Assembly: GCA_963799845.1 (NCBI GenBank)
Contig: CAWCYI010000006.1
Coordinates: 1,024,001-1,088,000 of the forward strand
Length of the DNA: 64,000 bases
DNA from: an uncultured Nitrososphaerota archaeon
GTDB taxonomy: Archaea > Thermoproteota > Nitrososphaeria > Nitrososphaerales > CADDZS01
Direction of reading: 5' to 3'
The notes beneath the pieces are model-generated. The model worked only from the letters and a program-made list of their open reading frames with translations. It did not search any database and was not told the origin of the DNA. The position numbers and the translations under genes are program-made. Positions 1-64,000 of the stretch are shown here, one piece after another; positions within the stretch are counted from its first letter, which is position 1; each line of letters starts with the position of its first letter.

Positions 1-60
1 ATATCGGCGCAGTGGTTTTTCCCGTAAACAACGGAAGCTTACTCGAGGAACTGCGACATA

Positions 61-308
61 GAAGAGGCGAGAAAAATAATTGAGAGCTTGGAGAAAAGCT
101 CGAAGGAGTGCCCCATCGCTGGCGCGATAACAGCAGTCTACCTGGCTTTGGGAGACCTCGAAAATACTTTTCTCTAAGCCGAAAAAGCCTTCGAGGAGCA
201 CAACCCGGGCTTTCTCAGTGCCCTAAACACAGTATATGAGTGGACAGCGTCCGTTCCGACCCAAGATTTATCGCACTGCTTGAGAAAGCAGGTCGGAAGG
301 TCGATTAA
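61..308 (+). pseudogene. C-terminal remnant of TPR/TolB-like (cyclase- or kinase-associated) protein
   Basis: Manual translation EEARKIIESLEK...VYLALGDLENTFL*AEKAFEEH, then frameshift to DSVRSDPRFIALLEKAG; typical C-terminus of this class; stop at 175-177 and shift near 242. Confidence 0.55.
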
Positions 309-871
309 GATCATGTTCCCTTGATTCGGTTATCTGAAATTATCTCTAGTTACCTCTCCAGAGCAACTCTATGTAGAATCGAATATTCTACTTTGTTGCT
401 GAGCCTGGATACGAACAGAGGGGTCCTGGGAGTTAGAATTGAACCAAGTTAGGTCGAATCCCAACCTAATTTGACAATTTTTTACTAGTAAATTCGTGCG
501 GGGGCCACATTCCGCACTCATGATTTACTAGTAAAAGTTTTCTGACTTTGTTTTGGACTCGATTTTGATTCCCGTTATCAATTAAAACTTGCATTTTCCA
601 GTTACCGGCTGGAAATCCGAGTAAGGAGCAAATGGCGAGAATACTTTTCCCGTTGGAGTAGTTGTTCCAGTTACAGTTGCAGTGAACTTTGCACTGCAAG
701 CAGATGCGAGACCACGACAAATCATATTTCCTGTACCATCCCAGGGGCACGGACTACTGTTGAATAAATAACCTCTGCAGGCCACCATTCTACTTGAGCC
801 GCGATTCCCAGGATTGATAATCGTCTGCATTGTTTATTTCATTCTAACATTGTGAAGGTAAATGAATTGCA

Positions 872-1666
872 ATGCCCAAAATGAGAGTGAATGACATCGA
901 AATCTACTATGAAGTGCATGGCGAAGGCTTTCCATTAGTGATGGTTCACGGGTTAGGTGCAAACTTAGATTGGTGGGATCCGAGCATGGTCCAAGAACTT
1001 TCCAAGAGATTCATGACGGTCACGTTTGATAACAGGGGGGCTGGACGCACCGACGTATCTGACAGAAAATATACCATCAGACTGTTTGCCGATGACACAG
1101 CAGGTCTGATGGATGGCTTGGGGATTTCCAGGGCTCACGTGCTTGGGCTTTCAATGGGTGGAATGATAGCGCAAGAGCTGGTGCTCAACTACCCCCAGAA
1201 AGTCGAAAAGCTTGTTCTCTGCTCCACCAACTGCGGAGGCGTAGAGTCAATTCGAGCATCTAATGATGTGTTGAGAATGCTCGTGGTCGATAGAAGCACT
1301 TTGTCCCAGAAAGAAATATCCAAAATGATGATTTCAGTTACTCTGACCGAAGATTTCGTCGAGAAGAGCCCTGACCTGGTGGAGCTTATCATACAACGGG
1401 GCCTCAAGGCTCCGATTTCAGACGAAGCCTACAAGCGTCAATTGAGCGCGATCTCGGGATTCAACACCCGTGATAGGCTACTTCAGATTAAGGCCCCCAC
1501 TCTGATATTAGTTGGCAAGAAGGATATTCTCATTCCTCCTGAGAATGGTTCAATCTTGGCTGAAGTCATTCCCAACGCTAAGCTTGTCTATCTTGAAAGG
1601 TCAGCCCACGCTCTTACAGAAGATATGGATGAAGTAATCAACTCTGTAAGAGGTTTCCTTGGCTAA
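872..1666 (+). CDS. Alpha/beta hydrolase
   Basis: HGLG oxyanion motif, DNRGAGRT, GLSMGG nucleophile elbow, GKKD acid and C-terminal His. Confidence 0.92.
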   Translation: MPKMRVNDIEIYYEVHGEGFPLVMVHGLGANLDWWDPSMVQELSKRFMTVTFDNRGAGRTDVSDRKYTIRLFADDTAGLMDGLGISRAHVLGLSMGGMIAQELVLNYPQKVEKLVLCSTNCGGVESIRASNDVLRMLVVDRSTLSQKEISKMMISVTLTEDFVEKSPDLVELIIQRGLKAPISDEAYKRQLSAISGFNTRDRLLQIKAPTLILVGKKDILIPPENGSILAEVIPNAKLVYLERSAHALTEDMDEVINSVRGFLG

Positions 1667-1810
1667 CTTTTGCACTATCGTAAATGAGTACGTGGAAGTT
1701 CCTCTTTCTTTGTGTAATTAGTCTGAGCTTGGACTGTTTGCATAGCGAAGACGATTCCGTGACAATCTTTAGGGCATCCAGAACATAATCACTACGGTGC
1801 CAGTTAACAA

Positions 1811-2289
1811 GTGAAAGGCGTTTACATTTTGCTCTTCAGAATCACAAACGATTTCTCAAGATCTGTTGGATTACTCGGACGAGTGCATTTCGAAAAGGGG
1901 AATTATGCTTATGTGGGCTCGGCCCAGTCTTCTCTCTTTCCCAGATTGGAAAGACATTATGCAAAGAAGAAGCGAGTGCATTGGCATATCGATTATTTGA
2001 CGACTTCAAAAAACACGAACATTAAGAGCGCTATCTATTCTGCCGCAGATACGAAAGAGATCGAGTGCCGATTGAGTGCGATGCTCTCAACATTGAGCTT
2101 TTCGAAGCTGTTCCATCTCTTGGCGTAACCGACTGCGAACATGGGTGCAAGTCGCACCTCTTCGTTATGAACGTACCTTGGAAATGCATTACATCTTCGA
2201 TAATTGAGATTTACGAGAAGCTGGGTCTTCGGGCAGTGCTATACAAACATAGAATGCGAACCGTATGCGCGGCAACGGAAACTAACTAA
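1811..2289 (+). CDS. DUF123 / Uri-superfamily GIY-YIG nuclease-like protein, apparent frameshift near 2105
   Basis: KGVYILL, YAYVGSA, RLERH, HWHIDYL in the first ORF; family tail LGVTDCEHGCKSHLF in the overlapping second ORF; shift lies at GAAGCT 2104-2109. Confidence 0.8.
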
Positions 2290-2380
2290 ATCGAATTCGT
2301 CAGTACATGAGGTTATCACATGTAAGAATCGTGTTGATACTTTATAGGCTGATTCGACCCAGTAACTAGATGTTTTACGA

Positions 2381-2584
2381 ATGATAACGTGCCCGTCTTG
2401 CGGAAAAGAAAACAGTGATGCGGATGCAAGCTATTGCACTTACTGCGGAGTGAGCTTGCAAGTCGAGCAAGAGCTTGGTCTGACCGGCGCGACTCGATCG
2501 ATTGGGCTTTTGGCACACTCAAATTATTCATCAGGAGGAAGGTTATCATTGCCCCCGTCAATCCGAAGAATTGTTTATGGTTAG
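2381..2584 (+). CDS. Small zinc-ribbon protein or fragment
   Basis: CPSCG...YCTYCG zinc ribbon at N-terminus. Confidence 0.55.
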   Translation: MITCPSCGKENSDADASYCTYCGVSLQVEQELGLTGATRSIGLLAHSNYSSGGRLSLPPSIRRIVYG

Positions 2585-2596
2585 GCGAACAAGGAA

Positions 2597-4651
2597 ATGC
2601 CCGTCCCAGAAGAGAGTTCATCAAAGCCTTTCCTAACCGGACAAGGAATGTTTGTTGACGACCTTCATCTTGAAGGAATGTTGCACCTCAAGATTGTCAG
2701 GAGCCCTTTTGCACGCGCCCGAATTCTCAAGGTGGAAGGTGGTATAAATGGATCTGAACTCAAGGCAAATTTGGCCTCAGTGGGAGAAGGATCTTGGGGT
2801 GGTGGAGCCGTTTCCGTCCCGTATCCTGTGCTTGCGTCTGATTATGTAAGCTATGTCGGCCAGCCAGTGGCTGCAGTTCTTGCGGATGATCGGTACAAGG
2901 CCGAAGACCTGATGGAAGAGATCAACGTCGATTACGATGCCATGAGATCACTTGTAAATCCGGAGGATGCCTTTGACTTCGAACCGATACATCCCGGCTC
3001 AAAGTCAAACATCATTAGTAAGGTGGAATTGGGTGAGGATTTTCAGATCGACGCTCCAGTTGTCTTGGAAGATACACTTGTGAACTCGAGGATTTCTCCA
3101 AATCCCATCGAGCCGCGAGGACTCGTCGCAAGCTACGACGGATCGAAGCTAACTGTCTGGGCTTCAACGCAATCTATTCACAGTTGGAAGGACGGAATAA
3201 CTGGCGTTACGAAACTCCCTCCGGAATCCGTTAGGATAATACAAATGGATACGGGAGGTGCCTTCGGGACAAAGAGTGGGCTCTATCCAGAATACGCAAT
3301 CGCCTGTTACGCAACTATGAAGATGAAGAGGCCGGTAAAGTGGATAGAAACAAGGTCAGAGCATTTGCTTGCGACTTCACACGGAAGAGGTGCAAGAGGC
3401 AGAATCAAAGTCTACGCCGATACACAAGGTCACGTGAGTGGTCTCAAAGCAGATCTGCTCATTGACAATGGTGCGTTTGCTACTGGAATTGGAGGTTTTA
3501 TGTCTAGTTGGATTGGTTTCCAGCTTACTGGTCCTTACGCAATCGACAAAATATTCGTGACTGGCGCTTCAGTGTTCACCAACAAAGTGCCACTCGGACC
3601 ATACAGAGGAGCAGGAAGACCAGAGGCTGCCTTTTTCTATGAAAGAACGATGGATCATCTTGCCGATGAGCTGCATATTGACCCCGTAGAAGTGAGGTTG
3701 AGGAATGTGAGTGCAAAGCCGTTTACCTCATCACTTGGTTTGAGCATTGAGCCATTCGAACCTTTTCTGAGATCCGCGATAAAGGAACTTGGGTATTCGA
3801 ACGCAAGCAAATCAGAGACTAACAGTGGTTTCTCATGTTTCATACTTGTTTCATCCATCGCACCTGGAGAGTCCGCCAGGATTTCTGTCGGCGAGGGAAC
3901 CGTTAGAGTCTGGATGGGCGGAAGCCAAGGCGGGCAGGATCATGAGACCATTGCTCGCGACCTTGTCAGTCAAGAATTAGGAATCCCGCCTTCGGTAATC
4001 AGGCTTGAACGTGGCGACACCGAGCAATTGGACCAGGGAGCAGGTACCTGGGGGAGCAGATCAGCGGTTGTCGGCGGAGCTGCTCTAATCGAAGCTTCAA
4101 AGAAGATAAGGGAGCAGGCGAGGGCCGAACTGGGTAACTTCACGACCGAAGAATTGTTGAAGCACAACTTCGATGTCACCGTATTTCATGACGACTCTGA
4201 GCCAGTAGTGTCGTTCGGAGCAAATTTGGCGAAAGTTTCAGTTGACAGAGAAACCGGAATGGCAAGCCTAAATGAATGCGTTGCATATTACGATGCCGGC
4301 AGAGTCCTGAACCCGTTCATGGCAGAGGGTCAATCTACGGGTGGGACGGTACAGGGAATAGGCCAGGTGCTGTGGGAAGAAGCCATGTACGATAAAGATG
4401 GTCAGTTGATTGTGGGCACGATGGAGGATGCAGGTATTCCCAGCGCATCACTGATTGGCAGGATAACAATTCAGCTCGTAGAACACGCCTCCGAGCTTGG
4501 CTACCCTATCAAGGGAATCGGTGAAGCAGCGACCACGGGTGTGCCCCCTGCAGTTATTAGAGCACTTGAGAAAAATCTCGGCAGTAGGTTATGCAGGACG
4601 CCTGTCCGCGCAGAAGAGATTCTTGCACTCTTACTCCGTCGATTCTCTTAA
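2597..4651 (+). CDS. Xanthine dehydrogenase family molybdopterin-binding large subunit (CoxL/CutA-like aldehyde oxidoreductase)
   Basis: TGGAFGTK, PVKWIETRSE, active-site loop GPYRGAGRPEA, GTWGSRS, KGIGEAA. Confidence 0.93.
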   Translation: MPVPEESSSKPFLTGQGMFVDDLHLEGMLHLKIVRSPFARARILKVEGGINGSELKANLASVGEGSWGGGAVSVPYPVLASDYVSYVGQPVAAVLADDRYKAEDLMEEINVDYDAMRSLVNPEDAFDFEPIHPGSKSNIISKVELGEDFQIDAPVVLEDTLVNSRISPNPIEPRGLVASYDGSKLTVWASTQSIHSWKDGITGVTKLPPESVRIIQMDTGGAFGTKSGLYPEYAIACYATMKMKRPVKWIETRSEHLLATSHGRGARGRIKVYADTQGHVSGLKADLLIDNGAFATGIGGFMSSWIGFQLTGPYAIDKIFVTGASVFTNKVPLGPYRGAGRPEAAFFYERTMDHLADELHIDPVEVRLRNVSAKPFTSSLGLSIEPFEPFLRSAIKELGYSNASKSETNSGFSCFILVSSIAPGESARISVGEGTVRVWMGGSQGGQDHETIARDLVSQELGIPPSVIRLERGDTEQLDQGAGTWGSRSAVVGGAALIEASKKIREQARAELGNFTTEELLKHNFDVTVFHDDSEPVVSFGANLAKVSVDRETGMASLNECVAYYDAGRVLNPFMAEGQSTGGTVQGIGQVLWEEAMYDKDGQLIVGTMEDAGIPSASLIGRITIQLVEHASELGYPIKGIGEAATTGVPPAVIRALEKNLGSRLCRTPVRAEEILALLLRRFS

Positions 4652-4839
4652 ATCTCGATTGGTCGGTCCCAACTGGCGAGGACAGTCAAGAACACAACGA
4701 TCAAGTTGGATCCCCGGGGCATCGAAACGTCTATTCCGTATATGCTTCACAAAAAGACCCCGGGGCAATTATCCTATCCAACGTAGCCTAGCGCTTCTCA
4801 ATAGATATTTATCGGCCTCAATATTTCAGTAATTTTTGT

Positions 4840-5115
4840 TTGAGTACAGATTCCCCGCCGAAGAATGTTCCGATTATGATCAGGGAGCTTAGCGGTAGAA
4901 TGCTATCAGGTATAATCAGCGGAATGTACACACGCCGAGATGGTACTTTTGTGGCTCAATTATCGAAAGTCTCAATCCTCGAAATAAGGGGATTGGGAAA
5001 AGGACTAGAACCGATTTACGATAAGAAAAGCAAGATCAATGGAATTGTCAATGTTCCACTTGACAAGATAGTTTTTTGGGAAAAGCTACCCGACTATCTG
5101 AAACTTGATCCCTGA
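4840..5115 (+). CDS. Hypothetical protein
   Basis: 91-aa ORF of natural composition behind a TATA-like TATTTAT element near 4806. Confidence 0.55.
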   Translation: MSTDSPPKNVPIMIRELSGRMLSGIISGMYTRRDGTFVAQLSKVSILEIRGLGKGLEPIYDKKSKINGIVNVPLDKIVFWEKLPDYLKLDP

Positions 5116-5399
5116 AAGGTTCTTTTCCTGAAGAGGAGCTACCAAAACGCGAAATTAAAACTTTGTACATTAAATCAAATAATGAGAATTAGAACAAAAA
5201 TCATAGTCATTGCTACCATTTCGATTGTTAGATTATTTCTATTTGCGCCGATTATTCCGATGAATCCACTTTTTTTCTACGGTTCTGGTAGCTACTATCT
5301 CAATGGAATCTGTGGACAATGGTTCTTCAACCGTGAGCTTGCTCATGCCACGTACTCATTTTCGTTCTAATCCAATTTTCTTGATATACCAAAATGCAA

Positions 5400-5601
5400 G
5401 CTCAGAGAGCAGACGCGAGTTAACAGGAGGCCATGTCGTCGTAGCCGTCGGTTTGATGATTCTAATCAATGGTTTATTCTGAGAAATTCCTGGGGAAGTG
5501 TATGGGGATTGCAAGGATACTTTACACTTCCGTACACTTACCTCCTCAACCAGAATCTTGTAAGCGATTTCTGGACAATTCGCCTAGTCAGTGGCAAATG
5601 A
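5400..5601 (+). pseudogene. C-terminal remnant of papain-family (C1A) cysteine peptidase
   Basis: Not in ORF track; GGHVVVAVG (catalytic His), frameshift, then DDSNQWFILRNSWGSVWGLQGYFTLPY...DFWTIR (catalytic Asn); catalytic Cys half absent. Confidence 0.8.
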
Positions 5602-5960
5602 TTATGTTAACCGAGGTCCAGTGAAAAATCCTTGAAATACCGTAACCATGAAGTTTGATAGATAAAAGATTTGATTGCCCTTGATTCTTCTAGAATTGCT
5701 TGGATATTCCAATGTGCATACGTCAGATTACAACAATTCTTCTACCGATTCAGACAGAAGGTCTCTCCATGTCCCAGTCTTTAACTATTCAGTTTATCCT
5801 TTGCGAGAACAGAAGGTTCCAAGAAACATGATGAACAATGAAAAAGTCTGATGTGGCCGTTTTGAAAGGGCCTACTAGATAAGGCGAGAAAGGTTCTGAA
5901 ATCACCAAGAATTGATCACTGAAATTTATCACTGGTAGATTAAACAGAATGGAAATTATG

Positions 5961-6605
5961 CTACATTCTCGCAAATTTCTCCCCAGTAACTATGAACACC
6001 ACAGATTCACCTATGTAGGAGGAGTGATCTGCGATCCTCTCTAGATACCGGAGGATCAGCATCGCCGATATGTCACACTTTTTGGGAGAAGGATCGCTGA
6101 TGATCTTCGCGATGTGCATGCGGTATTTTTCATCAACGTAATCATCGAGTTTCTTTACGTTCTTCCCAAGCTCGGCGTCCCTGTTTGTGAAAGCGTCGAT
6201 GCTCATACGTATCATCTCCTTCGTGGTCTTGCCAGTCAGTTCGACGGTGGTATGATCGCATTTTGATTGGTCACCAAACATATCCAAAACTTCCGCGATG
6301 TCCAGGGCATATCTTCCAAAGCGTGAGAAACCATATGCTATCTCGATACTCGCCTTGATGAAACGTAGATCCGAAGCAACGGGTTGGTATCGTGCGATCA
6401 ATTCCAGAGCGACTTCGCTGACCTCTTCCTCGTCTCTCCTGAGTTCGTCCGACCAAGCACGGATCTCGCCCGTAACGTTCTTGCCGGATACGTAAGCGTC
6501 AATTGATGTTGCAACTGATTTTTCAGAAAGAGCTGCCATGCTTAGTAACGTGTTAGACAGCCTTTCCAGTCCTACGTCCATGAGTCTTGGCAAATTTCTG
6601 ATCAC
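5961..6605 (-). CDS. phoU: PhoU family phosphate uptake regulator
   Basis: YQPVASDLRFI, LDDYVDE, RYLERIADH motifs of the tandem PhoU repeats. Confidence 0.9.
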   Translation of the reverse strand: MIRNLPRLMDVGLERLSNTLLSMAALSEKSVATSIDAYVSGKNVTGEIRAWSDELRRDEEEVSEVALELIARYQPVASDLRFIKASIEIAYGFSRFGRYALDIAEVLDMFGDQSKCDHTTVELTGKTTKEMIRMSIDAFTNRDAELGKNVKKLDDYVDEKYRMHIAKIISDPSPKKCDISAMLILRYLERIADHSSYIGESVVFIVTGEKFARM

Positions 6606-6698
6606 CAGATAGTTGATTCACAAATGTACAGGATAAGTTACTCCAGTTGAATATGCAAGCACGAATCCAAATACAAACTTTGAATCAAAATCCCATGG

Positions 6699-8447
6699 TT
6701 ATATCAAGACACCTACACTTGTCCTCTTCAGGCAAATTCGGGAAATGACAGCGCTCTTGACGATTTGTATGCCTAAATGCTCCATTAGCTTAGGCTGGGA
6801 CTGTTGTCTTTCGAGCTTCCCCACTAGGATCTTACCTGGGCGTGCTTTGTAGTCGGGAATCCCAACTCCAATTGCGATCATAGCGCTTTTTGCAGAGGCA
6901 TGTGGAGAAAAGAATTCTGTAATCGCGTCGTCGTAAAACGTCGAGCCCGAAGCTCCTAAGTTGAGCGAGTATGAAGATAAGTAGACATTACCAGCGATCA
7001 CTCCTGCTTCAAGCTGTGCAACTCTGTAGCCTCGATTTCCCATTGCTCGAAAGAGAAATGACAAGTCGGCCATTGTAAAGAGGACGGCACTTGCATCGCC
7101 AAACAGAGGTTGCTCTAAGCACAAGTAACTAGACATATTTCGAAAGTTCCCAAGCTTCAGTAGCTCGAGAGATTGATTAGCATGATTGTGAAAGTAAGAT
7201 CCTGAAGAAAGCCCGTCTACAGCGTTGGCAATCATGTATATGTCATTAAACTGGGTCATGGAATTACCAGAAAGCGGAACTCCTCTAGTTGAAGAATGCA
7301 AAATCCACGATAGCTTTGCAAATGGAATTGGTCTCCTTGCAAATCTGCGGGTGGAACCTCTGCGAAGTATCGTCTCTGATAAAGGGAGGCCTTTCAATCT
7401 AGTCTCTTCCTGCAATTGAAGGGCGACTATCTTGTCATGAGGATTACTTTTTGGTTCTCTGTTTTGTAAAGAAACTTCAGCTAGTTTCTCGTTCCAAGAC
7501 GTAACTTGCTTTTTCTCAAAAAGGGAGGAAGCTTCGTTCATTTCCCAAATCAATGGATAACTGTGCTCTTCGCTTGAAAGCGGAACCGTCTCAAGCACCA
7601 GAGGAACTGATGTTTCGTTTCTTGACAGATTGTCAGGAGGAGAGAAAGATTCTGGTCCAGCCCCAACGGGTACGAGAGCAATCACCGCTTCTTTTCTATC
7701 CTCTAGTCCGAGAAGCTTCTCAATCTCACGATCCACAAATCCCGTAACGACGCACGCTCTGAGCTTTTCGGAACTACAGATCGCGAGGAGGTTGGCGGCT
7801 ATTACACCTGAATCCCAGAACCAGTGACGATACGACCGAGCCTCATATTTCCAGGCATTCCTCCATGCATGTGAAGTAAAAATGACAGTAAGGGGAGACG
7901 AAATGATATCCGCATTGTTGCCTGCAATTGAAGAAAGCTCACCTCTGTTATCTCCACTGCGTAGTTGTGTGAGAGCGAAATCCGCGGGAGCAAAATGATA
8001 CACCCCGGCCTTCAACCCAAGCAAGTCCTTGCAAATTAGATACAACTCTATCGGATAGAGCGCACCCGTCGCCGAGGCAGCTCGCATGTAGTAAACTTCC
8101 CCGCCGATGTGCATCTTCCGCGTGAGGCCTGCGCAAAAGAAAAGGAGCTCGGCAACTTTCTTGAGATCAATACTCTCTCCAGAAGCGCCATTTAACGCAG
8201 AAGCAAGAGCATCCAGCGAGTTAGTCTTAGGTTGAGGAAACTCATGCGGAAGAGGAATTGAAGATAAATTGCTCTGATAGATCTTGAAGGGGATCGGTTT
8301 GTTTGCAAAGTCCAATCTGTGGCTGTTAATTCTTATGCTAAACTCTGAGTGCTTCGTCGCCTCATGGTATTGCGAGGCGATTTCAATCTCATTGTTGTCG
8401 GACAGGTGACCTGACAATGTAAGACCAACACAACCTTTGACTCTCAC
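6699..8447 (-). CDS. SagB/ThcOx-like nitroreductase-family dehydrogenase with two FMN-binding domains
   Basis: YHEATKH, RAASATGALYPIELY, AWKYEARSYR; second domain RRGSTRRF, RGYRVAQLEAG; true start probably slightly downstream. Confidence 0.88.
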   Translation of the reverse strand: MRVKGCVGLTLSGHLSDNNEIEIASQYHEATKHSEFSIRINSHRLDFANKPIPFKIYQSNLSSIPLPHEFPQPKTNSLDALASALNGASGESIDLKKVAELLFFCAGLTRKMHIGGEVYYMRAASATGALYPIELYLICKDLLGLKAGVYHFAPADFALTQLRSGDNRGELSSIAGNNADIISSPLTVIFTSHAWRNAWKYEARSYRHWFWDSGVIAANLLAICSSEKLRACVVTGFVDREIEKLLGLEDRKEAVIALVPVGAGPESFSPPDNLSRNETSVPLVLETVPLSSEEHSYPLIWEMNEASSLFEKKQVTSWNEKLAEVSLQNREPKSNPHDKIVALQLQEETRLKGLPLSETILRRGSTRRFARRPIPFAKLSWILHSSTRGVPLSGNSMTQFNDIYMIANAVDGLSSGSYFHNHANQSLELLKLGNFRNMSSYLCLEQPLFGDASAVLFTMADLSFLFRAMGNRGYRVAQLEAGVIAGNVYLSSYSLNLGASGSTFYDDAITEFFSPHASAKSAMIAIGVGIPDYKARPGKILVGKLERQQSQPKLMEHLGIQIVKSAVISRICLKRTSVGVLI

Positions 8448-8619
8448 TTGAATATTTAGTCAAAAGGTTATTCTCTACCAGTCTATAATCCTAGGATTTA
8501 TGCTGGTGAGCCCAGAATATAAATCGGAGGCGCGAGGTGATTTTTAATTCGTCCCTTATGGAGAGAGTCAACCCCGGATTGTAATCATCGTTCGCGGAGT
8601 GCTTACAATTAATGTAGAC

Positions 8620-9078
8620 TTAGAAATTACCCATAAGCAATTTTGTTGTCTTTTCATCGAAGTGGTAATTGGCACGATACTTCCTGCAAAGGTCAATGAT
8701 TTCTGGTAGTTTGCGCTGAACGGCCTCCAGCGTCTCTTGGGCAAGTGGATCAGTGTCAGCAAATTGAGTTTTTGTGCCTGTCGATAATTCGATTTTGAAA
8801 GTTCTCCCTTGCTTCTTAGTTTTACTGTTAATCACTTTCGACCTTTCGTCTTCTTTCTGCGAATTTTTCTCCGTCGAATCTCTCTCTGCCGAGGTCCGCA
8901 GGACTAACCATATTTCATAATTCATGAAAGGTGAAACATTCGCTCTAGGCTCGACCAGGGATTGATGGGTCTCATAAGAAATCAGAATGCGATAGCTCCC
9001 TCTTCCTTCTTTGCATACACTCTCGAAGTATTCTGGAAGCGTTCGAGGCAGTCCAAAGAGCTTGTAGCCGAGTGTCAA
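8620..9078 (-). CDS. Hypothetical protein
   Basis: 152-aa ORF of natural composition, no recognised motif. Confidence 0.5.
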   Translation of the reverse strand: MTLGYKLFGLPRTLPEYFESVCKEGRGSYRILISYETHQSLVEPRANVSPFMNYEIWLVLRTSAERDSTEKNSQKEDERSKVINSKTKKQGRTFKIELSTGTKTQFADTDPLAQETLEAVQRKLPEIIDLCRKYRANYHFDEKTTKLLMGNF

Positions 9079-9364
9079 CCTGATGATATTACCTCGAAGC
9101 TATTCTCCGACAATGAAGTGATTTTCCCAATATTTTTCTACGTTAATTGAAGCCAAGGGCGCTGATCAACTCCTCCTTCCGAAGAACTTTTTCACCTCTT
9201 TCTCATGATGCTCCAATATTTTACTATACGTCGGTTATCCACTTCCGAAGAGACATTTGTTTGGCTATGGAAATCTCCAGAAAAAGGAGCTTTGACAGGG
9301 GATAAATGATTCAACTGTATATAGTAGAAAGTATGATGTCTAGGAGTGGGAACCGAGCGATGTA

Positions 9365-9508
9365 ATGGTAAGTTCTGACTTTTGCGATATCTGCGGATCT
9401 GACGAAGAAATAAGTTACTGCACGTTCCACAAGAAGTTTCTCTGTCTGGCTTGCGATTGGAAATTGCATTCGGTTGAAATTAAACGGGCATACGAACTTT
9501 ATAGTTAG
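9365..9508 (+). CDS. 47-aa B-box-like zinc-finger microprotein
   Basis: Manual translation MVSSDFCDICGSDEEISYCTFHKKFLCLACDWKLHSVEIKRAYELYS; below the ORF track cutoff. Confidence 0.65.
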   Translation: MVSSDFCDICGSDEEISYCTFHKKFLCLACDWKLHSVEIKRAYELYS

Positions 9509-9523
9509 TTGCAGATCAAAAAT

Positions 9524-9770
9524 TTGACCACTTAGACGTTCCTGCTAGTCAATGTGGATCCTCAGACCCAAACGGAGATGTTCAAGGAGTTGAAATCAAC
9601 TCAAAAAGTCAGGGAGGTTTATCTGATATGTGGAGTCTAGGTTCTGGTAACTATTCGGGACATAGAACCAAATTCTAAAGGTGTTAACTAGAGGGACATG
9701 ACGAATTTTAGATCTATGAGGAGTTTTGAGCATTCAACACAAACTCTTACGAATTTTCCTTCATATTGAA
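9524..9770 (+). pseudogene. Degraded Lrp/AsnC ligand-binding domain protein
   Basis: TFLLVNVDPQTQTEMFKELKSTQKVREVYLICGV*VLVTI with in-frame stops; resembles stand-alone archaeal Lrp C-terminal domains. Confidence 0.5.
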
Positions 9771-10798
9771 TGGATTCCATGTCTCTAACTCTGGTTGTTT
9801 TGTCGCACCTATGGCACTTCGTTATACGATTCAAAGTGATCTCACTCAACTTGAGAGATGAAAGAGAGGTCTATTTCAACATGAAATAGCCAAGTTCTGG
9901 TAACCTATGGGGTGACATGAAAAGGGCTGTTAACCAGATAAACATGAGGATCCGACACGTTACAGTAGTCCAGCATTATATAACAGTACGGCGATGATCA
10001 CTATTATCACAAATATCAAAGGCAAAATATACAGCCAAGGCAATCCTTTCTCTTGCTTCTTTCGACGCCTTGCGCTGATATCTTTAGTCATGGTTCGTGA
10101 TCAAGTCTCTTTATCGAACGTCAATTAGCATACCATTTTCAAAAACAATTACCCTTGCGTTTTAGTGCGATGGCTTTTGATTTTCCATTCAGTCCTCTGA
10201 ATCCAAGTGATGAACTTCTGTTCATCTTCCTCTAAAGTGTAAAGAAATCTGAACGTTTATTGGTAATCATTTCGCAACACTTCTTGCAAGTTCCCGAAAT
10301 GTCTTAATGAGAAAAACAGGAAACAAGTATTTCTTGTTTTCCCAAAAAACGAGCATGGCAACGTTTTTCTCAAACGACAATTACAACTGGTTTGATCTCG
10401 ATAACCGCTTTCAGCCTCTCGCACAACCAATACTTCTCGTGAGCCAGAAGACCGTGAATCTCCAGCTCTATCGGCTATCGAAAATAAGTTTGCAATCAGG
10501 ACGCTTGACCAATTTCATGTTCTTACCTCCTGCCAATTCGAGAGATCAACTCTGTGATTATGAACGTTTGAGTAATATGATTTTGCCTATTTTTCTCACT
10601 TTCCAGGTAATCGTCTCTTTTACCATTTTCTGGGTTTCAGCTTCAATTTTACTCCTCCAAATATCCGAGAAATTGGAATTCGGATATCCGTCGCCGAGCA
10701 TATGACTTTAAGTTCAGTGCGGTAATTTCACAGTTTTCGACATCTTTTCGGAATAAATTTCTTCTTCATCAAGCGAAGGGGATGGATTTAATCCCATA

Positions 10799-10827
10799 AT
10801 GGGTTCGAATCCCGTACATCGGCTCCA
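10799..10827 (+). other. Isolated tRNA 3' fragment (T arm, acceptor strand, CCA); candidate att site
   Basis: ATGGG-TTCGAAT-CCCGT-A-CATCGGC-T-CCA; no D arm or anticodon arm upstream; one base longer than canonical. Confidence 0.55.
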
Positions 10828-10864
10828 CAAATTCTGCCAAAAACAAGTGAGGGGTGAATGTCCC

Positions 10865-11191
10865 TTACTCCAAACCCATGAACGTGTGAGCTTTGCTCTC
10901 GGACATTCCATTCCTTAATGTTACAATAGCATCGTTAGCTGGCATCGGAGCCCTCGGTCTTTCATCATCTAAGTTTCTGAGTAAGTAGCCATGGTCGCTT
11001 CTCAGGATGCCAATTTTCTTTTTAGTTTCTGGCAATTGGAATTTCGCTTCGAACAATGGAATGTCCAGAAGCATTGGCGTTATGCTGACCACTATCTTGA
11101 CTCTGTCATTCACTATTGTCACAGCTTCGACTTTCCCTACAACTTCCTGCCACTCATTCAGATGTATTGGATTGACTTGCATCTTGGTCAA
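10865..11191 (-). CDS. Hypothetical protein next to the tRNA fragment
   Basis: 108-aa ORF with beta-rich N-terminal part (EVVGKVEAVTIV...KKIGILRSD). Confidence 0.6.
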   Translation of the reverse strand: MTKMQVNPIHLNEWQEVVGKVEAVTIVNDRVKIVVSITPMLLDIPLFEAKFQLPETKKKIGILRSDHGYLLRNLDDERPRAPMPANDAIVTLRNGMSESKAHTFMGLE

Positions 11192-11528
11192 ACTGATCTT
11201 TGCACGGATTCAATATTAGTAAAGGTCAATTTCATGTGCGGGGGTCCCACATCTCGCACTCGGGATTTACTTGTAAGTCCAAACCCAAACTATAACCAAA
11301 GCTGCAATGAGAAAGGAATCAGGAAATTAGTAACCACCATATAGGTAACCGCATAGAAGGTACTTATGATGAAGTCGAGTTAGTGTACGTGCAAACGCCC
11401 CAATCGGAAAATGAAGTTGAGTACCCCAGTGTCTCCGAAGTTGAAACATTAGTATCTGCGATTCATATGTGATCTGAATACAATATGTGTAAACAAATAT
11501 TATAAACATGCAAATGTGGTATCTATCC

Positions 11529-11753
11529 ATGTCGAGTGTCTACAGTATCAGAGTGCCTAAGAAGCTCAAGAAAGACATCGAAAGCTTGGATAATATTGAC
11601 TGGCAAAATGAGACTAGGACCTTTCTAGAGGAGAGAGTGAGAAAGGAGCGTATCGGTCGTCAACTCGAAGCAGCAAGAAAGAACAAGGAACGTATGAAGG
11701 TCACGCTCAATGTCGCCCAACTAATAAGAGAAGATCGGGAACGCGTTCGCTAA
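11529..11753 (+). CDS. vapB: VapB-type antitoxin (RHH)
   Basis: MSSVYSIRVPKKLKK RHH strand, C-terminal LIREDR motif, upstream of a PIN gene. Confidence 0.85.
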   Translation: MSSVYSIRVPKKLKKDIESLDNIDWQNETRTFLEERVRKERIGRQLEAARKNKERMKVTLNVAQLIREDRERVR

Positions 11754-11798
11754 GTGTAAGAGGAGGAGAACCACCTGGAAGGCCTCCCTCCTAGTGCT

Positions 11799-12227
11799 TT
11801 GCAATCTTCAGTTATCGTCCTTGATTCATCCGCAATTGCATCGATTTTCTTCAAAGACAAGTCTGAACAGCGTGTTGCCCAAGTTATCAAAGGATATGAC
11901 AAATTCTCAACTGTAGACGTGGCCTATGCTGGGGTTGGAAGTGTTGCTTGGAAAAGTGTGGTACTATTCAAGGAAAAGATTGAACTAAGTCATTTAGCTC
12001 CCAAGCAAGCACTAGATTTCATTCAGGATAACTGTGAGGTGGTGTCAAGCAGGGAACTCTTGAACCAAGCATTTGAACTGGGAACAAAATGCAACTTACA
12101 GATCTACGATTCCTTGTTCCTCGTTCTAGCGAAGCAATTGAGAACCAATGTTCTTACGACCGATGAGAAGTTGTGCAATAAAATAAACTCGATCAAGGAA
12201 CTGCGCGGAATTACGGTTTTACCTTGA
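11799..12227 (+). CDS. vapC: VapC PIN-domain toxin
   Basis: VLDSSA, IYDSLFL, LTTDEKL. Confidence 0.88.
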   Translation: MQSSVIVLDSSAIASIFFKDKSEQRVAQVIKGYDKFSTVDVAYAGVGSVAWKSVVLFKEKIELSHLAPKQALDFIQDNCEVVSSRELLNQAFELGTKCNLQIYDSLFLVLAKQLRTNVLTTDEKLCNKINSIKELRGITVLP

Positions 12228-12682
12228 AAGAGTTGACTAGATAGAAAGCAAGGGGGCAAATTCGGTTTCTCAGTAGATGTGATGATTTTTTGGATTTTAA
12301 ACTAGACCGTTTGTCCTTTCGTGACTTGCTGCCGAACTAGTCCGTGCGGCGGTGAAATATTGGCTAGCCAGAATCAGCGTAATAACTGTGAAGATTAAGA
12401 GCGAGCAATTTTCAAACTGGGATGGCTGCGGGAATTTTCTGGTTAAGCTTTCCAAATTTCCATATCGAAAATCGGGATTTAAGTGGTTCGTGCGTGAGCA
12501 CACTCAAAAATTGATGATCTAGAAATATACGAGCTCCAACTGCTAAGAACGCGGAAATTACAAACGTGTCCCCACGCCAAGACTTGGACAGGGGGTAGCA
12601 CTATACAAGTTAGATCGACTACACTTGGCCCAGAAAAAATCACAAAATCATGAAATAGCCAAGTCTCATTAAATTCACAAAA

Positions 12683-13717
12683 ATGGAACCATACATCGCA
12701 GTCTGCGTCCAGAGTCGGATCGCAGACGCAAGGAACAAAGCTGACGTCATCGTCAACGCGAAGCACATCTCAGAATGGATCGACGCTGCAAATTATGTCA
12801 ACTCGATGGAAGGCACCGTCAAGATTGTCGCATTCCCAGAAGGAGCTCTCCAGGGTTTTCCAGATGAAGGTCTGGGAGCAATGAATCCTGACGATTACTA
12901 CGAGAAAGTAGCGATTGATGTTCCTGGAGAGATCACCGACCTGGTCGGAGAAGCGGCGAAGAAGAACAACACGTTTGTCCTGGTTCAAGCGAGAGTAAAG
13001 CTTCCTGAATTCACGGGAGATTATTTCAACGCCGCCCTTATGATCTCTCCAGCTGGAAGGGTAATCTATTCTACCTACAAACACGCTGTTTACGTTTCGG
13101 AACCCTCGACGACTCCGCATGATGTCTATGAAAAATGGGTGAGCACCTTTGGAGAAGATTCATTCTTTCCGGTTGCGAAGACCGAAGAAATTGGAAATTA
13201 TGGAGGAGTAATCTGCTTTGAGAGAGACTTTCCCGAAAGCGCGAGGGGATATGCTCTAAACGGAGCGGAGGTGCTCTACATGCCGAGCGGCCTTGAGCCT
13301 AGAGTAGCTCGCGGAATCTGGGATCTCCAGAGCAGGAGTCGAGCCTTGGATAACACGTGCTTTGTTTTGGCTCCAAACTGCGGCCCCTTTTACTCTGACG
13401 TCCAAAAGAAGAGCTGGAAGCCTGGATTTATTTGCGGAGGAAGATCAATGATAGTCGGCTATCTTGGTGAGGTTCTCGCTCAGGCGGTCGATTCGCAGGA
13501 GGCGTTTGTCGCCGCTCCGATCAATATCGATGCTCTAAGATATCACAGGAAGACCTCAACCAGGTTTAACCCGCTGATAAACCTCAAAACCGAGATCTAT
13601 TCTGGAATATACAAAAAGTCAATTTATCCACCCAACACCCGACCCAGGTCACGCTCAGAAAGAGAGCAAGCTCTTAGGCTTTCAAAGGAAAGACTTGAGA
13701 AAATGAAAGTCATTTAG
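12683..13717 (+). CDS. Nitrilase-related carbon-nitrogen hydrolase
   Basis: E-K-C triad context FPEG, YKH, ICFERDFPE; GRSMIV. Confidence 0.9.
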   Translation: MEPYIAVCVQSRIADARNKADVIVNAKHISEWIDAANYVNSMEGTVKIVAFPEGALQGFPDEGLGAMNPDDYYEKVAIDVPGEITDLVGEAAKKNNTFVLVQARVKLPEFTGDYFNAALMISPAGRVIYSTYKHAVYVSEPSTTPHDVYEKWVSTFGEDSFFPVAKTEEIGNYGGVICFERDFPESARGYALNGAEVLYMPSGLEPRVARGIWDLQSRSRALDNTCFVLAPNCGPFYSDVQKKSWKPGFICGGRSMIVGYLGEVLAQAVDSQEAFVAAPINIDALRYHRKTSTRFNPLINLKTEIYSGIYKKSIYPPNTRPRSRSEREQALRLSKERLEKMKVI

Positions 13718-13760
13718 GACAGCCGCGAGTTTCTGTCTAAGAATCGACAATCCGGTCAGC

Positions 13761-14132
13761 TCAGATCCACTTTACGTGGGGGAGACCCCTGAAGTGCTCA
13801 TCGCTAGTACATAGCTGTATTTCGAAACGACGGGCCGTTGCATAGATCAATGCGTCTGAGAAATGAAGCCCGTACTCCAAGCTATAATCAGCCGCTTCCA
13901 GCGAAAGTGTGTCGTCAACGGGCACTACGTGAGTCTGCGTAAGTGCTGCGACATTTTCCAATGCGATTTGCTCGCCTTTTATCTTCTTTACCTTCCTGTA
14001 CACATCGTACAGCACGACTACCGATGTAACTATCTCGGCCGGTCGAGTTTGGTCTATTATCTCATTATACTTATTGGCCTTTGGGCCGTTTGTAAATCGC
14101 TCGATCCAGCCGTAACTATCGATAGCAATCAT
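13761..14132 (-). CDS. vapC: VapC PIN-domain toxin
   Basis: IDSYGWIE, FSDALIYATA, TSDEHF. Confidence 0.9.
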   Translation of the reverse strand: MIAIDSYGWIERFTNGPKANKYNEIIDQTRPAEIVTSVVVLYDVYRKVKKIKGEQIALENVAALTQTHVVPVDDTLSLEAADYSLEYGLHFSDALIYATARRFEIQLCTSDEHFRGLPHVKWI

Positions 14133-14338
14133 TCAGGATCAGTTTCATCACGGAGCTCTTTTGTATCCAATCCAGGAGTCATGCCCTTGGTTTCTTTGAG
14201 AGACCGCACTGGAATGTAGTGAAGGATTTTGTGTTTTGAAATCGCGATCATTTTGTCCCCGGGCTTGATTCCGGCCTCTTTGCGCAGCTTCTCTGGAATT
14301 ACTACTTGATACTTTTTTGATACCTTCACTGTCTCCAT
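14129..14338 (-). CDS. AbrB/MazE/SpoVT-type antitoxin
   Basis: VKVSKKYQVVIPEKLRKEAGIKPGD; 4-bp overlap with the toxin gene. Confidence 0.9.
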   Translation of the reverse strand: METVKVSKKYQVVIPEKLRKEAGIKPGDKMIAISKHKILHYIPVRSLKETKGMTPGLDTKELRDETDPE

Positions 14339-14352
14339 GGTTCGCCCTATCG

Positions 14353-14402
14353 TAATACGTTGGATGTATCGATTAATACGTTGGATGTATCGATTAATAC
14401 GT
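14353..14402. repeat. 21-bp tandem repeat (2.4 copies) in toxin-antitoxin promoter
   Basis: TAATACGTTGGATGTATCGAT at 14353-14373 and 14374-14394 plus partial TAATACGT. Confidence 0.9.
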
Positions 14403-14679
14403 ATTGCGATCGTTGCTCTCTTCGATAGCCGATTTCCGAAAGAGTCTTGGTGACTTCAGAAGTGATCGACATTCTTACGAGCTACCGATAACAGGAATTC
14501 AATAGATTCCCCATGTATGATACTGCCTCACCAGCAGAAAAGTCCTCGAAACCAATGGAAAATTTCCGCTCTCGGCGTCTTGCGACCCACGTTGGATGAA
14601 TGTACTTAAACAAACGATGCAAATATCACGAAAATCAATCCATAAATATCCTCACACACATATATACACAGACTAGCTT

Positions 14680-14892
14680 TTGGGAACGAGGAATATCTCA
14701 ATATCCGACGAGGCTTATTCTAGACTCGCCGCACAAAAGAAAGAAAACGAGAGCTTCACTGATGTAGTTAACCGATTGACTGGCAAGCGATCGATCCTGG
14801 AGCTTGCGGGAATCCTCACAAAAGCTGAGGGCAAGGAGATTGCTTCCCGTATCGAAAAAGTGAGAAGGGAAAGCCGACGGAGAATTTCTTGA
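14680..14892 (+). CDS. vapB: VapB antitoxin (DUF217-like)
   Basis: TRNISISDEAYSRL...ESFTDVVNRL signature. Confidence 0.88.
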   Translation: MGTRNISISDEAYSRLAAQKKENESFTDVVNRLTGKRSILELAGILTKAEGKEIASRIEKVRRESRRRIS

Positions 14893-15302
14893 CGGGGATT
14901 GTGAATTTTACGCTAGCAGATACTACATTTCTAATAGATCTCATGGTAAATGATCCGAATGCTCTGGAAAAGGCGACCCAGCTTGAACAAGCTGGCATAT
15001 CTATTTCCGTGGGGACGCCAACGGTCTTTGAACTGTATGTCGGCGTATCGTTGAGCAAAAAGGCCCAGAAAGAAAAATCAAAAATAATTTCGACACTTTC
15101 TGCGATGGCACAGGTCCCACTCGATCGCGAGTCAGCAATTGCCGCCGGTTCTATCTATGGAGACAAAAAGAGGATCGGCGCCACGATCGATCCCGAAGAT
15201 GCAATGCTGGCGGGCATTTCAAAGGCAAGGGGCGAGCCGGTCATTACTCGAAACCTTAAGCATTTTTCCAACATCGACGGAGTCAAGGTCGAAACTTACT
15301 GA
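14889..15302 (+). CDS. vapC: VapC PIN-domain toxin
   Basis: ADTTFLIDL, VFEL, EDAMLAG, ITRNLKHF. Confidence 0.9.
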   Translation: MTGIVNFTLADTTFLIDLMVNDPNALEKATQLEQAGISISVGTPTVFELYVGVSLSKKAQKEKSKIISTLSAMAQVPLDRESAIAAGSIYGDKKRIGATIDPEDAMLAGISKARGEPVITRNLKHFSNIDGVKVETY

Positions 15303-15654
15303 CAGCTCACTTATTCTCTTTAGATTCTCACGTGGACGCGTAAAAGGCGAGCTAGGGAAAACTGGTGAACACTTGGGCTAAAAGTAACACTTGAGAGCTT
15401 CACTCCTTTTCGATGATAACCGTCGGTACACGTACTCTACGGGTGAAATTTGTTTCGACCTTTTGAAATCCAATTTATTTTTTTAATCCTCAAAACTGAT
15501 ATTCCAAATTTTCATTGTATTTGCCAAAGCCAGAGATGTTGGGATGAGTCTTTGAACTTCAAACCGTTGATCTCTTCTGGCATCTAGTGTTTGTGTCATC
15601 CCCTTAACTTAACTACTGAAAGTAGCCTTCAAAATCAACATCGGAGTTTGTGCT

Positions 15655-16081
15655 TTGTCCGCAGATGATTCACGAATCGCTCTATTCGAAGCGATACCGC
15701 TCTTCAGGGGTCTGAGTAAAGATGAATTGAAGGAAGTTTCGGACGGCTCTAAGGAAATGAGCTTTCAAACTGGAAACGCGATAGTCAAAGAGGGAGATTC
15801 GGGCCTGGGATTCTACATCATGGTAGACGGAGAGGCCGTTGTGAAGCGCAAGGGCAAGACGCTGTCCAAATTGAAAAGGGGAAGTTTCTTCGGCGAAATG
15901 GCGCTCATCGATGATCAGCCGAGATCGGCCGATGTTGTCGCGACGGAGCCAACAAAGTGCTTCGTTTTGATGAGATGGAATTTTTGGTCAATTGTCTCGA
16001 AGAAGCCCATGATAGACTCGCGGACTGCTTCAAGAGATGGCGCGACGCGTGCGAGCAACGAACAAAGCATTGACTGACTAG
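15655..16081 (+). CDS. Stand-alone cyclic nucleotide-binding (Crp/cNMP) domain protein
   Basis: IVKEGD, FFGEMAL, PRSADV; removing one base in TAGACT 16013-16018 restores the typical helix ARGLLQEMARRVRATN ending at TAG 16079-16081. Confidence 0.9.
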
Positions 16082-16159
16082 CGCCGGAAGCTCCGAATTA
16101 CAAAGAGATAGCTCTGAAAAAAGTTAAGACACCCAGAGCTTCGTTCCTGATCGCAGCAG

Positions 16160-18838
16160 ATGTCCGTTCGTTCGGTTGACTTGAGTTCATTTTATGAGCT
16201 TCTATACAATCCCGGCTATGCACCCGAGCGATCGCCAAAAGGGCATATTGAGAACCTGACCGTGGACGGGAAACCCGCCTTCATTTTGATGAATGAGGGA
16301 ACCGGGCAGTACTTCGAAGTGGATGAGACAACCAACGCCATCTGGAACCTGATGAATGGCAAGAACACACTAAACCAGATCTACGAAGAAGCAGTAAAAT
16401 TGGACGATTCCCTCACCGAAAAGGAAGTCAAGGATATCGTTGTTTCTTTTGCTGAAGAAGGTCTGGTAGAGTCAACCGAGCCTGAAGTCGAAGAAAAAAG
16501 GGTCAGAATAGTATCGGCGTTTCAGCTCGACATCAGTCTCTTGAAAGACTGCTCGAAGACACTTTCCGGATTTTTCAAAGTGACTCGCAAGTTGATCAAA
16601 AAACCGGAACTCTGGATCGCCATCGGAATCGTTATCGTGGGCTCCGTGCTTTTTGTTGGGAGCTTTTTACAGATTTTCTCAAACCCGAGCGATTTCGCTG
16701 TCCTCGGTTCGATCCTGCTCGGCTTGTTTTTTTATGATTCGATAATACTTTTGCCTGTATATCTGATTCACGAGCTTGCGCATGCTGTGGCGTGCGATTA
16801 TTACGGCGGAAAGCCTCGCGAAATTGGAACTGGTCTGTACTATCTCACTCCATTCTTTTACTGCGACACCTCCGACTCCTGGAGACTGGGAAGAAGGGCT
16901 AGGATAATGATATCCATCGCTGGACCTCTATCGACGTTGGTTATAGGATCGCTTTTCGTCTTTGCCACATATTTCCTCCCTCCCGGGTTTAGCAGAAACG
17001 TGCTTCAGATTTCGGCCTTTTTCTGTTTCTACGGGACCCTCATCAACTTCTCACCCTTTATCGAAACAGATGGCTACTACATAATTTCAGACATTTTGAA
17101 TATTCCTAACTTAAGAGACGAATCTTTCAGATATCTGAAAACAAAATTGTTAGGCCTTCTTGGTAGACCCGTAACTCAAGCGAGGTACAGCAAAGCTAAG
17201 AAGCGGATTTTTCTGATTTTTGCCCTCATCAGCTTCGGTTGGCTCTTATTCTTCGGCTATACCACGATCCGCTTGACATATCTCTATGGTCAAGACGCCT
17301 ACCGTGCGTTGTTAAATCTGCTCGAGACTTTGTTTAGACTACACCCCTTCAGCCTGACCGCGGTCGTTGTAAGTGCGGCAGCGGTGACTTACTTTGCACT
17401 CCTAGTGTCTGGATATTTCGTGATGGGAGTCGTAGGTTACAAGAAATTGCAAATGGGAAAGGTGAAGCTAGAGACAATCCATGACAAAAGGGTAGCGATT
17501 TTCCTTCCACTTCCGGCCTTTCTTCAACGTGATCAGGTTGCGGAACTTCTCAGCAACGCCAAGAAGATATCTCGCAAGTTCTCTCGCTCTTTTTCAGTCA
17601 TATGGGAGCCGCCGCTTAGCGTTGTCAGCATGAAACTTGGTAAAGTGGATCAAAGCCTGGACGATCTACGAAAGGATATGCTCACCGTAGAGCAATCATT
17701 CAAATCAGCACACAATAGTTTTCTTTCAAAAAAATTGAACAACTTCTTGACGGAAGGAGCTGATAGCAAGAAAATAGTTCGCGAGTATCTTAACGAGCTG
17801 GCAGATCAATTTCCCCCCTTTGAGCGGAGTGTCACTGTCCGGCAAGTTCCAAGGTTTCTCAAAGAGCAAAATGCACAGATTAGTTATCTTGTCCGGTCGG
17901 CGTTTGGGACTGTCTGGACACTGGAGCTGCCACCAAAAGATTACTCCAGATTAAGGCGCGATCTGTTCCCAAGCTTAATTGCCGAAGACCTTGCAGTGAT
18001 CGAGTCTGAAAGTGGACTCGAACACTTCAAAATTCATACCGTTTTCGGCTTGGATGCGTTAGCCAAGCTCTCTTTTGAAATCGAGAAAGATGTGAGTCAG
18101 GTTTACAGGCGGCCCGAGGTCTATCAAGCTACAGCCTTTATCGAACCGATCAGGAGCAGCCTAGTCTTCGTCGGAAGAACTGAAGGAGTGGAAGGCTCGA
18201 CAGTTTGGCTGGGCGGCCTGTTTCTGTATCAGGCCTGGGTCGGATATATCAGCGAGATTTTGTATGAATCCACGCTCGGATTAAGGTCAATCAGGCAAGC
18301 CCAATCTCACTCGTTCACGAAATCCCAAATGGCGAAACTCCTGGATCTGGAGATTGAAAAGCTGAGAAAAGACATGGATCAACTAAAGGGTCTGAAGAGA
18401 GCAGTCGACGCGTCCGTTGACAGGATAAGGAGCACTTTTCAGAGCGCAAGAAATTTTCACGATTCTCTCGTTTCCCTGCTCACCCAACAGAACTTCGACG
18501 TTGGATTGTACAGGCCCATTCTTACGACAAATGAAGACCGCCTGGCTAACGTCAAAGAGAAGATCCAGATGTTTCAAGATGAGTTCAACGGGGTGCTCGA
18601 CCTACTAGGCAAGATTACCGAAACGATTGACGAACTGTATGTGAAAAGGCAAGCTAATCTGCAAGATTCTACCGCGAAGAAAACTGGATATAGTGATTCT
18701 ATTTTCTCAAAGCTTCATATCGGCAACAAACCAGAGTCGTACCAACATACACCACCGTACGATTCCGCTGTCAAAGTATTATTCGCCACAGCTCGCTTGA
18801 CGTACAATGTCGTCCTTGTCAGTGATATTGTAATATGA
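16160..18838 (+). CDS. PqqD/RRE domain plus M50 intramembrane zinc peptidase with long C-terminal helical region
   Basis: N-terminal GQYFEVDETTNAIWNLMNGKNTLNQI...EEGLV; HELAH zinc motif; FYCDTSDSW, IAGP, NFSPFIETDGYY; multiple TM segments; heptad-like tail. Confidence 0.88.
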   Translation: MSVRSVDLSSFYELLYNPGYAPERSPKGHIENLTVDGKPAFILMNEGTGQYFEVDETTNAIWNLMNGKNTLNQIYEEAVKLDDSLTEKEVKDIVVSFAEEGLVESTEPEVEEKRVRIVSAFQLDISLLKDCSKTLSGFFKVTRKLIKKPELWIAIGIVIVGSVLFVGSFLQIFSNPSDFAVLGSILLGLFFYDSIILLPVYLIHELAHAVACDYYGGKPREIGTGLYYLTPFFYCDTSDSWRLGRRARIMISIAGPLSTLVIGSLFVFATYFLPPGFSRNVLQISAFFCFYGTLINFSPFIETDGYYIISDILNIPNLRDESFRYLKTKLLGLLGRPVTQARYSKAKKRIFLIFALISFGWLLFFGYTTIRLTYLYGQDAYRALLNLLETLFRLHPFSLTAVVVSAAAVTYFALLVSGYFVMGVVGYKKLQMGKVKLETIHDKRVAIFLPLPAFLQRDQVAELLSNAKKISRKFSRSFSVIWEPPLSVVSMKLGKVDQSLDDLRKDMLTVEQSFKSAHNSFLSKKLNNFLTEGADSKKIVREYLNELADQFPPFERSVTVRQVPRFLKEQNAQISYLVRSAFGTVWTLELPPKDYSRLRRDLFPSLIAEDLAVIESESGLEHFKIHTVFGLDALAKLSFEIEKDVSQVYRRPEVYQATAFIEPIRSSLVFVGRTEGVEGSTVWLGGLFLYQAWVGYISEILYESTLGLRSIRQAQSHSFTKSQMAKLLDLEIEKLRKDMDQLKGLKRAVDASVDRIRSTFQSARNFHDSLVSLLTQQNFDVGLYRPILTTNEDRLANVKEKIQMFQDEFNGVLDLLGKITETIDELYVKRQANLQDSTAKKTGYSDSIFSKLHIGNKPESYQHTPPYDSAVKVLFATARLTYNVVLVSDIVI

Positions 18839-18955
18839 CAAGCGGGCGGGCTCAGCACTTTATTTCGGGATATCTTCCTGTGAGAATGGGGCGTTCTTGA
18901 AAGTAACCAATCTTTGGGGAAGGGTAAAAACTTCGATACGGAGTTTTAACTTTCT

Positions 18956-19150
18956 TCAATGAACCAGACTTTCCTTGAGACAAGCCAAGATGAGTAAGAT
19001 TTTTGCGCAGGTTACAAGAAACGCGAAAAAGAAAAAGAAACGGAGAGACGTACGTCGTCCCTCCGTGATACGCCGAGCGATTGCTAACGTAGGCCTTTTA
19101 CGGACTTGTTCTGTCTTTTCTTTCAGCTTCTTGATTCTTTTTTCAGCCAT
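18956..19150 (-). CDS. 64-aa peptide with basic leader and hydrophobic Cys-containing C-terminus; candidate precursor
   Basis: MAEKRIKKLKEK...RRTSL-RFFFFFAFLVTCAKILLILAC; TATA-like GATATATT about 40 nt upstream; an antisense ORF of similar size also exists. Confidence 0.5.
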   Translation of the reverse strand: MAEKRIKKLKEKTEQVRKRPTLAIARRITEGRRTSLRFFFFFAFLVTCAKILLILACLKESLVH

Positions 19151-19344
19151 TTCTTAATTCAGCGAGCTTACAAGATACACCCGTGAAATATATCTGCTCC
19201 TACCACTGGCGAAACTGAGCAGTAGTAAAAATTTGGCTCTGCCAATCTGGCCAGAATTAGAATGCATATATTCGATGCGTTATTTCACAAACGAGTAGCC
19301 GGACATTCTTTATCCATTGGCGCTAGGAGATTGATCTACAGCTG

Positions 19345-20548
19345 TTGTCCTCATTCGCATCGGCGGAAGATCTGGTACCTCTCTTTCATCAACTAGGGCT
19401 TAATCTCTACGAATCCAAGGCGTACGCCACCCTACTTGCAAAAGGGCATGTCTCTCCGAGGGAGCTTGGCGGGTTGACATCCATCCCCCAAAGCAGAACT
19501 TACGACACTCTCTTGAGCCTGAAGGGGAAGGGTTTTGCCCTAACCACTCCTTCATCGTCGATGGCGGTCTACACAGCCGCTGATCCTTCGAAGCTCCTCT
19601 CAAGCCTATACTCAAAGAAAAGGAAAGAGATCCAGGAACAAATGATAAAGCTCCACGAGGAAACGGAACGTAAGCTCGAGACTCTCTACGATGTCTATTC
19701 ACAGGCATTGGAGAAGGTCGCTTCACTTTCTGAACAACGGCCAGCCCAGATTGCAACCGAGCCCGTCTTTGTAATCGAGGGCAACGACAACATCGAGAAT
19801 GCCATGCTGACAATGATAGGCAAGGCGGAGAAGGAGTTTCTTCGAATCACAAGGCCTCCATCGATCGGGAAGTGGATGTTTGACCCTTTTTACTTCACGA
19901 AAGGACGAACATCTGGCCGTCTGAACGAAGCGCGAGAGCGGGGAGTAGCAATTCGAACGCTCAGTTTACCGAGCGAGATTCCCTCGCTGCTAGGATTACA
20001 TATCGAAGTCGAAGAATTCAAGGAAAGGAGGTATCTTGACAAGGCCGACGACATTTACGAAAAATTTATTCTCGTGGACGAACGGATTGCACTTCTCAAT
20101 CTCAGAGATCCTGTATCGAAGACTTTCGGCTCTATTGCGCTCATGATTGAATCAAAGCCGACATGCTCGATTCTTAAGCAACACTTCGAGGTAATGTGGA
20201 AAAAGGGGAACAACGTTTCAAACATAGTGAAAAGAATGAATGAAGCAACAATAGAAGCGTGTCTCGCGATGAGGGAGACAGATTTTCCCAAACTAGAATG
20301 CGCGATATACAAAATCCTTGCAAATGAAGGCGCGATGGATGAAGACTCCCTTGCAACTCGGCTCGCGGTAAGGGGTCGAACCTTGACGGAAGTTCATCAA
20401 GTCTATCAAAAAACTCGACAAGCGAGGTTTCCTACTTGGAAGCGATTCGCCAAAGCTTGTAATGGCAGAGAACCCTCTGAAGCTCCTTTCGGATCTTGGT
20501 CGCAAGAGGACTCGAAGCACAGCGAGTTCAAAGAAGGTGAGAGGTTAG
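19345..20548 (+). CDS. TrmB family transcriptional regulator with probable second C-terminal HTH
   Basis: LGLNLYESKAY, IPQSRTYDTLLSL, KFILVDER; +1 shift near 20388 gives FIKSIKKLDKRGFL...ENPLKLL ending at TAG 20548. Confidence 0.85.
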
Positions 20549-20604
20549 ACAGAAAAGTCGATTCTACTGATAGATGCTCTGAAAAGATAACTCGAGTTAA
20601 TTCA

Positions 20605-20976
20605 GCTAAGAATTATTCTTTGAAAGCTCAGCAGTAATTCCCGCGGCGGTCATTTCAATGCCCTCGGCAGGGTGATCGCCAACTACTCATGCATCATGTC
20701 CCGGTGGCACAGAACACACGTCCCCTGGTCCGCTTTCAAATTCGGTTCCGTCTTTCAGCTTCCAGTGTAACCTACCCGAAATCTGATATTGAAGGTGGGA
20801 AACCTCGCACCACTCTGTCTTGACTATCGGCTTAATATCACTCGACCATCTCCACCCCTTTTGAGCTACAAACCTGGCTACTTTCATGCGTCCGACGTTA
20901 ACCAGTTCTATCTTTGCGCGCTCCATTTCTCTATCTCTTTCGAGTCTGAAACATTCTTCTGCTCATAGCTAGGCAT
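20605..20976 (-). pseudogene. Cupin-domain protein pseudogene
   Basis: GWRWSSDIKP, CEVSH, SGRLH, PPGHDA*VVGD (TGA where Trp is expected) plus an N-terminal frameshift. Confidence 0.8.
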
Positions 20977-21128
20977 GGCGCATCTCTCTCAATGCCATTT
21001 TTGTTTTTGTCTTGTTGTTCGTCATTCATCAAACAACAGCGTGTATTAGGGGTCGGGTCCAGTTAGTCTAAGAAAAGCATGAGGCAGAGATTGGCAAGGT
21101 CCCCAAGGGAGCAGGTATTTATGGAAGG

Positions 21129-21359
21129 TTGATGCCAGAAAATGGTAGAACGCGCTTGACAACCTTCCGATCGGAAACCGGGTTTTTTGTTTTCTACTCC
21201 GTACTCGGCTTTTGTTTTGTCTGCGTTCCCGTTGAAGCAATCGGGAAAGCTGTGGGCATGAGCATTGAAACTCTTCTCATCACGTTGCTGGCATTCACAA
21301 TCGGATCAGCAACGTTGCTCAGCATGAATTCGCACGCTGCAGCGAAAGAAGAACCATAA
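21129..21359 (+). CDS. Small two-TM hypothetical protein
   Basis: Two hydrophobic segments in 76 aa. Confidence 0.4.
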   Translation: MMPENGRTRLTTFRSETGFFVFYSVLGFCFVCVPVEAIGKAVGMSIETLLITLLAFTIGSATLLSMNSHAAAKEEP

Positions 21360-21559
21360 CGCCAAATGAAAGTTATACCATTAGAAGGATCCTTTGCGAA
21401 GTCTTCCGTGATGAAAATTGCTTCTCGTCGAGAAAGTCGATCACCGAAGCACTGTGTATGAGTAACTACTCAGCGACTAACATCGATTCGAGCGACAGAT
21501 GCATAAATAGGTAGAGCAAATTCTCTAAACTTTTTTCAGTCCTTTTAATACCAGTTCCC

Positions 21560-21770
21560 ATTGATTCATAAAGAAAAAAATTTTCTGCGTTTCTACACAC
21601 GTGAGCACATTTTAGCCGAAGAGCTGACGTTCAAGCTCTGTTCAATTGAAGCAGCTCAGAACTAGCACTGTAAGCTCAGAAGAGCTGACGGACAAGCTCG
21701 AAGACCTGATGAACGCTTCAGATGAAAGAGCTGAACCTAGTTCGGGGAAAGACCGCTTTCAAACCAAGCT
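21560..21770. repeat. AGCT-rich dispersed repeat, copy A
   Basis: 32-bp core 21615-21646 identical to 30508-30539. Confidence 0.85.
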
Positions 21771-21848
21771 ATGACCCTTTACAGGAACATTGCGATATTG
21801 ATGAATACAGGGCTAGTGCAACAAAATGCTGGAGGAACGCAGGAGAGG

Positions 21849-21989
21849 TTAGTGTCCCCTCGCCCTGGCTCTTGCCGCGGCCCTCCCGCCCTTTCTTGCT
21901 ACTTCTATCCGCTTTTCTTTTGACATTGCTGCGAAACCCGTCTTCAGTTTCTTACTCCCCGTCTGTCCACTCGCTTTCTTACTCTTCAT
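21849..21989 (-). CDS. KGG-motif stress protein (YciG/GsiB/CON-10-like), 46 aa
   Basis: Manual translation MKSKKASGQTGSKKLKTGFAAMSKEKRIEVARKGGRAAARARARGH. Confidence 0.8.
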   Translation of the reverse strand: MKSKKASGQTGSKKLKTGFAAMSKEKRIEVARKGGRAAARARARGH

Positions 21990-22095
21990 GGAGATTTATC
22001 GTGTGTAGCACAAACCGCCCTATTATTATCATATTTGGTTAGTACAGATTTGTTACACGAAGTTTTCTGAGCAGTAGTCTGGAAGGTCGATCCGG

Positions 22096-22605
22096 CTAGA
22101 TTATCAATTTCTGAATGACCAGCGCGGCTCTCACGGAAAGAATCAAAGAGGAAACTACGAAAGCAAGCTCATTCGTAATCAGATTTCCCAGGCCAATGAG
22201 GGCTATCCAATCGGCTGCCTGTCTCGTCCACCAATAATTTGGATAGGGATTGAAGTAAAGAGAGATCTCGAACAGAAAGATATTCAGACTCAGGAATAGA
22301 AAAACTGAATCCAATACAGTTCTCAGATTGAGGTTCTTATCGATTTTGAGAAGAACAAAACCAAGGGTAGCGAACATCAGAGCAATCGTAATGACGATTC
22401 CATCGATGAGCCCGTTGGGAATGAGGTGATGCATCCCAAATGCCGCAGCCGACCAGAAAACGGTCAATCCCGAAACGACAAGCGCGAGACCAATCTGCTT
22501 TTCCGCAGTGAAATCCATGTCGAGTTTTAGCATGCAGAAATTGAGAGAGACGCAGTACCCGAGTTTTTTTAAGAATTCGCTTTCCTTGCCCGGAATTGAG
22601 TTCAA
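22096..22605 (-). CDS. Hypothetical membrane protein
   Basis: About four hydrophobic helices; start uncertain. Confidence 0.6.
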   Translation of the reverse strand: MNSIPGKESEFLKKLGYCVSLNFCMLKLDMDFTAEKQIGLALVVSGLTVFWSAAAFGMHHLIPNGLIDGIVITIALMFATLGFVLLKIDKNLNLRTVLDSVFLFLSLNIFLFEISLYFNPYPNYWWTRQAADWIALIGLGNLITNELAFVVSSLILSVRAALVIQKLII

Positions 22606-22638
22606 AACATATTTTTGGAGAATTCAGGGAAAGCTGAC

Positions 22639-23541
22639 TCATCTCGTGACTAGAACTGAACTGTTCGCATAGTGGACAACGCCGTTAGCCACGCTTCCGA
22701 GGAGCACCTTCCTGAGGCCCCCAATCCCGCGCGTGCCAACTACGATTAGGTCGAACTTTCCCTCGTCGGCAAACTTGGTAATTGCCAAAACGGGGCTGCG
22801 ATTGTTGTCAATCACCTTCGTGGTTGCGATAACACCACTCTCCGTTGCTACCTTGCTCGCTTCGGAAACGATCCGCTCGCCATACTCTCTGAGATCGTCA
22901 TAGATTTTGTCTATCGTTGGCACCCATCCCATATACGCGACCGGCTGCATGTAGACGACATACGCGATTGTAAGATCTGCCCCCACGCTCTTTGCAATAC
23001 CGACCGCAAATTCGACGGCTTTGTTTGCGCTCTTAGATCCATCTGTTGCGACAAGTATTCGTCGCAGCTCTATCTGAATTTTGTAAACTCTCTTTCTAAC
23101 CACCAGAACGGGACAGGATGCGTGATTCAAGAGGTTTGTAGAGACGCTACCTAGGACCATTCTTCGAAACCCTCCCACACCTCTTGTTCCAGCAACCATG
23201 AGATCGACTTTCTCGTCGGTTGAGAAATCAATTAACGAGCCAGCGATTGAGTCCTTGGAGCGGAGAATCCTGGTCTTCGCCTCGATTCCCTGCTTGTTCA
23301 GCTGTGACTCCATCTTCAGGGCTTCGATGTTGGCCTTGTTTTCAATACTCGCTTCGTACTCCTCCCTAACGGGGGCCGTCAGGATAGTGATTGATGGCAG
23401 GACGTGTGCTATGATGACTTTGGACTTGTAACCTTTGGCTAGTATCGTCGCAAACGCGCAGGCTTCTTTCGAATTTGGAGATCCGTCAAAAGCAACCAGA
23501 ATCTTATGAAAATCTGTGAGCCCCATATTCTCTTCTCGCAC
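22639..23541 (-). CDS. Tandem universal stress protein (two UspA domains)
   Basis: KILVAFDGS and RILVATDGS; GTRG..G...LGSV twice; PVLVVR. Confidence 0.95.
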   Translation of the reverse strand: MREENMGLTDFHKILVAFDGSPNSKEACAFATILAKGYKSKVIIAHVLPSITILTAPVREEYEASIENKANIEALKMESQLNKQGIEAKTRILRSKDSIAGSLIDFSTDEKVDLMVAGTRGVGGFRRMVLGSVSTNLLNHASCPVLVVRKRVYKIQIELRRILVATDGSKSANKAVEFAVGIAKSVGADLTIAYVVYMQPVAYMGWVPTIDKIYDDLREYGERIVSEASKVATESGVIATTKVIDNNRSPVLAITKFADEGKFDLIVVGTRGIGGLRKVLLGSVANGVVHYANSSVLVTR

Positions 23542-23707
23542 CGAACAGCTGCAAACTATTCTTCAAATAAGTACTTAAGCAGATGATATGGTTCTCGAAA
23601 TCGAGAATAGTCAACTGGAATTGGAACGAGAGCATTATCACAGTTGAGAATCGTATCGCCTTGTTATATAACTCGCATTCGCTAAGATCAGTAAGCGAAA
23701 AGGAGAG

Positions 23708-24013
23708 TTGGATTCAATGGAAAAGACAGAGGTATATGAGGTTCCCAACGAAGAAGAGATCGAGAAGGATATGGAGGCGCTCGAGCAGGCACTTCCCTTC
23801 GAGGATTACGAAAAAGACCAGGAAAAACTGAGAAAGATCATTGGGCAACTTGAGAAACAGTACGATCAAAGAGAGAAGTGCATAGACCACATCATGAAAT
23901 ATGGCACCGGTATCGAAAGCGAGAAGGCTCTGAGAATGTTTTCAATTCCCGTTCTGGAAAAATGGGAAGATAGCTTGGAGAGCTTCCGCGCAGAGAAACT
24001 GATGAAAAAGTAG
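23708..24013 (+). CDS. Hypothetical acidic helical protein
   Basis: Natural composition, TTATATA box and GGAG upstream. Confidence 0.65.
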   Translation: MDSMEKTEVYEVPNEEEIEKDMEALEQALPFEDYEKDQEKLRKIIGQLEKQYDQREKCIDHIMKYGTGIESEKALRMFSIPVLEKWEDSLESFRAEKLMKK

Positions 24014-24076
24014 GCCCCTATTCCAATCTTTCTCTCAGTTTGAAATCAGAAGGGTAAGTGGAAATTCGGCTGAAAT

Positions 24077-25187
24077 TTAGATCTTGCCGAAGACCAAGTT
24101 GTTTATTCTGGACCAGATCTTCTGACCGGGCCCCTTCTTTGGTTTCGGCTTCTTTTCTTTCTTCGCCGCGCGCACGACCCACGTACTTCGCTCACCCCTG
24201 GATTTCGAGCGGCTGATCCTTTGCGACTCCAGGATGACGCTCGTCATCCCCAATACAACAGAAATCAGAAGCGCAAACCCGTAGTACAGAACAAATTCAA
24301 AGTCCGGCTTCAGCCCAGTCGCGCTCCACAATTCCAAGTGAACGAAAGCCATTACCGCGCATGCGCTCAGCATTCCCACAGAAGGAATGCCAAAGAAAAT
24401 AACCGGGTATTTCAGAGCAATCAGACTCGTAATTCGATCTAGCATCGGTTCCGCGCTTTTTTCCCTCACAGTTACTTGCGGAGACTCAAGGGCGTCGATC
24501 CTCGGATATTCTTTGACCCTGAGCCCCTGCTGGTCCGCGAATTCGAGAACATCGCTTTCTCCTACCACGCTCGTCGTACCGGGAGGTGCGATCATCGCAA
24601 GCGCTCTCTTTCCATATACCCTCAGGAGCGATTCGGGATCGCTCAGACCGGCAGCCGCTCCGGAATCTCTAACGGAATCAATGACTCTGGAACCAATAGC
24701 GATGTCACAATCTCCGCTGCGTACAGCTTTAAGCAGAGTTTCCAAATCTTCAATCTTATAACAGGCACCGGTCTCGAGGGTTATCATCTCGCCTGCCCTC
24801 AGCCTTCTTGCCGCAAGAAAAAGTGAGGTGATGCAATCCGATCTGCCGAGCATCCTCGGATGTTTTATTACCTTGCACCCAAGTGCCCTTGCAATATCTT
24901 CGGTCGAATCCGTAGATCCATCATCGCAGATCACAACATCTCCGAGCCCTGAGAGCTTGACTATCGTCTTGGCAATCGAATCCTCCTCGTTGTGGGTCGG
25001 TATCCCGATGATTATTCTCGATTCCTGAATTCCAGGCTTTGAATCATGCCGTGCGCTATTTCTGAAAGCCGGATCCTGTTCTCAGCTGCTGTTGCGAAAG
25101 AATGGCAGTCTTCTGAGGCCCGTCCTCCGAATCCGTGCTACTTGATTCTTTCCGCCAAAAGAATTTGCCCGATGGAGATTCCGACAA
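24077..25187 (-). CDS. Glycosyltransferase family 2 protein with C-terminal TM helices
   Basis: IGIPTHNEEDSI and VICDDGSTD read in frame upstream of the listed start; removing one base at TCAGCT 25082-25087 links to a TTG at 25187. Confidence 0.8.
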
Positions 25188-25402
25188 AATGCTAAATCTT
25201 AGATTAAACGGCCCATTCCGAAAATATCTACTTGCCGGAATAACAATTATTCTTGGCATCGGAACGCGTTCGAGAGATAGATTAGTGATCTGATTTGGTA
25301 GGAAGGATTGGGAAATCAGATAACGACAGTTGCTTTTGCTAAAATCTGATGGAAGAAACTTCCAAGAGAATCGGATCTTCAGTCGAACAGAAATGATCTT
25401 CA

Positions 25403-26407
25403 TTGCAAAAGCTATTTCCAGGCCAGCAATGCATAATTAAATCGGATATACCGTCTTTGGATACATTGCCGTCCCCAAAGGCCATGGGCCTTGTCCTGGC
25501 ATTGATCATCGTTGGTATCACGGCAGGTGCTCTTCTTGTGAGTTCTGGCGTCGCAACGCCGGGATCTTCCACGGGATTGAGTTCCGAACCACAAGCAGAA
25601 ACTTCTGTCGTTATTCAGACGGTCGACCTAACTCAGACATATTCGGTGACCACAACAATACCAGATGTCGGCAGCTCCACGGTCACGGTTACCACTTCAT
25701 CCACTGCTCTAAATTATTCTCAAACGACTGTTCGAGTGTACCTCTCGAATTTTTCGACTGACGTCGTCACCGCTAGCTCCGTCTCGTATGTAACAAGCAC
25801 GATCTATTCCATCGGCCAACAATATTCGTACGTGACAAAAACTGTAGGGACAACCAGTCTTACAACGACTATCACCGTCAACTCCGGCTCTGCTCTAACG
25901 ACCGTAACTGCGACAACCACCCCTACGGTAACATCGACAGAATTTTCGACGGTCACTGTCTCCACCGGTACGTTGACTGGAAGCACCACTGTGTTTTCTA
26001 CGACTACAGTACCTGGTGCAACATCCACGACTACCATTGTGATTCCTGGGACTACGGTAACTCAAACTACGGATATCCCCGGTACTTCCACTACTGTTAC
26101 TCATTTTGTTACCTCGACCATCTCCGGTCCAACGAGCACTGTAAGCGAGACGATAACTAGCAGTCTACCGGGAATTTCGACGACCATCGTCGAGACAATT
26201 ACCACAACTATTCCAAGCAGCACGACGATCACCGAAACCCTTCCCGGTACGACCGAAACAACAACTTCGATTGGCTCGACGACTCTGACCTTCACGACTA
26301 CGCTCCCTGGAACAGACTCGACGGAAACTACCACGATCACGGTTCCCATAACCACCACCGAAACTGATACCGTAACAACGACGGAAACTTGCACGACTTC
26401 ATGTTAA
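25403..26407 (+). CDS. Thr/Ser-rich membrane-anchored surface protein
   Basis: N-terminal TM (MGLVLALIIVGITAGALLV) followed by about 270 aa rich in T/S/V with recurring PGT motifs; start likely downstream of 25403. Confidence 0.8.
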   Translation: MQKLFPGQQCIIKSDIPSLDTLPSPKAMGLVLALIIVGITAGALLVSSGVATPGSSTGLSSEPQAETSVVIQTVDLTQTYSVTTTIPDVGSSTVTVTTSSTALNYSQTTVRVYLSNFSTDVVTASSVSYVTSTIYSIGQQYSYVTKTVGTTSLTTTITVNSGSALTTVTATTTPTVTSTEFSTVTVSTGTLTGSTTVFSTTTVPGATSTTTIVIPGTTVTQTTDIPGTSTTVTHFVTSTISGPTSTVSETITSSLPGISTTIVETITTTIPSSTTITETLPGTTETTTSIGSTTLTFTTTLPGTDSTETTTITVPITTTETDTVTTTETCTTSC

Positions 26408-26594
26408 TAGGCCTGGCTTTCGTCTAGAGCATATCGTTGATTCAGTCTCTTATTGGTGCGAACACAAGGCGACTGGAAACGGTCTAGATCCAATTAAACG
26501 AGGGCCGCGCTAGGAATTCATCTCGGTCAGGTAATAGAACAAAAATCAGTTCTATCTTAAATAACTGAAAAGACCCGCAAGTTCCCGAATAGTG

Positions 26595-26717
26595 ATGTCC
26601 GAGAACGACGAGGAAAAAGCCGAGGACGAGTGGGAAGAAAAAATCGCGAAAAAGCCACCACTTCCGAAGAAGCTCGGGAAAGCGAAAAAGGACGATTCCA
26701 ACGAAGAAGTTGGCTAG
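26595..26717 (+). CDS. 40-aa highly charged microprotein
   Basis: MSENDEEKAEDEWEEKIAKKPPLPKKLGKAKKDDSNEEVG behind a CTTAAATA box. Confidence 0.5.
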   Translation: MSENDEEKAEDEWEEKIAKKPPLPKKLGKAKKDDSNEEVG

Positions 26718-26789
26718 TTTTCATTCCCTCTCAAGGAATCAAAGGGAGCATGGAATATTTCGTCTAACTCAGAAAAAAATCGAATAACT

Positions 26790-26978
26790 TTGACCGTCAA
26801 ATGCCCTGTCAAAGAATGCACTCAAAGCTATCCCGTATATTCCTACTCTTTAGCGTACCACATTCATCAAGATCACAAGCTGGCAAACGCGAAAATAAAA
26901 ATCCGCTTTAATTCCAAAAACGAAGCCTACGCCGAATTACACCAACAACCGAATTTTGACAGTGAGAAATTTGACTGA
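26790..26978 (+). CDS. Small C2H2-type zinc-finger protein
   Basis: CPVKEC...LAYHIHQDH. Confidence 0.55.
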   Translation: MTVKCPVKECTQSYPVYSYSLAYHIHQDHKLANAKIKIRFNSKNEAYAELHQQPNFDSEKFD

Positions 26979-27074
26979 AACGACGAAGATTTGACTGAAC
27001 CATAAATTTCCGTCGTCTTGCGGTCGCGCAGGTCTTTTTAGCGTGCCCGTGAACCAGCTTTACTTCCTAAAGCC

Positions 27075-27170
27075 ATTGATTTATTTTCATTGATATATTA
27101 TGCGATTTTCTCCTTTTTCTACACGGAGGCGCAATTCTGCGTACCGAAGAGCTCGTTTCAAGCTCTGTTG
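27075..27170. repeat. AGCT-rich dispersed repeat, copy C (diverged)
   Basis: CCGAAGAGCTCGTTTCAAGCTCTGTT at 27144-27169 preceded by TTTCTACAC as in copy A. Confidence 0.7.
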
Positions 27171-27200
27171 GCCGCTAACAGCTTGATTTTGGGACTTCTA

Positions 27201-28324
27201 ACCTGGCCGACATAAGTTCATAGACACCTGTTGGTCAGAAGGAATTTCTTCATGTCAAGATGCGAGCAAAACCTTCGCGTTCGATAGTATTCTGCCAGGA
27301 TTGATTTCAGTTCTTTCAATGACGTCGGAAAGGTTGGAAGCCTTGAGAGATCCTTCTCACCCTCGCGCCAACACTCCTCCATCATGTTGAACTCTGGCGA
27401 AGCTGTCGGGATCCATCTGACTCTGAGAGTCTTCCTGTTCTTACCCAAATAATCAGTTACGATCCTGGTTTTGTGGTGTTGCCTTGCTTTGTCAAGGAAG
27501 AGATAGAGTGATCCAAACTTCCTGTGCACCTTCTTCAGGTAGTCGAGGAATGTCTCGCCATTGAATTTCTCGTACTGCCTGAAGATTTGTGTCCCGTCCA
27601 GGCTGATCGCTCCAAACACCACGGTGTTGCCGTGCGAGCCTGACACAATCCGAATCGGTCGAATCCCTTTGACCGCCCACACCCTTTTGGTTTCTATGTT
27701 CTGGACGAAGATTGATTCGTCTTCGGATGCTACGGTGAAGCCTTCCGGGATATTCCTGAGGAGTCTTGCGGTCCTTTTTTAAATTCGAGCCTCTCTTCGA
27801 GGGAAGCCTTGTGAAGTAACCTCTTGTCAGGGACAATTGCTCTCACTCCCCACTTCTGCATCAACCTGTAGATGTGTCTCTCAGTGTATGCCACGTCTGC
27901 TTCCTTGCGGATCATCTCCCTGACCTCCTTCACGGTCCAGCCGCATTCGTTCTTCACGACCTTCCTCTTCACCGCAATGAACTTGTTGTGATCGAGCTTC
28001 GGAGGTCTCCCGCTCCTTTCCATCGTCTTGAGTCCTTCTAGCCCATCTTTCTCGAAACGTCTAAGCCACGGTGTCGTCCATGATTTGTGCCGGTGAACTT
28101 CCCTTGCTACGTGCGACGCCGGGACACCCTCGTACTTGACCTTCAGAACGAGGAATATCCTCTTGCTTACGTTTGCGTCCCTCTCCTCTCTATAAGCCTC
28201 TTCAACAATCTCCTTCGGTGCCTGTAATCGAGACATACAACCTGAGATAGGAAGGGAAGTTGGCCAAAAATGAGAATGTCTAGGTCTGTGGCCCTTTCAG
28301 TCTAATAATTTATGTCGGCCAGGT
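27201..28324 (-). mobile_element. IS630 family insertion sequence, complete
   Basis: 15-bp perfect terminal IRs ACCTGGCCGACATAA (27201-27215, 28310-28324); TA duplication at 27199-27200 and 28325-28326 within a CTAG target. Confidence 0.95.
27218..28236 (-). CDS. IS630 transposase in two ORFs joined by a -1 shift
   Basis: OrfA HTH (SGRPPKL, WTVKEV); OrfB DDE (SEDES, FLDKARQH, SPEFNMMEECW); A6 run TTTAAAAAAGG at about 27773-27783. Confidence 0.92.
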
Positions 28325-28420
28325 TAGCAAGAGGTCATGAGTTTGAAAGTTACTTTTGAAAATCACTGGGCTACGCAGGTCTCTTGTTTGCACCTAAAAA
28401 TCCATGGAGAGGAAGTCCGC

Positions 28421-29014
28421 CTACACCCTAGTAATTGAGGAGATCCAAGCGCGCCCTCCATCCTTATGGAAGTTGGTTTCGAAGCGAGCATCTTTGATGT
28501 AATTTATCGACCAACCCCCGGAAAAGCTCTCTTCAATTTCTAGTCTAGTGACCCGCCTTGGTCCTCCCCAGCTTAAAGGTTCAAGATCGCTGAAACAAAG
28601 CATGAAGTATTTTCCATTCACAGTAAGGACGGATCGAATGCTCCTTACGAATTTTCGACGCTGGATATCCGTGAATGTGTGAAACAGCCCGCAGTCGATC
28701 GCGTTGTCAAAACTCCTCCTCAATTCTGAAAGATCAAGTGCGTCCGCAGTTTCGAAGGTCACGTGCTTGATTTCGCGCTCTCTTGCTTTCTCCTTGGCTT
28801 TCTGTATCGCCCTCGTCGATGAATCCACACCGACGACGTCGTGCCCACGAGATGCGAAAAAAAGCGAATTCTCTCCGGTTCCGCAGCCAACATCCAGCAC
28901 CGAGCCTTTGACTTCGCCATTCCGTTCCAGCAGCACAAATTCCCTTTGAGGGCGGCCGATGTCCCAGGGAGGAGTGCCTCTGTAGGACTCGTCAAATTCG
29001 TTCGTTGCTTGAAT
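28421..29014 (-). CDS. Class I SAM-dependent methyltransferase
   Basis: VLDVGCGTG, GVDSS, DCGLFH; conserved PPWDIGRPQ lies in frame upstream of the listed GTG. Confidence 0.9.
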   Translation of the reverse strand: MQATNEFDESYRGTPPWDIGRPQREFVLLERNGEVKGSVLDVGCGTGENSLFFASRGHDVVGVDSSTRAIQKAKEKAREREIKHVTFETADALDLSELRRSFDNAIDCGLFHTFTDIQRRKFVRSIRSVLTVNGKYFMLCFSDLEPLSWGGPRRVTRLEIEESFSGGWSINYIKDARFETNFHKDGGRAWISSITRV

Positions 29015-29176
29015 CTCCCGAGATCGTTATGAGGGCTTCATCATGAAAATGTTTGGGCGAGAACTTGAAACGAAAAAAGAAGCCAAAACTAGTTAGGAAT
29101 GAGCCAAATCTGGAGACTTCTGTTTCTCATTTTCCAGAATCGGAAACTGCTTTGCTGAATTTTTTGCACTCTTGCA

Positions 29177-29254
29177 ATTTTAACTGATCGAAACAGCATT
29201 TCAATTTTCGAAACATGCCGGAGCTCGATACTATTTTTGGCGATCAGTTAAAAT
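29177..29254. promoter_or_regulatory. 14-bp perfect inverted repeat in divergent intergenic region
   Basis: ATTTTAACTGATCG (29177-29190) and CGATCAGTTAAAAT (29241-29254). Confidence 0.6.
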
Positions 29255-29273
29255 CGTTGAGAAAAGAGTTAAT

Positions 29274-29477
29274 TTGTGTGATCTTGAATTGTGCATGAAC
29301 CCGTCAGCGGTCAATCCCCGAAACGTGTCAGAAATCAGCTCAGCGCTTGAATCTCATCAGTGGGAAACCAAGAGTGCAGACAAGAGTCCGCTGGGAATAA
29401 TATCAAGGTTCGCGTGCGCAAATTGCGGCGACGAGTATGTAGCTGATGCTAACTTCAAGAAGAAACCTCGAAGATAA
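29274..29477 (+). CDS. Small hypothetical protein with H...CxxC motif
   Basis: HQWE...RFACANCG. Confidence 0.45.
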   Translation: MCDLELCMNPSAVNPRNVSEISSALESHQWETKSADKSPLGIISRFACANCGDEYVADANFKKKPRR

Positions 29478-29540
29478 GACTGCCCAACTCGAAGTGAGCG
29501 CCGAGAATGTTGTCTTGAGTTAGGTTCTCGAACGTCTCAT

Positions 29541-30140
29541 TTGCTTCGCGGAGCGAAAAATACTTTTTATCCTAGTTGTTTTTGCTCTAACGACGAATTG
29601 AATTCTATAACTCTCGCAAGGATAAGCGGAATACTGTTACTGGGCGTTTTCTTGGTAAACATCTATCTTGGATTTTACGATTCAAACCTTCGGACGTTCA
29701 ATCCGACTCACTACGACTTGAACTGGCTGATCGCAATCGTCTCGCTGGTAGCCGCTTTAATTCTAATCCTGAGACCCAGGTCTAAGACATGGCTGACTCT
29801 CGGAGGAATAATCTGGCCGGTCGTCTACGTACTCTCCCTGGGCGTCGATGTCGAAACGAAACTCTGTTCGGGCGCCCCTTCAAGTTCCTGCTGGCCCAGC
29901 CACACGGCGGCGTTCGACTACTTGGTACTGAATTATTCGAGCATCCCAAACGCCGCAGGCTATGGTTGGAAGCTGGCCCCAGTCATGCCAGTCGCAATCG
30001 CGTTGCTAGCTCTCGTCTTCATACTCTCGTTGATAGCGGTCAACTCGATGAGAAAGCCGGCTCGTAAGCTCCCCTTTCAGCCGAGCGGATCGGAAACGTC
30101 TTCCGGCAGTGATCAAGCTCCGAGCAATTCCCAACCATGA
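29541..30140 (+). CDS. Hypothetical four-TM membrane protein
   Basis: Four hydrophobic helices, Cys pair in a loop; start likely TTG near 29598. Confidence 0.7.
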   Translation: MLRGAKNTFYPSCFCSNDELNSITLARISGILLLGVFLVNIYLGFYDSNLRTFNPTHYDLNWLIAIVSLVAALILILRPRSKTWLTLGGIIWPVVYVLSLGVDVETKLCSGAPSSSCWPSHTAAFDYLVLNYSSIPNAAGYGWKLAPVMPVAIALLALVFILSLIAVNSMRKPARKLPFQPSGSETSSGSDQAPSNSQP

Positions 30141-30349
30141 AAGAGAATAGACTTCCTTAAGATTTTTATTGCGAGTGCGTTACCTTGTTCATCTCGAAAT
30201 GCTCGATACCAAAATTTCGATCAAGTGGAGATGCCCCGCGTGCGAACGAAGCTTTGTAGACGACGATCCGTTGAGGCTTCATTTCCGGGCAAAACTCCAC
30301 ATCGAGGTGCACGCCGCGATGGAAGATCTGATCTAATTTCTGAAATAAA

Positions 30350-30610
30350 AAATGACAGCTCTTGTCTGGGCTAGCGAAGAATTGTAGATTTTTTGGATTC
30401 CGCGGAGCTTGGAAAGTACAATAAAGCTCTCCAGATAATATGCTAGCTCTCAATTGATTCTCATATAGAATTTTTTTTCTGTGTTTCACACGCGGGCATG
30501 CTTTTTGGCCGAAGAGCTGACGTTCAAGCTCTGTTCAATGCGTTCAGCTCGTTTCAAGCTCTTCTGAGCTTACAGAGCTCGAAACGTCGAGTTCAATTCT
30601 TAGCTCTTTA
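30350..30610. repeat. AGCT-rich dispersed repeat, copy B
   Basis: 32-bp core identical to copy A, 17 bp shared with copy C, 19 bp inverted relative to copy A. Confidence 0.85.
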
Positions 30611-30845
30611 GTTTTTCTGGAGCGACCTAAGATCTAATCAATCCAGTACAGGGCGGATGCGTCGTGTTTGAAAGTAGTGTTGCATTTTGGGCATGTTTCC
30701 TCCATTTCGCCACCGATTATCGGATTCGTTCTAAACATCTGCTCGGTCTTCGATTGTATCGACGTCGATTGAAAGCTCATTTTGCAATTTGGGCAATCAA
30801 TCATTACTGGCAAAAACTACTTACACCAAGGAATTTGAAAATTAA

Positions 30846-33283
30846 TCATTGCAGTTGATTTTTCTGTTCAGAAGCGGATGAAACTTCAACTTCGTAATCC
30901 TTGCCCTCCCACGAATTGCGTGATTTCCAGAAGAAAGTGAATCTGATCGAGCTGACATAGATCATTTATTTCGGAAGTTGGAATATCTACGTAGTCGACT
31001 CCCAACCTGGTCGATTGGGAATCGGAATCGAAGATAGTTGTCCAGTCATCTGGAGACCAGTGGAGTCGGAAGACTTCCGATGCCTGAACCCTCAATATCG
31101 TTCCCCCTTTGACGGAAGCCGGTTGCCGTCTATGTTTCCATATCTCAATTTGAGGTCCAAGCCCTCTGGATGTTATGTACCTCTCGGCAACTTCGGGGAT
31201 AAGGTCGAAGACCGCTCCGTCGCTTGCGGACCTCAGAAGCTTGATGTATTCCGCATGCGCCCACACCAGCGGCTTTACCGAACCCGTTGATCGCCCAAAT
31301 CTCATATGAGTTTCCCGGATATCTTCAGAGTCCCACACCTGCTCCGGCAGATGAGCTGTCGCTGAGGCAAACTTTTCCATCGTTTCAACGTATGGTTTGG
31401 CATCGTTTCCCGCCGCCAGCTCGTAATGTCCTCTTTCTCCAGTCAGTAGTGGCCATAACCTTCCCCGTCCCCATCCGTCAAATGGAGACCCGTCGTCCTT
31501 CTGGCCGTACCCGTCGAAATTATACCTGTGCCAGCAGGGGCCGAATGGGGTGTCGGTCTTCAGAACGGCGTCCACCACCTTGAGGGAGTCGACTATCAGT
31601 TTGTCATTCGGCGATCGAATTCCGTATCTTACTAGCTCGAGAAACCCTGGATCCACGATGTCCCTCGCGGGGTACTCATGCCTTCCCCACGCCGGCTGAT
31701 TGGCGAGTGTCAGGACTCCTTCATTCGGATCTTCGTTTGGCGTAGGATCGTTGACATCAATTGGATTTATCCGGATGTAGTGGTTTGTTATCCCTGGCAC
31801 GAGCGACCCCATCGTCGTACAAGTCCATGCTTCAATGTGAGATTCTAGAAAATCCGCGTATTCCTCCAGATACTTTCCGGTCTCATCGTCTCCGCGACCG
31901 CGGGCAAACTGGGCCGCGCAGATCAGCGCAGCGATGTTCGTCGCCAGTGTAGACGGAGAATAACCGCTTGCCTCTTCCCATCTGTCCTGTTGGGTTACGG
32001 GACCCATCTTTACCAGGAAGCTTGCTGCCCTAATGACTCCCTCATACGGATCGCAAGATTGGAGGACTTGGGCTTTGTGCATCCGCCATGCGAGTATTAT
32101 TGGGAAGGCAACCTCATCCAATTGGATCCCGCCCCAGTATGTTTGTCCATCTATCCAAAAGTTCTGAGGGTACCCGCCGTCCTCAAGCTGACTGGTAGAT
32201 AGGTAGATCAGAGATCGCAGAGGAGTGTCAATATTTCCCGCCGCAAGCAGAGCGCTTGCGCTGTTGACCATGTCTCTTGTCCAGACGAGGTGGTAGCCGC
32301 CCTTGTCCTCGTCACCCTTTGACTCCCCCCAAGGGATGGACATAGAGGCAATGATAGCACCAGGGTACGTCTTGTCTTCATGAGCTGAGGATCACACTGT
32401 AGCTCGTTCGGTACAGATTCCCAGAGTCTCCTGATGCCCTATTCAAATCGAGCAAACGCTGGTATGGACGATCCCATTGTTCAAGGAATCGCATTCGATG
32501 ATCTGTGAATGGGAGACCTAGGGACTGGAGAAGAGTTGTAACCGCACTGTGGAGGCTGTCTCCCAGAGCGATCCCTAGAGTAAATTCTCCATCGTTTTTC
32601 TCAAAATCCACCTCGCCCATAAGAGCGACGTTTCCATTGAGGGCAGTATCAAACTCCCAATCCATCTTGAAATTTTCATTGAGGTCAGTCCATCCATCGC
32701 TCGCCCCAACATAACCGCAGGATAATCGCTTGAATGAAACTGTAGCGCACATGGCGAGCCACGTTCCATTTTTCTCCGCGACAAAAAGCTCTCGACCTGC
32801 TACTCTTGCAACGTAAGCATTGTTTCCTGATCCCCCTCCATCCAAGTGTGGAGCGCAGAGTGCGTAGAGATGTAAATCGGAGCTAAAGTCCTCTGAAATT
32901 TCAAATCTAGTATTCTGAAGAATACAAGGGAGATGTGGATCGGCTATTATCTCCTTTCTGATCCTATATCGTCCCCGCGGATCTGAATTGGTTATCCTGT
33001 AGCCGAGATCTCGACGCTCCAATCTTTCGATTTCGGTTGTCAGGACTCGCTTTTCCTCGTCAAAAAAAGTGGATTCGTCGCTCACGAGATACTCCATATC
33101 TCGAAGTTGCGGTCGATCAACTGTGGGATAATATGCCTCAGTCAGTGTTCCGCGCCAAACCGTAAACCAGATCCTGCTATCCGCCGAATAAGCGGTTCCC
33201 ACACCGTCCTTGTTCCCCCGGGTCCACTTGGGTGGTATTCCAGGAGTTCCAAACGCGTTCACGTCCCCGCGAAAACTTGTCAT
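30846..33283 (-). CDS. GH15 glucoamylase / glucan 1,4-alpha-glucosidase with glucodextranase-like N domain
   Basis: KDGVGTA, SIPWG, YHLVWTRD, QLDE, QDRWEE, LPEQVWD, PLVWAHAEY; single-base removals at AGCTGA 32383-32388 and 30950-30955 restore AHEDKTYPGA and IRFTFFW..WEGKDY. Confidence 0.93.
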
Positions 33284-33485
33284 CCAACTATCGACTCGGT
33301 TTTTTCAGCTAATCAGATTTCGCATTACCGGTTTCTGTTTTATTGGTCAAGAACACTCGATTTGGATTTCATTACGGGTTTAATGCAATCTGTCTCCAAC
33401 TGACCAACTCTGCGACGGCCTCGACAACTTTAATTGATCATCTGTACCCTGAATCCATGAATTCGCGAAAGGATCCTGATAACTC

Positions 33486-34673
33486 TTGAAGATTTCTGGG
33501 ATTGATATATACCAACTGGGGGAACAGTCTGCCGGCGGTGCGACATGGGCTGGAAACTCGATAATTCTAAAACTGACAACTTCCGACGGCGAGGTAGGTT
33601 TTGGCGAAGCCGTCCCTACTCTCAGAGTTGAGCCGGTAATTGGTTCCCTCCGCGAAGTCGCCAGAGTCTATCAGGGAAAAAATCCTCTAGACGTCGAGGC
33701 CAATCTTCACGAGTGGCACAAGCATGATTTTTACATGCCAATGTCTTTCGAATCAACAACTGCAGCCAGCGCGTTTGACATCGCGTGCTGGGACATTATA
33801 GGAAAACACTACGGTGCCCCAATCCGCGATTTGATGGGCGGGTCTTTCAGGGACAGAGTCAGACTCTATGCGAACGGCTGGTACGATAATTGCGTGACGC
33901 CCGAAGAGTTCGGAGAAAGAGCGGCCAAGTGGGCAAAGATGGGTTATACTGGACTGAAGTTTGACGTTTTTGGCGCTTACTATGATTACATTGATGAAGC
34001 AGGGCTGCAGCTCGCGTACGACAGAGTCAAGGCGGTGCGAGATGCAACGGATGGAAAAGTGTCGATGATGATCGAGCATCACGGCAGGTTTAATCCGACC
34101 TCGGCCATCATGATTGCGAAAAAATTATCCGATTTGGATCCTCTCTTCATGGAGGAGCCGATTCATCCGGACAATTTAGAGGGGCTAGAGAAATACAGGA
34201 AATCTACCGACGTGCGAGTCGCGCTGGGGGAAAGACTACTTACGAAGGAGCAGGTTGTCTATGTTTTGAAAAACAATCTGACGGACTTTCTTCAAGCTGA
34301 CATTACCAATATTGGAGGAGTGACAGTTGCGAAGAAAATTTGTTCAATTGCTGAGGCGTTTGGCGTCGAGATGGCGTTCCACAATGCTTTCGGCCCGATC
34401 CAAAATGCCGTTACTCTACAGCTTGACTCCTCGATTCCAAACTTTCTTATCCAGGAATCTTTCTGGGACGCCTTCCCTGCCTGGAAGAAGGAGCTAGTGA
34501 GAAATCAAACGCCGGTCGAAAGAGGCCATAGTACAGTTTCAACGAGGCCCGGGATTGGAGTGGAAGTGGACGAAAAAATAATCGAGAAGTACATTGCATC
34601 GGGCCAGGAGTACTTTAATCCGGATGAACCAGTCTGGGTCGTAAAGAATACCTGGAAGAACGAGGGGGTTTGA
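33486..34673 (+). CDS. gad: D-gluconate/galactonate dehydratase (enolase superfamily, archaeal Entner-Doudoroff)
   Basis: ATWA, GEAVPTLRV, HEW..HDFY..SFES, YANGWY, KFD, EHHGRF, EEP, GER, HNAFGP; closely resembles the Sulfolobus enzyme from memory. Confidence 0.9.
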   Translation: MKISGIDIYQLGEQSAGGATWAGNSIILKLTTSDGEVGFGEAVPTLRVEPVIGSLREVARVYQGKNPLDVEANLHEWHKHDFYMPMSFESTTAASAFDIACWDIIGKHYGAPIRDLMGGSFRDRVRLYANGWYDNCVTPEEFGERAAKWAKMGYTGLKFDVFGAYYDYIDEAGLQLAYDRVKAVRDATDGKVSMMIEHHGRFNPTSAIMIAKKLSDLDPLFMEEPIHPDNLEGLEKYRKSTDVRVALGERLLTKEQVVYVLKNNLTDFLQADITNIGGVTVAKKICSIAEAFGVEMAFHNAFGPIQNAVTLQLDSSIPNFLIQESFWDAFPAWKKELVRNQTPVERGHSTVSTRPGIGVEVDEKIIEKYIASGQEYFNPDEPVWVVKNTWKNEGV

Positions 34674-34681
34674 GAAAACGC

Positions 34682-35395
34682 TCAGTTGTTTTGAATGACA
34701 CTACTTTCTAGTTGTTTTTCTTTTCTCTGAGTAAGAAATCTGATCACAGTGTAAATAACAGTAATCAGCATTCCAATTATGAATGCTATTTCGTGGACTC
34801 TCCAGTTGTATTGATCCGAAGCTATGAATATAGGTTCTAGGAACAAGATAAACCAGAGAGTGGTTGCAATCAAAGTTGCGTAGATTATCGCAAATGAATT
34901 TCGAATGTACCTGTCCGAATGAGGATTTCGATAAAGTGTATCGAACAAACCGAAGATAGAAAAAGTGAAAATGATCGCTTGCGCGGCGATGTCTATTGAC
35001 GACGCACCGAAAGGAAAAGTTTTGGCCAGATTAAAGACAGAATTCCATATTAGATTCGAGACCACTCCAATCGTGATACTCGCCGAAACGAAATATATGG
35101 ACAGAGACTTTCTTTCTTTACTTGGAGCCCCAAGAAGAATTGGCGCGAATAGGATCGTTACTCCCAAAAGACCGCCAATCGTTCCCCAAGAATCGAATAC
35201 GAAGGGTGCCACGATGACGCCCCAATAATGATGGTCTAGTACACCGAGTATAACGTTTGAGCCAAAGAAATAGGTCCCCAGATTCAAAACAACTAGAGCG
35301 AGGAATCCTATGATTACTAGATGAATGTAAGAACCAGTAAAAAAAGTCCAGAATTCATTGATTGCTGAGATTCTATGTTCTTGTCCTTTTAACAT
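34682..35395 (-). CDS. Rhomboid-like membrane protein
   Basis: About six TM helices; FGASS and NWRVHEIAFIIG resemble rhomboid Ser/His motifs. Confidence 0.55.
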   Translation of the reverse strand: MLKGQEHRISAINEFWTFFTGSYIHLVIIGFLALVVLNLGTYFFGSNVILGVLDHHYWGVIVAPFVFDSWGTIGGLLGVTILFAPILLGAPSKERKSLSIYFVSASITIGVVSNLIWNSVFNLAKTFPFGASSIDIAAQAIIFTFSIFGLFDTLYRNPHSDRYIRNSFAIIYATLIATTLWFILFLEPIFIASDQYNWRVHEIAFIIGMLITVIYTVIRFLTQRKEKQLESSVIQNN

Positions 35396-35923
35396 CCGAC
35401 CGAATGTGCCGAATCAGACCAATATGAACTTGCCCAATCGTACAATTACTTGGTATCGAAGGATTGCTGAATTTGTTAAATACGAATACGTTTGTTTTGC
35501 GAAACGCAGTCCGTCGTGGACTAAAATACAAGGTAGAATTTGAAAATGGCATAAATCGATACGATCCACTTCCAGATTACCCGATAAAATAAGAGAGAGT
35601 GAGTGGTGATCATTCACTCTGAGATTCGGTGACAACCATTGGGGTAGCTAGGTTGTGTGAAGACTGATTGAGTTCCCAATTCGCGACTGCATCTCTCGTT
35701 CGCCCACAAGTCCCCAGACTGCTTATGAACGCGTGATCGCTACAATCTGGATATTCGATGTAGTTTGAGGCGAAGTATATCCCTCCTCCAAGAGCATATA
35801 TTGCCCAATTTTAATCACCCCATCGCGGTCTGATCAGGCCCGGAAAGACCTGATATTGGCTGAAACCGTCTTTTTCCATGTCATAACGCACAAGAAAAGA
35901 CTACACGTAAAATATCTTCATTC

Positions 35924-37393
35924 GTAACCATTTAGCGTTTTGAAGTAATCGGCCGAAAGCTATTTGGCCAAGATTCTCCATTGAACTTTCCGTAAGCCTT
36001 TGTCTTCGATTGACGATGAACCAAGTAATCTTCCCGAATACTACCAAAGTCAAATCGATGAACTTGAAGAACAAAACAGACTCCTGAAGGAGGAGAATAA
36101 ACAGCTCAAGGAGGAGCTTGCCTCCCTCAAGACAACGCTTGGGGCAGTTGTTGCAAGGAGCATAAACGCAAAGAAGGACACTCCCGCGACCTTTACTACA
36201 ACCACCTCCGATAACAGAAAGTACCACAAGAAATCTGGGAGAAGAAAAGGTCACGAAGGCGGGACGAGAAGAAAGCCAGACCACGTTGATCATACAATGG
36301 AACTGGATCAAACTGTATGCCCCAAATGCGGAGGAGTCCTCTCAGAAAAACCTACAGACAAATACGAAAGATTTGTCGAAGATGTCGTTCCCGCAAGATT
36401 GGTTGTAACAAGATACGTAATTAAGAGGAGATATTGCTGCGGATGCAGGAGACAGATCTCTCCTGAAGTGCCCAATGTCCTCAGCAACGAGCGATTCGGG
36501 CTCAGACTGATGCTCCTTATAGTTTCGCTCAAATTGCTGGGGCTGTCGTACGCAAAAATCACCTCACTATTCAAGCTCATCTTCAATCTTGAGATGAGTG
36601 AGGCTTCGGTGGAGCACTCTGTGATGAAGGTTGCAGAAGCATTCGGTCCGCGTTACAGTGATCTCATCTCAGAAGTGAGAAATGAAAAGAGTCTGCATGG
36701 CGATGAAACAAGCTGGAGGATCAAGGGAAAGAACCACTGGCTCTGGACGTTTGTGGGCAAATGGTCGGTTATCTACGAGGTGGCAAGATCTCGAGGCAGC
36801 GAGGTTCCCATAAAGGTACTTGGTAGAGACTACGCTGGGACCGTGATAAGCGATTCATGGCCGGCATGGAACTACGTTGGAACAAAACACCAGAGATGCC
36901 TTCTGCACTACCTCCGTGATATAGAAGACACCCAGATCTATAAGAGACCGGGAAAAGAATTCACACCGTTTTCAAAGAAACTCAAACGCATACTGAATGA
37001 CGCGATAAAAGTTGGAAAGAGCGTGAATGGAAAGAGGGATCGCCTAAGAGCCAAGAAGAGGTTTGAAGCGAGGGTCGAGAAAATTAACGCATCGTATTCG
37101 ACCGTGGATGAGACAAACTGCATGCGGTTTGTCAAGCGTCTGAGAAGAGAGAAGGGAATGCTGTTCACGTTCCTTGAAGAGCTTGGAGTTGACTGGAACA
37201 ACAATACAGCGGAGAGAGCAATAAGACCAAGCGTTGTCATTAGAAAGATAACCTACGGCAACCAATCGATGGAAGGAGCAGATGCACACAAAGTGTTGAT
37301 GAGCGTGAAAGAGACGTGCAGGCTGAGAGGATTGAACTTTTACGATTATGCCATGAACTATCTAAATCCAGCTTCAAAAAGCTAAACGGTTAC
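35924..37393 (+). mobile_element. IS66 family insertion sequence, single-ORF (ISBst12-like) type, complete
   Basis: 22-bp terminal IRs GTAACCATTTAGCGTTTTGAAG with 2 mismatches; 8-bp target duplication CTTCATTC at 35916-35923 and 37394-37401. Confidence 0.95.
36000..37385 (+). CDS. IS66 transposase
   Basis: Coiled coil, GHEG, CPKCG zinc finger, GDETSW, SDSW, QRCLLH, NNTAERAIR. Confidence 0.95.
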   Translation: MSSIDDEPSNLPEYYQSQIDELEEQNRLLKEENKQLKEELASLKTTLGAVVARSINAKKDTPATFTTTTSDNRKYHKKSGRRKGHEGGTRRKPDHVDHTMELDQTVCPKCGGVLSEKPTDKYERFVEDVVPARLVVTRYVIKRRYCCGCRRQISPEVPNVLSNERFGLRLMLLIVSLKLLGLSYAKITSLFKLIFNLEMSEASVEHSVMKVAEAFGPRYSDLISEVRNEKSLHGDETSWRIKGKNHWLWTFVGKWSVIYEVARSRGSEVPIKVLGRDYAGTVISDSWPAWNYVGTKHQRCLLHYLRDIEDTQIYKRPGKEFTPFSKKLKRILNDAIKVGKSVNGKRDRLRAKKRFEARVEKINASYSTVDETNCMRFVKRLRREKGMLFTFLEELGVDWNNNTAERAIRPSVVIRKITYGNQSMEGADAHKVLMSVKETCRLRGLNFYDYAMNYLNPASKS

Positions 37394-37442
37394 CTTCATT
37401 CTTATTTCGAATCTAAGATCAAATCAGAAAAAAGAACGTGAA

Positions 37443-37463
37443 CGGGTGAGATTTTCTCACCCG
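37443..37463 (-). terminator. Hairpin followed by T tract
   Basis: CGGGTGAGA-TTT-TCTCACCCG perfect 9-bp stem; on the minus strand followed by TTCACGTTCTTTTTT downstream of the 37499 gene. Confidence 0.6.
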
Positions 37464-37498
37464 ATGAGTACGTTGATCGGGACTATTTCGGCCTTAAT

Positions 37499-39686
37499 TC
37501 ATCTGAGAACGTTGACTGAACTTCCCCAGTTCGCGAATGTATTCCTGGTACCTCCACAAACTCCCGCAGCCGGAAGGCCGTTCACAAGGATTTGGTTGCA
37601 GTTAGGTGACTGGATGTAGTTTGTAGCGAAGAATATTCCACCGTGAGTTCCTGGAACGAATATAGCCCAGCTATAATCACCCCACCTTGGTCTGTAGAGG
37701 TAGAGTTGCGCATATCCTGTGGCGAAGAATTGATATTCGGTGAAGCCGTCTTGTGGAGATTTTCCGAGTGCTGTGATGTGAATCGTGGCTTGATTTGAGG
37801 TCAACCATGCATAGGCAGTGCTTGGATAGTAGTCTGGACCGGATAATGTGAAAGTCATCAGGGCACTACCGGAGTTTGTGGCTGCTATCGCGGGAAATTC
37901 GAGATCTTCGTGGGATGCACTGACATATCCCTCCCTACTGATGGTGAATGATGGTCCCGCACCTGTACTGATATCCCAGTAGGCCGCACCCATATGGTTC
38001 TCTGAGGATTTTCCAAATGTCTGTATTATCTGGGTACTCACACCTGCCCAGAGCTGTCCATCTGAGTACGAAACCTGGGTGACTCCATCGCCATTCGTCT
38101 GTATTCCGCTCTCCGGGCATGACAAGGAGGTTGACAGACCTTGAGCACCACACATGTCGCCGAGTGGTATCGGACCTGATTTCTGAACACCCAGACCACA
38201 ACTTCCACCAAATTGCGCGAGGCAGTTGATTCCTTCGTTCATGTACACAACTGGAGTGTTAATAATTGATCCTCCGAATTTGATGTTAGTACATGCGCTG
38301 CAAGCCGGGGTGTTTAGGCTAGACAATCCCGTCCAGTAGAAGGTTGCCGTACGATTATCGCCCAGCCCGGAGTTGCTAAAGAATGACAGGAAGTCACCTG
38401 TGCCCATCATGAATCCGGTTCCCCCGTTATTGTTGTCATACTGCGAGGGATCTGGCGTTTGAGCTGGAATTACCTGATACCAGCAATAGACACCGACTCC
38501 CGATCCTGTGAAACAACTTTCGGCTGCGGGCTGGAAGATTCCGTCAGCAGGAATAGGATAAAGGTTTGGTGCATTACCCATGTTTTCGTATGCGACCGTG
38601 ACTTTGCTTGACGCCCATCCCATTTCCAGGGAATTCTTGTTGAAGGCGAATTCCTGAGCTCCGTTGAATCCATGGCATCCGAAGGCAGGGCACGCCGGAT
38701 ACTGAGATCCAACCAGGATGAACTCATCATAGAACATAGTGAAGGCGTCCTGAGTTGATCCGATCTTTGCAAAGTCATTCAATAGGACACCGGCGCTTGC
38801 CCCGGGATCATTGTTCACTTTGTTTGGATCGACAAAGTACACGTTGTAAGATCCCATTGGATTATTGGTTGTGCTGACTGCTAATCCCTCCCTGCATGTA
38901 TCAGAGACTCCAACGAAGCAACCAGTGAACGCGCTCTCTGGTTCTGGGGTTGTCGACACAATTTCTGTAAAGAACCAGTGGCCGCCATTGGCATAGTCAT
39001 ACATGCAAGATATGTCTCCAGCGCTACCCCACTTCAGGGCTGTCAGGCCCATTAACCCGTCCAACGTCGCGTAACCGTTTGCAACGGGTTGGAGATTGGA
39101 TGCAGAGTAGACCTGAGCCTCTCCGAGATTCAGTACGTCAATAGCGTACTGACTGTTGGCACACAAACCTTGATCGGGGGGTTCAATGTCGAATCCATAG
39201 GAAAGTCCACTGTCGACTGCATTCAGCCCCTGGAGTTGGGTCGTGGCGCCGCCGGAAGCACCGCTAACACTATCGCAACCAGAACCGGGGCAATTAATTA
39301 CCGGAGGATCAGGCAAGGCACCGGGACTTGCTGATTGAGATCCAGCATTTGGGGCAGGAAGAGATCGCGCCTGAAAACTAGCTACGGAGTTACTAGTTCC
39401 ATTAGCAGGGCCGCCTAAAATCGTGGTAGGGGGGCTGCCGAAGGCTGACGGGACTAGAATTGGACCGCTTAGAAATTTATCCGCGCTTCCTACAAACGAG
39501 GGAGCAGCAGCAGCTAAGGTTGTACTTGTGGAAGGAATTACATTTGTGGGAGATAGTACACTGGAGGTTTCGCCAAAGGTTCCCAGCGTAGACGCAAGCG
39601 CTCCACTAGCTAGTAGCATTGCCAGAAGAGTCTATCGAAATTAGACCAATCTTCTTTCGTTTTGAAAATACTTTCAAGAAGGACAT
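37499..39686 (-). CDS. Large secreted Gly/Cys-rich protein of unknown function
   Basis: Signal peptide MSFLKVFSKRKKIGLISIALLAMLLASG restored by removing one base at 39629-39634; EPPDQGLC, RWGDYS, NWGS motifs. Confidence 0.8.
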
Positions 39687-39825
39687 TGAGATGAGGCGCG
39701 TGTAAGTCTCTGATTTAAGACTTCTTCTAATTCTTACTCATGGTATCGAGACTCACATGAGAATCGAAATAGACAGAAAATTGATGTTAAGATGTATCGG
39801 ATTCCGCTATATGGTGGTCGAAGAG

Positions 39826-41194
39826 TTATGAAGTTCCGGCCCAGATGACGTAACTCATATCTTGAGTCAGATTCGATAGGTCGTCCGTCGTACCGTTGTA
39901 ACTGAGCAGCATTCCGCCCTTGTTAGCGTATCCTCCAATTATCCACAAATCTAACCACGAGCTCAGGGCGATTGAAAGGACGCTGGAATCCGCATTGACG
40001 TTAGTTGCATAACTTGGTAGAGCCGAACTCAAATTCGAGAAATCTTTCGAGTTGAAGCCTGCGAGCCAAGCGTGGCTGGCAAAGGACGTTAGAGCAACCG
40101 CCTCTCCTCCTCCGATCAACCATGACGAGCCATTCCAATCAAGCGCATTCACGGAGTATTGCGACTGATCGACCTGCAAGGGAAGAACGGCCTCTAATTT
40201 CTGGGTCAGGTCTGTAAAAACAGAATTATTGTACATCGCAAAAAATCCCGTTCCACCGATCAGCCAATATTGTCCGTTCCACGCAATGCTCTGAATCGAG
40301 GAGAATTCAGGAATTGAAGATGCGATATCGGCTGTAAGGTCTGAAAAAGTTGCGCCGTTGAACGAGAAAAGCACGCCCTCTCCCAGGTACCCGCCTCCGA
40401 CTAACCACTGATTATCACCAAATGCATTCGCGTAAAGAATCCCATCCATCTGCTGAGGCAATTCTGATGAGAGATCGGTGAAGGTTGTCCCGTTGAATAG
40501 ACCAGCAGATAGGTGGTTGGTAGCATCAGGCGACACTGTCCCCAATATCCCAGAACCCATCCCGGAGAGGAACCACTCGCTGGCATTGGAGCTGATAGAA
40601 AAAACATCTCCACCATTCCATTCAGCCTCGGCAGCATCTTCCACGCTGTCGCTTAGAGCGTTCGTTCCGTTGAAGACAAACAGGTACGGATTTGGCGCAT
40701 CAGTTGCGTCGTCCCCACCCCAGCCGGAAATGAGCCAGTCGGATCCGTTCGAATCACCACTCCAAACTGTTCCTTGGCCATCCACAGGATTCAGCCTTCT
40801 AACGAAGTGATTGGAAAGTGAGATTTGCAACAGTCTCGGAAACTGCGAGTCCGTAAACCAACTTCCATTTTGGCCGCCAACAAGAAGGTAGCCGTATTGT
40901 TGGTCGGCGACTTGCTGGATTATTTGTGATTCAGTTACGGTTGTCGTTAGGGTCGACGTGATTGTGTATTGAGGAGCTGAGTACAGTGGAAGTCGACAAA
41001 GAAGGCGTGACAAAGACTGTGGTGGTTGCATCATTATCGATAGTCGTCGTAAGGTACACAGTATTAGTGTCAATACTTGTCACAAAACGCGTTGTGACCT
41101 CGTTTCTTTGAGAAAATGAATGGGAATTGAATATTACTACCGATCCAATTAGAAGAAACATTATCGAAACAACGATTGATGCTTGAGTTTTCAT
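39826..41194 (-). CDS. Membrane-anchored protein with Thr-rich stalk and WNG..WLIGG repeats (beta-propeller-like)
   Basis: Two ORFs joined by removing one base at AGCTGA 40975-40980; repeats NGSDWLISG, DNQWLVGG, WNGQYWLIGG, WNGSSWLIGG. Confidence 0.8.
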
Positions 41195-41467
41195 GTTCAA
41201 GAAAGGATTCCTCGAAAAATTTTGTTAACCGCAAGAATTAATGCTGGAAAAAAGTTGGACTGCCACATTTTCTGAAGGAGTTAACTCTTTTCCTAGATTG
41301 TTCCATGATTCATTGATTGACGGGAATCAAGTCCGGAACTTGTGGATTTCAAGATCTGACGAAAAATTCGAGAGCAATCCCCCAAGTGGGAAGGAGCTGT
41401 ATTCTTCCTACTAGTTCGGCATCGCGCGTTAGATACAATTGATCTGCCGTCCCTTTTGGAAGGCAGA

Positions 41468-41788
41468 TTATAATTTTCTTATTTCTGCCACTACATCGGT
41501 AAGATCGGAATACATTCGATCTGGAATCGAGAATGATTGCTTGAGTTGGACGATTATGTCCCTTTCCACGTAAGAAGAACCGAATCGGAAAATGTTCTTG
41601 ATCGTTTTTGAAAATAATTCGGGATTTCGAAAGATGTCTCCTTTTGCGAGATTGTAATCCATTTCGAACTTTTGAAAAACCAGACGAGAACTATTATCGT
41701 CGAACCGAGAGAAGCCCCTCTCGATTGACCTTAGGAAATCACGCTCAATCGAACTGGACTGGAATTGAGAGAGAGAAAGGATCTTCAA
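41468..41788 (-). CDS. DUF3227/NitrOD5-like small helical protein
   Basis: DIFRNPELFSKTIKNIFRFGSSYVERDII pattern. Confidence 0.6.
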   Translation of the reverse strand: MKILSLSQFQSSSIERDFLRSIERGFSRFDDNSSRLVFQKFEMDYNLAKGDIFRNPELFSKTIKNIFRFGSSYVERDIIVQLKQSFSIPDRMYSDLTDVVAEIRKL

Positions 41789-42291
41789 ATTTTATTGCTT
41801 GAAAAATAAAGCCCAAAACCGTATATGATTTGTATGGAGTTCAGTGATGTAACGGATTCCAGAAGTTGCAGATTTCGATTAGCATCTTGGATCGCCAATT
41901 ATTCACCAGTTTTGGAAACCGACTTCACTTTCCTCAGAATTATCCTGGTTCCCCTCATTTTCAGGTCCGCGGGTTCAAGACTGCCTGATGTAAGCATAGC
42001 CGCAGTACTTTACCGCTGGACGTGGGAAATTGGCCCTCTTAATTTGCGATAGCATTAGAACTTGCCAACAGAGCTGAGAAACGAGCTCTTCGGTACGCAG
42101 AATTGCGCCCCCATGTAGAAAAGGGCAAAATTGGCATAATAAATCAATGAAGTTGAGAGGATGACTTCGATTGATAAAGAGGGTACGGGTACAGGAGAGA
42201 GAGACCTGCGGGAGATATTCAAGCTCAACTGATTATTTCCACTTTTAGAAAACAGGATGTCACTTGCGGGCAAAATTTTATTTCTCTAAAG

Positions 42292-43017
42292 GTGTTGCTC
42301 AAAGTCGTATTGCACAAAGGTAGTCCGTTTCTGTCTCAGCTTCAATGTCGAATCCTGTCTTCCATGTATCTCTCCAAAATAGAGTATCTGAATTCTGAGA
42401 CGATCCTGAAACAAACAGGAATTGCTCAGTCGACATGGTCGGAAGAGCAAAACCGATTGACCGAGATGGGACTATTGGAAAAGAAGCAGTCGCGAATGAT
42501 GACTTCGAACATTATTACCAGGGTCATGAACTATAAACTCACGGACAAGGGGAGGCTAGTGGCCTTGAATTTGACGAATATTTCGAGAATTTTGGCACCA
42601 GACCTGTTCTCGCCAGATTCAAGTGAATTACGAGGACTTCGTTCTTCACTCAAACCTGCTCCCAATGATGAAATTGATCTTGACGTTAAAATTCTAGAGT
42701 GCATTGAAATCGGTTTGGACAGTTTCGGTATGAATTTGGACAAGCTGGTAAGGTCGGAAATCGAAAAATCAGATAAGATTCAGTGGATGCAAATTGCAAG
42801 GTTTCCGGAAAAGCTAGAATTCCACTTGAGAGAACTATTTGGCGCCGGTGGATCGTCGACGATCGAGAGCATGATTGCCGCAAACATTCGATCCCGTTTC
42901 GGTCTCAGATCGATCCGGTCTAATAGTATTCCCGCGCTCATTGGCGAAATTCGACTTTCTGATAGAAAATCGGCAAATAGCTTCTCTGAGAAAAGTACTC
43001 TTAGTGTGGTTGAATAA
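42292..43017 (+). CDS. Winged-HTH regulator fused to DUF3227/NitrOD5-like domain
   Basis: RLTEMGLLE...YKLTDKGR wing; C-terminal IARFPEKLEFHLRELFGAGGSSTIE. Confidence 0.65.
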   Translation: MLLKVVLHKGSPFLSQLQCRILSSMYLSKIEYLNSETILKQTGIAQSTWSEEQNRLTEMGLLEKKQSRMMTSNIITRVMNYKLTDKGRLVALNLTNISRILAPDLFSPDSSELRGLRSSLKPAPNDEIDLDVKILECIEIGLDSFGMNLDKLVRSEIEKSDKIQWMQIARFPEKLEFHLRELFGAGGSSTIESMIAANIRSRFGLRSIRSNSIPALIGEIRLSDRKSANSFSEKSTLSVVE

Positions 43018-43031
43018 GAGTTGTTTCACTC

Positions 43032-43421
43032 GTGAATATTTTTGATATTCCTGCACAACTAGTAATTCTGGATATGGTCTCGATTGTAGCAGCCTTGGGT
43101 GTGGGCTACTATGCTGCAAGAATGTTCAATCACATGAGACGGGGGCGATTGGAGAAAGGATGGAACTGGATGATATTCGGCGCGCTGGTGACTGCAATCG
43201 GATATTTTTTTCTAACTATCGAGGACTTTTTTCTAGCTTATTCCTTTTATTATTCGAGCTTGGACTATGTTGGGACTGCGATTTGCACGGTGGGTCTGGT
43301 CTTCCTCATGTTTGGAATCCGCTCGCACTATTCAGCATGGTCTCCAAACAGATTAAAGGTCCATATTGCTTCGAGAGCTGAAAAACGGGAAAACAGCGAG
43401 GCCATATCAGATTCTAGTTAG
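43032..43421 (+). CDS. Small multi-TM membrane protein
   Basis: Three hydrophobic helices, GRLEKGW motif; 14 bp after the HTH gene. Confidence 0.7.
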   Translation: MNIFDIPAQLVILDMVSIVAALGVGYYAARMFNHMRRGRLEKGWNWMIFGALVTAIGYFFLTIEDFFLAYSFYYSSLDYVGTAICTVGLVFLMFGIRSHYSAWSPNRLKVHIASRAEKRENSEAISDSS

Positions 43422-43625
43422 GGTACACGTTGATCGATGACCTGAAACTTTTTCACCGGATTTGAAAGCTGCAACATCCACCAAAGGGCGATTTTGTAAT
43501 TTTCGAAAATGAAGCAGGTGTATCTCGTCTCCGTTTGTCTTTCATACTAGGCAGATGGATTAACTAATGTCGCGACAGCTCATGGAAGAAAATGATCGTG
43601 TTTGCCGAAGGCACCGGCCGTACTG

Positions 43626-44896
43626 TTATCCGGAGCCTACCCAGTCAACGTAGCCCATATTTCCGATGGGGCTACTCATGTTAGTGGTAACTCCAGTAGA
43701 GTTGTCAAAGAAAAGAAGCATCCCTCTATTTGTTGATGGGGTATCGTATCCTCCGATTACGAGCGTTGTGCCACTGTAATTTAGAGATAAGACGGAAGAA
43801 GCTCCAGTGGCGAGGACATTCGCGGGAATCGCGTCGATCTCTTTGAATTTCTCATTGTCGATCGGCTTATACGATGCCACCAACTCTGCCCGGAGCCCGT
43901 GATCGATATGGGAAGGCCCCCACCTAACAACCAGAGGCTACTTTGAGTGTTCCAAATAATCTTGTTTACTGAGTTTGGGTAATTCAACTGCTGAGAAGAA
44001 CTCAAAACAGAATTCAAATTGTTGGTTAAGGAAATAAACGACTTTCCTGTGTATTCAGCAAGAAATCCCATTCCTCCAATCAGCCAATCCTTCCCGTTCC
44101 ACGCGATGCTTGTCACAGCTCCCTGAACTTTTGTCGCAGATTGAAGCAGAGTAGTGAGAAACGAGAACGCTCCCGTAATCGGAGTGTACTTGAACAGTAT
44201 TCCCGAACTCAAATAGCCTCCGCCGACAAGCCAATAATGGCCATTCCATGCGCTGGCATATATGATGAAATCGGCCTGATGCTTCTCAAATCCCTTTGCT
44301 CCAGAGAGATCTATAAAGTTCGATCCATTGAACAGGCCAAGGGCCATGTGATTATCGCATACTTGATTTCCGCAACCGGTTGCTCCTCCCTGATTAGAAC
44401 TACAACCGGGCTGAAAGGAAGGGAGACATCCTGAACCCAAACCACCAACTAGCCAGTTTCCCTTTCCCCCGAAACTTGCAGTAAAGATATCTCCTCCCCA
44501 CCAGCTTGACATCTTGCTTTCGATCAGGGAATTGTTGAACGAGACTGAATTGAGAGACTGGTCATATAGGTTGATCTGAGGGCTGTGCAAATTTCCAGAT
44601 GAACAGCAGAATCCTGATACCAACCACTGTGAGCTGTTACTTGCGCCGGTCCAAATCGAACCAGAAGATGGCGTCGGCAATCCGGTCGTCAAATTCGCAA
44701 CTTCATTTCCTGAGCTCATCGACATTTGAAGAAAAATTGGACTCTGATTTGGTGTAAACCAAGTGCCAGTTTCACCGCCAATAAGTATGTAGGGAGGAGT
44801 GATGGAAGTGGCGGAAGTCGCAATGGATGAAGAACTAAAACCCAAAAGTAAAATTGTGATCAAAATCAAGGAACTTTTTTTGAGATCTAGTTCCAT
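43626..44896 (-). CDS. Secreted WNG..WLIGG repeat protein, paralog of 39826-41194
   Basis: Signal peptide; shared blocks ILIGGETGTWFT, WWGGDIF, NHMALGLFNG, WNGHYWLVGGGYL; frameshift near 43884. Confidence 0.8.
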
Positions 44897-45116
44897 CTAA
44901 AATTGCCAAACAGAAAAAATTTCTGAGATTATTTAAAAGAGAATGATTGGTTCCATTCATTGGATAGTTGTGACTCACAAGAATGAATGATTGTCTTTCG
45001 AATCCCATGATTCACGCGAAAATAGAATATAGCCTACCGCCCTAAGCGCAATTATGTTTTATTTACGAGATTGTGTCTCTCGATATTACGAGTTCCGATA
45101 TCCTAGACGAAATGAA

Positions 45117-45803
45117 CTAGCCACCGATCTGGAGTCGAACGTCGTCTGAATCGCAGATCTGCGCGTCGTACCAATACTTTTCATATACTAGGGCCTTTTC
45201 GTGCGACAGTCCCATTATTCCTCCGGGATCATCGAAGGCTGCAACACAATCGCTAACCATGACTGGGACGAATCCACGGAAGAAAGCATCAGCAGCTGTG
45301 TGTTTGTTGCAACAGTTCGTGTGCAGGCCCGTGATATACAATTTGTCCCCAGGCTTAAAGCCGAGTTTCTTTAACAAAGCATCCATTGCAGTGGATCGTC
45401 CTCCATTGTCGGAAAAACCGCTGTAAGTCCCCTTTTCGACTTCAAACAAGAGCTCGTTTCTCTTGATTTTTGACACGTCTGATGGCGTCCAATTTCTCTC
45501 CAAAATGCGGACCTTGGGTTTTTCTGGGAGCAAACCGTTGATGATCTTCGAACCTTCAGTTCCCTTCATCGAATGAGGTCCCCATCTCTTAAGCTCGAAA
45601 TCTGACTGCAGGTGGCGATCGGTTGAATAAATTACAGGGTGATTCGAATTGAGAAAATCATCTTCTAAATCGCGGATACGGGGAACCAGTCCCAGACCTC
45701 GCTCGAGGGCTAAACCTTCGTTGTAACTTTTAAGTAGAAAATCATTTGTCATATCCACGATGATTAGAGCAGATTCCGGACTCCGGGCTTTCGTACTCGG
45801 CAT
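45117..45803 (-). CDS. Isochorismatase/nicotinamidase-family cysteine hydrolase
   Basis: IIVDMTNDF, DRH, WGPH, EKGTYSGF, GLHTNCC. Confidence 0.9.
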   Translation of the reverse strand: MPSTKARSPESALIIVDMTNDFLLKSYNEGLALERGLGLVPRIRDLEDDFLNSNHPVIYSTDRHLQSDFELKRWGPHSMKGTEGSKIINGLLPEKPKVRILERNWTPSDVSKIKRNELLFEVEKGTYSGFSDNGGRSTAMDALLKKLGFKPGDKLYITGLHTNCCNKHTAADAFFRGFVPVMVSDCVAAFDDPGGIMGLSHEKALVYEKYWYDAQICDSDDVRLQIGG

Positions 45804-46224
45804 ACTTTCGTTAGATAGATTTTCTCAGCATCCTTATTTCATTTTCTTTGAAACTATGCGATAGATTAGAAGTAGTTCCCAAGCTTAGTTTGATAATACG
45901 TAAAATGATTCATTTGTGATATCAGAAAAAAGTGAACTCGTACAATCCGGAGCTGAGGCGGGACCTACGGAATCATTCGCGTTAAGGAAGTTTCCCAGAT
46001 TTGATCTATTATTCAGTTAGTAGAATTCAGGTACCGAGTCGATCTTATCTAGCATAAAAATAGCATTTCCAAGTGCTTTCTTAAAGCTCAGACCGAGTCA
46101 GGCCAAGAGAGAAAATTCTCCGAGAATGGCAAATCTCTATTGGAGCACAATAGCCAAAGTTTTTAAATTCGTACAAACCGTTCAAACGCTAATCGTTCTT
46201 TGTTTTAGGGAGTAGAGTAGTTAA

Positions 46225-46572
46225 ATGTCTGCTGAAATTTCAAGTAACCTGCCAACTTTTCGGGAAACGATTGTTCTTTACATAATCAAGGAAAACTATG
46301 CTGTAACCGGCTATCGGATTAGAAAGATGTACGTTCAGGCCACCGGGAAGGAAATGAGCTTCGGAACGCTAGTTCCAATGCTACACAGATTTGAAAAAGA
46401 AGGTTTGGCGATAAAAGAAAGAGAAAGTGAAGATGCTCCACTTGCATATAATTGGCATGTTACTCCGCTTGGAATGGAGAAGTTGGACGAATTGCTCAAC
46501 ATACTTGACAAGATGTTGAGAAAACAAAGCCAACAAGAACAACAACTTCCGCAGATCCCCATTCAAGATTAG
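46225..46572 (+). CDS. PadR family transcriptional regulator
   Basis: TGYRI, SFGTLVPMLHRFEKEGL, VTPLG. Confidence 0.8.
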   Translation: MSAEISSNLPTFRETIVLYIIKENYAVTGYRIRKMYVQATGKEMSFGTLVPMLHRFEKEGLAIKERESEDAPLAYNWHVTPLGMEKLDELLNILDKMLRKQSQQEQQLPQIPIQD

Positions 46573-47012
46573 GGATCAAATCCCCCCTTTACTCTTGAAG
46601 GGATTTCATTCAGCACTAAGTGTATAATTCAAAAGCGTGCTTCAGCTCGGCCGAGTGTAATTCCCAATCACAGGAGAGACATAGGAACTTTTTATGCACT
46701 GAGCAGTACGTCACATCTTCGTCCTTGCCGCAAATTTCGCAAAAACCATAATCCACCATATGCCCTCGCCTTTCCGTGACTGCCTAGCTATAGGTTAGAG
46801 CATGATTTAACCGTTTGATGAAAAGTATGGATAATTTAGGTCAAAGAGGTGATATTCGCCCTTTTTGGAGCAAAGATGTTAGCTGCTCTGCGTGCCAATG
46901 TATCCTCAATTTGATCAAATACTAGTTGAGAAAAGTTATAACTCAAACAGGATGTCTTTGTGGAGATACAAGCCGATCGCTTGCTGATTGACATCTTCCG
47001 GAGAACAACTTA

Positions 47013-48008
47013 ATGATATTCGGTTTTCATCCACTCACAGATTTCTTTTCGCCTAAAAGAATGCTCGAGGAAACGGTGGCGGCAGAAAGGTTTGGCTTCA
47101 GCGAGATTTTCTACGCTGATCACTTCCATCCTTGGACTGTTGCAGAAGGGACAACTTTTGCTTGGACGTTAATCGCCTCGGCAGCTGAAAGAACATCAAA
47201 GGTCAAGATCGGAACCGCGGTAACATGCCCGATGTTACGATACAACCCGGCGATCGTTGCGCAGGCTTTTGCAACTCTGGCTTCGACCTACGAAGAAAGA
47301 GTATTTCTCGGTGTGGGGACAGGAGAGGCATTGAATGAAGTTCCTGTCGGGTATGAATGGCCAAGTGGGAAGATCAGAATCGAGATGCTCGAAGAGGCCG
47401 TACAGATAATCAGATTGCTCTGGGCGAATGATTACGTGACATTCAAGGGAAATCATTACTCAATCAAAGATGCAAATCTTTTTACGAAGCCCTCAAGACC
47501 AATCCCTCTTTACATCTCTGCCCTGGGCCCAAAGTCCGCCTACCTTGCGGGAAAGCTGGGCGACGGCTGGATCACGCTAAACCTGCCCGAAGATCGAATA
47601 AAGCATACTTTGTTACCCAAATTCGAGCAAGGGTTCCAAGATAGATCAGATAATAAAGAATATCAAACAGGACAACGCCCACGAAAAATCGCTGAGATTG
47701 TTGTTTCCTATGATGACGATATCGACAAGGCGATCGAAGCTTGCAGACCTTTTGCTGGAACCTTTTCACCGAAGGTATTCCAAAATGAGTTGATAGATCC
47801 TCGCGAGATAAAGGCACTTGGAGATCAGGTCGACAAAAGAGCTATTGAAGAAAGAATGCTCGCGACTGATGGCGTCGAAAAAATAATCGCGACTGTTGAA
47901 AAATTCGAAAGACTCGGTTTTGACTGCGTCGAGGTGGCGAGCCTCAGCCCCGATCAGAACAGATTCATGAGCGTATTCAGAGAAAGAGTTGCATCACATT
48001 TCAATTGA
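47013..48008 (+). CDS. F420-dependent LLM-class oxidoreductase (FGD-like family)
   Basis: DHFHPW, GTAVTCP, RYNPAIVAQAFATL, GVGTGEALNE. Confidence 0.92.
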   Translation: MIFGFHPLTDFFSPKRMLEETVAAERFGFSEIFYADHFHPWTVAEGTTFAWTLIASAAERTSKVKIGTAVTCPMLRYNPAIVAQAFATLASTYEERVFLGVGTGEALNEVPVGYEWPSGKIRIEMLEEAVQIIRLLWANDYVTFKGNHYSIKDANLFTKPSRPIPLYISALGPKSAYLAGKLGDGWITLNLPEDRIKHTLLPKFEQGFQDRSDNKEYQTGQRPRKIAEIVVSYDDDIDKAIEACRPFAGTFSPKVFQNELIDPREIKALGDQVDKRAIEERMLATDGVEKIIATVEKFERLGFDCVEVASLSPDQNRFMSVFRERVASHFN

Positions 48009-48038
48009 AGTGCGGTACGAATTTAGTTCGCTGCAAAA

Positions 48039-48395
48039 CTAGCTCATTAGCTTCTGCAAGCGCATCAGATCATCCATCGGCCCCTTAACTTTCAGCTTGC
48101 CGGTCATGTAAGCAGTCATTGGATTGGACGTTTTGTTCATGATACCTTCCATCAGGGAATTTGCGACAGTAATCACAATGTTCGCGTTTGGAAGACTCTT
48201 CTTCTCAACATTCGCGAGTTTTCCATCGTCAACAGTAAACACATAGTCCTCCTTGAGATCGGTGAATGAAAACTGCATCGTCTTGCTGAAACCTTTGAGT
48301 GATTCTTGAACTGAAGGATCAGCGAACCTTTCTTTCAATTTTGCCACTGATCCAGGCGCACTTCCGCTACTGGGGGTGGGAGATGTGGTTGACAT
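48039..48395 (-). CDS. SCP2 sterol/lipid-binding domain protein
   Basis: NPMTAYMTGKLKVKG motif; likely start at ATG 48395. Confidence 0.88.
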   Translation of the reverse strand: MSTTSPTPSSGSAPGSVAKLKERFADPSVQESLKGFSKTMQFSFTDLKEDYVFTVDDGKLANVEKKSLPNANIVITVANSLMEGIMNKTSNPMTAYMTGKLKVKGPMDDLMRLQKLMS

Positions 48396-48874
48396 GGCTC
48401 TATCTGGTTCGCTATTCATGTTTAAGCTTATACCGAGACTAACTATCTGAGTTCGTACGTAACTATGGCAAATATCGAAAAGGATACATCTGGCAGTACA
48501 CGAGATAGTTGTCAACATGTCGAATGTACGAGATAGTTGGCGGTTTGTGATTATTTGTTAGTTAAAGCGTGTTCCGTACGAAACGTGACATTTTGATGAT
48601 TCATTTCAATCCAGAGATCCTTATCGTTTCTGAAGATAGGTGAAATCCGATCAATTTCGAATCTAGGATTGACAACTTCCTCTTAGTCGTAGTTAGCGCC
48701 ATTGGTCTACTAAGTTGACACAAATAGAGAAAAGCTGAGCGTGCGTCTAAACGTTTGGTGCAAATCTCTCCCGTGAAAATCTTCTATTGAAGAAGGAATA
48801 TTAAACATCATCAAGTCACTCCTGTCTGCCTGCTATTTTCCTTTTTTCTCCGATTGTGACGGCCAAGCATGCGA

Positions 48875-50041
48875 TCAAGATTCGTTGAGTACCTGCTCCA
48901 GTACGCTAACGTCCGATGAAAGGCTTTTGGCTAGCTCTGGAACGCTCTCTGGTAGTATCGCGTCTTTGATGACTCTTTGAGCATTGAAGGATGTTTGCCT
49001 CATCTTCTTCGCTGTCAGATACTTGTCCTCCTCGACGTACCTCTGCTTGAATGTAAGCATCTTCCAGACAATGCAGGCGAGTTTCCTTGCAGCATCAACC
49101 TGAGCCTCCTGAGGAGCTTTCCCCCTCTTGATGTGCTTCAGGTAGACTCTTTTGACAGCAGAATCCGTCTTGGCTTTCACGGCTCCACTCACTGCGCATG
49201 TTAGAGCGTACTTCAATATGACGTCGCCGTGCTTTACGTGTTCGTGGTGGGACTCACGCTCTCCACTGTTGTCAGCACCTGGAACGACTCCGGCATACGA
49301 GCAGAGATGTTTCTTTGTGGGGAACCTTGAAGCGTCTCCTATTCTTGCCTTGATGGCTACTGCGGTGAAAGCATTGATGCCAGGGTGACTGAACAGAAGC
49401 TGGCAGTCTTCGTCTGAGGCTGCCATCTTTGCAATCTCGGTCTCAACCTCCGTATGCTGGGTTGCATAGAACTTGAGCTCCGAAAGATGCAATGCGAGAG
49501 CCAGCCTGTCTTGCTTTGGAAGCTCTATCTCTCCGAGCTTTTGAAGACCTCCGTTACTGAACACGTCAGAGAATTCTGAGAACTCGCTCTGGACCATGTT
49601 TCTCTCCAGTAGAGTCTGGATCTGGTTCTTTACTCTCGATATCTTTGCGCCAATCTCTATCTGTTGGGTCACAAGAAAGCGCATGTCTTCTATGTACTGT
49701 GAGGGAACGTAGCACCTTCTCAAGTAGCCCAGTGCATCCTCCTTGACGATACGCTCGCAGTCTCTCTTATCGGTTTTCACAGATGCTTTCTTCTCTGGTG
49801 GCGCAACCATGTGAATCACGTGCTGGTTTGATGCGAAAGAAGAAATCATTCTCGTGACCGCCTTTCCAGTTGTGCTAGATTCGATGACAAATACAGATTT
49901 GTCCGGAATCTTTGCTAGCATCTCAGAGACTCCTGCCCTGCTCGTCTTGAAGACGAAGGATTGTATGGGTGACTCTTCTCCGTCCGCGAAGACCTGCGTG
50001 GTGCAGCTCTTCTTATGTGCGTCTATTCCGACTCTCGTCAT
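48875..50041 (-). CDS. IS110 family DEDD recombinase/transposase
   Basis: GIDAHK, IESST, KTDKRD; C-terminal HPGI, SYAGVVP..NSG, ARKL. Confidence 0.95.
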   Translation of the reverse strand: MTRVGIDAHKKSCTTQVFADGEESPIQSFVFKTSRAGVSEMLAKIPDKSVFVIESSTTGKAVTRMISSFASNQHVIHMVAPPEKKASVKTDKRDCERIVKEDALGYLRRCYVPSQYIEDMRFLVTQQIEIGAKISRVKNQIQTLLERNMVQSEFSEFSDVFSNGGLQKLGEIELPKQDRLALALHLSELKFYATQHTEVETEIAKMAASDEDCQLLFSHPGINAFTAVAIKARIGDASRFPTKKHLCSYAGVVPGADNSGERESHHEHVKHGDVILKYALTCAVSGAVKAKTDSAVKRVYLKHIKRGKAPQEAQVDAARKLACIVWKMLTFKQRYVEEDKYLTAKKMRQTSFNAQRVIKDAILPESVPELAKSLSSDVSVLEQVLNES

Positions 50042-50082
50042 TGGTTTCGATTCATACTCCTATTGTTTGACTGGTTGTTTGC

Positions 50083-50262
50083 GTCATGGATCCCAGACCG
50101 ACAATCTCCCGTACGTCCATTATGGACAAGCGGGCCGGTCGTTTCGATCATCGTCAATTGTGACGATGACTGTGCAGCCATGCTGGGGAACATGCACAAG
50201 GCACAAGAGATTCGAAGGCTGCGGGGATCCATGACCACAACTCCAGCTGTCTCTTGCTGGAG
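50083..50262 (-). ncRNA. Predicted bridge RNA of the IS110 element
   Basis: 12-bp closing stem, 9-bp and 7-bp hairpins, two internal loops with 7-nt guides matching target and donor junctions. Confidence 0.85.
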
Positions 50263-50686
50263 GGGAGAGGCTAATCTAAGATTTTCATGCCCGCTGGGAA
50301 TTCGGCGCACATCCCACGATTTACGCTCGAAAAAGTGGATTCTATGAACTCGTGATGGGTGCGAAGGGGATGGGATTTGCTCCTACTGTAGATTAGGATG
50401 GTAAATAACTATCAACGCTCTAAATGCAAAGAAGGAAGAACACCGGGCTAAAGTTTCTCGGAATTGAAGCCAAGGATCCTCGGTCCATGGTGTATCCAGA
50501 CCTCAAACTTTGAGCGACCTTAATAATAGGAACCAGAAAATTGGTTCTTCTCATCTATTTCTGTCTTGTTGCACTCGCTGGTTCTAGTCTTCAGAACAGC
50601 GTATGTGGAGAGAAGGAACGAATCCTCAGTGTTCTTGAGCCTAGAACTAAATAGTCAATTCAGAATTATTCCAAAACAAAGAAACC

Positions 50687-51130
50687 ATGCAAATCGCTAG
50701 AAGCTTGTTTATCGGAGTCGTGCTGACGGTTTTCGTAGCAGCATTCTTGGTCGGCATTGGGTTCACAGATAGTACCGTCCAGCAACAGACTACCTCTTTT
50801 ACTACAACTACAACCACGACTATGTTTGTGTCGGAAAAGCTCGATAATTCTAACATCTCGATAGTAAAGGAGATTCTAATAGAGCACGTGTTGACCAATG
50901 AAATTTGTGTGGCTAACCTCGAAAATACAACCGTTACCACTACGCTATTTTCGGCAACTGGCAACTCAGAAAATAGTCTCTACGTTACGTTGTCAACGAT
51001 AACCATTTCCTATGACTCCACAAGCACAATCTACGAGAATGCCACCATCATCTCCAATGGCAGTACTTGCACGGAAATCAATCCCTACTACAACGTGTCA
51101 ACGACCAATTCAAATTGCGAGTGTGTTTGA
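50687..51130 (+). CDS. Membrane-anchored Thr-rich hypothetical protein
   Basis: N-terminal TM, Thr runs, several N-x-S/T sequons, four Cys. Confidence 0.7.
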   Translation: MQIARSLFIGVVLTVFVAAFLVGIGFTDSTVQQQTTSFTTTTTTTMFVSEKLDNSNISIVKEILIEHVLTNEICVANLENTTVTTTLFSATGNSENSLYVTLSTITISYDSTSTIYENATIISNGSTCTEINPYYNVSTTNSNCECV

Positions 51131-51441
51131 TCGTTCAATTACAAGCGATATCAATCAAGGGATATTGATCAGCTGGATTAACAACCGAAACAAGACAGTT
51201 GTTGGAACAGCATCGCAACAAAGTTAATGAAATATGAAGAACCGCCTAGCAAATTTTGGAAATAGATCCTGGAAAGAGGCCATTTTCATCACTATTTTTT
51301 GGGGCAGTTCACTTTTGGAACTCTCGTTATTCGGCAAAGTCCGCCTGGTTCCAGCACGATCGATAACAATCGCTGAGTGAGGGACTAGGGAAATGCTGAT
51401 ACTTGTTGCCGTTTCCAGTCTGAACGGCTGACTTGGAATAT

Positions 51442-51729
51442 CTATAGCAGTATCTTCCCGAGCGAAATGATTGATGTGAAGTAGAGTCCCACGAGCATAC
51501 ATAAGATGCCCAAAATCACGACCCCGAGCCCTCTGTTCCTTTTTCCGGCCTCTCTTCTCCACAAGTAGGCCCCCATGATTATGGCCAATGAGCATAACAG
51601 TTCGGGAAAGACGAAGAGACCGAAAGCCGCGCTCGCGATTCCCAGAATGAAGTAGTATTCATTCCGGTCCGATTCCACCTTAAAGGCCTCTGGGTGTTCG
51701 GAAGAGGTACCCTTCCGCTGATTGGACAC
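51442..51729 (-). CDS. Small membrane protein (DUF4190-like)
   Basis: ILGIAS...LAIIMG...RGLGVVILGI pattern. Confidence 0.6.
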   Translation of the reverse strand: MSNQRKGTSSEHPEAFKVESDRNEYYFILGIASAAFGLFVFPELLCSLAIIMGAYLWRREAGKRNRGLGVVILGILCMLVGLYFTSIISLGKILL

Positions 51730-52168
51730 AGTGAGTCATCTGCATCTTGACTGATCTCCTTCTCTATTTATGGTTCTTACAGTGTTTACATATACATGTC
51801 ATAGACATTTTTTCATCACTTCGCCATGGAGTTCGGCTCGCTTGTCTTTTTCTCGAGCCGCCCTAATCAGGATAGCCTCCGCAATCTGATCCCTCAACTT
51901 TGAAGACAGGATTAAGACTCATCAACGAGATCTTGGAATATCCTGGCAGTCTCCGTTCTCATGTATTCTCTTCTCTTCCGTTCCTCGAGAGAGCCCGAGT
52001 TCATACCTTTGTAGTAAGAGCGAGAGTGGTTCTTTAACAGATGGATTTGCCCACGATGCATACGAATCTGTTCTTTTCATGGACAACGACTTCGTCGAGC
52101 GCGCCGACGTTACCCCGCTGAGTCTCATACGTCACTGTCAGGTCTCCACGTTAATTAGTTCCACCAGC

Positions 52169-53053
52169 TTATTTCACATCCAAAGCGTCTCTCAGACCGT
52201 CTCCCAGAAGACTGAAACCAACCACGCTTATCGCAATCATAAGACTGGGGAATAAGGGTAACCACGGCGCTGAGATTAGGTCGTCCTGATAGAGATCCAC
52301 CATTTGTCCCCAGTCAACGTGGGGCGGAGTGACGGCTAAACCCAAGTAGCTGAGTCCCGCATATACCAGAACTATGGTCCCCACGTCAAGAGTGGCATAG
52401 ACGAGCAGAATGAAGATCACGTTATGATATATGTGTCTGAAGATAATCCGAACACGGCTGATCCCGCTCATCCGTGCTGCTTCAATGAAACTTTGCTGAA
52501 CAACTTTCAGTGTTTCACCTCTCGCCAGCCTAGCATAGGTTGGCCACCAGACTATCATCAGGACAATCGTCATATTTCTTATTCCAGGCCCCAGTATCAC
52601 CGCAATTACTATGGCAAGAACCAAGACGGGAAGAGCGAAGAAGACATCCGTGACTCTCATTAGCGCCTCGTCGAAGATCCCACCGAAGTAAGCCGCGAAG
52701 GACCCAATCAATAAACCAGCAGCTAACCCGATCGCCACCACAGTTATGCTTACCCCCATATCCGTGGGCATCACTGAGATTACCTCGCTGAAGAGATCCC
52801 TTCCGAGGCTGTCGGTCCCAAACAGATGACTCCATGACGGGGGCGACAGACGGGGTCCGACGAGCAATTGTATCGGGTCATATGGTGTGATTCTCGCACC
52901 GAAGAGGCCGAAGATAAAGACGGCAAGCGAGATAACCATGTAAACGGAGACGATAATGGAGCCGGCTAGCAAGCCCGGGTGGTCCCGCATGCGCTGTAAA
53001 ATTGATCGGAGTCTCGTACCTGTTTTCATTTCTGTGGAGTTACTGTTGCTCAA
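52169..53053 (-). CDS. dppC: Peptide/nickel ABC transporter permease, DppC-type
   Basis: HLFGTDSLGRD, FIEAARMSG, LLGDGLRDALD. Confidence 0.93.
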   Translation of the reverse strand: MSNSNSTEMKTGTRLRSILQRMRDHPGLLAGSIIVSVYMVISLAVFIFGLFGARITPYDPIQLLVGPRLSPPSWSHLFGTDSLGRDLFSEVISVMPTDMGVSITVVAIGLAAGLLIGSFAAYFGGIFDEALMRVTDVFFALPVLVLAIVIAVILGPGIRNMTIVLMIVWWPTYARLARGETLKVVQQSFIEAARMSGISRVRIIFRHIYHNVIFILLVYATLDVGTIVLVYAGLSYLGLAVTPPHVDWGQMVDLYQDDLISAPWLPLFPSLMIAISVVGFSLLGDGLRDALDVK

Positions 53054-53062
53054 AGCTCTTCG

Positions 53063-54086
53063 TTATCCTAGCCTTATCTGCGGATCCACCACCACGTAGA
53101 GCACGTCGACAACGAGGTTTGCGACGACGATGACCACGGCGTAGATCAACGTAGTTGCGAGTATGCCCGCATAATCCTCAGCAGCTATTGCGCCCACGAC
53201 GTACTGGCCCAATCCTGGATACGCGAAGATGTTCTCTACAAAAAGCGTTCCTGAGACTAGCCCGTATAATATCAGAGATGAAAGAGTCAAGACTGGTATC
53301 AACGCGTTCCTCAATGCATGGTTAAAGAACACCGTGTCCTCGCCAACGCCCTTCGCCCTTGCAGTTCGAATGTAGTTTGACTGGAGGACCTGGAGTGTGG
53401 AAGCCCTCAGAATCCTTACAACTATACCAAAGGCGCCCACCGCAAGAGCCGCAGCTGGCAGAATAACATGGTACAGTGAGCTTGAGAGATACGTCCAGTT
53501 AAGTTCGAGCGCCGCGTCGAGCATGGGTATCCCAGTTATGGAAGTCGGTGGTGCTATGCCAGTAGCAACGGCCCCTCCTGCCGGTAATATTCGGAAAAAG
53601 TACGTAAAGACGATAAGGAGGAGAAGAGCCACGAAGAAGGCGGGGCTCGATACACCGGCCAGGTAGAATGCCCTGATACCATGATCTATCGGTTTGTGGG
53701 AATATCTCGCCGCCAACACTCCGAGTGGGATCCCAAGTCCCATTGCAATCAGAAACGCGAAGAACGCGATCTGAAGCGAGAATGGGAGAGTCCCTGCGAT
53801 TACCTGGACGACAGGGAGGAAGCCCCTAGAAGTTGCGTATCCGAGGTTACCATGAAAGACATTTTCGAAGTAGTAAAAGTATTGAATGTAGATTGGGTTG
53901 TTGTAATGGTATTGTGCTGAGAGCTTTGCCACAAGCTCGGGGTGCGACGTCAGCTGTTCGTCCGAGCAGAGCATCGATTGGGTTGCCCGGAATAAGGTGA
54001 GAGAGGACAAAAGTTATCGTCATGACACCCCAGAGAACAAAAATTGCAAGCGTAAGTCTTCTAATGATGTAAGGAACGAGATTCAA
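53063..54086 (-). CDS. dppB: Peptide/nickel ABC transporter permease, DppB-type
   Basis: YIIRRL, IPGNP, YIRTARAKG, HALRNALIP, DPQIR; two ORFs joined by removing one base at TCAGCT 53950-53955. Confidence 0.92.
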
Positions 54087-54301
54087 CTGTTTTGTCCAAC
54101 TGACTCTGTTAAGGCAAGTTACGCTCAATCAAGCTCAAGGGATGATCTCTCGACTTTTCGATTCTCGCGTGTACTATTCTCATCTCCTCAAGGGAGGGAA
54201 CCGAACAAAAGAGATTGTTCGAAGCTTGACACTTTACTCTGAAATGCACTGCACCTGCGACTTACATCGTATTACTCTGAACTGAAAAGAAAGGGATTAA
54301 C

Positions 54302-56417
54302 CTATGGTTGGCAGTCAACAGGCTGGCCAGGAGGAGTGACAGTGTTGAAGATGGGCGCGGTGTCAGCTCCGCTCCACATGGCGTCGAAGCAGAACCCGCC
54401 GACGGTACTTTTCTGGAATGCCACAGAGCCGTCTCCCGTCACCAACTTCAGTACTCCAATCCATATGAATGGAGCCTGATCGTAGACGCTTTGCTGGGCC
54501 GCCATTCCGAGCTGGGCTAAAGTCTGATTACCAGTACTACCTCCGAGTAGAGCATTTACGTATGCCACAGTCGCGTTGCTCTGCCAGCCCGAAAATTCAT
54601 TGGGGCAATATGCCGAGCTTTTGCACACTGTGAATTCCGCCCAATTGTCTATCGGTGTATTTTGGACTTGCCCATAGCTGGGTATACCATTGAACGCGAT
54701 GTTAGCGACCTCGGATGAGTTTGAGACTATGTCCACAGAATTGTAGAAGTTCATGTACGTCGGGTACGAGTAGACTTGAAGGTTGAGAGTTATGCCCAGA
54801 TTCGTAGCCAGCTGCGACTGGATGAAGCTCGCTATATTGGTCAATACGGTATAACCTGAGACCAAGGACACCGTTATAGTAGGGAAGGGGTTGCTGGAAT
54901 TGAAGCCGGCGTTTGTCAGCAGTTGCTGCGCGAGCGTCGTGTTGAAGGAGTATTGAGAATAGTTCCCGGGGTCATAGGCGCCGTTGCTGCTGAACCCAGG
55001 CGTCGAAGGTCCGACATATGGAGTAATTGCTCCCTGAGGAAAGACCACCTGGTCCAACAGCGTGTAATTGATCGCATGTTCGATTGCAAGTCTCACGTCC
55101 GTGATGTTAGTTGGATACCAATTAACGTTGAATGCAAGAAATGAAACGATGTTCGCCCAAGGCGGGAACTGAACCCAACCGTAGGTATTCGTGTTGCTCG
55201 TTATCAGGTTCCAGTCCGCAGACTCGATAGAAGCAATCTGTACTGCCCCTTTCGAGAGATCTGTGTATCTGGCGAGGTCATCCGCCTTATAGTACATTAT
55301 CACTTGCTTATAGTGACCCGGATCGAGAAGTGGGTTCACAGCCACCTGTCCCGCAGTAAGACTATTGCCCCAATAGTCCGGGTTCTGTGTGAACGTTACG
55401 TAGGCGTTCTGGACATAGGTGGTGATGTCGTAGGGACCCGTTCCCGGTACCGCGTTGTTTGAATAGTAACCAAATGCGGGAGTCCCATAAGCCGGGGGAC
55501 CACCGTGATTCATCACATATTGTGCGTCATAGACTTCGCCATCCAACCCGCTGAGTACTCCCAGTAAATACTGAAAAGCCAAGGTAGTGTGGAAGACCAG
55601 CGTGTACGGACCAATCACGTAGATGGGGAGGCTCCTGTTCGACATGTACGCCAATGCTGCCGCTGAAGGATCCGCGAGGCTAGACTGATTGAACATCTGG
55701 ATTGTGGCGGGACCGAAGGGGGCCATGGTAGAGAAGTTGAAGATGCCGGGATATGAATATGCAAACGCGAAAGTGACGTTATCAAACACAAAGTATGAAG
55801 TGTAGAATTGGAACCAAGCCGTGTACGCGTTGAAAGGATCACCATTCGAGAAAGTCACGTTCTGTCTGAGGTTGAACGTGTAGTTCAGACCAGCACCCTC
55901 TGGCGATACCGTCCAATTCAATGCAAGGCCGGGAAGGTCAGCTGTACGCACCGTTCTGATATTCCGCGTTTATGTTTGGGTCAACGAGCGGCTGATAGAC
56001 GTCGGACTCCCCCCAATTGGGATAGGTGAGACCGGGGAACAAGACGTTTAGGTTGTAGCTCGGCCAGAACGCGTCGTCAATATTTAACGTGCCTGAGGGT
56101 GCCGAGGTAGTTGACGAAGAGAGTGTTGAGGAAGATGTTGTTAAAGTTGTTAAGGAAGCGGGTGCCGAGGTAGTTGACGAAGAGAGTGTTGAGGAAGATG
56201 TTGTTAAAGTTGTTAAGGAAGCGGGTGCCGAGGTAGTTGACGAAGAGAGTGTTGAGGAAGATGTTGTTAAAGTTGTTAAGGAAGCGGGTGTTGACTTGGG
56301 GGTTACAGCAAAATATGCCACAGCACCAGCGAGAACGATAATCACGATAACAATTAGTGCCGTTACCGTTCGCGATATGGCTCGTGACGAGCTGCCGCTC
56401 AAGCTTTTGACGCGCAA
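54302..56417 (-). CDS. Family 5 ABC substrate-binding protein with archaeal class III-like signal and Ser/Thr linker
   Basis: RAIS plus hydrophobic helix; PGLALNW, FNLRQNVTFSNGDPFNA, GTGPY, VRLAIEHAINY; joined by removing one base at TCAGCT 55938-55943. Confidence 0.9.
56097..56290. repeat. Perfect 63-bp tandem repeat, three copies, coding
   Basis: Encodes PASLTTLTTSSSTLSSSTTSA three times in the binding-protein linker. Confidence 0.95.
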
Positions 56418-56805
56418 GATTTACGACAACACACGGTGCTCTATTATTTGTATGTTGCTAATGAGTTGGCTTCTCCCGTTTTAAGTCAGCATTGTGTTTG
56501 CCCGGGCAACTTACAAGGCGGCAACCGAAAGAAGGACCGTAAGAATAGACGAAGTAAGGTAACACATCAGTCATGATACTGGCGCATAATCGCATTAGCT
56601 AAATAGTTGAAGCATCATTATTGGAAAGGGTAACAATTTTGAGTATACGACTCTGTTAGAGGTCTTTCTTACGCAGGGATTTGTTATTCATAACTTCGCG
56701 AATTGAAGGATAACAATGCTTTTCCTTAGTTTAGTGCTGACATCTTGGAGAAAAATCCATTCCAAAGATGCTCCCGAGCCACGATAATGAATTTGGGAAT
56801 ACATC

Positions 56806-58497
56806 ATGACTTCGGAAATATTGTCGGACCCACTAAATTCAGATTCTAATCGGCTTGTCGCTATTTCTGATGCAGCTAGATTGTCATATGATGTTCTGAT
56901 TGTAGGTGGTGGAATAGTTGGAACAGGAATAGCCCGAGACGCCAGCATGCGCGGGATGTCAGTCGTCCTCTTTGATGGTCAGGACCTTTCATCGGGAACA
57001 AGCAGTAAGTCAAGTCGACTGATTCACGGAGGTTTGAGATACTTGGACACCTACGACTTTGGTCTGGTGTACAAAGATCTTCACGAAAGAGAAAAGTTAC
57101 TCCATATCGCTCCTCATCTAATCCATCCGTTGAGGTTCGTTGTTCCAAATTACGATCAGAGTACATCCCACAGGCTTCGCTTGAGGATCGGCATGACCCT
57201 TTACGACCTTCTTTCGATGGGGAAGACACTACCTTCCCATCAGATGCTTTCCTCAGATCAAGTAATTCAAATCGAGCGAAGCCTAAGAAAAGAAGAATTG
57301 CAGAATGGTGCCCTCTTTTACGATTGCCAGGCACCATTTGTTGAACGGCTATCAATCGAGAATGCCCTCTCGGCGACCGAAAATGGAGCAAAGATTTTCA
57401 CTTACGCTCAGGTCATCGGCTTTGATTCAGGAAAAAGTGGTTCGAGCATTGTGCAGGTGGAAGACGGCCTCTCTGGAGAGAAATTTAGCTTTCGCGCTCG
57501 ATGCGTAGTTAACGCGACTGGACCCTGGGCTGACTTGACACTTCATGCCTTTGAGGAAAAAAATAGCCTGAACAGACTTAGGACTACAAAGGGAATTCAT
57601 GTTGTCGTTCCACGATTGAATGAGAATGCCGTAGTTCTCTACTCCAAGTCAGACGACAGACTTCTCTTCGTGATTCCATGGCTAAATTACTCTCTGATTG
57701 GAACGACCGACACAGATTATTCCGACGATCCCGCTAAAGTCTGTCCTGATTCAAATGACATAGAATACCTAGTGAAGGAAACCGCCAAGGCGATACCGGG
57801 CGTCTCTGCTGACAAAATTCTCTTTACATATGCAGGAGTTAGGCCCCTCGTTCGCTCCGGTCGGGGTAAAAAAGAATCTTCTGTTTCTAGAAACTACAGA
57901 ATAATTGATCATTACTCGAAAAACAGGAGCGGTGGACTTATTTCACTCCTCGGCGTCAAGATAACTTCGTATCGAAGAGCATCAGAAGATGCGACTGATC
58001 TTATCTCTAGAAAGCTAAAAAACGTTAGGAAGTGTTCAACAGATATTGAACCATTGCCGGGAGGAAAGGGCATCGCTGATTACGAAGAATTTGTGAGCAT
58101 CTATTCTACTAAATTGAGAAAATATGGACTGGATGAAAAACAGATTCCTCATCTTTTGGGACTTTACGGAAGCCGCATGTCAGAGGTCACGGATATTATA
58201 GATAAGGATAAACCTCTCGTGAACAGGATCTGCCCTAACAACCCTGATGTGGAAGCACAAATAGTCTTGTCCGTAAAAAGTGAATTTGCGATCTCAGTCT
58301 CGGATTTTATGATGAGAAGAGCCCCGATTGCTTTCGGTGCCTGTCGAGGTCTAGATTGTGCAGAAACCGTTGCCCGTTGTATGGGTCGATTATTGAATTG
58401 GAGCGAAGAATCAACTCGATTTCAAGTTGAATCGTACAAGATGGAAGTAGATTCAAGAATTCCGCTCAGTTTTGGGCCCAAGAGAGCGAGCGGCTAA
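56806..58497 (+). CDS. glpD: FAD-dependent glycerol-3-phosphate dehydrogenase
   Basis: GGGIVG, GTSSKSSRLIHGGLRYL, VNATGPW, KGIH, IGTTDT, AGVRPL. Confidence 0.93.
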   Translation: MTSEILSDPLNSDSNRLVAISDAARLSYDVLIVGGGIVGTGIARDASMRGMSVVLFDGQDLSSGTSSKSSRLIHGGLRYLDTYDFGLVYKDLHEREKLLHIAPHLIHPLRFVVPNYDQSTSHRLRLRIGMTLYDLLSMGKTLPSHQMLSSDQVIQIERSLRKEELQNGALFYDCQAPFVERLSIENALSATENGAKIFTYAQVIGFDSGKSGSSIVQVEDGLSGEKFSFRARCVVNATGPWADLTLHAFEEKNSLNRLRTTKGIHVVVPRLNENAVVLYSKSDDRLLFVIPWLNYSLIGTTDTDYSDDPAKVCPDSNDIEYLVKETAKAIPGVSADKILFTYAGVRPLVRSGRGKKESSVSRNYRIIDHYSKNRSGGLISLLGVKITSYRRASEDATDLISRKLKNVRKCSTDIEPLPGGKGIADYEEFVSIYSTKLRKYGLDEKQIPHLLGLYGSRMSEVTDIIDKDKPLVNRICPNNPDVEAQIVLSVKSEFAISVSDFMMRRAPIAFGACRGLDCAETVARCMGRLLNWSEESTRFQVESYKMEVDSRIPLSFGPKRASG

Positions 58498-59971
58498 CCG
58501 CATCTTTCCACTTATCGTAAAGGCGATTACTTACTGCCTTAGTCATTCTCGGGGTAAACTCCTTATCCAGCTTCCATGATTTTGAGATTTCGTCCAAGCT
58601 TTTCCAGATTCCCGTCGACAATCCGGCGAGCAATGCAGCTCCGGAGGCAGTAGTCTCCGTCAAAAGAGGACGCTGAATTTTCACTCCCAAAATGTCCGAC
58701 TGGAACTGCATTAAGAAATCATTGGATGAGCCGCCGCCATCCGCCCTCAATACCTTAATTTCAAAATTAATGGCGTGCTTCAAACTCTCAAACACGTCTC
58801 TTGTTTGATAACAAATTGCTTCAATCGCGGATCTATACAGATGCTCTCTTGTAGTACCCCGCGTAATTCCGATAATGAGCCCCCGAGCCGTAGAATCCCA
58901 ATACGGAGCACCCAATCCTGTCAAGGCGGGGACAAAGTAAACTCCTTCATTAGAATCCAATTTTCTGGAAATTTTGAGGAAATCAGAGGATTTCCAAGAA
59001 ATTTTGAGCCCCTCCCGAAGCCATTGGAGCCCCGCGCCGGCGACCAGAACGCTTCCCTCCACGGCGTACGTCACATCGTTTCTACTCAGGCCCCATGCGA
59101 TCGTGCTCAACAAACCGTTCGGTGGATTCGAAATTCGCTGGCCAGTATTAGCGAGCAGAAAGCATCCAGTCCCGTAAGTGTTTTTCGCGAGCCCACGCCA
59201 AAACGCCGCCTGTCCGAAAAGAGATGCCTGCTGATCACCGATTACTGCTTCGATCGGAAGCCTTCTTCCAAAATATTTCTCGTTGCTTTCCCCGAAGGCA
59301 TGACTGGAGGGATGCGCCTCGGGCAAAATTTCGGGAGGAATTTTGAATAGCCTTAGTAATTCATCGTCCCAACAGAGTTTGTTTACGTCAAAAACCATAG
59401 TCCTCGACGCATTGGTATAGTCTGTTGCGTGAACAGAACCATTGGTGAGCCTAGAGAGCAAGAAGGAATCAACTGTTCCAAAATGAATTTCCCCTTTTTC
59501 CGCTCTCTTTCTTAACTTGGGAGACCTGTCAAGCAACCAACAAATCTTTGCGGCCGAAAAGTATGGATCTATTACTAGTCCAGTTTTTTTCCGGACGAGA
59601 TCAGAATATCCGGCCTCTCGGAATTCTTCACAAATTCTGTCAGCTCGTCGATCTTGCCATACGATAGCTTTGCTGACCGGCTCTAAAGTTCGTTTGTCCC
59701 AGAAGAGAGTCGTCTCCCGCTGGTTTGTTATTGCAATCGCTGTAATATTCTGTAGAGGGGCTTTCGAAATTGCGTCCCTGGCTGCGCGAATCTCCGTCTT
59801 CCAAATTTTCTCAGGATCCTGCTCCACCCAGCCAGGCTTTGGATACTCTTGTTCCAGTTCTCGCCTTGCTATCGACACAACCGATCCGGAGCCCGAAAAA
59901 AGAACAGCTTTAGAGTTGGTGGTACCCTGATCTAGCGATAGAAGCAAGTTGACGGGACCACGCGCGCTCAA
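58466..59971 (-). CDS. glpK: Glycerol kinase
   Basis: LDQGTT, ITNQRET, WQDRR, DPYFSA, NASRT, GDQQA, KNTYGTG, LGAPYWD, DGG; start is TTG 59971 or 59947. Confidence 0.95.
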   Translation of the reverse strand: MSARGPVNLLLSLDQGTTNSKAVLFSGSGSVVSIARRELEQEYPKPGWVEQDPEKIWKTEIRAARDAISKAPLQNITAIAITNQRETTLFWDKRTLEPVSKAIVWQDRRADRICEEFREAGYSDLVRKKTGLVIDPYFSAAKICWLLDRSPKLRKRAEKGEIHFGTVDSFLLSRLTNGSVHATDYTNASRTMVFDVNKLCWDDELLRLFKIPPEILPEAHPSSHAFGESNEKYFGRRLPIEAVIGDQQASLFGQAAFWRGLAKNTYGTGCFLLANTGQRISNPPNGLLSTIAWGLSRNDVTYAVEGSVLVAGAGLQWLREGLKISWKSSDFLKISRKLDSNEGVYFVPALTGLGAPYWDSTARGLIIGITRGTTREHLYRSAIEAICYQTRDVFESLKHAINFEIKVLRADGGGSSNDFLMQFQSDILGVKIQRPLLTETTASGAALLAGLSTGIWKSLDEISKSWKLDKEFTPRMTKAVSNRLYDKWKDAVSRSLSWAQN

Positions 59972-60045
59972 AAGTGGCTGACCTAAACTTTCCTGAAGGA
60001 TTTCTGGCAAGAATAAATAATCCAATCGAAATTTGTGAGTTCGAT

Positions 60046-61107
60046 ATGGATAAGGTAAGAATCGGACTGATCGGTGCTGGAATCATGGGCTCGTACGGCC
60101 ATTTCCCTGGATACATGGAAATTCCAACGAAAGCAAAGGTTGTTGCGATCTGCGACAAAAATCCCAAGGCAGTCGCAAACCTGGTTGAAAAGTCTGGGGC
60201 GAAGGGCTATTCGAGTTTTGAAGTTCTACTGAACGATTCGAATGTGGACGCGGTCGACATTTGCTTGCCTCATAATCTACATGGTCCGGTCGCGCTCTCT
60301 GCTTTGAAGGCGGGAAAGCACGTTATTGTAGAAAAGCCGTTTACAATTAACCTTGCGGAGGCTGATCAAATAATCAATGAGGCAAAATCGAGGGGGCTCA
60401 AGCTGATGGTTGCTGAAAACATGCGGTTCATAAAGGCTTACGACATCGCAAAGCGACTTGTTGACTCAAAAGTGATCGGCGAAATCTGCTACGTGCGAGG
60501 TTACACTGGAGGCCCAAATGAAGAATCTAATGACCCCTCCAACTGGAGAATTAGGGCATCGGAAGCCGGAGGAGGAACGATTATGGATGATGGAATCCAT
60601 TGTTTTTACCTGTTCAGATGGTTCGTCGGCGAAGTGAAAAGTATCTATGCCGTTACGACCAAGTATAGGAAAAGTGGTATCAGCGAAGTCGAGGATAATG
60701 CTGTGGGAACCCTCAGATTTGCGAATGGCGCTCTCGGCATCTTTGGATTTTCGACTACGACCGATTCTCCATGGACTGAAGAATTACAACTGTTCGGTAC
60801 GAAAGGGTCTATCTTCGTTGATTTCCTCGCATCAAATCCCCTCCGGGTATTTTCCACTGTTGAGAGATCTACTAACACTTCAGACTGGTGGAGTAGATAT
60901 GGAGATGTATCGTGGGAATACCCTTTTGTCGAGCATTCTACAACCGAATGGGTGACCTCGTCGATGCGGCGAGAAGTTCAGCATTTCGTGGATTGCATTC
61001 TGAACAACAAGGAACCGCTAGTAACGGGTGAAGATGGCAGAAAAGCGGTCGAGCTTTGCCTTAAAGCATACGAATCAGCGCGGATTGGAAAGGAAGTTTC
61101 AATCTAG
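60046..61107 (+). CDS. Gfo/Idh/MocA family oxidoreductase
   Basis: IGLIGAG, AGKHVIVEKP, GGGTIMDDGIH. Confidence 0.92.
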   Translation: MDKVRIGLIGAGIMGSYGHFPGYMEIPTKAKVVAICDKNPKAVANLVEKSGAKGYSSFEVLLNDSNVDAVDICLPHNLHGPVALSALKAGKHVIVEKPFTINLAEADQIINEAKSRGLKLMVAENMRFIKAYDIAKRLVDSKVIGEICYVRGYTGGPNEESNDPSNWRIRASEAGGGTIMDDGIHCFYLFRWFVGEVKSIYAVTTKYRKSGISEVEDNAVGTLRFANGALGIFGFSTTTDSPWTEELQLFGTKGSIFVDFLASNPLRVFSTVERSTNTSDWWSRYGDVSWEYPFVEHSTTEWVTSSMRREVQHFVDCILNNKEPLVTGEDGRKAVELCLKAYESARIGKEVSI

Positions 61108-61179
61108 CTCGATTTATCTCAAGGAATTCTAACTTGATGTATCATTCCTTCTAACTTTCTGGGAGTAAAATCATCCACG

Positions 61180-62001
61180 ATGCGGCTTGCTTTTGATACT
61201 AGCCTTCTAAGATCCATCCCGCTTGAAAGAGCCTTCGAGGAAATCTCAAAGGCAGGGTACACTCATATAGAGATTGGGCTCGCCCACTTCAGTGCCTCTG
61301 AATCAACCGACGAAGATGCCGCATCTTTGAGGGATGCACTTTCTAGAAACCACCTCAATTTAGCGGCACTCTGCGGCATCTACCCGCTTTCGTACCCCGA
61401 AGAGGAGGTCAGAGCGGCCGGAGTACAGCTCTATCTTAGGGCAATAGACAGAGCGCAGAGTTTAGGTTGCAAATTACTCGTTTCGGAACTAAATGGCGAT
61501 ATGGATCATAGATCTGAGAGCCAGCTTGCTTTTTTGAAGTCGTTCGATGAAATTCGTCCACATTTGGAAAAAACCGATGTAATACTTTGCTTTGAAGCAC
61601 ATCCAGGAGATTTTGTCGAATCCAATACTCTTGCCGTTGACCTGATCAAGAAGGTAAACTCAAACCAGTTACGATATCTTTTCTGCGCTCCGCATAGCTT
61701 CATTCTCGGTCGAAACATTTCCGAAATGGTGGAATATTCCAAGGAATTCATTGGATATGTCCACTTTGCCGATTCGCTTCGTCCAGAGAAAACGTTCTTT
61801 TCGGGGCGCTACTTTCCGAAAGTATTACCACACCAGCATCTTCTTCCGGGACTAGGCGATGTCGATCTTAAGAGCCTAGTTACGGTTCTGGAAGAGCTGA
61901 ATTATGGCGGATTCATCACGGTCAATCCGTTTTCGCATTTCGATCATCCAATCGAGTCGATGAAGGATTCAAAGTCGAAGACTGACGCTCTTCTAATCTA
62001 A
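61180..62001 (+). CDS. Sugar phosphate isomerase/epimerase TIM barrel (IolH-like)
   Basis: FEAHPGDF, VHFADS, HQHLLPGLGDVD. Confidence 0.85.
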   Translation: MRLAFDTSLLRSIPLERAFEEISKAGYTHIEIGLAHFSASESTDEDAASLRDALSRNHLNLAALCGIYPLSYPEEEVRAAGVQLYLRAIDRAQSLGCKLLVSELNGDMDHRSESQLAFLKSFDEIRPHLEKTDVILCFEAHPGDFVESNTLAVDLIKKVNSNQLRYLFCAPHSFILGRNISEMVEYSKEFIGYVHFADSLRPEKTFFSGRYFPKVLPHQHLLPGLGDVDLKSLVTVLEELNYGGFITVNPFSHFDHPIESMKDSKSKTDALLI

Positions 62002-62774
62002 AACTTTCCCTCTACTAGGTATTTTGAAGCACTGAATCCACCATCAACAGGCAGCGTGACTCCCGCGATGAACGACGCATCCTCAGAAGCAAGAAAAGCG
62101 ACGGCTTTTGCGATATCTTCTGGAGTCCCAGACCTTTTTACAGGAGTGTTCGCCACCATCCACGAGGAGCTCCGGGAATCCTTGTCGATCTCCTTCATCA
62201 TTCCTGTGCCAGGGACAAAACCCGGGGCGACAGCATTAACATTGATCTCAGGCCCAAGCTCGACCGCGAGAGATCGAGTCAACTGGATAATACCACCCTT
62301 CGACGCGCCGTAAGCGGCTCGCCTATTCTGCCCCAAAAGTCCGCTGATTGAGGCGATATTGACTACCTTGCCTCTCCCCTTTTCGAGCATCATCGGAGCT
62401 ACAGCCTTTACCATGTAGAACATTCCGGTCAAATTTACTCCAATAGTTCGATTCCACTCTTCATTGGGTATTTCGAGAACTTTCCTTACATATCTAATGC
62501 CAGCGTTGTTTACAAGAATATCTACCATGCCCAGATCCTTTCTGACAAGCGAAACGTTTTGCGTCACACTTTCGTAGCTTGCGACGTCGGTTTTGTACGA
62601 CTTTGATATTCCTCCCGCCTTTGTTATGATTTCTTCGGTATCCTTGGCCGTTAATTCATCAAGGTCAAAAATGGCAACTTTTGCTCCACATTTTGCAAAG
62701 TGCTCCGCTATGCCTCGCCCGATTCCGAATCCGGCACCAGTAACTAAGACGGTTTGATTTTCAAACTTATTCAA
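61998..62774 (-). CDS. Short-chain dehydrogenase/reductase
   Basis: TGAGFGIG, NNAG, YGASK, VDGG. Confidence 0.95.
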   Translation of the reverse strand: MNKFENQTVLVTGAGFGIGRGIAEHFAKCGAKVAIFDLDELTAKDTEEIITKAGGISKSYKTDVASYESVTQNVSLVRKDLGMVDILVNNAGIRYVRKVLEIPNEEWNRTIGVNLTGMFYMVKAVAPMMLEKGRGKVVNIASISGLLGQNRRAAYGASKGGIIQLTRSLAVELGPEINVNAVAPGFVPGTGMMKEIDKDSRSSSWMVANTPVKRSGTPEDIAKAVAFLASEDASFIAGVTLPVDGGFSASKYLVEGKF

Positions 62775-62993
62775 GGGATTTCTGAAATCCGATCGTCTGC
62801 GAAGATAAAAACTTTGGATGTGAAATACAATTCTAATTTTTAGTCGAAACGGTTCAGATTATCAATAGATTGTAAGCAAGAGCTAGTTGGCAATGGCTAC
62901 TTTTCATTCTAAGATCGCTTCAATTTCATCATACCCAAAGTGTTGGCGGCAAATGCTTGATAAAGGCAAGAGTTTCTTGCGTCATCGCCTTAC

Positions 62994-64000
62994 ATGGCCT
63001 TGATCAAACCTCTCGGATACAGTCCTGACCGATGCCGTAGACTTTTGGAGGAGCGAGCGCTTTCGGGAATCATTCTTACTTCTAACGACAACGTGTTCTA
63101 TTCGACAGGGCTTCCTGTAACGAGAGGACACCAGAATCCAATTCTCTTTGCACTGTCCAACAAGTTCCCACCGTACTCGGTTATTAATTCTGATGGTATG
63201 CCGGCATCAATTGTCTGGGCTGGGGCAATTGGGCATCACGAGCTTTGGACAAAGGTGGTCTTGACTTCTTTCTTCCCTAACGGGACAACAGAAGAACTAG
63301 TTCAATATGTCGAACAGATTTTTCCGCGAGGATCTAGAATTGGAATCGAGTCTACAATGCCTTATCCCCTCGCCCAGGTGATCGAGAAGAAGATCGATGG
63401 AGTCGAGTTCATAGTTGTCGATGAGCTAATGGATGAACTTAGGTTAATCAAAAGCCCCGAGGAGATATCGAAGTTGAAAGATTCTCTTGAGATCGCCGAG
63501 GCGGTAGAGGAGACCATTTTTTCTGAAATGACTTCGGCTTGGAGTGTTTTCAAACTTGTTTCCAGATCGAAGCAATTGATCTATGAGTTAGGCGGAACCG
63601 GAGTCGACCACGCGACGATAGCGATTGGGAAGAGCAATCCCGAGATACTCGAGGATTACGTAGGAGTCGCAGGAGACCTCGTAGTCCTTGATGTCGGAAG
63701 TATTCTGGATGGTTATGTGTCCGACACTAGGAGACTGGCGCATCTCGGCGAGATTCCAGTAGAACTAGCAGATCTTAACAAGACCATAGCCGACATTGTC
63801 ATGGAAACTGGCAAGTCTCTTCGGCCCGGACGTACTTTTTCAGAAATCTGTGCCGAAGTAGAAGCAAGATATCTGGAGCACGGGCGAGATCCTCTTTTCC
63901 TTAGCGCCGGGCACACTATTGGAATCCAGACAGAGGAAGTCTGGTTGACGAGGGAGTCGACCAGGAAAGTCCAAGAAAATATGATCTTTAACGTCGAACT
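62994..64000 (+). CDS. M24 family (Xaa-Pro-type) peptidase, truncated by window end
   Basis: Manual translation: NVFYSTG, LRLIKSPEEI, LDVGSILDGYVSDTRR, GHTIG, FNVE. Confidence 0.88.
   Translation, partial: MALIKPLGYSPDRCRRLLEERALSGIILTSNDNVFYSTGLPVTRGHQNPILFALSNKFPPYSVINSDGMPASIVWAGAIGHHELWTKVVLTSFFPNGTTEELVQYVEQIFPRGSRIGIESTMPYPLAQVIEKKIDGVEFIVVDELMDELRLIKSPEEISKLKDSLEIAEAVEETIFSEMTSAWSVFKLVSRSKQLIYELGGTGVDHATIAIGKSNPEILEDYVGVAGDLVVLDVGSILDGYVSDTRRLAHLGEIPVELADLNKTIADIVMETGKSLRPGRTFSEICAEVEARYLEHGRDPLFLSAGHTIGIQTEEVWLTRESTRKVQENMIFNVE

Follow-up and report, generated by a model that had tools for sequence, protein, structure and literature searches.

The closest described relatives of the protease analysed here are the daptide leader peptidases MpaP/DapP (model NF041824, daptide_HExxH), in which a PqqD-type RRE likewise precedes an M50 core with an HExxH motif and the precursor genes are encoded nearby. 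YydH/LiaK (NF058609), likewise an M50 metalloprotease, is responsible for maturing a small ribosomal peptide and resembles our protein over the HExxH region. Bacterial RRE-M50-HlyD fusions (P0101–P0120, which one source calls 'putative peptide zinc metalloprotease protein') carry an HlyD-type adaptor (PF16576, PF13437) as their C-terminal half, and in one bacterial relative, P0119, the M50 core is instead followed by a fused pair of cNMP-binding domains. Classical site-2 proteases (MjS2P, SpoIVFB, RseP) have the M50 catalytic motifs in common with these proteins, contain PDZ or CBS domains and cleave membrane-anchored regulators; the substrates of site-2 proteases, and of their known RRE-fused relatives, are hydrophobic or amphipathic. 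A small cNMP-binding protein beside peptide-processing or export genes is found in the cassettes of TIGR03896 (cyc_nuc_ocin), which, going by the model name, would be the cNMP-binding protein of bacteriocin-type transport cassettes.

We analysed a 64,000-nt stretch of DNA from an uncultured Nitrososphaerota archaeon (the window), which encodes an RRE-M50 protease with a cNMP-binding protein, a basic micro-peptide and a TrmB-family regulator. NF041824 is the closest curated model for the first ~370 residues of the protease (E = 5.6e-53, residues 40–367), at 180 bits against a family cut-off of 300, and NF058609 scores much lower (E = 2.7e-11; 43.6 bits, far under its cut-off of 225). The RRE and M50 core are homologous to those of the HlyD fusions over ~350 columns (hhalign probability 100, E = 2.2e-42), whereas the same kind of comparison reveals no relationship between the archaeal C-terminal domain and the HlyD-type adaptor half (hhalign probability 1.1). 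Relative to MpaP/DapP, the archaeal protease has an additional 450-aa C-terminal domain and its hosts are archaea; the peptides encoded with it are polybasic and of 17–26 aa, or consist of a leader and tandem repeats, whereas daptides have hydrophobic helical cores ending in Thr. The locus differs from YydH/LiaK systems in having no adjacent radical-SAM epimerase or ABC transporter and a different type of putative substrate, from classical site-2 proteases in that its protease carries an RRE and a new C-terminal domain and that no neighbouring gene encodes a membrane-anchored regulator, and from TIGR03896 cassettes in having no ABC or HlyD exporter, its own cNMP protein matching that model weakly (E = 1.7e-7; 30.9 bits, cut-off 161). 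Domain annotation finds no modifying enzyme, exporter or immunity gene adjacent within the window, as the original prediction had stated for the first two, so this does not strictly qualify as a RiPP cluster. Of the enzymes that modify daptides (oxidative decarboxylase, aminotransferase, DUF-RRE), none has an assignable match in the window. A methyltransferase is encoded at 28421–28936, ~8 kb off and with other genes between.

The RRE-M50 protease and its C-terminal domain

The protease gene (16160–18838, + strand) encodes an 892-aa member of a family whose full-length proteins have ~880–960 aa, and the AlphaFold2 model of this member has a mean pLDDT of 80.8. Its N-terminal domain (residues ~1–112; 16160..16495) matches PqqD (PF05402) at 29.3 bits, above the cut-off of 23.4, and Foldseek aligns it at probability 1.0 and TM 0.61–0.68 with the leader-bound RREs of TbiB1 (5v1v) and lasso B1 (6jx3), a further RRE-leader complex (5v1u) and PqqD itself (5sxy), bearing out the PqqD/RRE-like fold predicted from the letters. 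The domain is net acidic, with 23 D+E residues against 8 K+R; the micro-peptide is polybasic, and we counted this charge complementarity for docking.

The M50/site-2-protease membrane core follows (residues ~141–434; 16580..17461), with HELAH at 204–208 and NxxPxxxxDG at 296–305, and the motifs are intact as predicted: H204, E205, H208, N296, P299, D304 and G305 are invariant across 31 homologues. Fold matches of the core are weak (MjS2P 3b4r, E = 3.3e-3; SpoIVFB 8vjl, E = 1.2e-2, Foldseek). Some six hydrophobic segments were counted in it, so both termini of the protease would be cytoplasmic.

The remaining ~458 aa (17462..18835), about 450 of which had been called unexplained, form a family-specific, conserved domain. 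Structure prediction with AlphaFold2, proposed earlier as a check, yields a model (pLDDT 87.7, pTM 0.86) with beta-alpha-beta elements and long helical hairpins. The domain has no family match and no convincing counterpart in a fold search of the PDB (best Foldseek E = 0.02; best VIA Z = 8.9, to helical bundles). Run against 1.84 billion representatives, a profile of the domain returns 67 proteins with E ≤ 0.001. Strong matches over the full length place it at residues ~435–935 in proteins of ~930 aa; the others are shorter ORFs or align weakly and in part. Within the taxonomic family of the host the protease is patchy, occurring in three of 13 genomes (the other two being G410 and G411), and a sample of 400 other genomes from the same class yields no copy.

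A 21-codon micro-ORF in place of the 64-aa ORF

All four predicted ORFs are found where they had been placed, save that the TrmB gene ends at 20637, 89 nt beyond the 20548 given before, and three of them (cNMP protein, 892-aa protease and TrmB regulator) are real conserved genes. The fourth, a 64-aa ORF on the − strand (18956–19150), is artefactual and stems from a single extra base in the assembly. In runs X1 and X2 the Logan contigs both omit one letter at window position 19124, one base of the T-run 19121–19123; only these two of the four runs examined cover the site. Both come from a single study, perhaps from the very sample that was assembled, so they correct the assembly without representing independent populations. 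With the base removed, the ORF has 21 codons (19084..19150, − strand), codons 1–9 in one frame and the rest in a second, with its stop at 19084–19086. Eighteen nt past this stop lies a terminator-like hairpin (19066–19040, − strand) of 11 pairs, seven of them G-C, with a T-rich tail (TTCTTTTTCT); the 106-nt stretch that holds it folds at −31 kcal/mol (z = −3.58).

The FFFFF 'hydrophobic core' of the original prediction was rejected as an out-of-frame reading of this hairpin and tail, and the supposed basic leader is essentially the entire 21-aa product; without the core, the analogy with YydH and its hydrophobic precursor loses its basis. That the protease cuts, as YydH would, a precursor of 64 aa in which a hydrophobic core follows a basic leader is consequently very improbable: the ORF is open in the assembly and the protease does resemble YydH/LiaK, but the contigs of two runs end it at 21 codons, its 64-aa product has no homologue across 112 related loci or in the host genome, the members of the peptide family are all of 17–26 aa, and the hydrophobic part overlaps the hairpin and T-tract. 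A second terminator-like hairpin, a consensus match only, stands 3' of the protease gene (18927..18947, + strand; nine pairs, then a T-rich tail). The spacer between the micro-ORF and the divergent TrmB gene (19151..19344) presumably holds both promoters, and by eye a candidate TATA-like A/T-rich box is seen ~40–46 nt 5' of the micro-ORF ATG.

The corrected product belongs to a family of basic micro-peptides of 17–26 aa with the motif [VI]-K-K-L-K-x-R-x-x-K. A strict motif search of the related loci finds 18 micro-ORFs, which encode 16 distinct peptides; the 4.6-Mb host genome yields none. A profile made from these micro-ORFs adds copies in more loci and matches the alternative frame of the window (19087–19122, − strand; E = 0.028). 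The peptide is present in 16 of 24 distinct Nitrososphaerales-type loci, with one further weak match, and in all four other thaumarchaeal loci, while the matches in six of six short-form loci are weak (E = 0.019 to 3.4), as are the Asgard peptide matches (the two groups together E = 0.02 to 3.4). Seven Nitrososphaerales-type loci have no match (L060, L041, L043, L037, L003, L007 and L004/L006, the last put with the Bathyarchaeia type at a 46% identity threshold and counted here by hand), and in most of these the contig does not reach the usual site past the TrmB stop. Two or three copies occur per locus in L002, L044, L011 and L059. The invariant Arg is encoded by AGA, CGA, CGC, CGG and CGT and the motif Leu by CTG, CTC, CTA and TTG, and codon entropy is 0.99 at position 3, compared with 0.60 at position 1 and 0.47 at position 2; the motif is under amino-acid-level selection, with the codon evidence partly circular because the blocks were picked by peptide pattern. 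A small peptide gene does exist where predicted, and members of its family are found next to the protease gene in further loci from several archaeal clades, but it is basic and of 21 aa rather than hydrophobic and of 64; in the neighbourhood comparison the 64-aa ORF itself is unconserved.

The micro-ORF may follow the TrmB gene, lie between TrmB and protease genes, or converge on the protease gene from its 3' side (the window, L045 and L011). Across these arrangements it stays linked to the protease gene. In most Nitrososphaerales-type loci it begins 35–85 nt past the TrmB stop on the same strand, so its tightest linkage is with TrmB, and it is polybasic, as many nucleic-acid binders are. Its product could work independently of the protease, for instance as a small basic protein that binds nucleic acids, or the micro-ORF could be a translated element acting in cis within the TrmB operon; only shared regulation by TrmB would then link it to the protease gene. 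We consider this quite unlikely: a related micro-ORF lies directly upstream of the protease gene in short-form loci, where TrmB has no match; the micro-ORF adjoins the protease gene 3' end in the three convergent loci; Bathyarchaeia with another regulator still have a leader-plus-repeat gene beside the protease gene; and among the 13 genomes of the taxonomic family, the peptide profile reaches E < 1e-3 only in G410 and G411, the other two protease holders.

Conserved partners and a possible processing route

The stand-alone cNMP-binding protein (15655–16077, + strand, 140 aa) matches PF00027 (E = 1.1e-17) and contains an FGE..RSA stretch, presumably the phosphate-binding cassette motif. Upstream sequence of 600 nt or more is available for 22 distinct Nitrososphaerales-type loci, and 20 of these have a homologue upstream of the protease gene (L037 and L051 lack it though their upstream sequence is long enough); in six of six short-form loci it lies directly downstream. 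It is absent from the four other thaumarchaeal loci and none was noted beside Bathyarchaeia-type protease genes, so any cNMP control would be clade-specific. Class III cyclase genes occur within 6 kb in 7/24 Nitrososphaerales-type, 2/4 other thaumarchaeal and 6/6 short-form loci; the host genome has 24 PF00211 matches, none of them near the locus in the window. The TrmB-family regulator (19345–20637, + strand, 430 aa; PF01978, E = 3.7e-15) is soluble, with no hydrophobic segment, and homologues are present in 19/24 distinct Nitrososphaerales-type and 3/4 other thaumarchaeal loci, with no match in short-form loci; its gene is usually divergent upstream of the cNMP gene and in the window lies downstream. 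Both gene calls of the original prediction hold, and by gene neighbourhood the two proteins are conserved partners of the protease, no chance neighbours. Micro-peptide, TrmB regulator, cNMP-binding protein and RRE-M50 protease together make up a conserved four-gene archaeal module.

Bathyarchaeia loci have a different winged-helix regulator in place of TrmB, and the neighbour of their protease gene encodes a conserved leader followed by tandem basic repeats of 4–8 aa. Of the 31 distinct loci whose downstream sequence reaches 350 nt or more, 27 have this gene next to the protease gene (32/55 Bathyarchaeia loci overall), and the leader profile matches 21 segments at E ≤ 1.3e-8.

This gene context suggests that the peptide may be the protease's substrate and that cyclic nucleotides may gate the protease; that the protease is an archaeal relative of bacterial RRE-site-2-protease leader peptidases of the daptide MpaP type, acting on micro-peptides under cNMP and TrmB control, is a reading to which we give an even chance. 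The acidic cytoplasmic RRE would dock the [VI]-K-K-L-K-x-R-x-x-K motif, much as the RREs of RiPP leader peptidases dock leaders, and the protease core would then cut the micro-peptide and release its short, variable C-terminal part; in Bathyarchaeia, a leader with tandem basic units could release many short peptides. The cNMP-binding protein would tie cleavage to cAMP or cGMP, supplied by the numerous class III cyclases that these genomes encode, the TrmB-like protein would control transcription of the gene set, and the released products may have a signalling role.

For such proteases, a polybasic peptide of 21 aa that lacks any hydrophobic segment would be unusual as a substrate. Site-2 proteases classically cleave transmembrane segments, and the core has fold matches to MjS2P and SpoIVFB, so the protease might instead carry out regulated intramembrane proteolysis of another substrate, with the micro-peptide as regulator, pseudo-substrate or RRE-bound inhibitor. 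A candidate is C20, a conserved ~98-aa membrane protein encoded near the protease gene in 17 Bathyarchaeia-type and two other thaumarchaeal loci and, in G410, adjoining a TrmB-like gene and a micro-ORF. We rate this alternative as unlikely, since two C20 queries find no copy in the window's genome, the TrmB-like regulator offers no hydrophobic segment to cut, and leader peptidases are the closest curated match to the protease's N-terminal 370 residues. Peptide genes present in several copies, and genes that join a leader to repeats, moreover resemble precursor genes rather than regulators.

The RRE-M50 protease and its setting

All four open reading frames of the module are found by ORF calling at the places originally described: a cNMP-binding protein of 140 aa (15655-16077, + strand; Pfam cNMP_binding, E 1.1e-17), the RRE-M50 protease of 892 aa (16160-18838, +; Pfam PqqD above the cut-off), a small ORF of 64 aa as assembled (18956-19150, -; no Pfam or NCBIfam match), and a TrmB-family regulator of 430 aa (19345-20637, +; TrmB helix-turn-helix, E 3.7e-15). 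PF00027 recognizes the stand-alone cNMP-binding protein at 64.2 bits (cut-off 27.5), and its sequence contains an FGE..RSA stretch that we take to be the phosphate-binding cassette. The regulator carries a PF01978 winged helix-turn-helix (56 bits, cut-off 25.6), and is not a member of the sugar-sensing TrmB/TrmBL1/TrmBL2 equivalogs of NCBIfam (best score 57.4 bits, cut-off 530). As the original prediction had it, Pfam scans of the window ORFs from 466 to 41073 recognize no modifying enzyme or exporter adjoining the module; nor does a Pfam scan of window ORFs place a cyclase gene beside it, and an Rfam scan of 15000-21500 returns a single chance-level match.

Three PIN-domain toxin genes lie directly upstream of the module (11799-12227, 13761-14338 and 14680-15302), the second and third adjoined by MazE/AbrB-like and VapB-like antitoxin genes, a sign of a variable genome region. 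An IS630-style DDE_3 transposase with a helix-turn-helix ORF, and an IS66-family transposase, occupy 27218-28236 and 36000-37385, respectively. Downstream of the TrmB gene, a 79-aa cupin-like fragment (20687-20926, -; Cupin_2, E 0.01) may be a gene remnant.

The PqqD/RRE-like N-terminus proposed for the protease is borne out by profile and by fold. PF05402 scores 29.3 bits over residues 42-102 (gathering threshold 23.4), and the AF2 model arranges strands 28-35, 38-45 and 50-54 and helices 56-64, 71-81 and 87-99 in the order of a winged-helix RRE. Foldseek matches this domain to solved RREs (5v1v, TbiB1; 5v1u; 6jx3, lasso B1; 5sxy, PqqD) with a probability of 1.0 and TM scores of 0.61-0.68; the TbiB1 and lasso B1 structures are leader-bound. 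The domain is acidic, with 23 D+E vs. 8 K+R. A strongly conserved motif, Y..xYNPxYxPxxS, precedes the RRE proper (residues 12-26, window 16193-16237), with Y12, Y16, P18, P22 and S25 at least 90% conserved in 31 sequences.

The M50 motifs are likewise intact, with H204, E205, H208, N296, P299, D304 and G305 invariant in the 31-sequence alignment, as are several residues of the C-terminal half; both HExxH and NxxPxxxxDG fall within hydrophobic segments. The 892-aa protein does not reach the gathering score of PF02163 (20.0 bits vs. 27.2), yet its database homologues bear precomputed PF02163 matches and the folds of MjS2P (3b4r) and SpoIVFB (8vjl) weakly match its membrane core, and on these grounds we regard it as a divergent member of the M50/site-2 proteases. 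Hydropathy suggests about six membrane segments, and the K/R-rich loops share a side with the HExxH and NxxP motifs; from this charge distribution both the RRE and the C-terminal domain are predicted to be cytoplasmic.

The C-terminus had been called unexplained, and structure prediction yields a confident fold for it without a convincing match to any known fold. The full-length AF2 model has a mean pLDDT of 80.8, and the C-terminal 458 residues modelled alone give a pLDDT of 87.7 and a pTM of 0.86; neither Foldseek on the PDB nor a wide VIA-align search allows a fold or function to be assigned, and the ESM Atlas offers no usable match. A profile of this domain searched against 1.84 billion representatives finds 67 proteins at E ≤ 0.001, of which the strong matches are full-length proteins of ~910-965 aa with the domain at about 435-935, or shorter ORFs that contain a portion of it, and the weakest (E above 1e-7) are short, partial and in unrelated long proteins. 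Since the 450-aa domain has no known fold, some activity of its own is possible.

From a 64-aa ORF to a family of basic micro-peptides

The original prediction read the 64-aa ORF as a precursor with a basic leader and a hydrophobic core, cleaved by the protease. We find instead that this form results from a one-base insertion in the assembly. The 64-aa product matches nothing beyond itself by tblastn against 112 related loci and its own genome, and 30 nt of the ORF (19105-19134) are 93% identical to four places in three loci that, when read, contain tiny ORFs. In the window the equivalent micro-ORF carries an extra base in the homopolymer 19121-19123, by which the reading frame changes past codon 9 or 10; the motif is completed in the second frame, which stops at 19084-19086. 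Logan contigs of two sequencing runs, X1 and X2 (the only two of four runs that cover the site), omit one letter here, which makes the extra base a mistake of the assembly or, at most, a minority variant in it. Both runs belong to a single study, whose sample may be the one assembled. At 18 nt past the true stop, an 11-pair hairpin leads into a T-rich tract, and the supposed hydrophobic core is this tract translated. One homopolymer error thus sufficed to create a plausible-looking hydrophobic precursor. The RNA run X5 contributes a single contig spanning 18843-19031, outside the micro-ORF, and so provides no evidence of expression. Elsewhere in the window a glucoamylase gene is split (30886-33283, -) into a Glucodextran_N ORF (32378-33283) and a GH15 ORF (30886-32343) with a gap of 35 nt; because a one-base indel is proven at 19121-19123, this may be a second assembly indel rather than a pseudogene.

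What is conserved in the homologous neighbourhoods is a small ORF, as anticipated, in the form of a family of basic micro-ORFs rather than the 64-aa form. Motif and profile searches define peptides of 17-26 aa with the motif [VI]-K-K-L-K-x-R-x-x-K, whose L, R and K are invariant in the alignment, and with variable tails. There are 18 instances of the strict motif in the related loci, each in a micro-ORF, and none in the six frames of the 4.6-Mb genome. The invariant Arg is written five ways and the Leu four ways, and third codon positions are about twice as variable as first and second positions, in blocks that were preselected by peptide pattern. Pfam and NCBIfam return only sub-threshold low-complexity matches for 11 micro-peptides and repeat precursors.

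The micro-ORF passes the profile filter in 16 of 24 Nitrososphaerales-type loci, with a weak match in L052/L053; the profile has no match in L060, L041, L043, L037, L003, L007 and L004/L006, where the usual site past the TrmB stop is mostly off the contig. It is present in all four other thaumarchaeal loci, in three copies in L059, and in all six loci of the short form (proteases without the C-terminal domain), directly upstream of the protease gene, although these matches are weak (E 0.019 to 3.4). Otherwise its place is past TrmB, in the interval that separates TrmB from the protease gene, or downstream of the protease gene in convergent orientation (window, L045, L011).

These positions bear on one of the two main alternatives to peptide processing, namely that the peptide works with TrmB, independently of the protease. 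Proximity to TrmB in several arrangements is consistent with this; the linkage at the level of genomes is to the protease, in that, among 13 genomes of the organism's family, G410 and G411 alone have profile matches at E < 1e-3, and these two are the remaining carriers of the protease (the frameshifted copy of the window scores 0.14, and one other family genome 0.9). Motif-bearing ORFs ~3 kb from the protease gene in Asgard loci (E 0.48-1.9) are too weak to count. A separate contig of G410 (C31, locus L124), distinct from the protease contig, holds together a TrmB-like gene, a micro-ORF and a small membrane protein of the C20 family, a conserved ~98-aa family that is therefore not confined to Bathyarchaeia loci.

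Distribution and lineage-specific partners

A database search yields 141 relatives of the protease at E ≤ 0.001, about 100 of them full-length (850-960 aa), with source names that include Nitrososphaerales, Thaumarchaeota and one Atabeyarchaeia (Asgard) genome. Within the organism's own family, 3 genomes out of 13 hold the protease, and a sample of 400 further genomes from the class contains none; since this sample is dominated by small ammonia-oxidiser-type genomes, the search shows patchiness, not absence. Of the 112 related loci, 109 contain an intact protease ORF (L017, L024 and L094 were left out), and these loci and the window collapse into 93 groups at ≥97% protein identity. With the window excluded, the distinct loci comprise 24 of Nitrososphaerales type (L004/L006 assigned by hand), 4 other thaumarchaeal, 6 of the short form (429-456 aa), 3 Asgard and 55 of Bathyarchaeia type.

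Where Nitrososphaerales-type loci extend at least 600 nt upstream of the protease gene, 20 of 22 have a cNMP gene on that side (none was found in L037 and L051), in 19 loci no more than 400 nt away and on the same strand. A TrmB-like gene, usually divergent from the cNMP gene, is found in 19 of the 24 loci of this type. The short form has its cNMP gene directly downstream of the protease gene (6/6), and is accompanied by class III cyclase-TPR genes (6/6) and a metallo-beta-lactamase-fold gene (4/6). Among the Nitrososphaerales-type loci 7 of 24 have cyclase genes no more than 6 kb away, as do 2 of the 4 other thaumarchaeal loci.

The Bathyarchaeia-type loci have a different set of neighbours: a divergent winged-helix protein in 50 of 55, an AbrB/MazE-like 69-aa protein in 33, an 1100-aa TPR protein in 22, the 98-aa membrane protein in 17 and a 147-aa protein without assigned function in 14. 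Convergent behind the protease gene, and occasionally upstream, is a gene whose product consists of a conserved leader with K-[IV]-[FY]-P-K-L followed by tandem basic units of 4-8 aa. The unit is locus-specific (APAK/APAR, ARPK/ARPQ, TMKP, TRAS, ARTN, ATGR, GLGAKS, RGELKP, KERVTA, KARTQI, LARLDTKT or KAATV). Among the distinct loci whose downstream sequence reaches at least 350 nt, 27 of 31 have such a leader-plus-repeat gene (24 were scored automatically and 3 recognised by eye; none was found in L022, L091, L109 and L103), and the overall count is 32 of 55. These genes and the micro-peptides both combine a conserved leader with a variable core beside an RRE protein, as RiPP precursors do.

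Candidate peptide processing and cyclic-nucleotide input

The closest known counterpart is the daptide pathway, in which, according to a preprint, the leader is cut off by an intramembrane site-2 protease that bears an RRE at its N-terminus (10.1101/2023.03.08.531785); among the open-access sources searched this is the only experimentally characterised architecture of such kind. The archaeal protein matches the daptide metalloprotease model NF041824 over residues 40-367 at E 5.6e-53, with a score of 180.4 bits that lies below the cut-off of 300; to the YydH/LiaK epipeptide protease model NF058609 it scores 43.6 bits, far below the cut-off of 225. Daptide loci, as the preprint describes them, have a DUF-RRE protein, an oxidative decarboxylase, an aminotransferase and a methyltransferase nearby, whereas none stands beside the archaeal module among window ORFs 466 to 41073; a methyltransferase is encoded no closer than ~8 kb away (28421-28936), with other genes between. 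Bacterial RRE-M50-HlyD fusions share a homologous RRE-M50 core (hhalign probability 100, E 2.2e-42), and the archaeal C-terminal domain is unrelated to these HlyD-fused relatives (probability 1.1). Open-access main texts yielded nothing on the archaeal RRE-M50 family, its cNMP/TrmB context or the tandem-repeat genes, and the open-access literature nothing on RiPPs in Bathyarchaeia bearing on the protease family, with only the daptide work being relevant. RRE-fused site-2 leader peptidases are known, and four elements are new in the archaeal family: its 450-aa domain, its partnership with cNMP and TrmB genes, its micro-peptides and its leader-plus-repeat genes.

We favour a reading in which the archaeal protease would carry out RRE-guided processing of the micro-peptides and leader-repeat peptides. 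We do so because the family shares the daptide-type RRE-protease core, because the small genes, with a conserved N-terminal motif, a variable C-terminus and often multiple copies, persist through changes of gene order and partners, and because the RRE is strongly acidic and the peptides polybasic. The acidic RRE would guide the micro-peptides to the protease core for processing. In clades of the Nitrososphaerales type and the short form, cNMP signals would enter by way of the neighbouring receptor, and the TrmB-like protein would control transcription of the set. Two points speak against processing: site-2 proteases do not typically act on polybasic substrates that lack hydrophobic character, and no modification enzyme, as expected of a RiPP cluster, is recognised in the window or among conserved neighbours. 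The second main alternative, in which the protease has another target and the peptide serves as its regulator or pseudo-substrate, would be compatible with such a peptide. A predicted complex of the L049 RRE domain (115 aa, alignment A3) with the 35-aa L049 micro-ORF product (alignment A4) gives scores of 0.04 and 0.11 relative to a mark of 0.32, and is counted neither way.

Processing may extend, though we think this rather doubtful, to an undescribed archaeal ribosomal-peptide system, in which a cytoplasm-facing RRE-site-2 protease, distinguished by its unique 450-aa domain, releases short cationic signal peptides under cyclic-nucleotide gating; it would act on polybasic micro-precursors in Nitrososphaerales, and on precursors with multi-copy tandem repeats in Bathyarchaeia. 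If true, TACK and possibly also Asgard archaea would have a signalling pathway based on peptides. To our knowledge, peptide-processing and -signalling systems are almost all bacterial, and we know of essentially no substrates of archaeal site-2 proteases. The module offers a concrete, testable case in which an archaeal RRE-protease is paired with a tiny peptide, in the company of partners that differ by lineage: the cNMP receptor, class III cyclases and TrmB-like regulator in the Nitrososphaerales type, and a different winged-helix regulator, AbrB-like protein and leader-plus-tandem-repeat genes in Bathyarchaeia. Should the peptides be substrates, RRE-guided proteolysis would be extended to archaea, with an added precursor style, polybasic and tandemly repeated, and cyclic-nucleotide signalling would be tied to peptide maturation.

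The organism's own 4.6-Mb genome contains 24 class III adenylate/guanylate cyclase domain matches (e.g., C4:530926 and C6:965696), a large expansion of cyclic-nucleotide signalling; none adjoin the module. Many of these ORFs are ~650-700 aa, and the cyclases scanned in related loci bear TPR repeats. A second stand-alone cNMP protein (C4:345000-345452; L122 6000-6452) is 49.5% identical to that of the window, and was rejected as a protease partner, as its gene adjoins an MFS transporter and oxidoreductases and no M50 gene. In the bacterial RRE-M50 relative P0119, two cNMP-binding domains are fused behind the M50 core. In short-form loci (L025 7867-9317; L023, L027, L113), the cNMP gene is followed by genes for a conserved 188-aa protein and the metallo-beta-lactamase-fold protein, the latter with a weak Apyc1-like match (E 1.4e-4) by which it may be a cyclic-nucleotide phosphodiesterase.

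Follow-up and report, generated by a model that had tools for sequence, protein, structure and literature searches.

A probable bridge RNA with four legible guides in the left end of an archaeal IS110-family insertion sequence

The insertion sequence and its recombinase

We analysed a 64,000-nt stretch of DNA from an uncultured soil archaeon of the Nitrososphaerota (the window), in which an insertion sequence occupies positions 48768-50295 on the minus strand when both copies of its core dinucleotide are counted; the element body without these copies (48770-50293) measures 1524 bp. The genome carries four near-identical copies, the window copy and three sister copies (L002, L003 and L004), which are 99.5-99.8% identical to one another over about 1530 nt and whose flanks are unrelated past about 10 bp. 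The ends were set from these four copies, as the flanks diverge exactly there, and a preliminary description of the locus had placed them at the same positions. The same left-end (LE) and right-end (RE) termini were observed to recur in related elements.

Read in transposase sense, each of the four copies consists of flank-AG, an LE beginning with CGGGCATGAAAATC, an RE finishing with GATTTTCACGGG, and AG-flank, and thus the core AG (CT on the plus strand) is shared by both junctions in 4/4 copies. The core at the RE junction (48768-48769) comes after ...CACGGG in all four, and AG was also present at every RE recovered from relatives, where the search pattern itself demanded AG. The core at the LE junction (50294-50295) precedes the LE in 42/42 aligned elements, columns 1-2 of the alignment being invariant. 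Just inside the ends lie subterminal inverted repeats. The 12-bp LE arm (50278-50289, minus strand; sense CATGAAAATCTT) contains a GAAAA that is invariant across the 42 aligned LEs, and the RE arm (48772-48783, minus strand; sense AAGATTTTCACG) agrees with the reverse complement of the LE arm at 11/12 positions and has a GATTTTC core that is kept in relatives.

An archaeal host was indicated by the partial SSU rRNA of a different contig in the same assembly, for which the archaeal model scored best (776 bits), and the close protein relatives carry the labels Nitrososphaerota or Nitrososphaerales archaeon. A search for amoA (PF12942) gave no match in the genome, which is 86.68% complete; control genomes also gave none, so this result is uninformative.

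The non-coding parts of the element measure 252 nt at the LE, which houses the RNA, and 105 nt at the RE. Between them lies a transposase/recombinase ORF (48875-50041, minus strand), which encodes 388 aa in the window copy and 409 aa in the sister copies. The protein matched the N-terminal DEDD RuvC-like domain PF01548 (E = 1.3e-8; 35.3 bits, cut-off 29), the C-terminal Tnp domain PF02371 (E = 2.6e-16) and, in NCBIfam, NF033542, "IS110 family RNA-guided transposase" (174 bits, cut-off 140; E = 4.6e-51). A single-sequence phmmer search against the PDB found no match; a 30-sequence family profile retrieved the IS621 transposase chain 8wt6_A (E = 1.5e-8). The AlphaFold2 model had a mean pLDDT of 87.6 and a pTM of 0.81, and in Foldseek its ten best PDB matches all came from synaptic complexes of IS621 or ISCro4, with E = 8e-12 to 2e-10 and a target-length-normalised TM of 0.66-0.70.

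From an alignment of 30 proteins, we observed that D7 and D94 were conserved in 30/30 and E54 and D91 in 29/30, while S259 was a serine in 25 and a threonine in 5. The NSG motif of the family stands opposite ESG of IS621 (8wt6_A) in the profile alignment; the equivalence of S259 with S241 of IS621 was derived from a residue count with an assumed offset of two residues.

Fold, guides and targets of the left-end RNA

The RNA region lies upstream of the transposase gene in the window element and in all 42 relatives. In the window element, the core of the RNA spans 50083-50235 on the minus strand, where a perfect 12-bp closing stem (50235-50224, GUCAUGGAUCCC, with 50094-50083, GGGAUCCAUGAC) encloses a target-binding loop (loop 1), a central hairpin of 9 bp (50148-50169) and a donor-binding loop (loop 2). 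It is preceded by a 5' hairpin of 7 bp, CUCCAGC/GCUGGAG (50241-50262). A base-by-base reading of the minus strand over 48600-50450 placed the 7-bp hairpin, the 12-bp stem and the 9-bp hairpin exactly where the preliminary description had put them. The unconstrained minimum-energy fold of 50042-50300 on the minus strand likewise reproduced the architecture proposed there, at -92.5 kcal/mol; shuffled versions of this segment reached -73.0 +/- 4.9 kcal/mol (z = -4.0), and 0/200 were equally stable. No Rfam 15 model matched: the region gave just the chance-level hit bxd_5 (E = 2.7) at E <= 10, and the whole window gave nothing at the gathering score.

Each loop holds two guides. The 5' guide of loop 1, UUCGAAUCU-CU (LTG-equivalent; 50206-50216, minus strand), pairs with the transposase-sense strand of the core and right flank, and its segment AAUCUCU (50212-50206) is identical to the plus strand at 48763-48769. 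The guide had been described earlier as the 7-nt AATCTCT; position and match were right, and the length needs correction to about 9-11 nt (UUCGAAUCUCU, 50216-50206). The 3' guide of loop 1, UUCCCC-AG (RTG-equivalent; 50183-50190, minus strand), stands against the sense-strand left flank and core, and UCCCCAG (50189-50183) agrees at 6/7 positions with the minus-strand flank of the window copy, TTCCCAG (50300-50294). The two bases after this guide, CA at 50182-50181, probably serve as a handshake position.

In loop 2, the 5' guide CGGCCCG-CU (LDG-equivalent; 50129-50137, minus strand) includes GCCCGCU (50135-50129), which is identical to the plus strand at 50289-50295 and complements the sense core and LE start (AG-CGGGC). 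The 3' guide UACGGG-AG (RDG-equivalent), which together with a handshake-like A at 50105 covers 50105-50113 on the minus strand, corresponds to the RE terminus CACGGG-AG; its segment ACGGGAG (50112-50106) exactly repeats the minus-strand sequence of 48774-48768. All four 7-nt guides of the preliminary description, with the matches claimed for them, were found to be correct when read base by base.

Next, we compared the guides with the sites of the four copies. The left flank of the three sister copies reads, in sense, ...TCCCC-AG and equals the 3' guide UCCCCAG at 7/7 positions; the right half-target GGGGA, which had been predicted as ideal from the guide, is therefore found at all three. The 5' guide (non-core part CGAAUCU) fits the flanks at 6/7 positions in the window copy and L002 and at 5/7 in L003 and L004 by our own count. 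Under a 17-nt target model, the four occupied sites score 13-14/17 (counted by eye), and 27 unoccupied sites of the genome score 14-15/17, the best being two sites at 15/17. The scan with this model found no perfect unoccupied target in the genome, and looser pattern scans of the same genome found no repeat family behind the target. The imperfect occupied sites indicate either that base pairing alone is insufficient for the choice of site or that the guides drifted after insertion.

The element had also been called intact, which holds for the RNA and for the sister copies but not for the transposase of the window copy. In the latter, a 1-nt insertion at 48892 shifts the frame, and the conserved basic C-terminal tail of 21 residues is lost. 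It is possible, though we would not count on it, that the window copy is disabled or non-autonomous, with an intact RNA and an impaired recombinase, and that it moves only if the sister copies serve in trans. Neither the three sister copies nor contigs of two soil metagenomes have the extra base, relatives keep the lost tail (..YSTNLDRMLGRHNRRKK..) with 77-86% identity, and the window copy is the only one of the four whose left flank mismatches the 3' guide. But the catalytic residues and both Pfam domains lie entirely upstream of the shift, IS621 itself is shorter (305-319 residues in the matched structure chains), and the extra base could be an assembly error.

Covariation among relatives and polarity of the guides

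Relatives were collected by a protein search (169 at E <= 1e-10), a metagenome scan (79 loci) and a scan of genome contigs with a single protein (3 loci); a class-wide genome search returned mostly distant relatives of 25-33% identity, which stand outside the RNA analysis. These searches yielded 42 distinct left ends, an exact duplicate (L078) and the three identical sister copies being left out.

In the alignment of the 42 LEs, the scaffold is conserved and both sides of loop 1 are variable. RNAalifold recovered the closing stem, the stems of the two loops and the two inner hairpins. In a curated scaffold of 32 pairs, 97.9% of the cells are paired, against 30.7-43.3% with slid partners, and 20/32 pairs have changed on both sides, against 9.7 +/- 1.7 in shuffled alignments (0/500 as high). 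In the inner hairpin that caps loop 1 (50192-50204, minus strand), three of the four pairs have changed on both sides. The 5' hairpin and the central 9-bp hairpin were confined to the window element, L005 and L038; judged from this alignment, both are outside the conserved scaffold, the former being unconserved beyond close relatives and the latter a lineage-specific insert. Among the 1344 scaffold cells, we counted 126 G:U or U:G and 10 A:C or C:A, and because of this excess the transposase-sense strand can be taken as the strand of the folding RNA.

The guides vary together with the flanks. For the 5' guide of loop 1 (7 non-core nt), 147 identities with the reverse complement of the right flank were observed over 25 elements, whereas flanks shuffled among these elements gave 58.1 +/- 7.7, with 0/10,000 as high. 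The fit was 7/7 in 12 elements, 6/7 in 8, 5/7 in 2 and at most 2 in 3; among the last three, L051 and L072 show one-column register shifts by eye, and L045 is without such an explanation. For the 3' guide (6 non-core nt), the 42 elements gave 176 identities with the left flank against 79.6 +/- 7.8 after shuffling (0/10,000), six elements matching at 6/6 and eight at 5/6. Since the elements are kin and some have common targets, these permutation tests treat them as more independent than they are; guide-flank pairs are nonetheless highly diverse. In L005, the closest relative (83% aa identity), the guides are entirely different and fit its own flanks (UUCGUUAG with TTCGTTAG, 8/8, and CUUAUGUC with GACATAAG).

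The donor guides follow the element ends in the same manner. The 3' donor guide tracks the RE, being ACGGGAG in most elements, UCGGGAG in L011 and AUGGGAG in L051 and L053. The 5' donor guide tracks the LE, as in L082, where GCCUGCU accompanies an LE start of AG-CAGGC; several elements, e.g. L059, L061 and L010, have one mismatch between this guide and their own LE. In 19/20 parsed elements, the donor-loop core is followed by the same base that opens the target flank (0/10,000 shuffles), 5 of the 25 elements having been missed by the parsing pattern. In this, the base behaves like the handshake guides described for IS621 in PMC11208158.

These observations bear on the possibility that the structured left end is just a 5'-UTR or regulatory region, the protein picking its target through repeats and a palindromic site and the guide matches being coincidental. 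The RNA region does adjoin the ribosome-binding site and start codon, 12-bp subterminal inverted repeats are present, and the three sister sites are partly palindromic and have about three bases (GAA) in common outside the guide footprint. But the guides of the relatives differ and track their own flanks, to an extent that no shuffle reached for either guide, the donor guides change along with the element ends, and the donor-loop base goes with the target flank. Since none of this tracking is expected of a UTR, such an explanation is strongly disfavoured, and we consider it very improbable.

We therefore return to the bridge RNA. It is very likely (a probability of about 0.9) that 50083-50262 belongs to the non-coding left end of an IS110-family insertion sequence from a Nitrososphaeria-type archaeon, and that a bridge (seek) RNA is encoded there on the transposase-sense strand. 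The central proposal of the preliminary description, in which loop 1 reads the target, loop 2 reads the donor and CT is the core, is upheld by guide covariation in 42 relatives, by structural covariation, and by the family and fold of the protein.

IS621, which it cited as the model, does not have the guide order seen here. In the archaeal element, the core reads CT on the strand antisense to the transposase. Its 5' target guide pairs with the right flank on the sense strand, and of its donor guides the 5' one reads the LE and the 3' one the RE. According to the legend of Extended Data Fig. 1 in PMC11208158, integrated IS621 reads, in transposase sense, LT-CT-RD(LE)...LD(RE)-CT-RT. In IS1111 seekRNAs, as PMC11187229 describes them, the guide that complements the top strand precedes the one that matches the bottom strand. 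With its CT strand antisense to the transposase, the archaeal element therefore has the guide order of IS1111 (seekRNA) and not of IS621. Scored under the IS621 polarity, the guides gave no signal: the 5' guide had 67 identities with the left flank against 74.6 +/- 6.4, and the 3' guide had 29 with the reverse complement of the right flank against 36.6 +/- 4.8.

Could the element nevertheless be a canonical member of the IS110 group (IS621 type), its apparently reversed polarity being an artefact that arose from wrongly placed ends or from reading the RNA on the wrong strand? Its RNA lies upstream of the transposase, as PMC11187229 describes for the IS110 group, and at the RNA level its 5' guides end in CU and its 3' guides in AG, like those of IS621 as given in PMC11208160. 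An artefact of this kind is hardly to be believed, given that the ends are fixed by four copies, the RNA strand by the excess of G:U over A:C cells, and the guide-flank scores vanish under the IS621 polarity; moreover, LT-core-RD of IS621 sits on the 5' (LE) side in the scheme of PMC11208158.

Judged by guide order, repeats and RNA position, the element thus fits neither the IS110 nor the IS1111 subgroup cleanly. With the IS110 group (IS621 type), it shares the upstream RNA and neither the polarity nor the absent or very short repeats; with the IS1111 group, it shares the guide order and repeats of 7-17 bp and not the downstream RNA region. All those features of RNA-guided IS110-family elements that can be tested in silico were found, namely the domains, the fold, the two-loop RNA, the target and donor guides and the core.

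Comparison with known elements and implications

Compared with IS621 of E. coli, the archaeal element has the same fold, with a DEDD RuvC-like domain and a Tnp domain with the catalytic Ser, at an identity of only 17-18% in the structural alignment. As described for IS621 in PMC11208160, its RNA lies at the left end upstream of the gene, the internal loops come in the order target, donor, and in each loop the 5' guide ends with CU and the 3' guide with AG. The 5' guide is the longer (about 9 nt) and the 3' guide the shorter (about 6-8 nt) in both, handshake-like bases follow the core, and within the core the T hardly ever varies, whereas the C does so more often. In contrast, LD = RE and RD = LE in IS621 by the account in PMC11208158, which is reversed in the archaeal element. 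Its subterminal repeats of 12 bp also differ from the 2-3 bp reported for the IS110 group and lie within the 7-17 bp reported for IS1111 in PMC11208160.

The IS1111 seekRNA elements ISEc11, ISPa11 and ISKpn4 have the same guide order as the archaeal element, and theirs is the group whose RNA region is described as downstream of the transposase, unlike the upstream region seen here; the same source mentions only "a few" IS1111-type IS with an upstream non-coding region (PMC11187229). Like IS1111 elements, some relatives of the archaeal element are found inserted in other mobile elements.

Ten of the 42 relatives (L059, L061, L063, L066, L067, L068, L074, L079, L080 and L116) are inserted at ...CAYCCNCAG. 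In the five that were translated (L059, L067, L074, L079 and L080), this site is where an rve-type integrase gene encodes HPQ. The left flank of L067 matches PF00665 (E = 1.4e-20), the match ending at profile position 102 of 102, and the reading frame resumes with TNGK.. past the element in L067 and L080, both of which were checked.

The best named relative in tblastn was ISAtu7 (28% identity, E = 7e-34), an IS110-family element of Agrobacterium plasmids such as pTiBo542; the plasmid matches came mainly from Agrobacterium, Rhizobium and relatives. Both pTiBo542 copies lie within a larger duplication, and the ends of ISAtu7 were therefore set through an empty site on another plasmid. ISAtu7 sits inside another IS, the IS66-family ISRel19. 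It resembles the archaeal element in its long upstream non-coding region of about 255 nt, its short right end of about 30 nt, an LE that begins CGGGCATG, a two-loop fold, and a 3' guide, GUUGUUAU, that equals the left flank plus core and hence has the same polarity. It differs in its bacterial host and in a core that is apparently AT; its 5' target guide fits the flank just partly, by eye, and its fold is no better than that of shuffles (z = -0.63). On these sequence features, ISAtu7 appears to share the layout of upstream RNA with IS1111 polarity, and given ISAtu7 this layout is probably not confined to archaea.

Next, we looked for traces of expression and movement. A peat metatranscriptome contained one contig of 169 nt that equals 50065-50233, close to the extent of the predicted RNA core, with no differences (depth 3.4), and another metatranscriptome contig of 198 nt lies within the ORF (depth about 3). 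DNA carry-over is possible for both, and the parts of the element that such contigs leave uncovered say nothing either way. Among the assembled contigs of four sequencing runs, neither the circle junction nor the empty-site joint was present; loose contig ends at 48767 and 50303 read as sister-copy flanks, one of them matched to L004 by eye. The search for a promoter identified none, and a TATA-like TTTAATAT in the RE of the window copy is unconserved in relatives. As the host is archaeal, no sigma-70 promoter can be rebuilt across the junction, unlike in IS621.

By analogy with IS621 and IS1111, the element would excise as a circle in which RE is joined to LE over one AG/CT core, and the DEDD/Ser recombinase would bind the bridge RNA. 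Loop 2 would then pair with both strands of the RE-core-LE junction through GCCCG-CU and ACGGG-AG, and loop 1 would likewise pair with the two strands of a target that reads (U)UCGAAUCU-CU / UCCCC-AG. The element would, again by analogy, be inserted in a single orientation through an exchange of strands at the core. The recombination partners predicted from the guides are the donor GCCCG-CT-CCCGT and the target TTCGAATCT-CT-GGGGA. It is from the same analogy that we infer that the RNA is transcribed and processed, that a circle forms as an intermediate, and that the recombinase is catalytically active and reprogrammable.

Bridge RNAs have been predicted for 85.7% of the IS110 and 93.0% of the IS1111 entries of ISfinder, according to PMC11208160. 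Bacterial and archaeal data together yielded 32,190 modelled loci in section 2.4 of bioRxiv 10.64898/2026.10.21.760802, and archaeal IS110 recombinases (n = 662) are catalogued in bioRxiv 10.1101/2024.06.21.599552. Our full-text literature search found no paper devoted to archaeal bridge RNAs; the supplementary tables of the 2024 papers, which may already list elements of this sort or their polarity, lay beyond its coverage. Because systems of this kind have been known since 2024, the element is a new, well-supported example and not a new mechanism. There is a modest chance that its mixed architecture is worth describing.

What the locus offers is an archaeal bridge-RNA system that can be decoded from sequence, with four guides, a core, a handshake-like position and element ends, together with covariation in 42 relatives. 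For tool development, it provides a compact recombinase-RNA pair that is far from IS621 and has a defined donor and target. For the evolution of the family, it indicates that RNA position and guide polarity can uncouple, though the literature pairs them in IS110 and IS1111.

A more tentative idea, which we find possible rather than probable, is that the Nitrososphaeria clade, perhaps together with ISAtu7-like bacterial elements, represents a third, circularly permuted architecture, and that the guides of one sublineage are set to HPQ/TNG codons. If true, such an architecture would combine the upstream RNA of IS110 with the polarity and long repeats of IS1111 and could link both groups, and it would amount to a bridge recombinase compatible with archaeal transcription. 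In the HPQ/TNG sublineage, rve-type transposase genes of other transposons would then serve as landing sites. To judge by their sequences, archaeal lineages carry copies of these elements that look to be in working order.

Transposase frame and RNA of the window copy

We compared the IS110-family element of the window with its three near-identical sister copies in the same archaeal genome and observed that, within the minus-strand transposase ORF (48875-50041), the window copy has one extra base at position 48892. Contigs from two soil metagenomes also lacked this base. The window copy's transposase is therefore 388 aa long, as against 409 aa, and it lacks the conserved basic C-terminal tail. 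In a peat metatranscriptome, we observed a 169-nt contig (depth ~3, DNA carry-over being possible) identical to 50065-50233, a stretch almost the same as the predicted core of the bridge RNA (50083-50235). At the DNA level, the element was best represented in three soil metagenomes from another study. The search for archaeal amoA (PF12942) in the own genome (4.6-Mb assembly, 86.68% complete) gave no match and was uninformative, because control genomes likewise gave none.

Insertion sites of the sister copies

The sister copies (C6:927396-928943, C6:959639-961175 and C4:1233464-1234999) reside in mutually unrelated genomic contexts, and their sites have in common a partly palindromic sequence of ~24 bp, yGAATCCCC-AG-nnAyTCGGAC. 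About three of its conserved bases (GAA) fall outside the guide footprint. This shared palindromic site, GAA included, may indicate that target choice is in part structural or read by the protein.

Relatives inserted in other transposons

The best named bacterial relative was ISAtu7 (L131, Agrobacterium pTiBo542, about 662-2130), inserted inside ISRel19, an IS66-family element. It appears to be laid out like the window element, with the RNA upstream, a left end beginning CGGGCATG and a 3' guide that exactly repeats the left-flank sequence. The core is apparently AT.

One sublineage of related elements (left flanks of L059, L061, L063, L066, L067, L068, L074, L079, L080 and L116) is inserted at the HPQ|TNGK motif conserved in rve-type integrase/transposase genes, and its guides read ..CCNCAG and ..GUUGGU-CU/UU. 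The left flank of L067 (L067:1-513) matched PF00665 with E = 1.4e-20, and this match reached the last profile position. Other transposons are landing sites for this sublineage.
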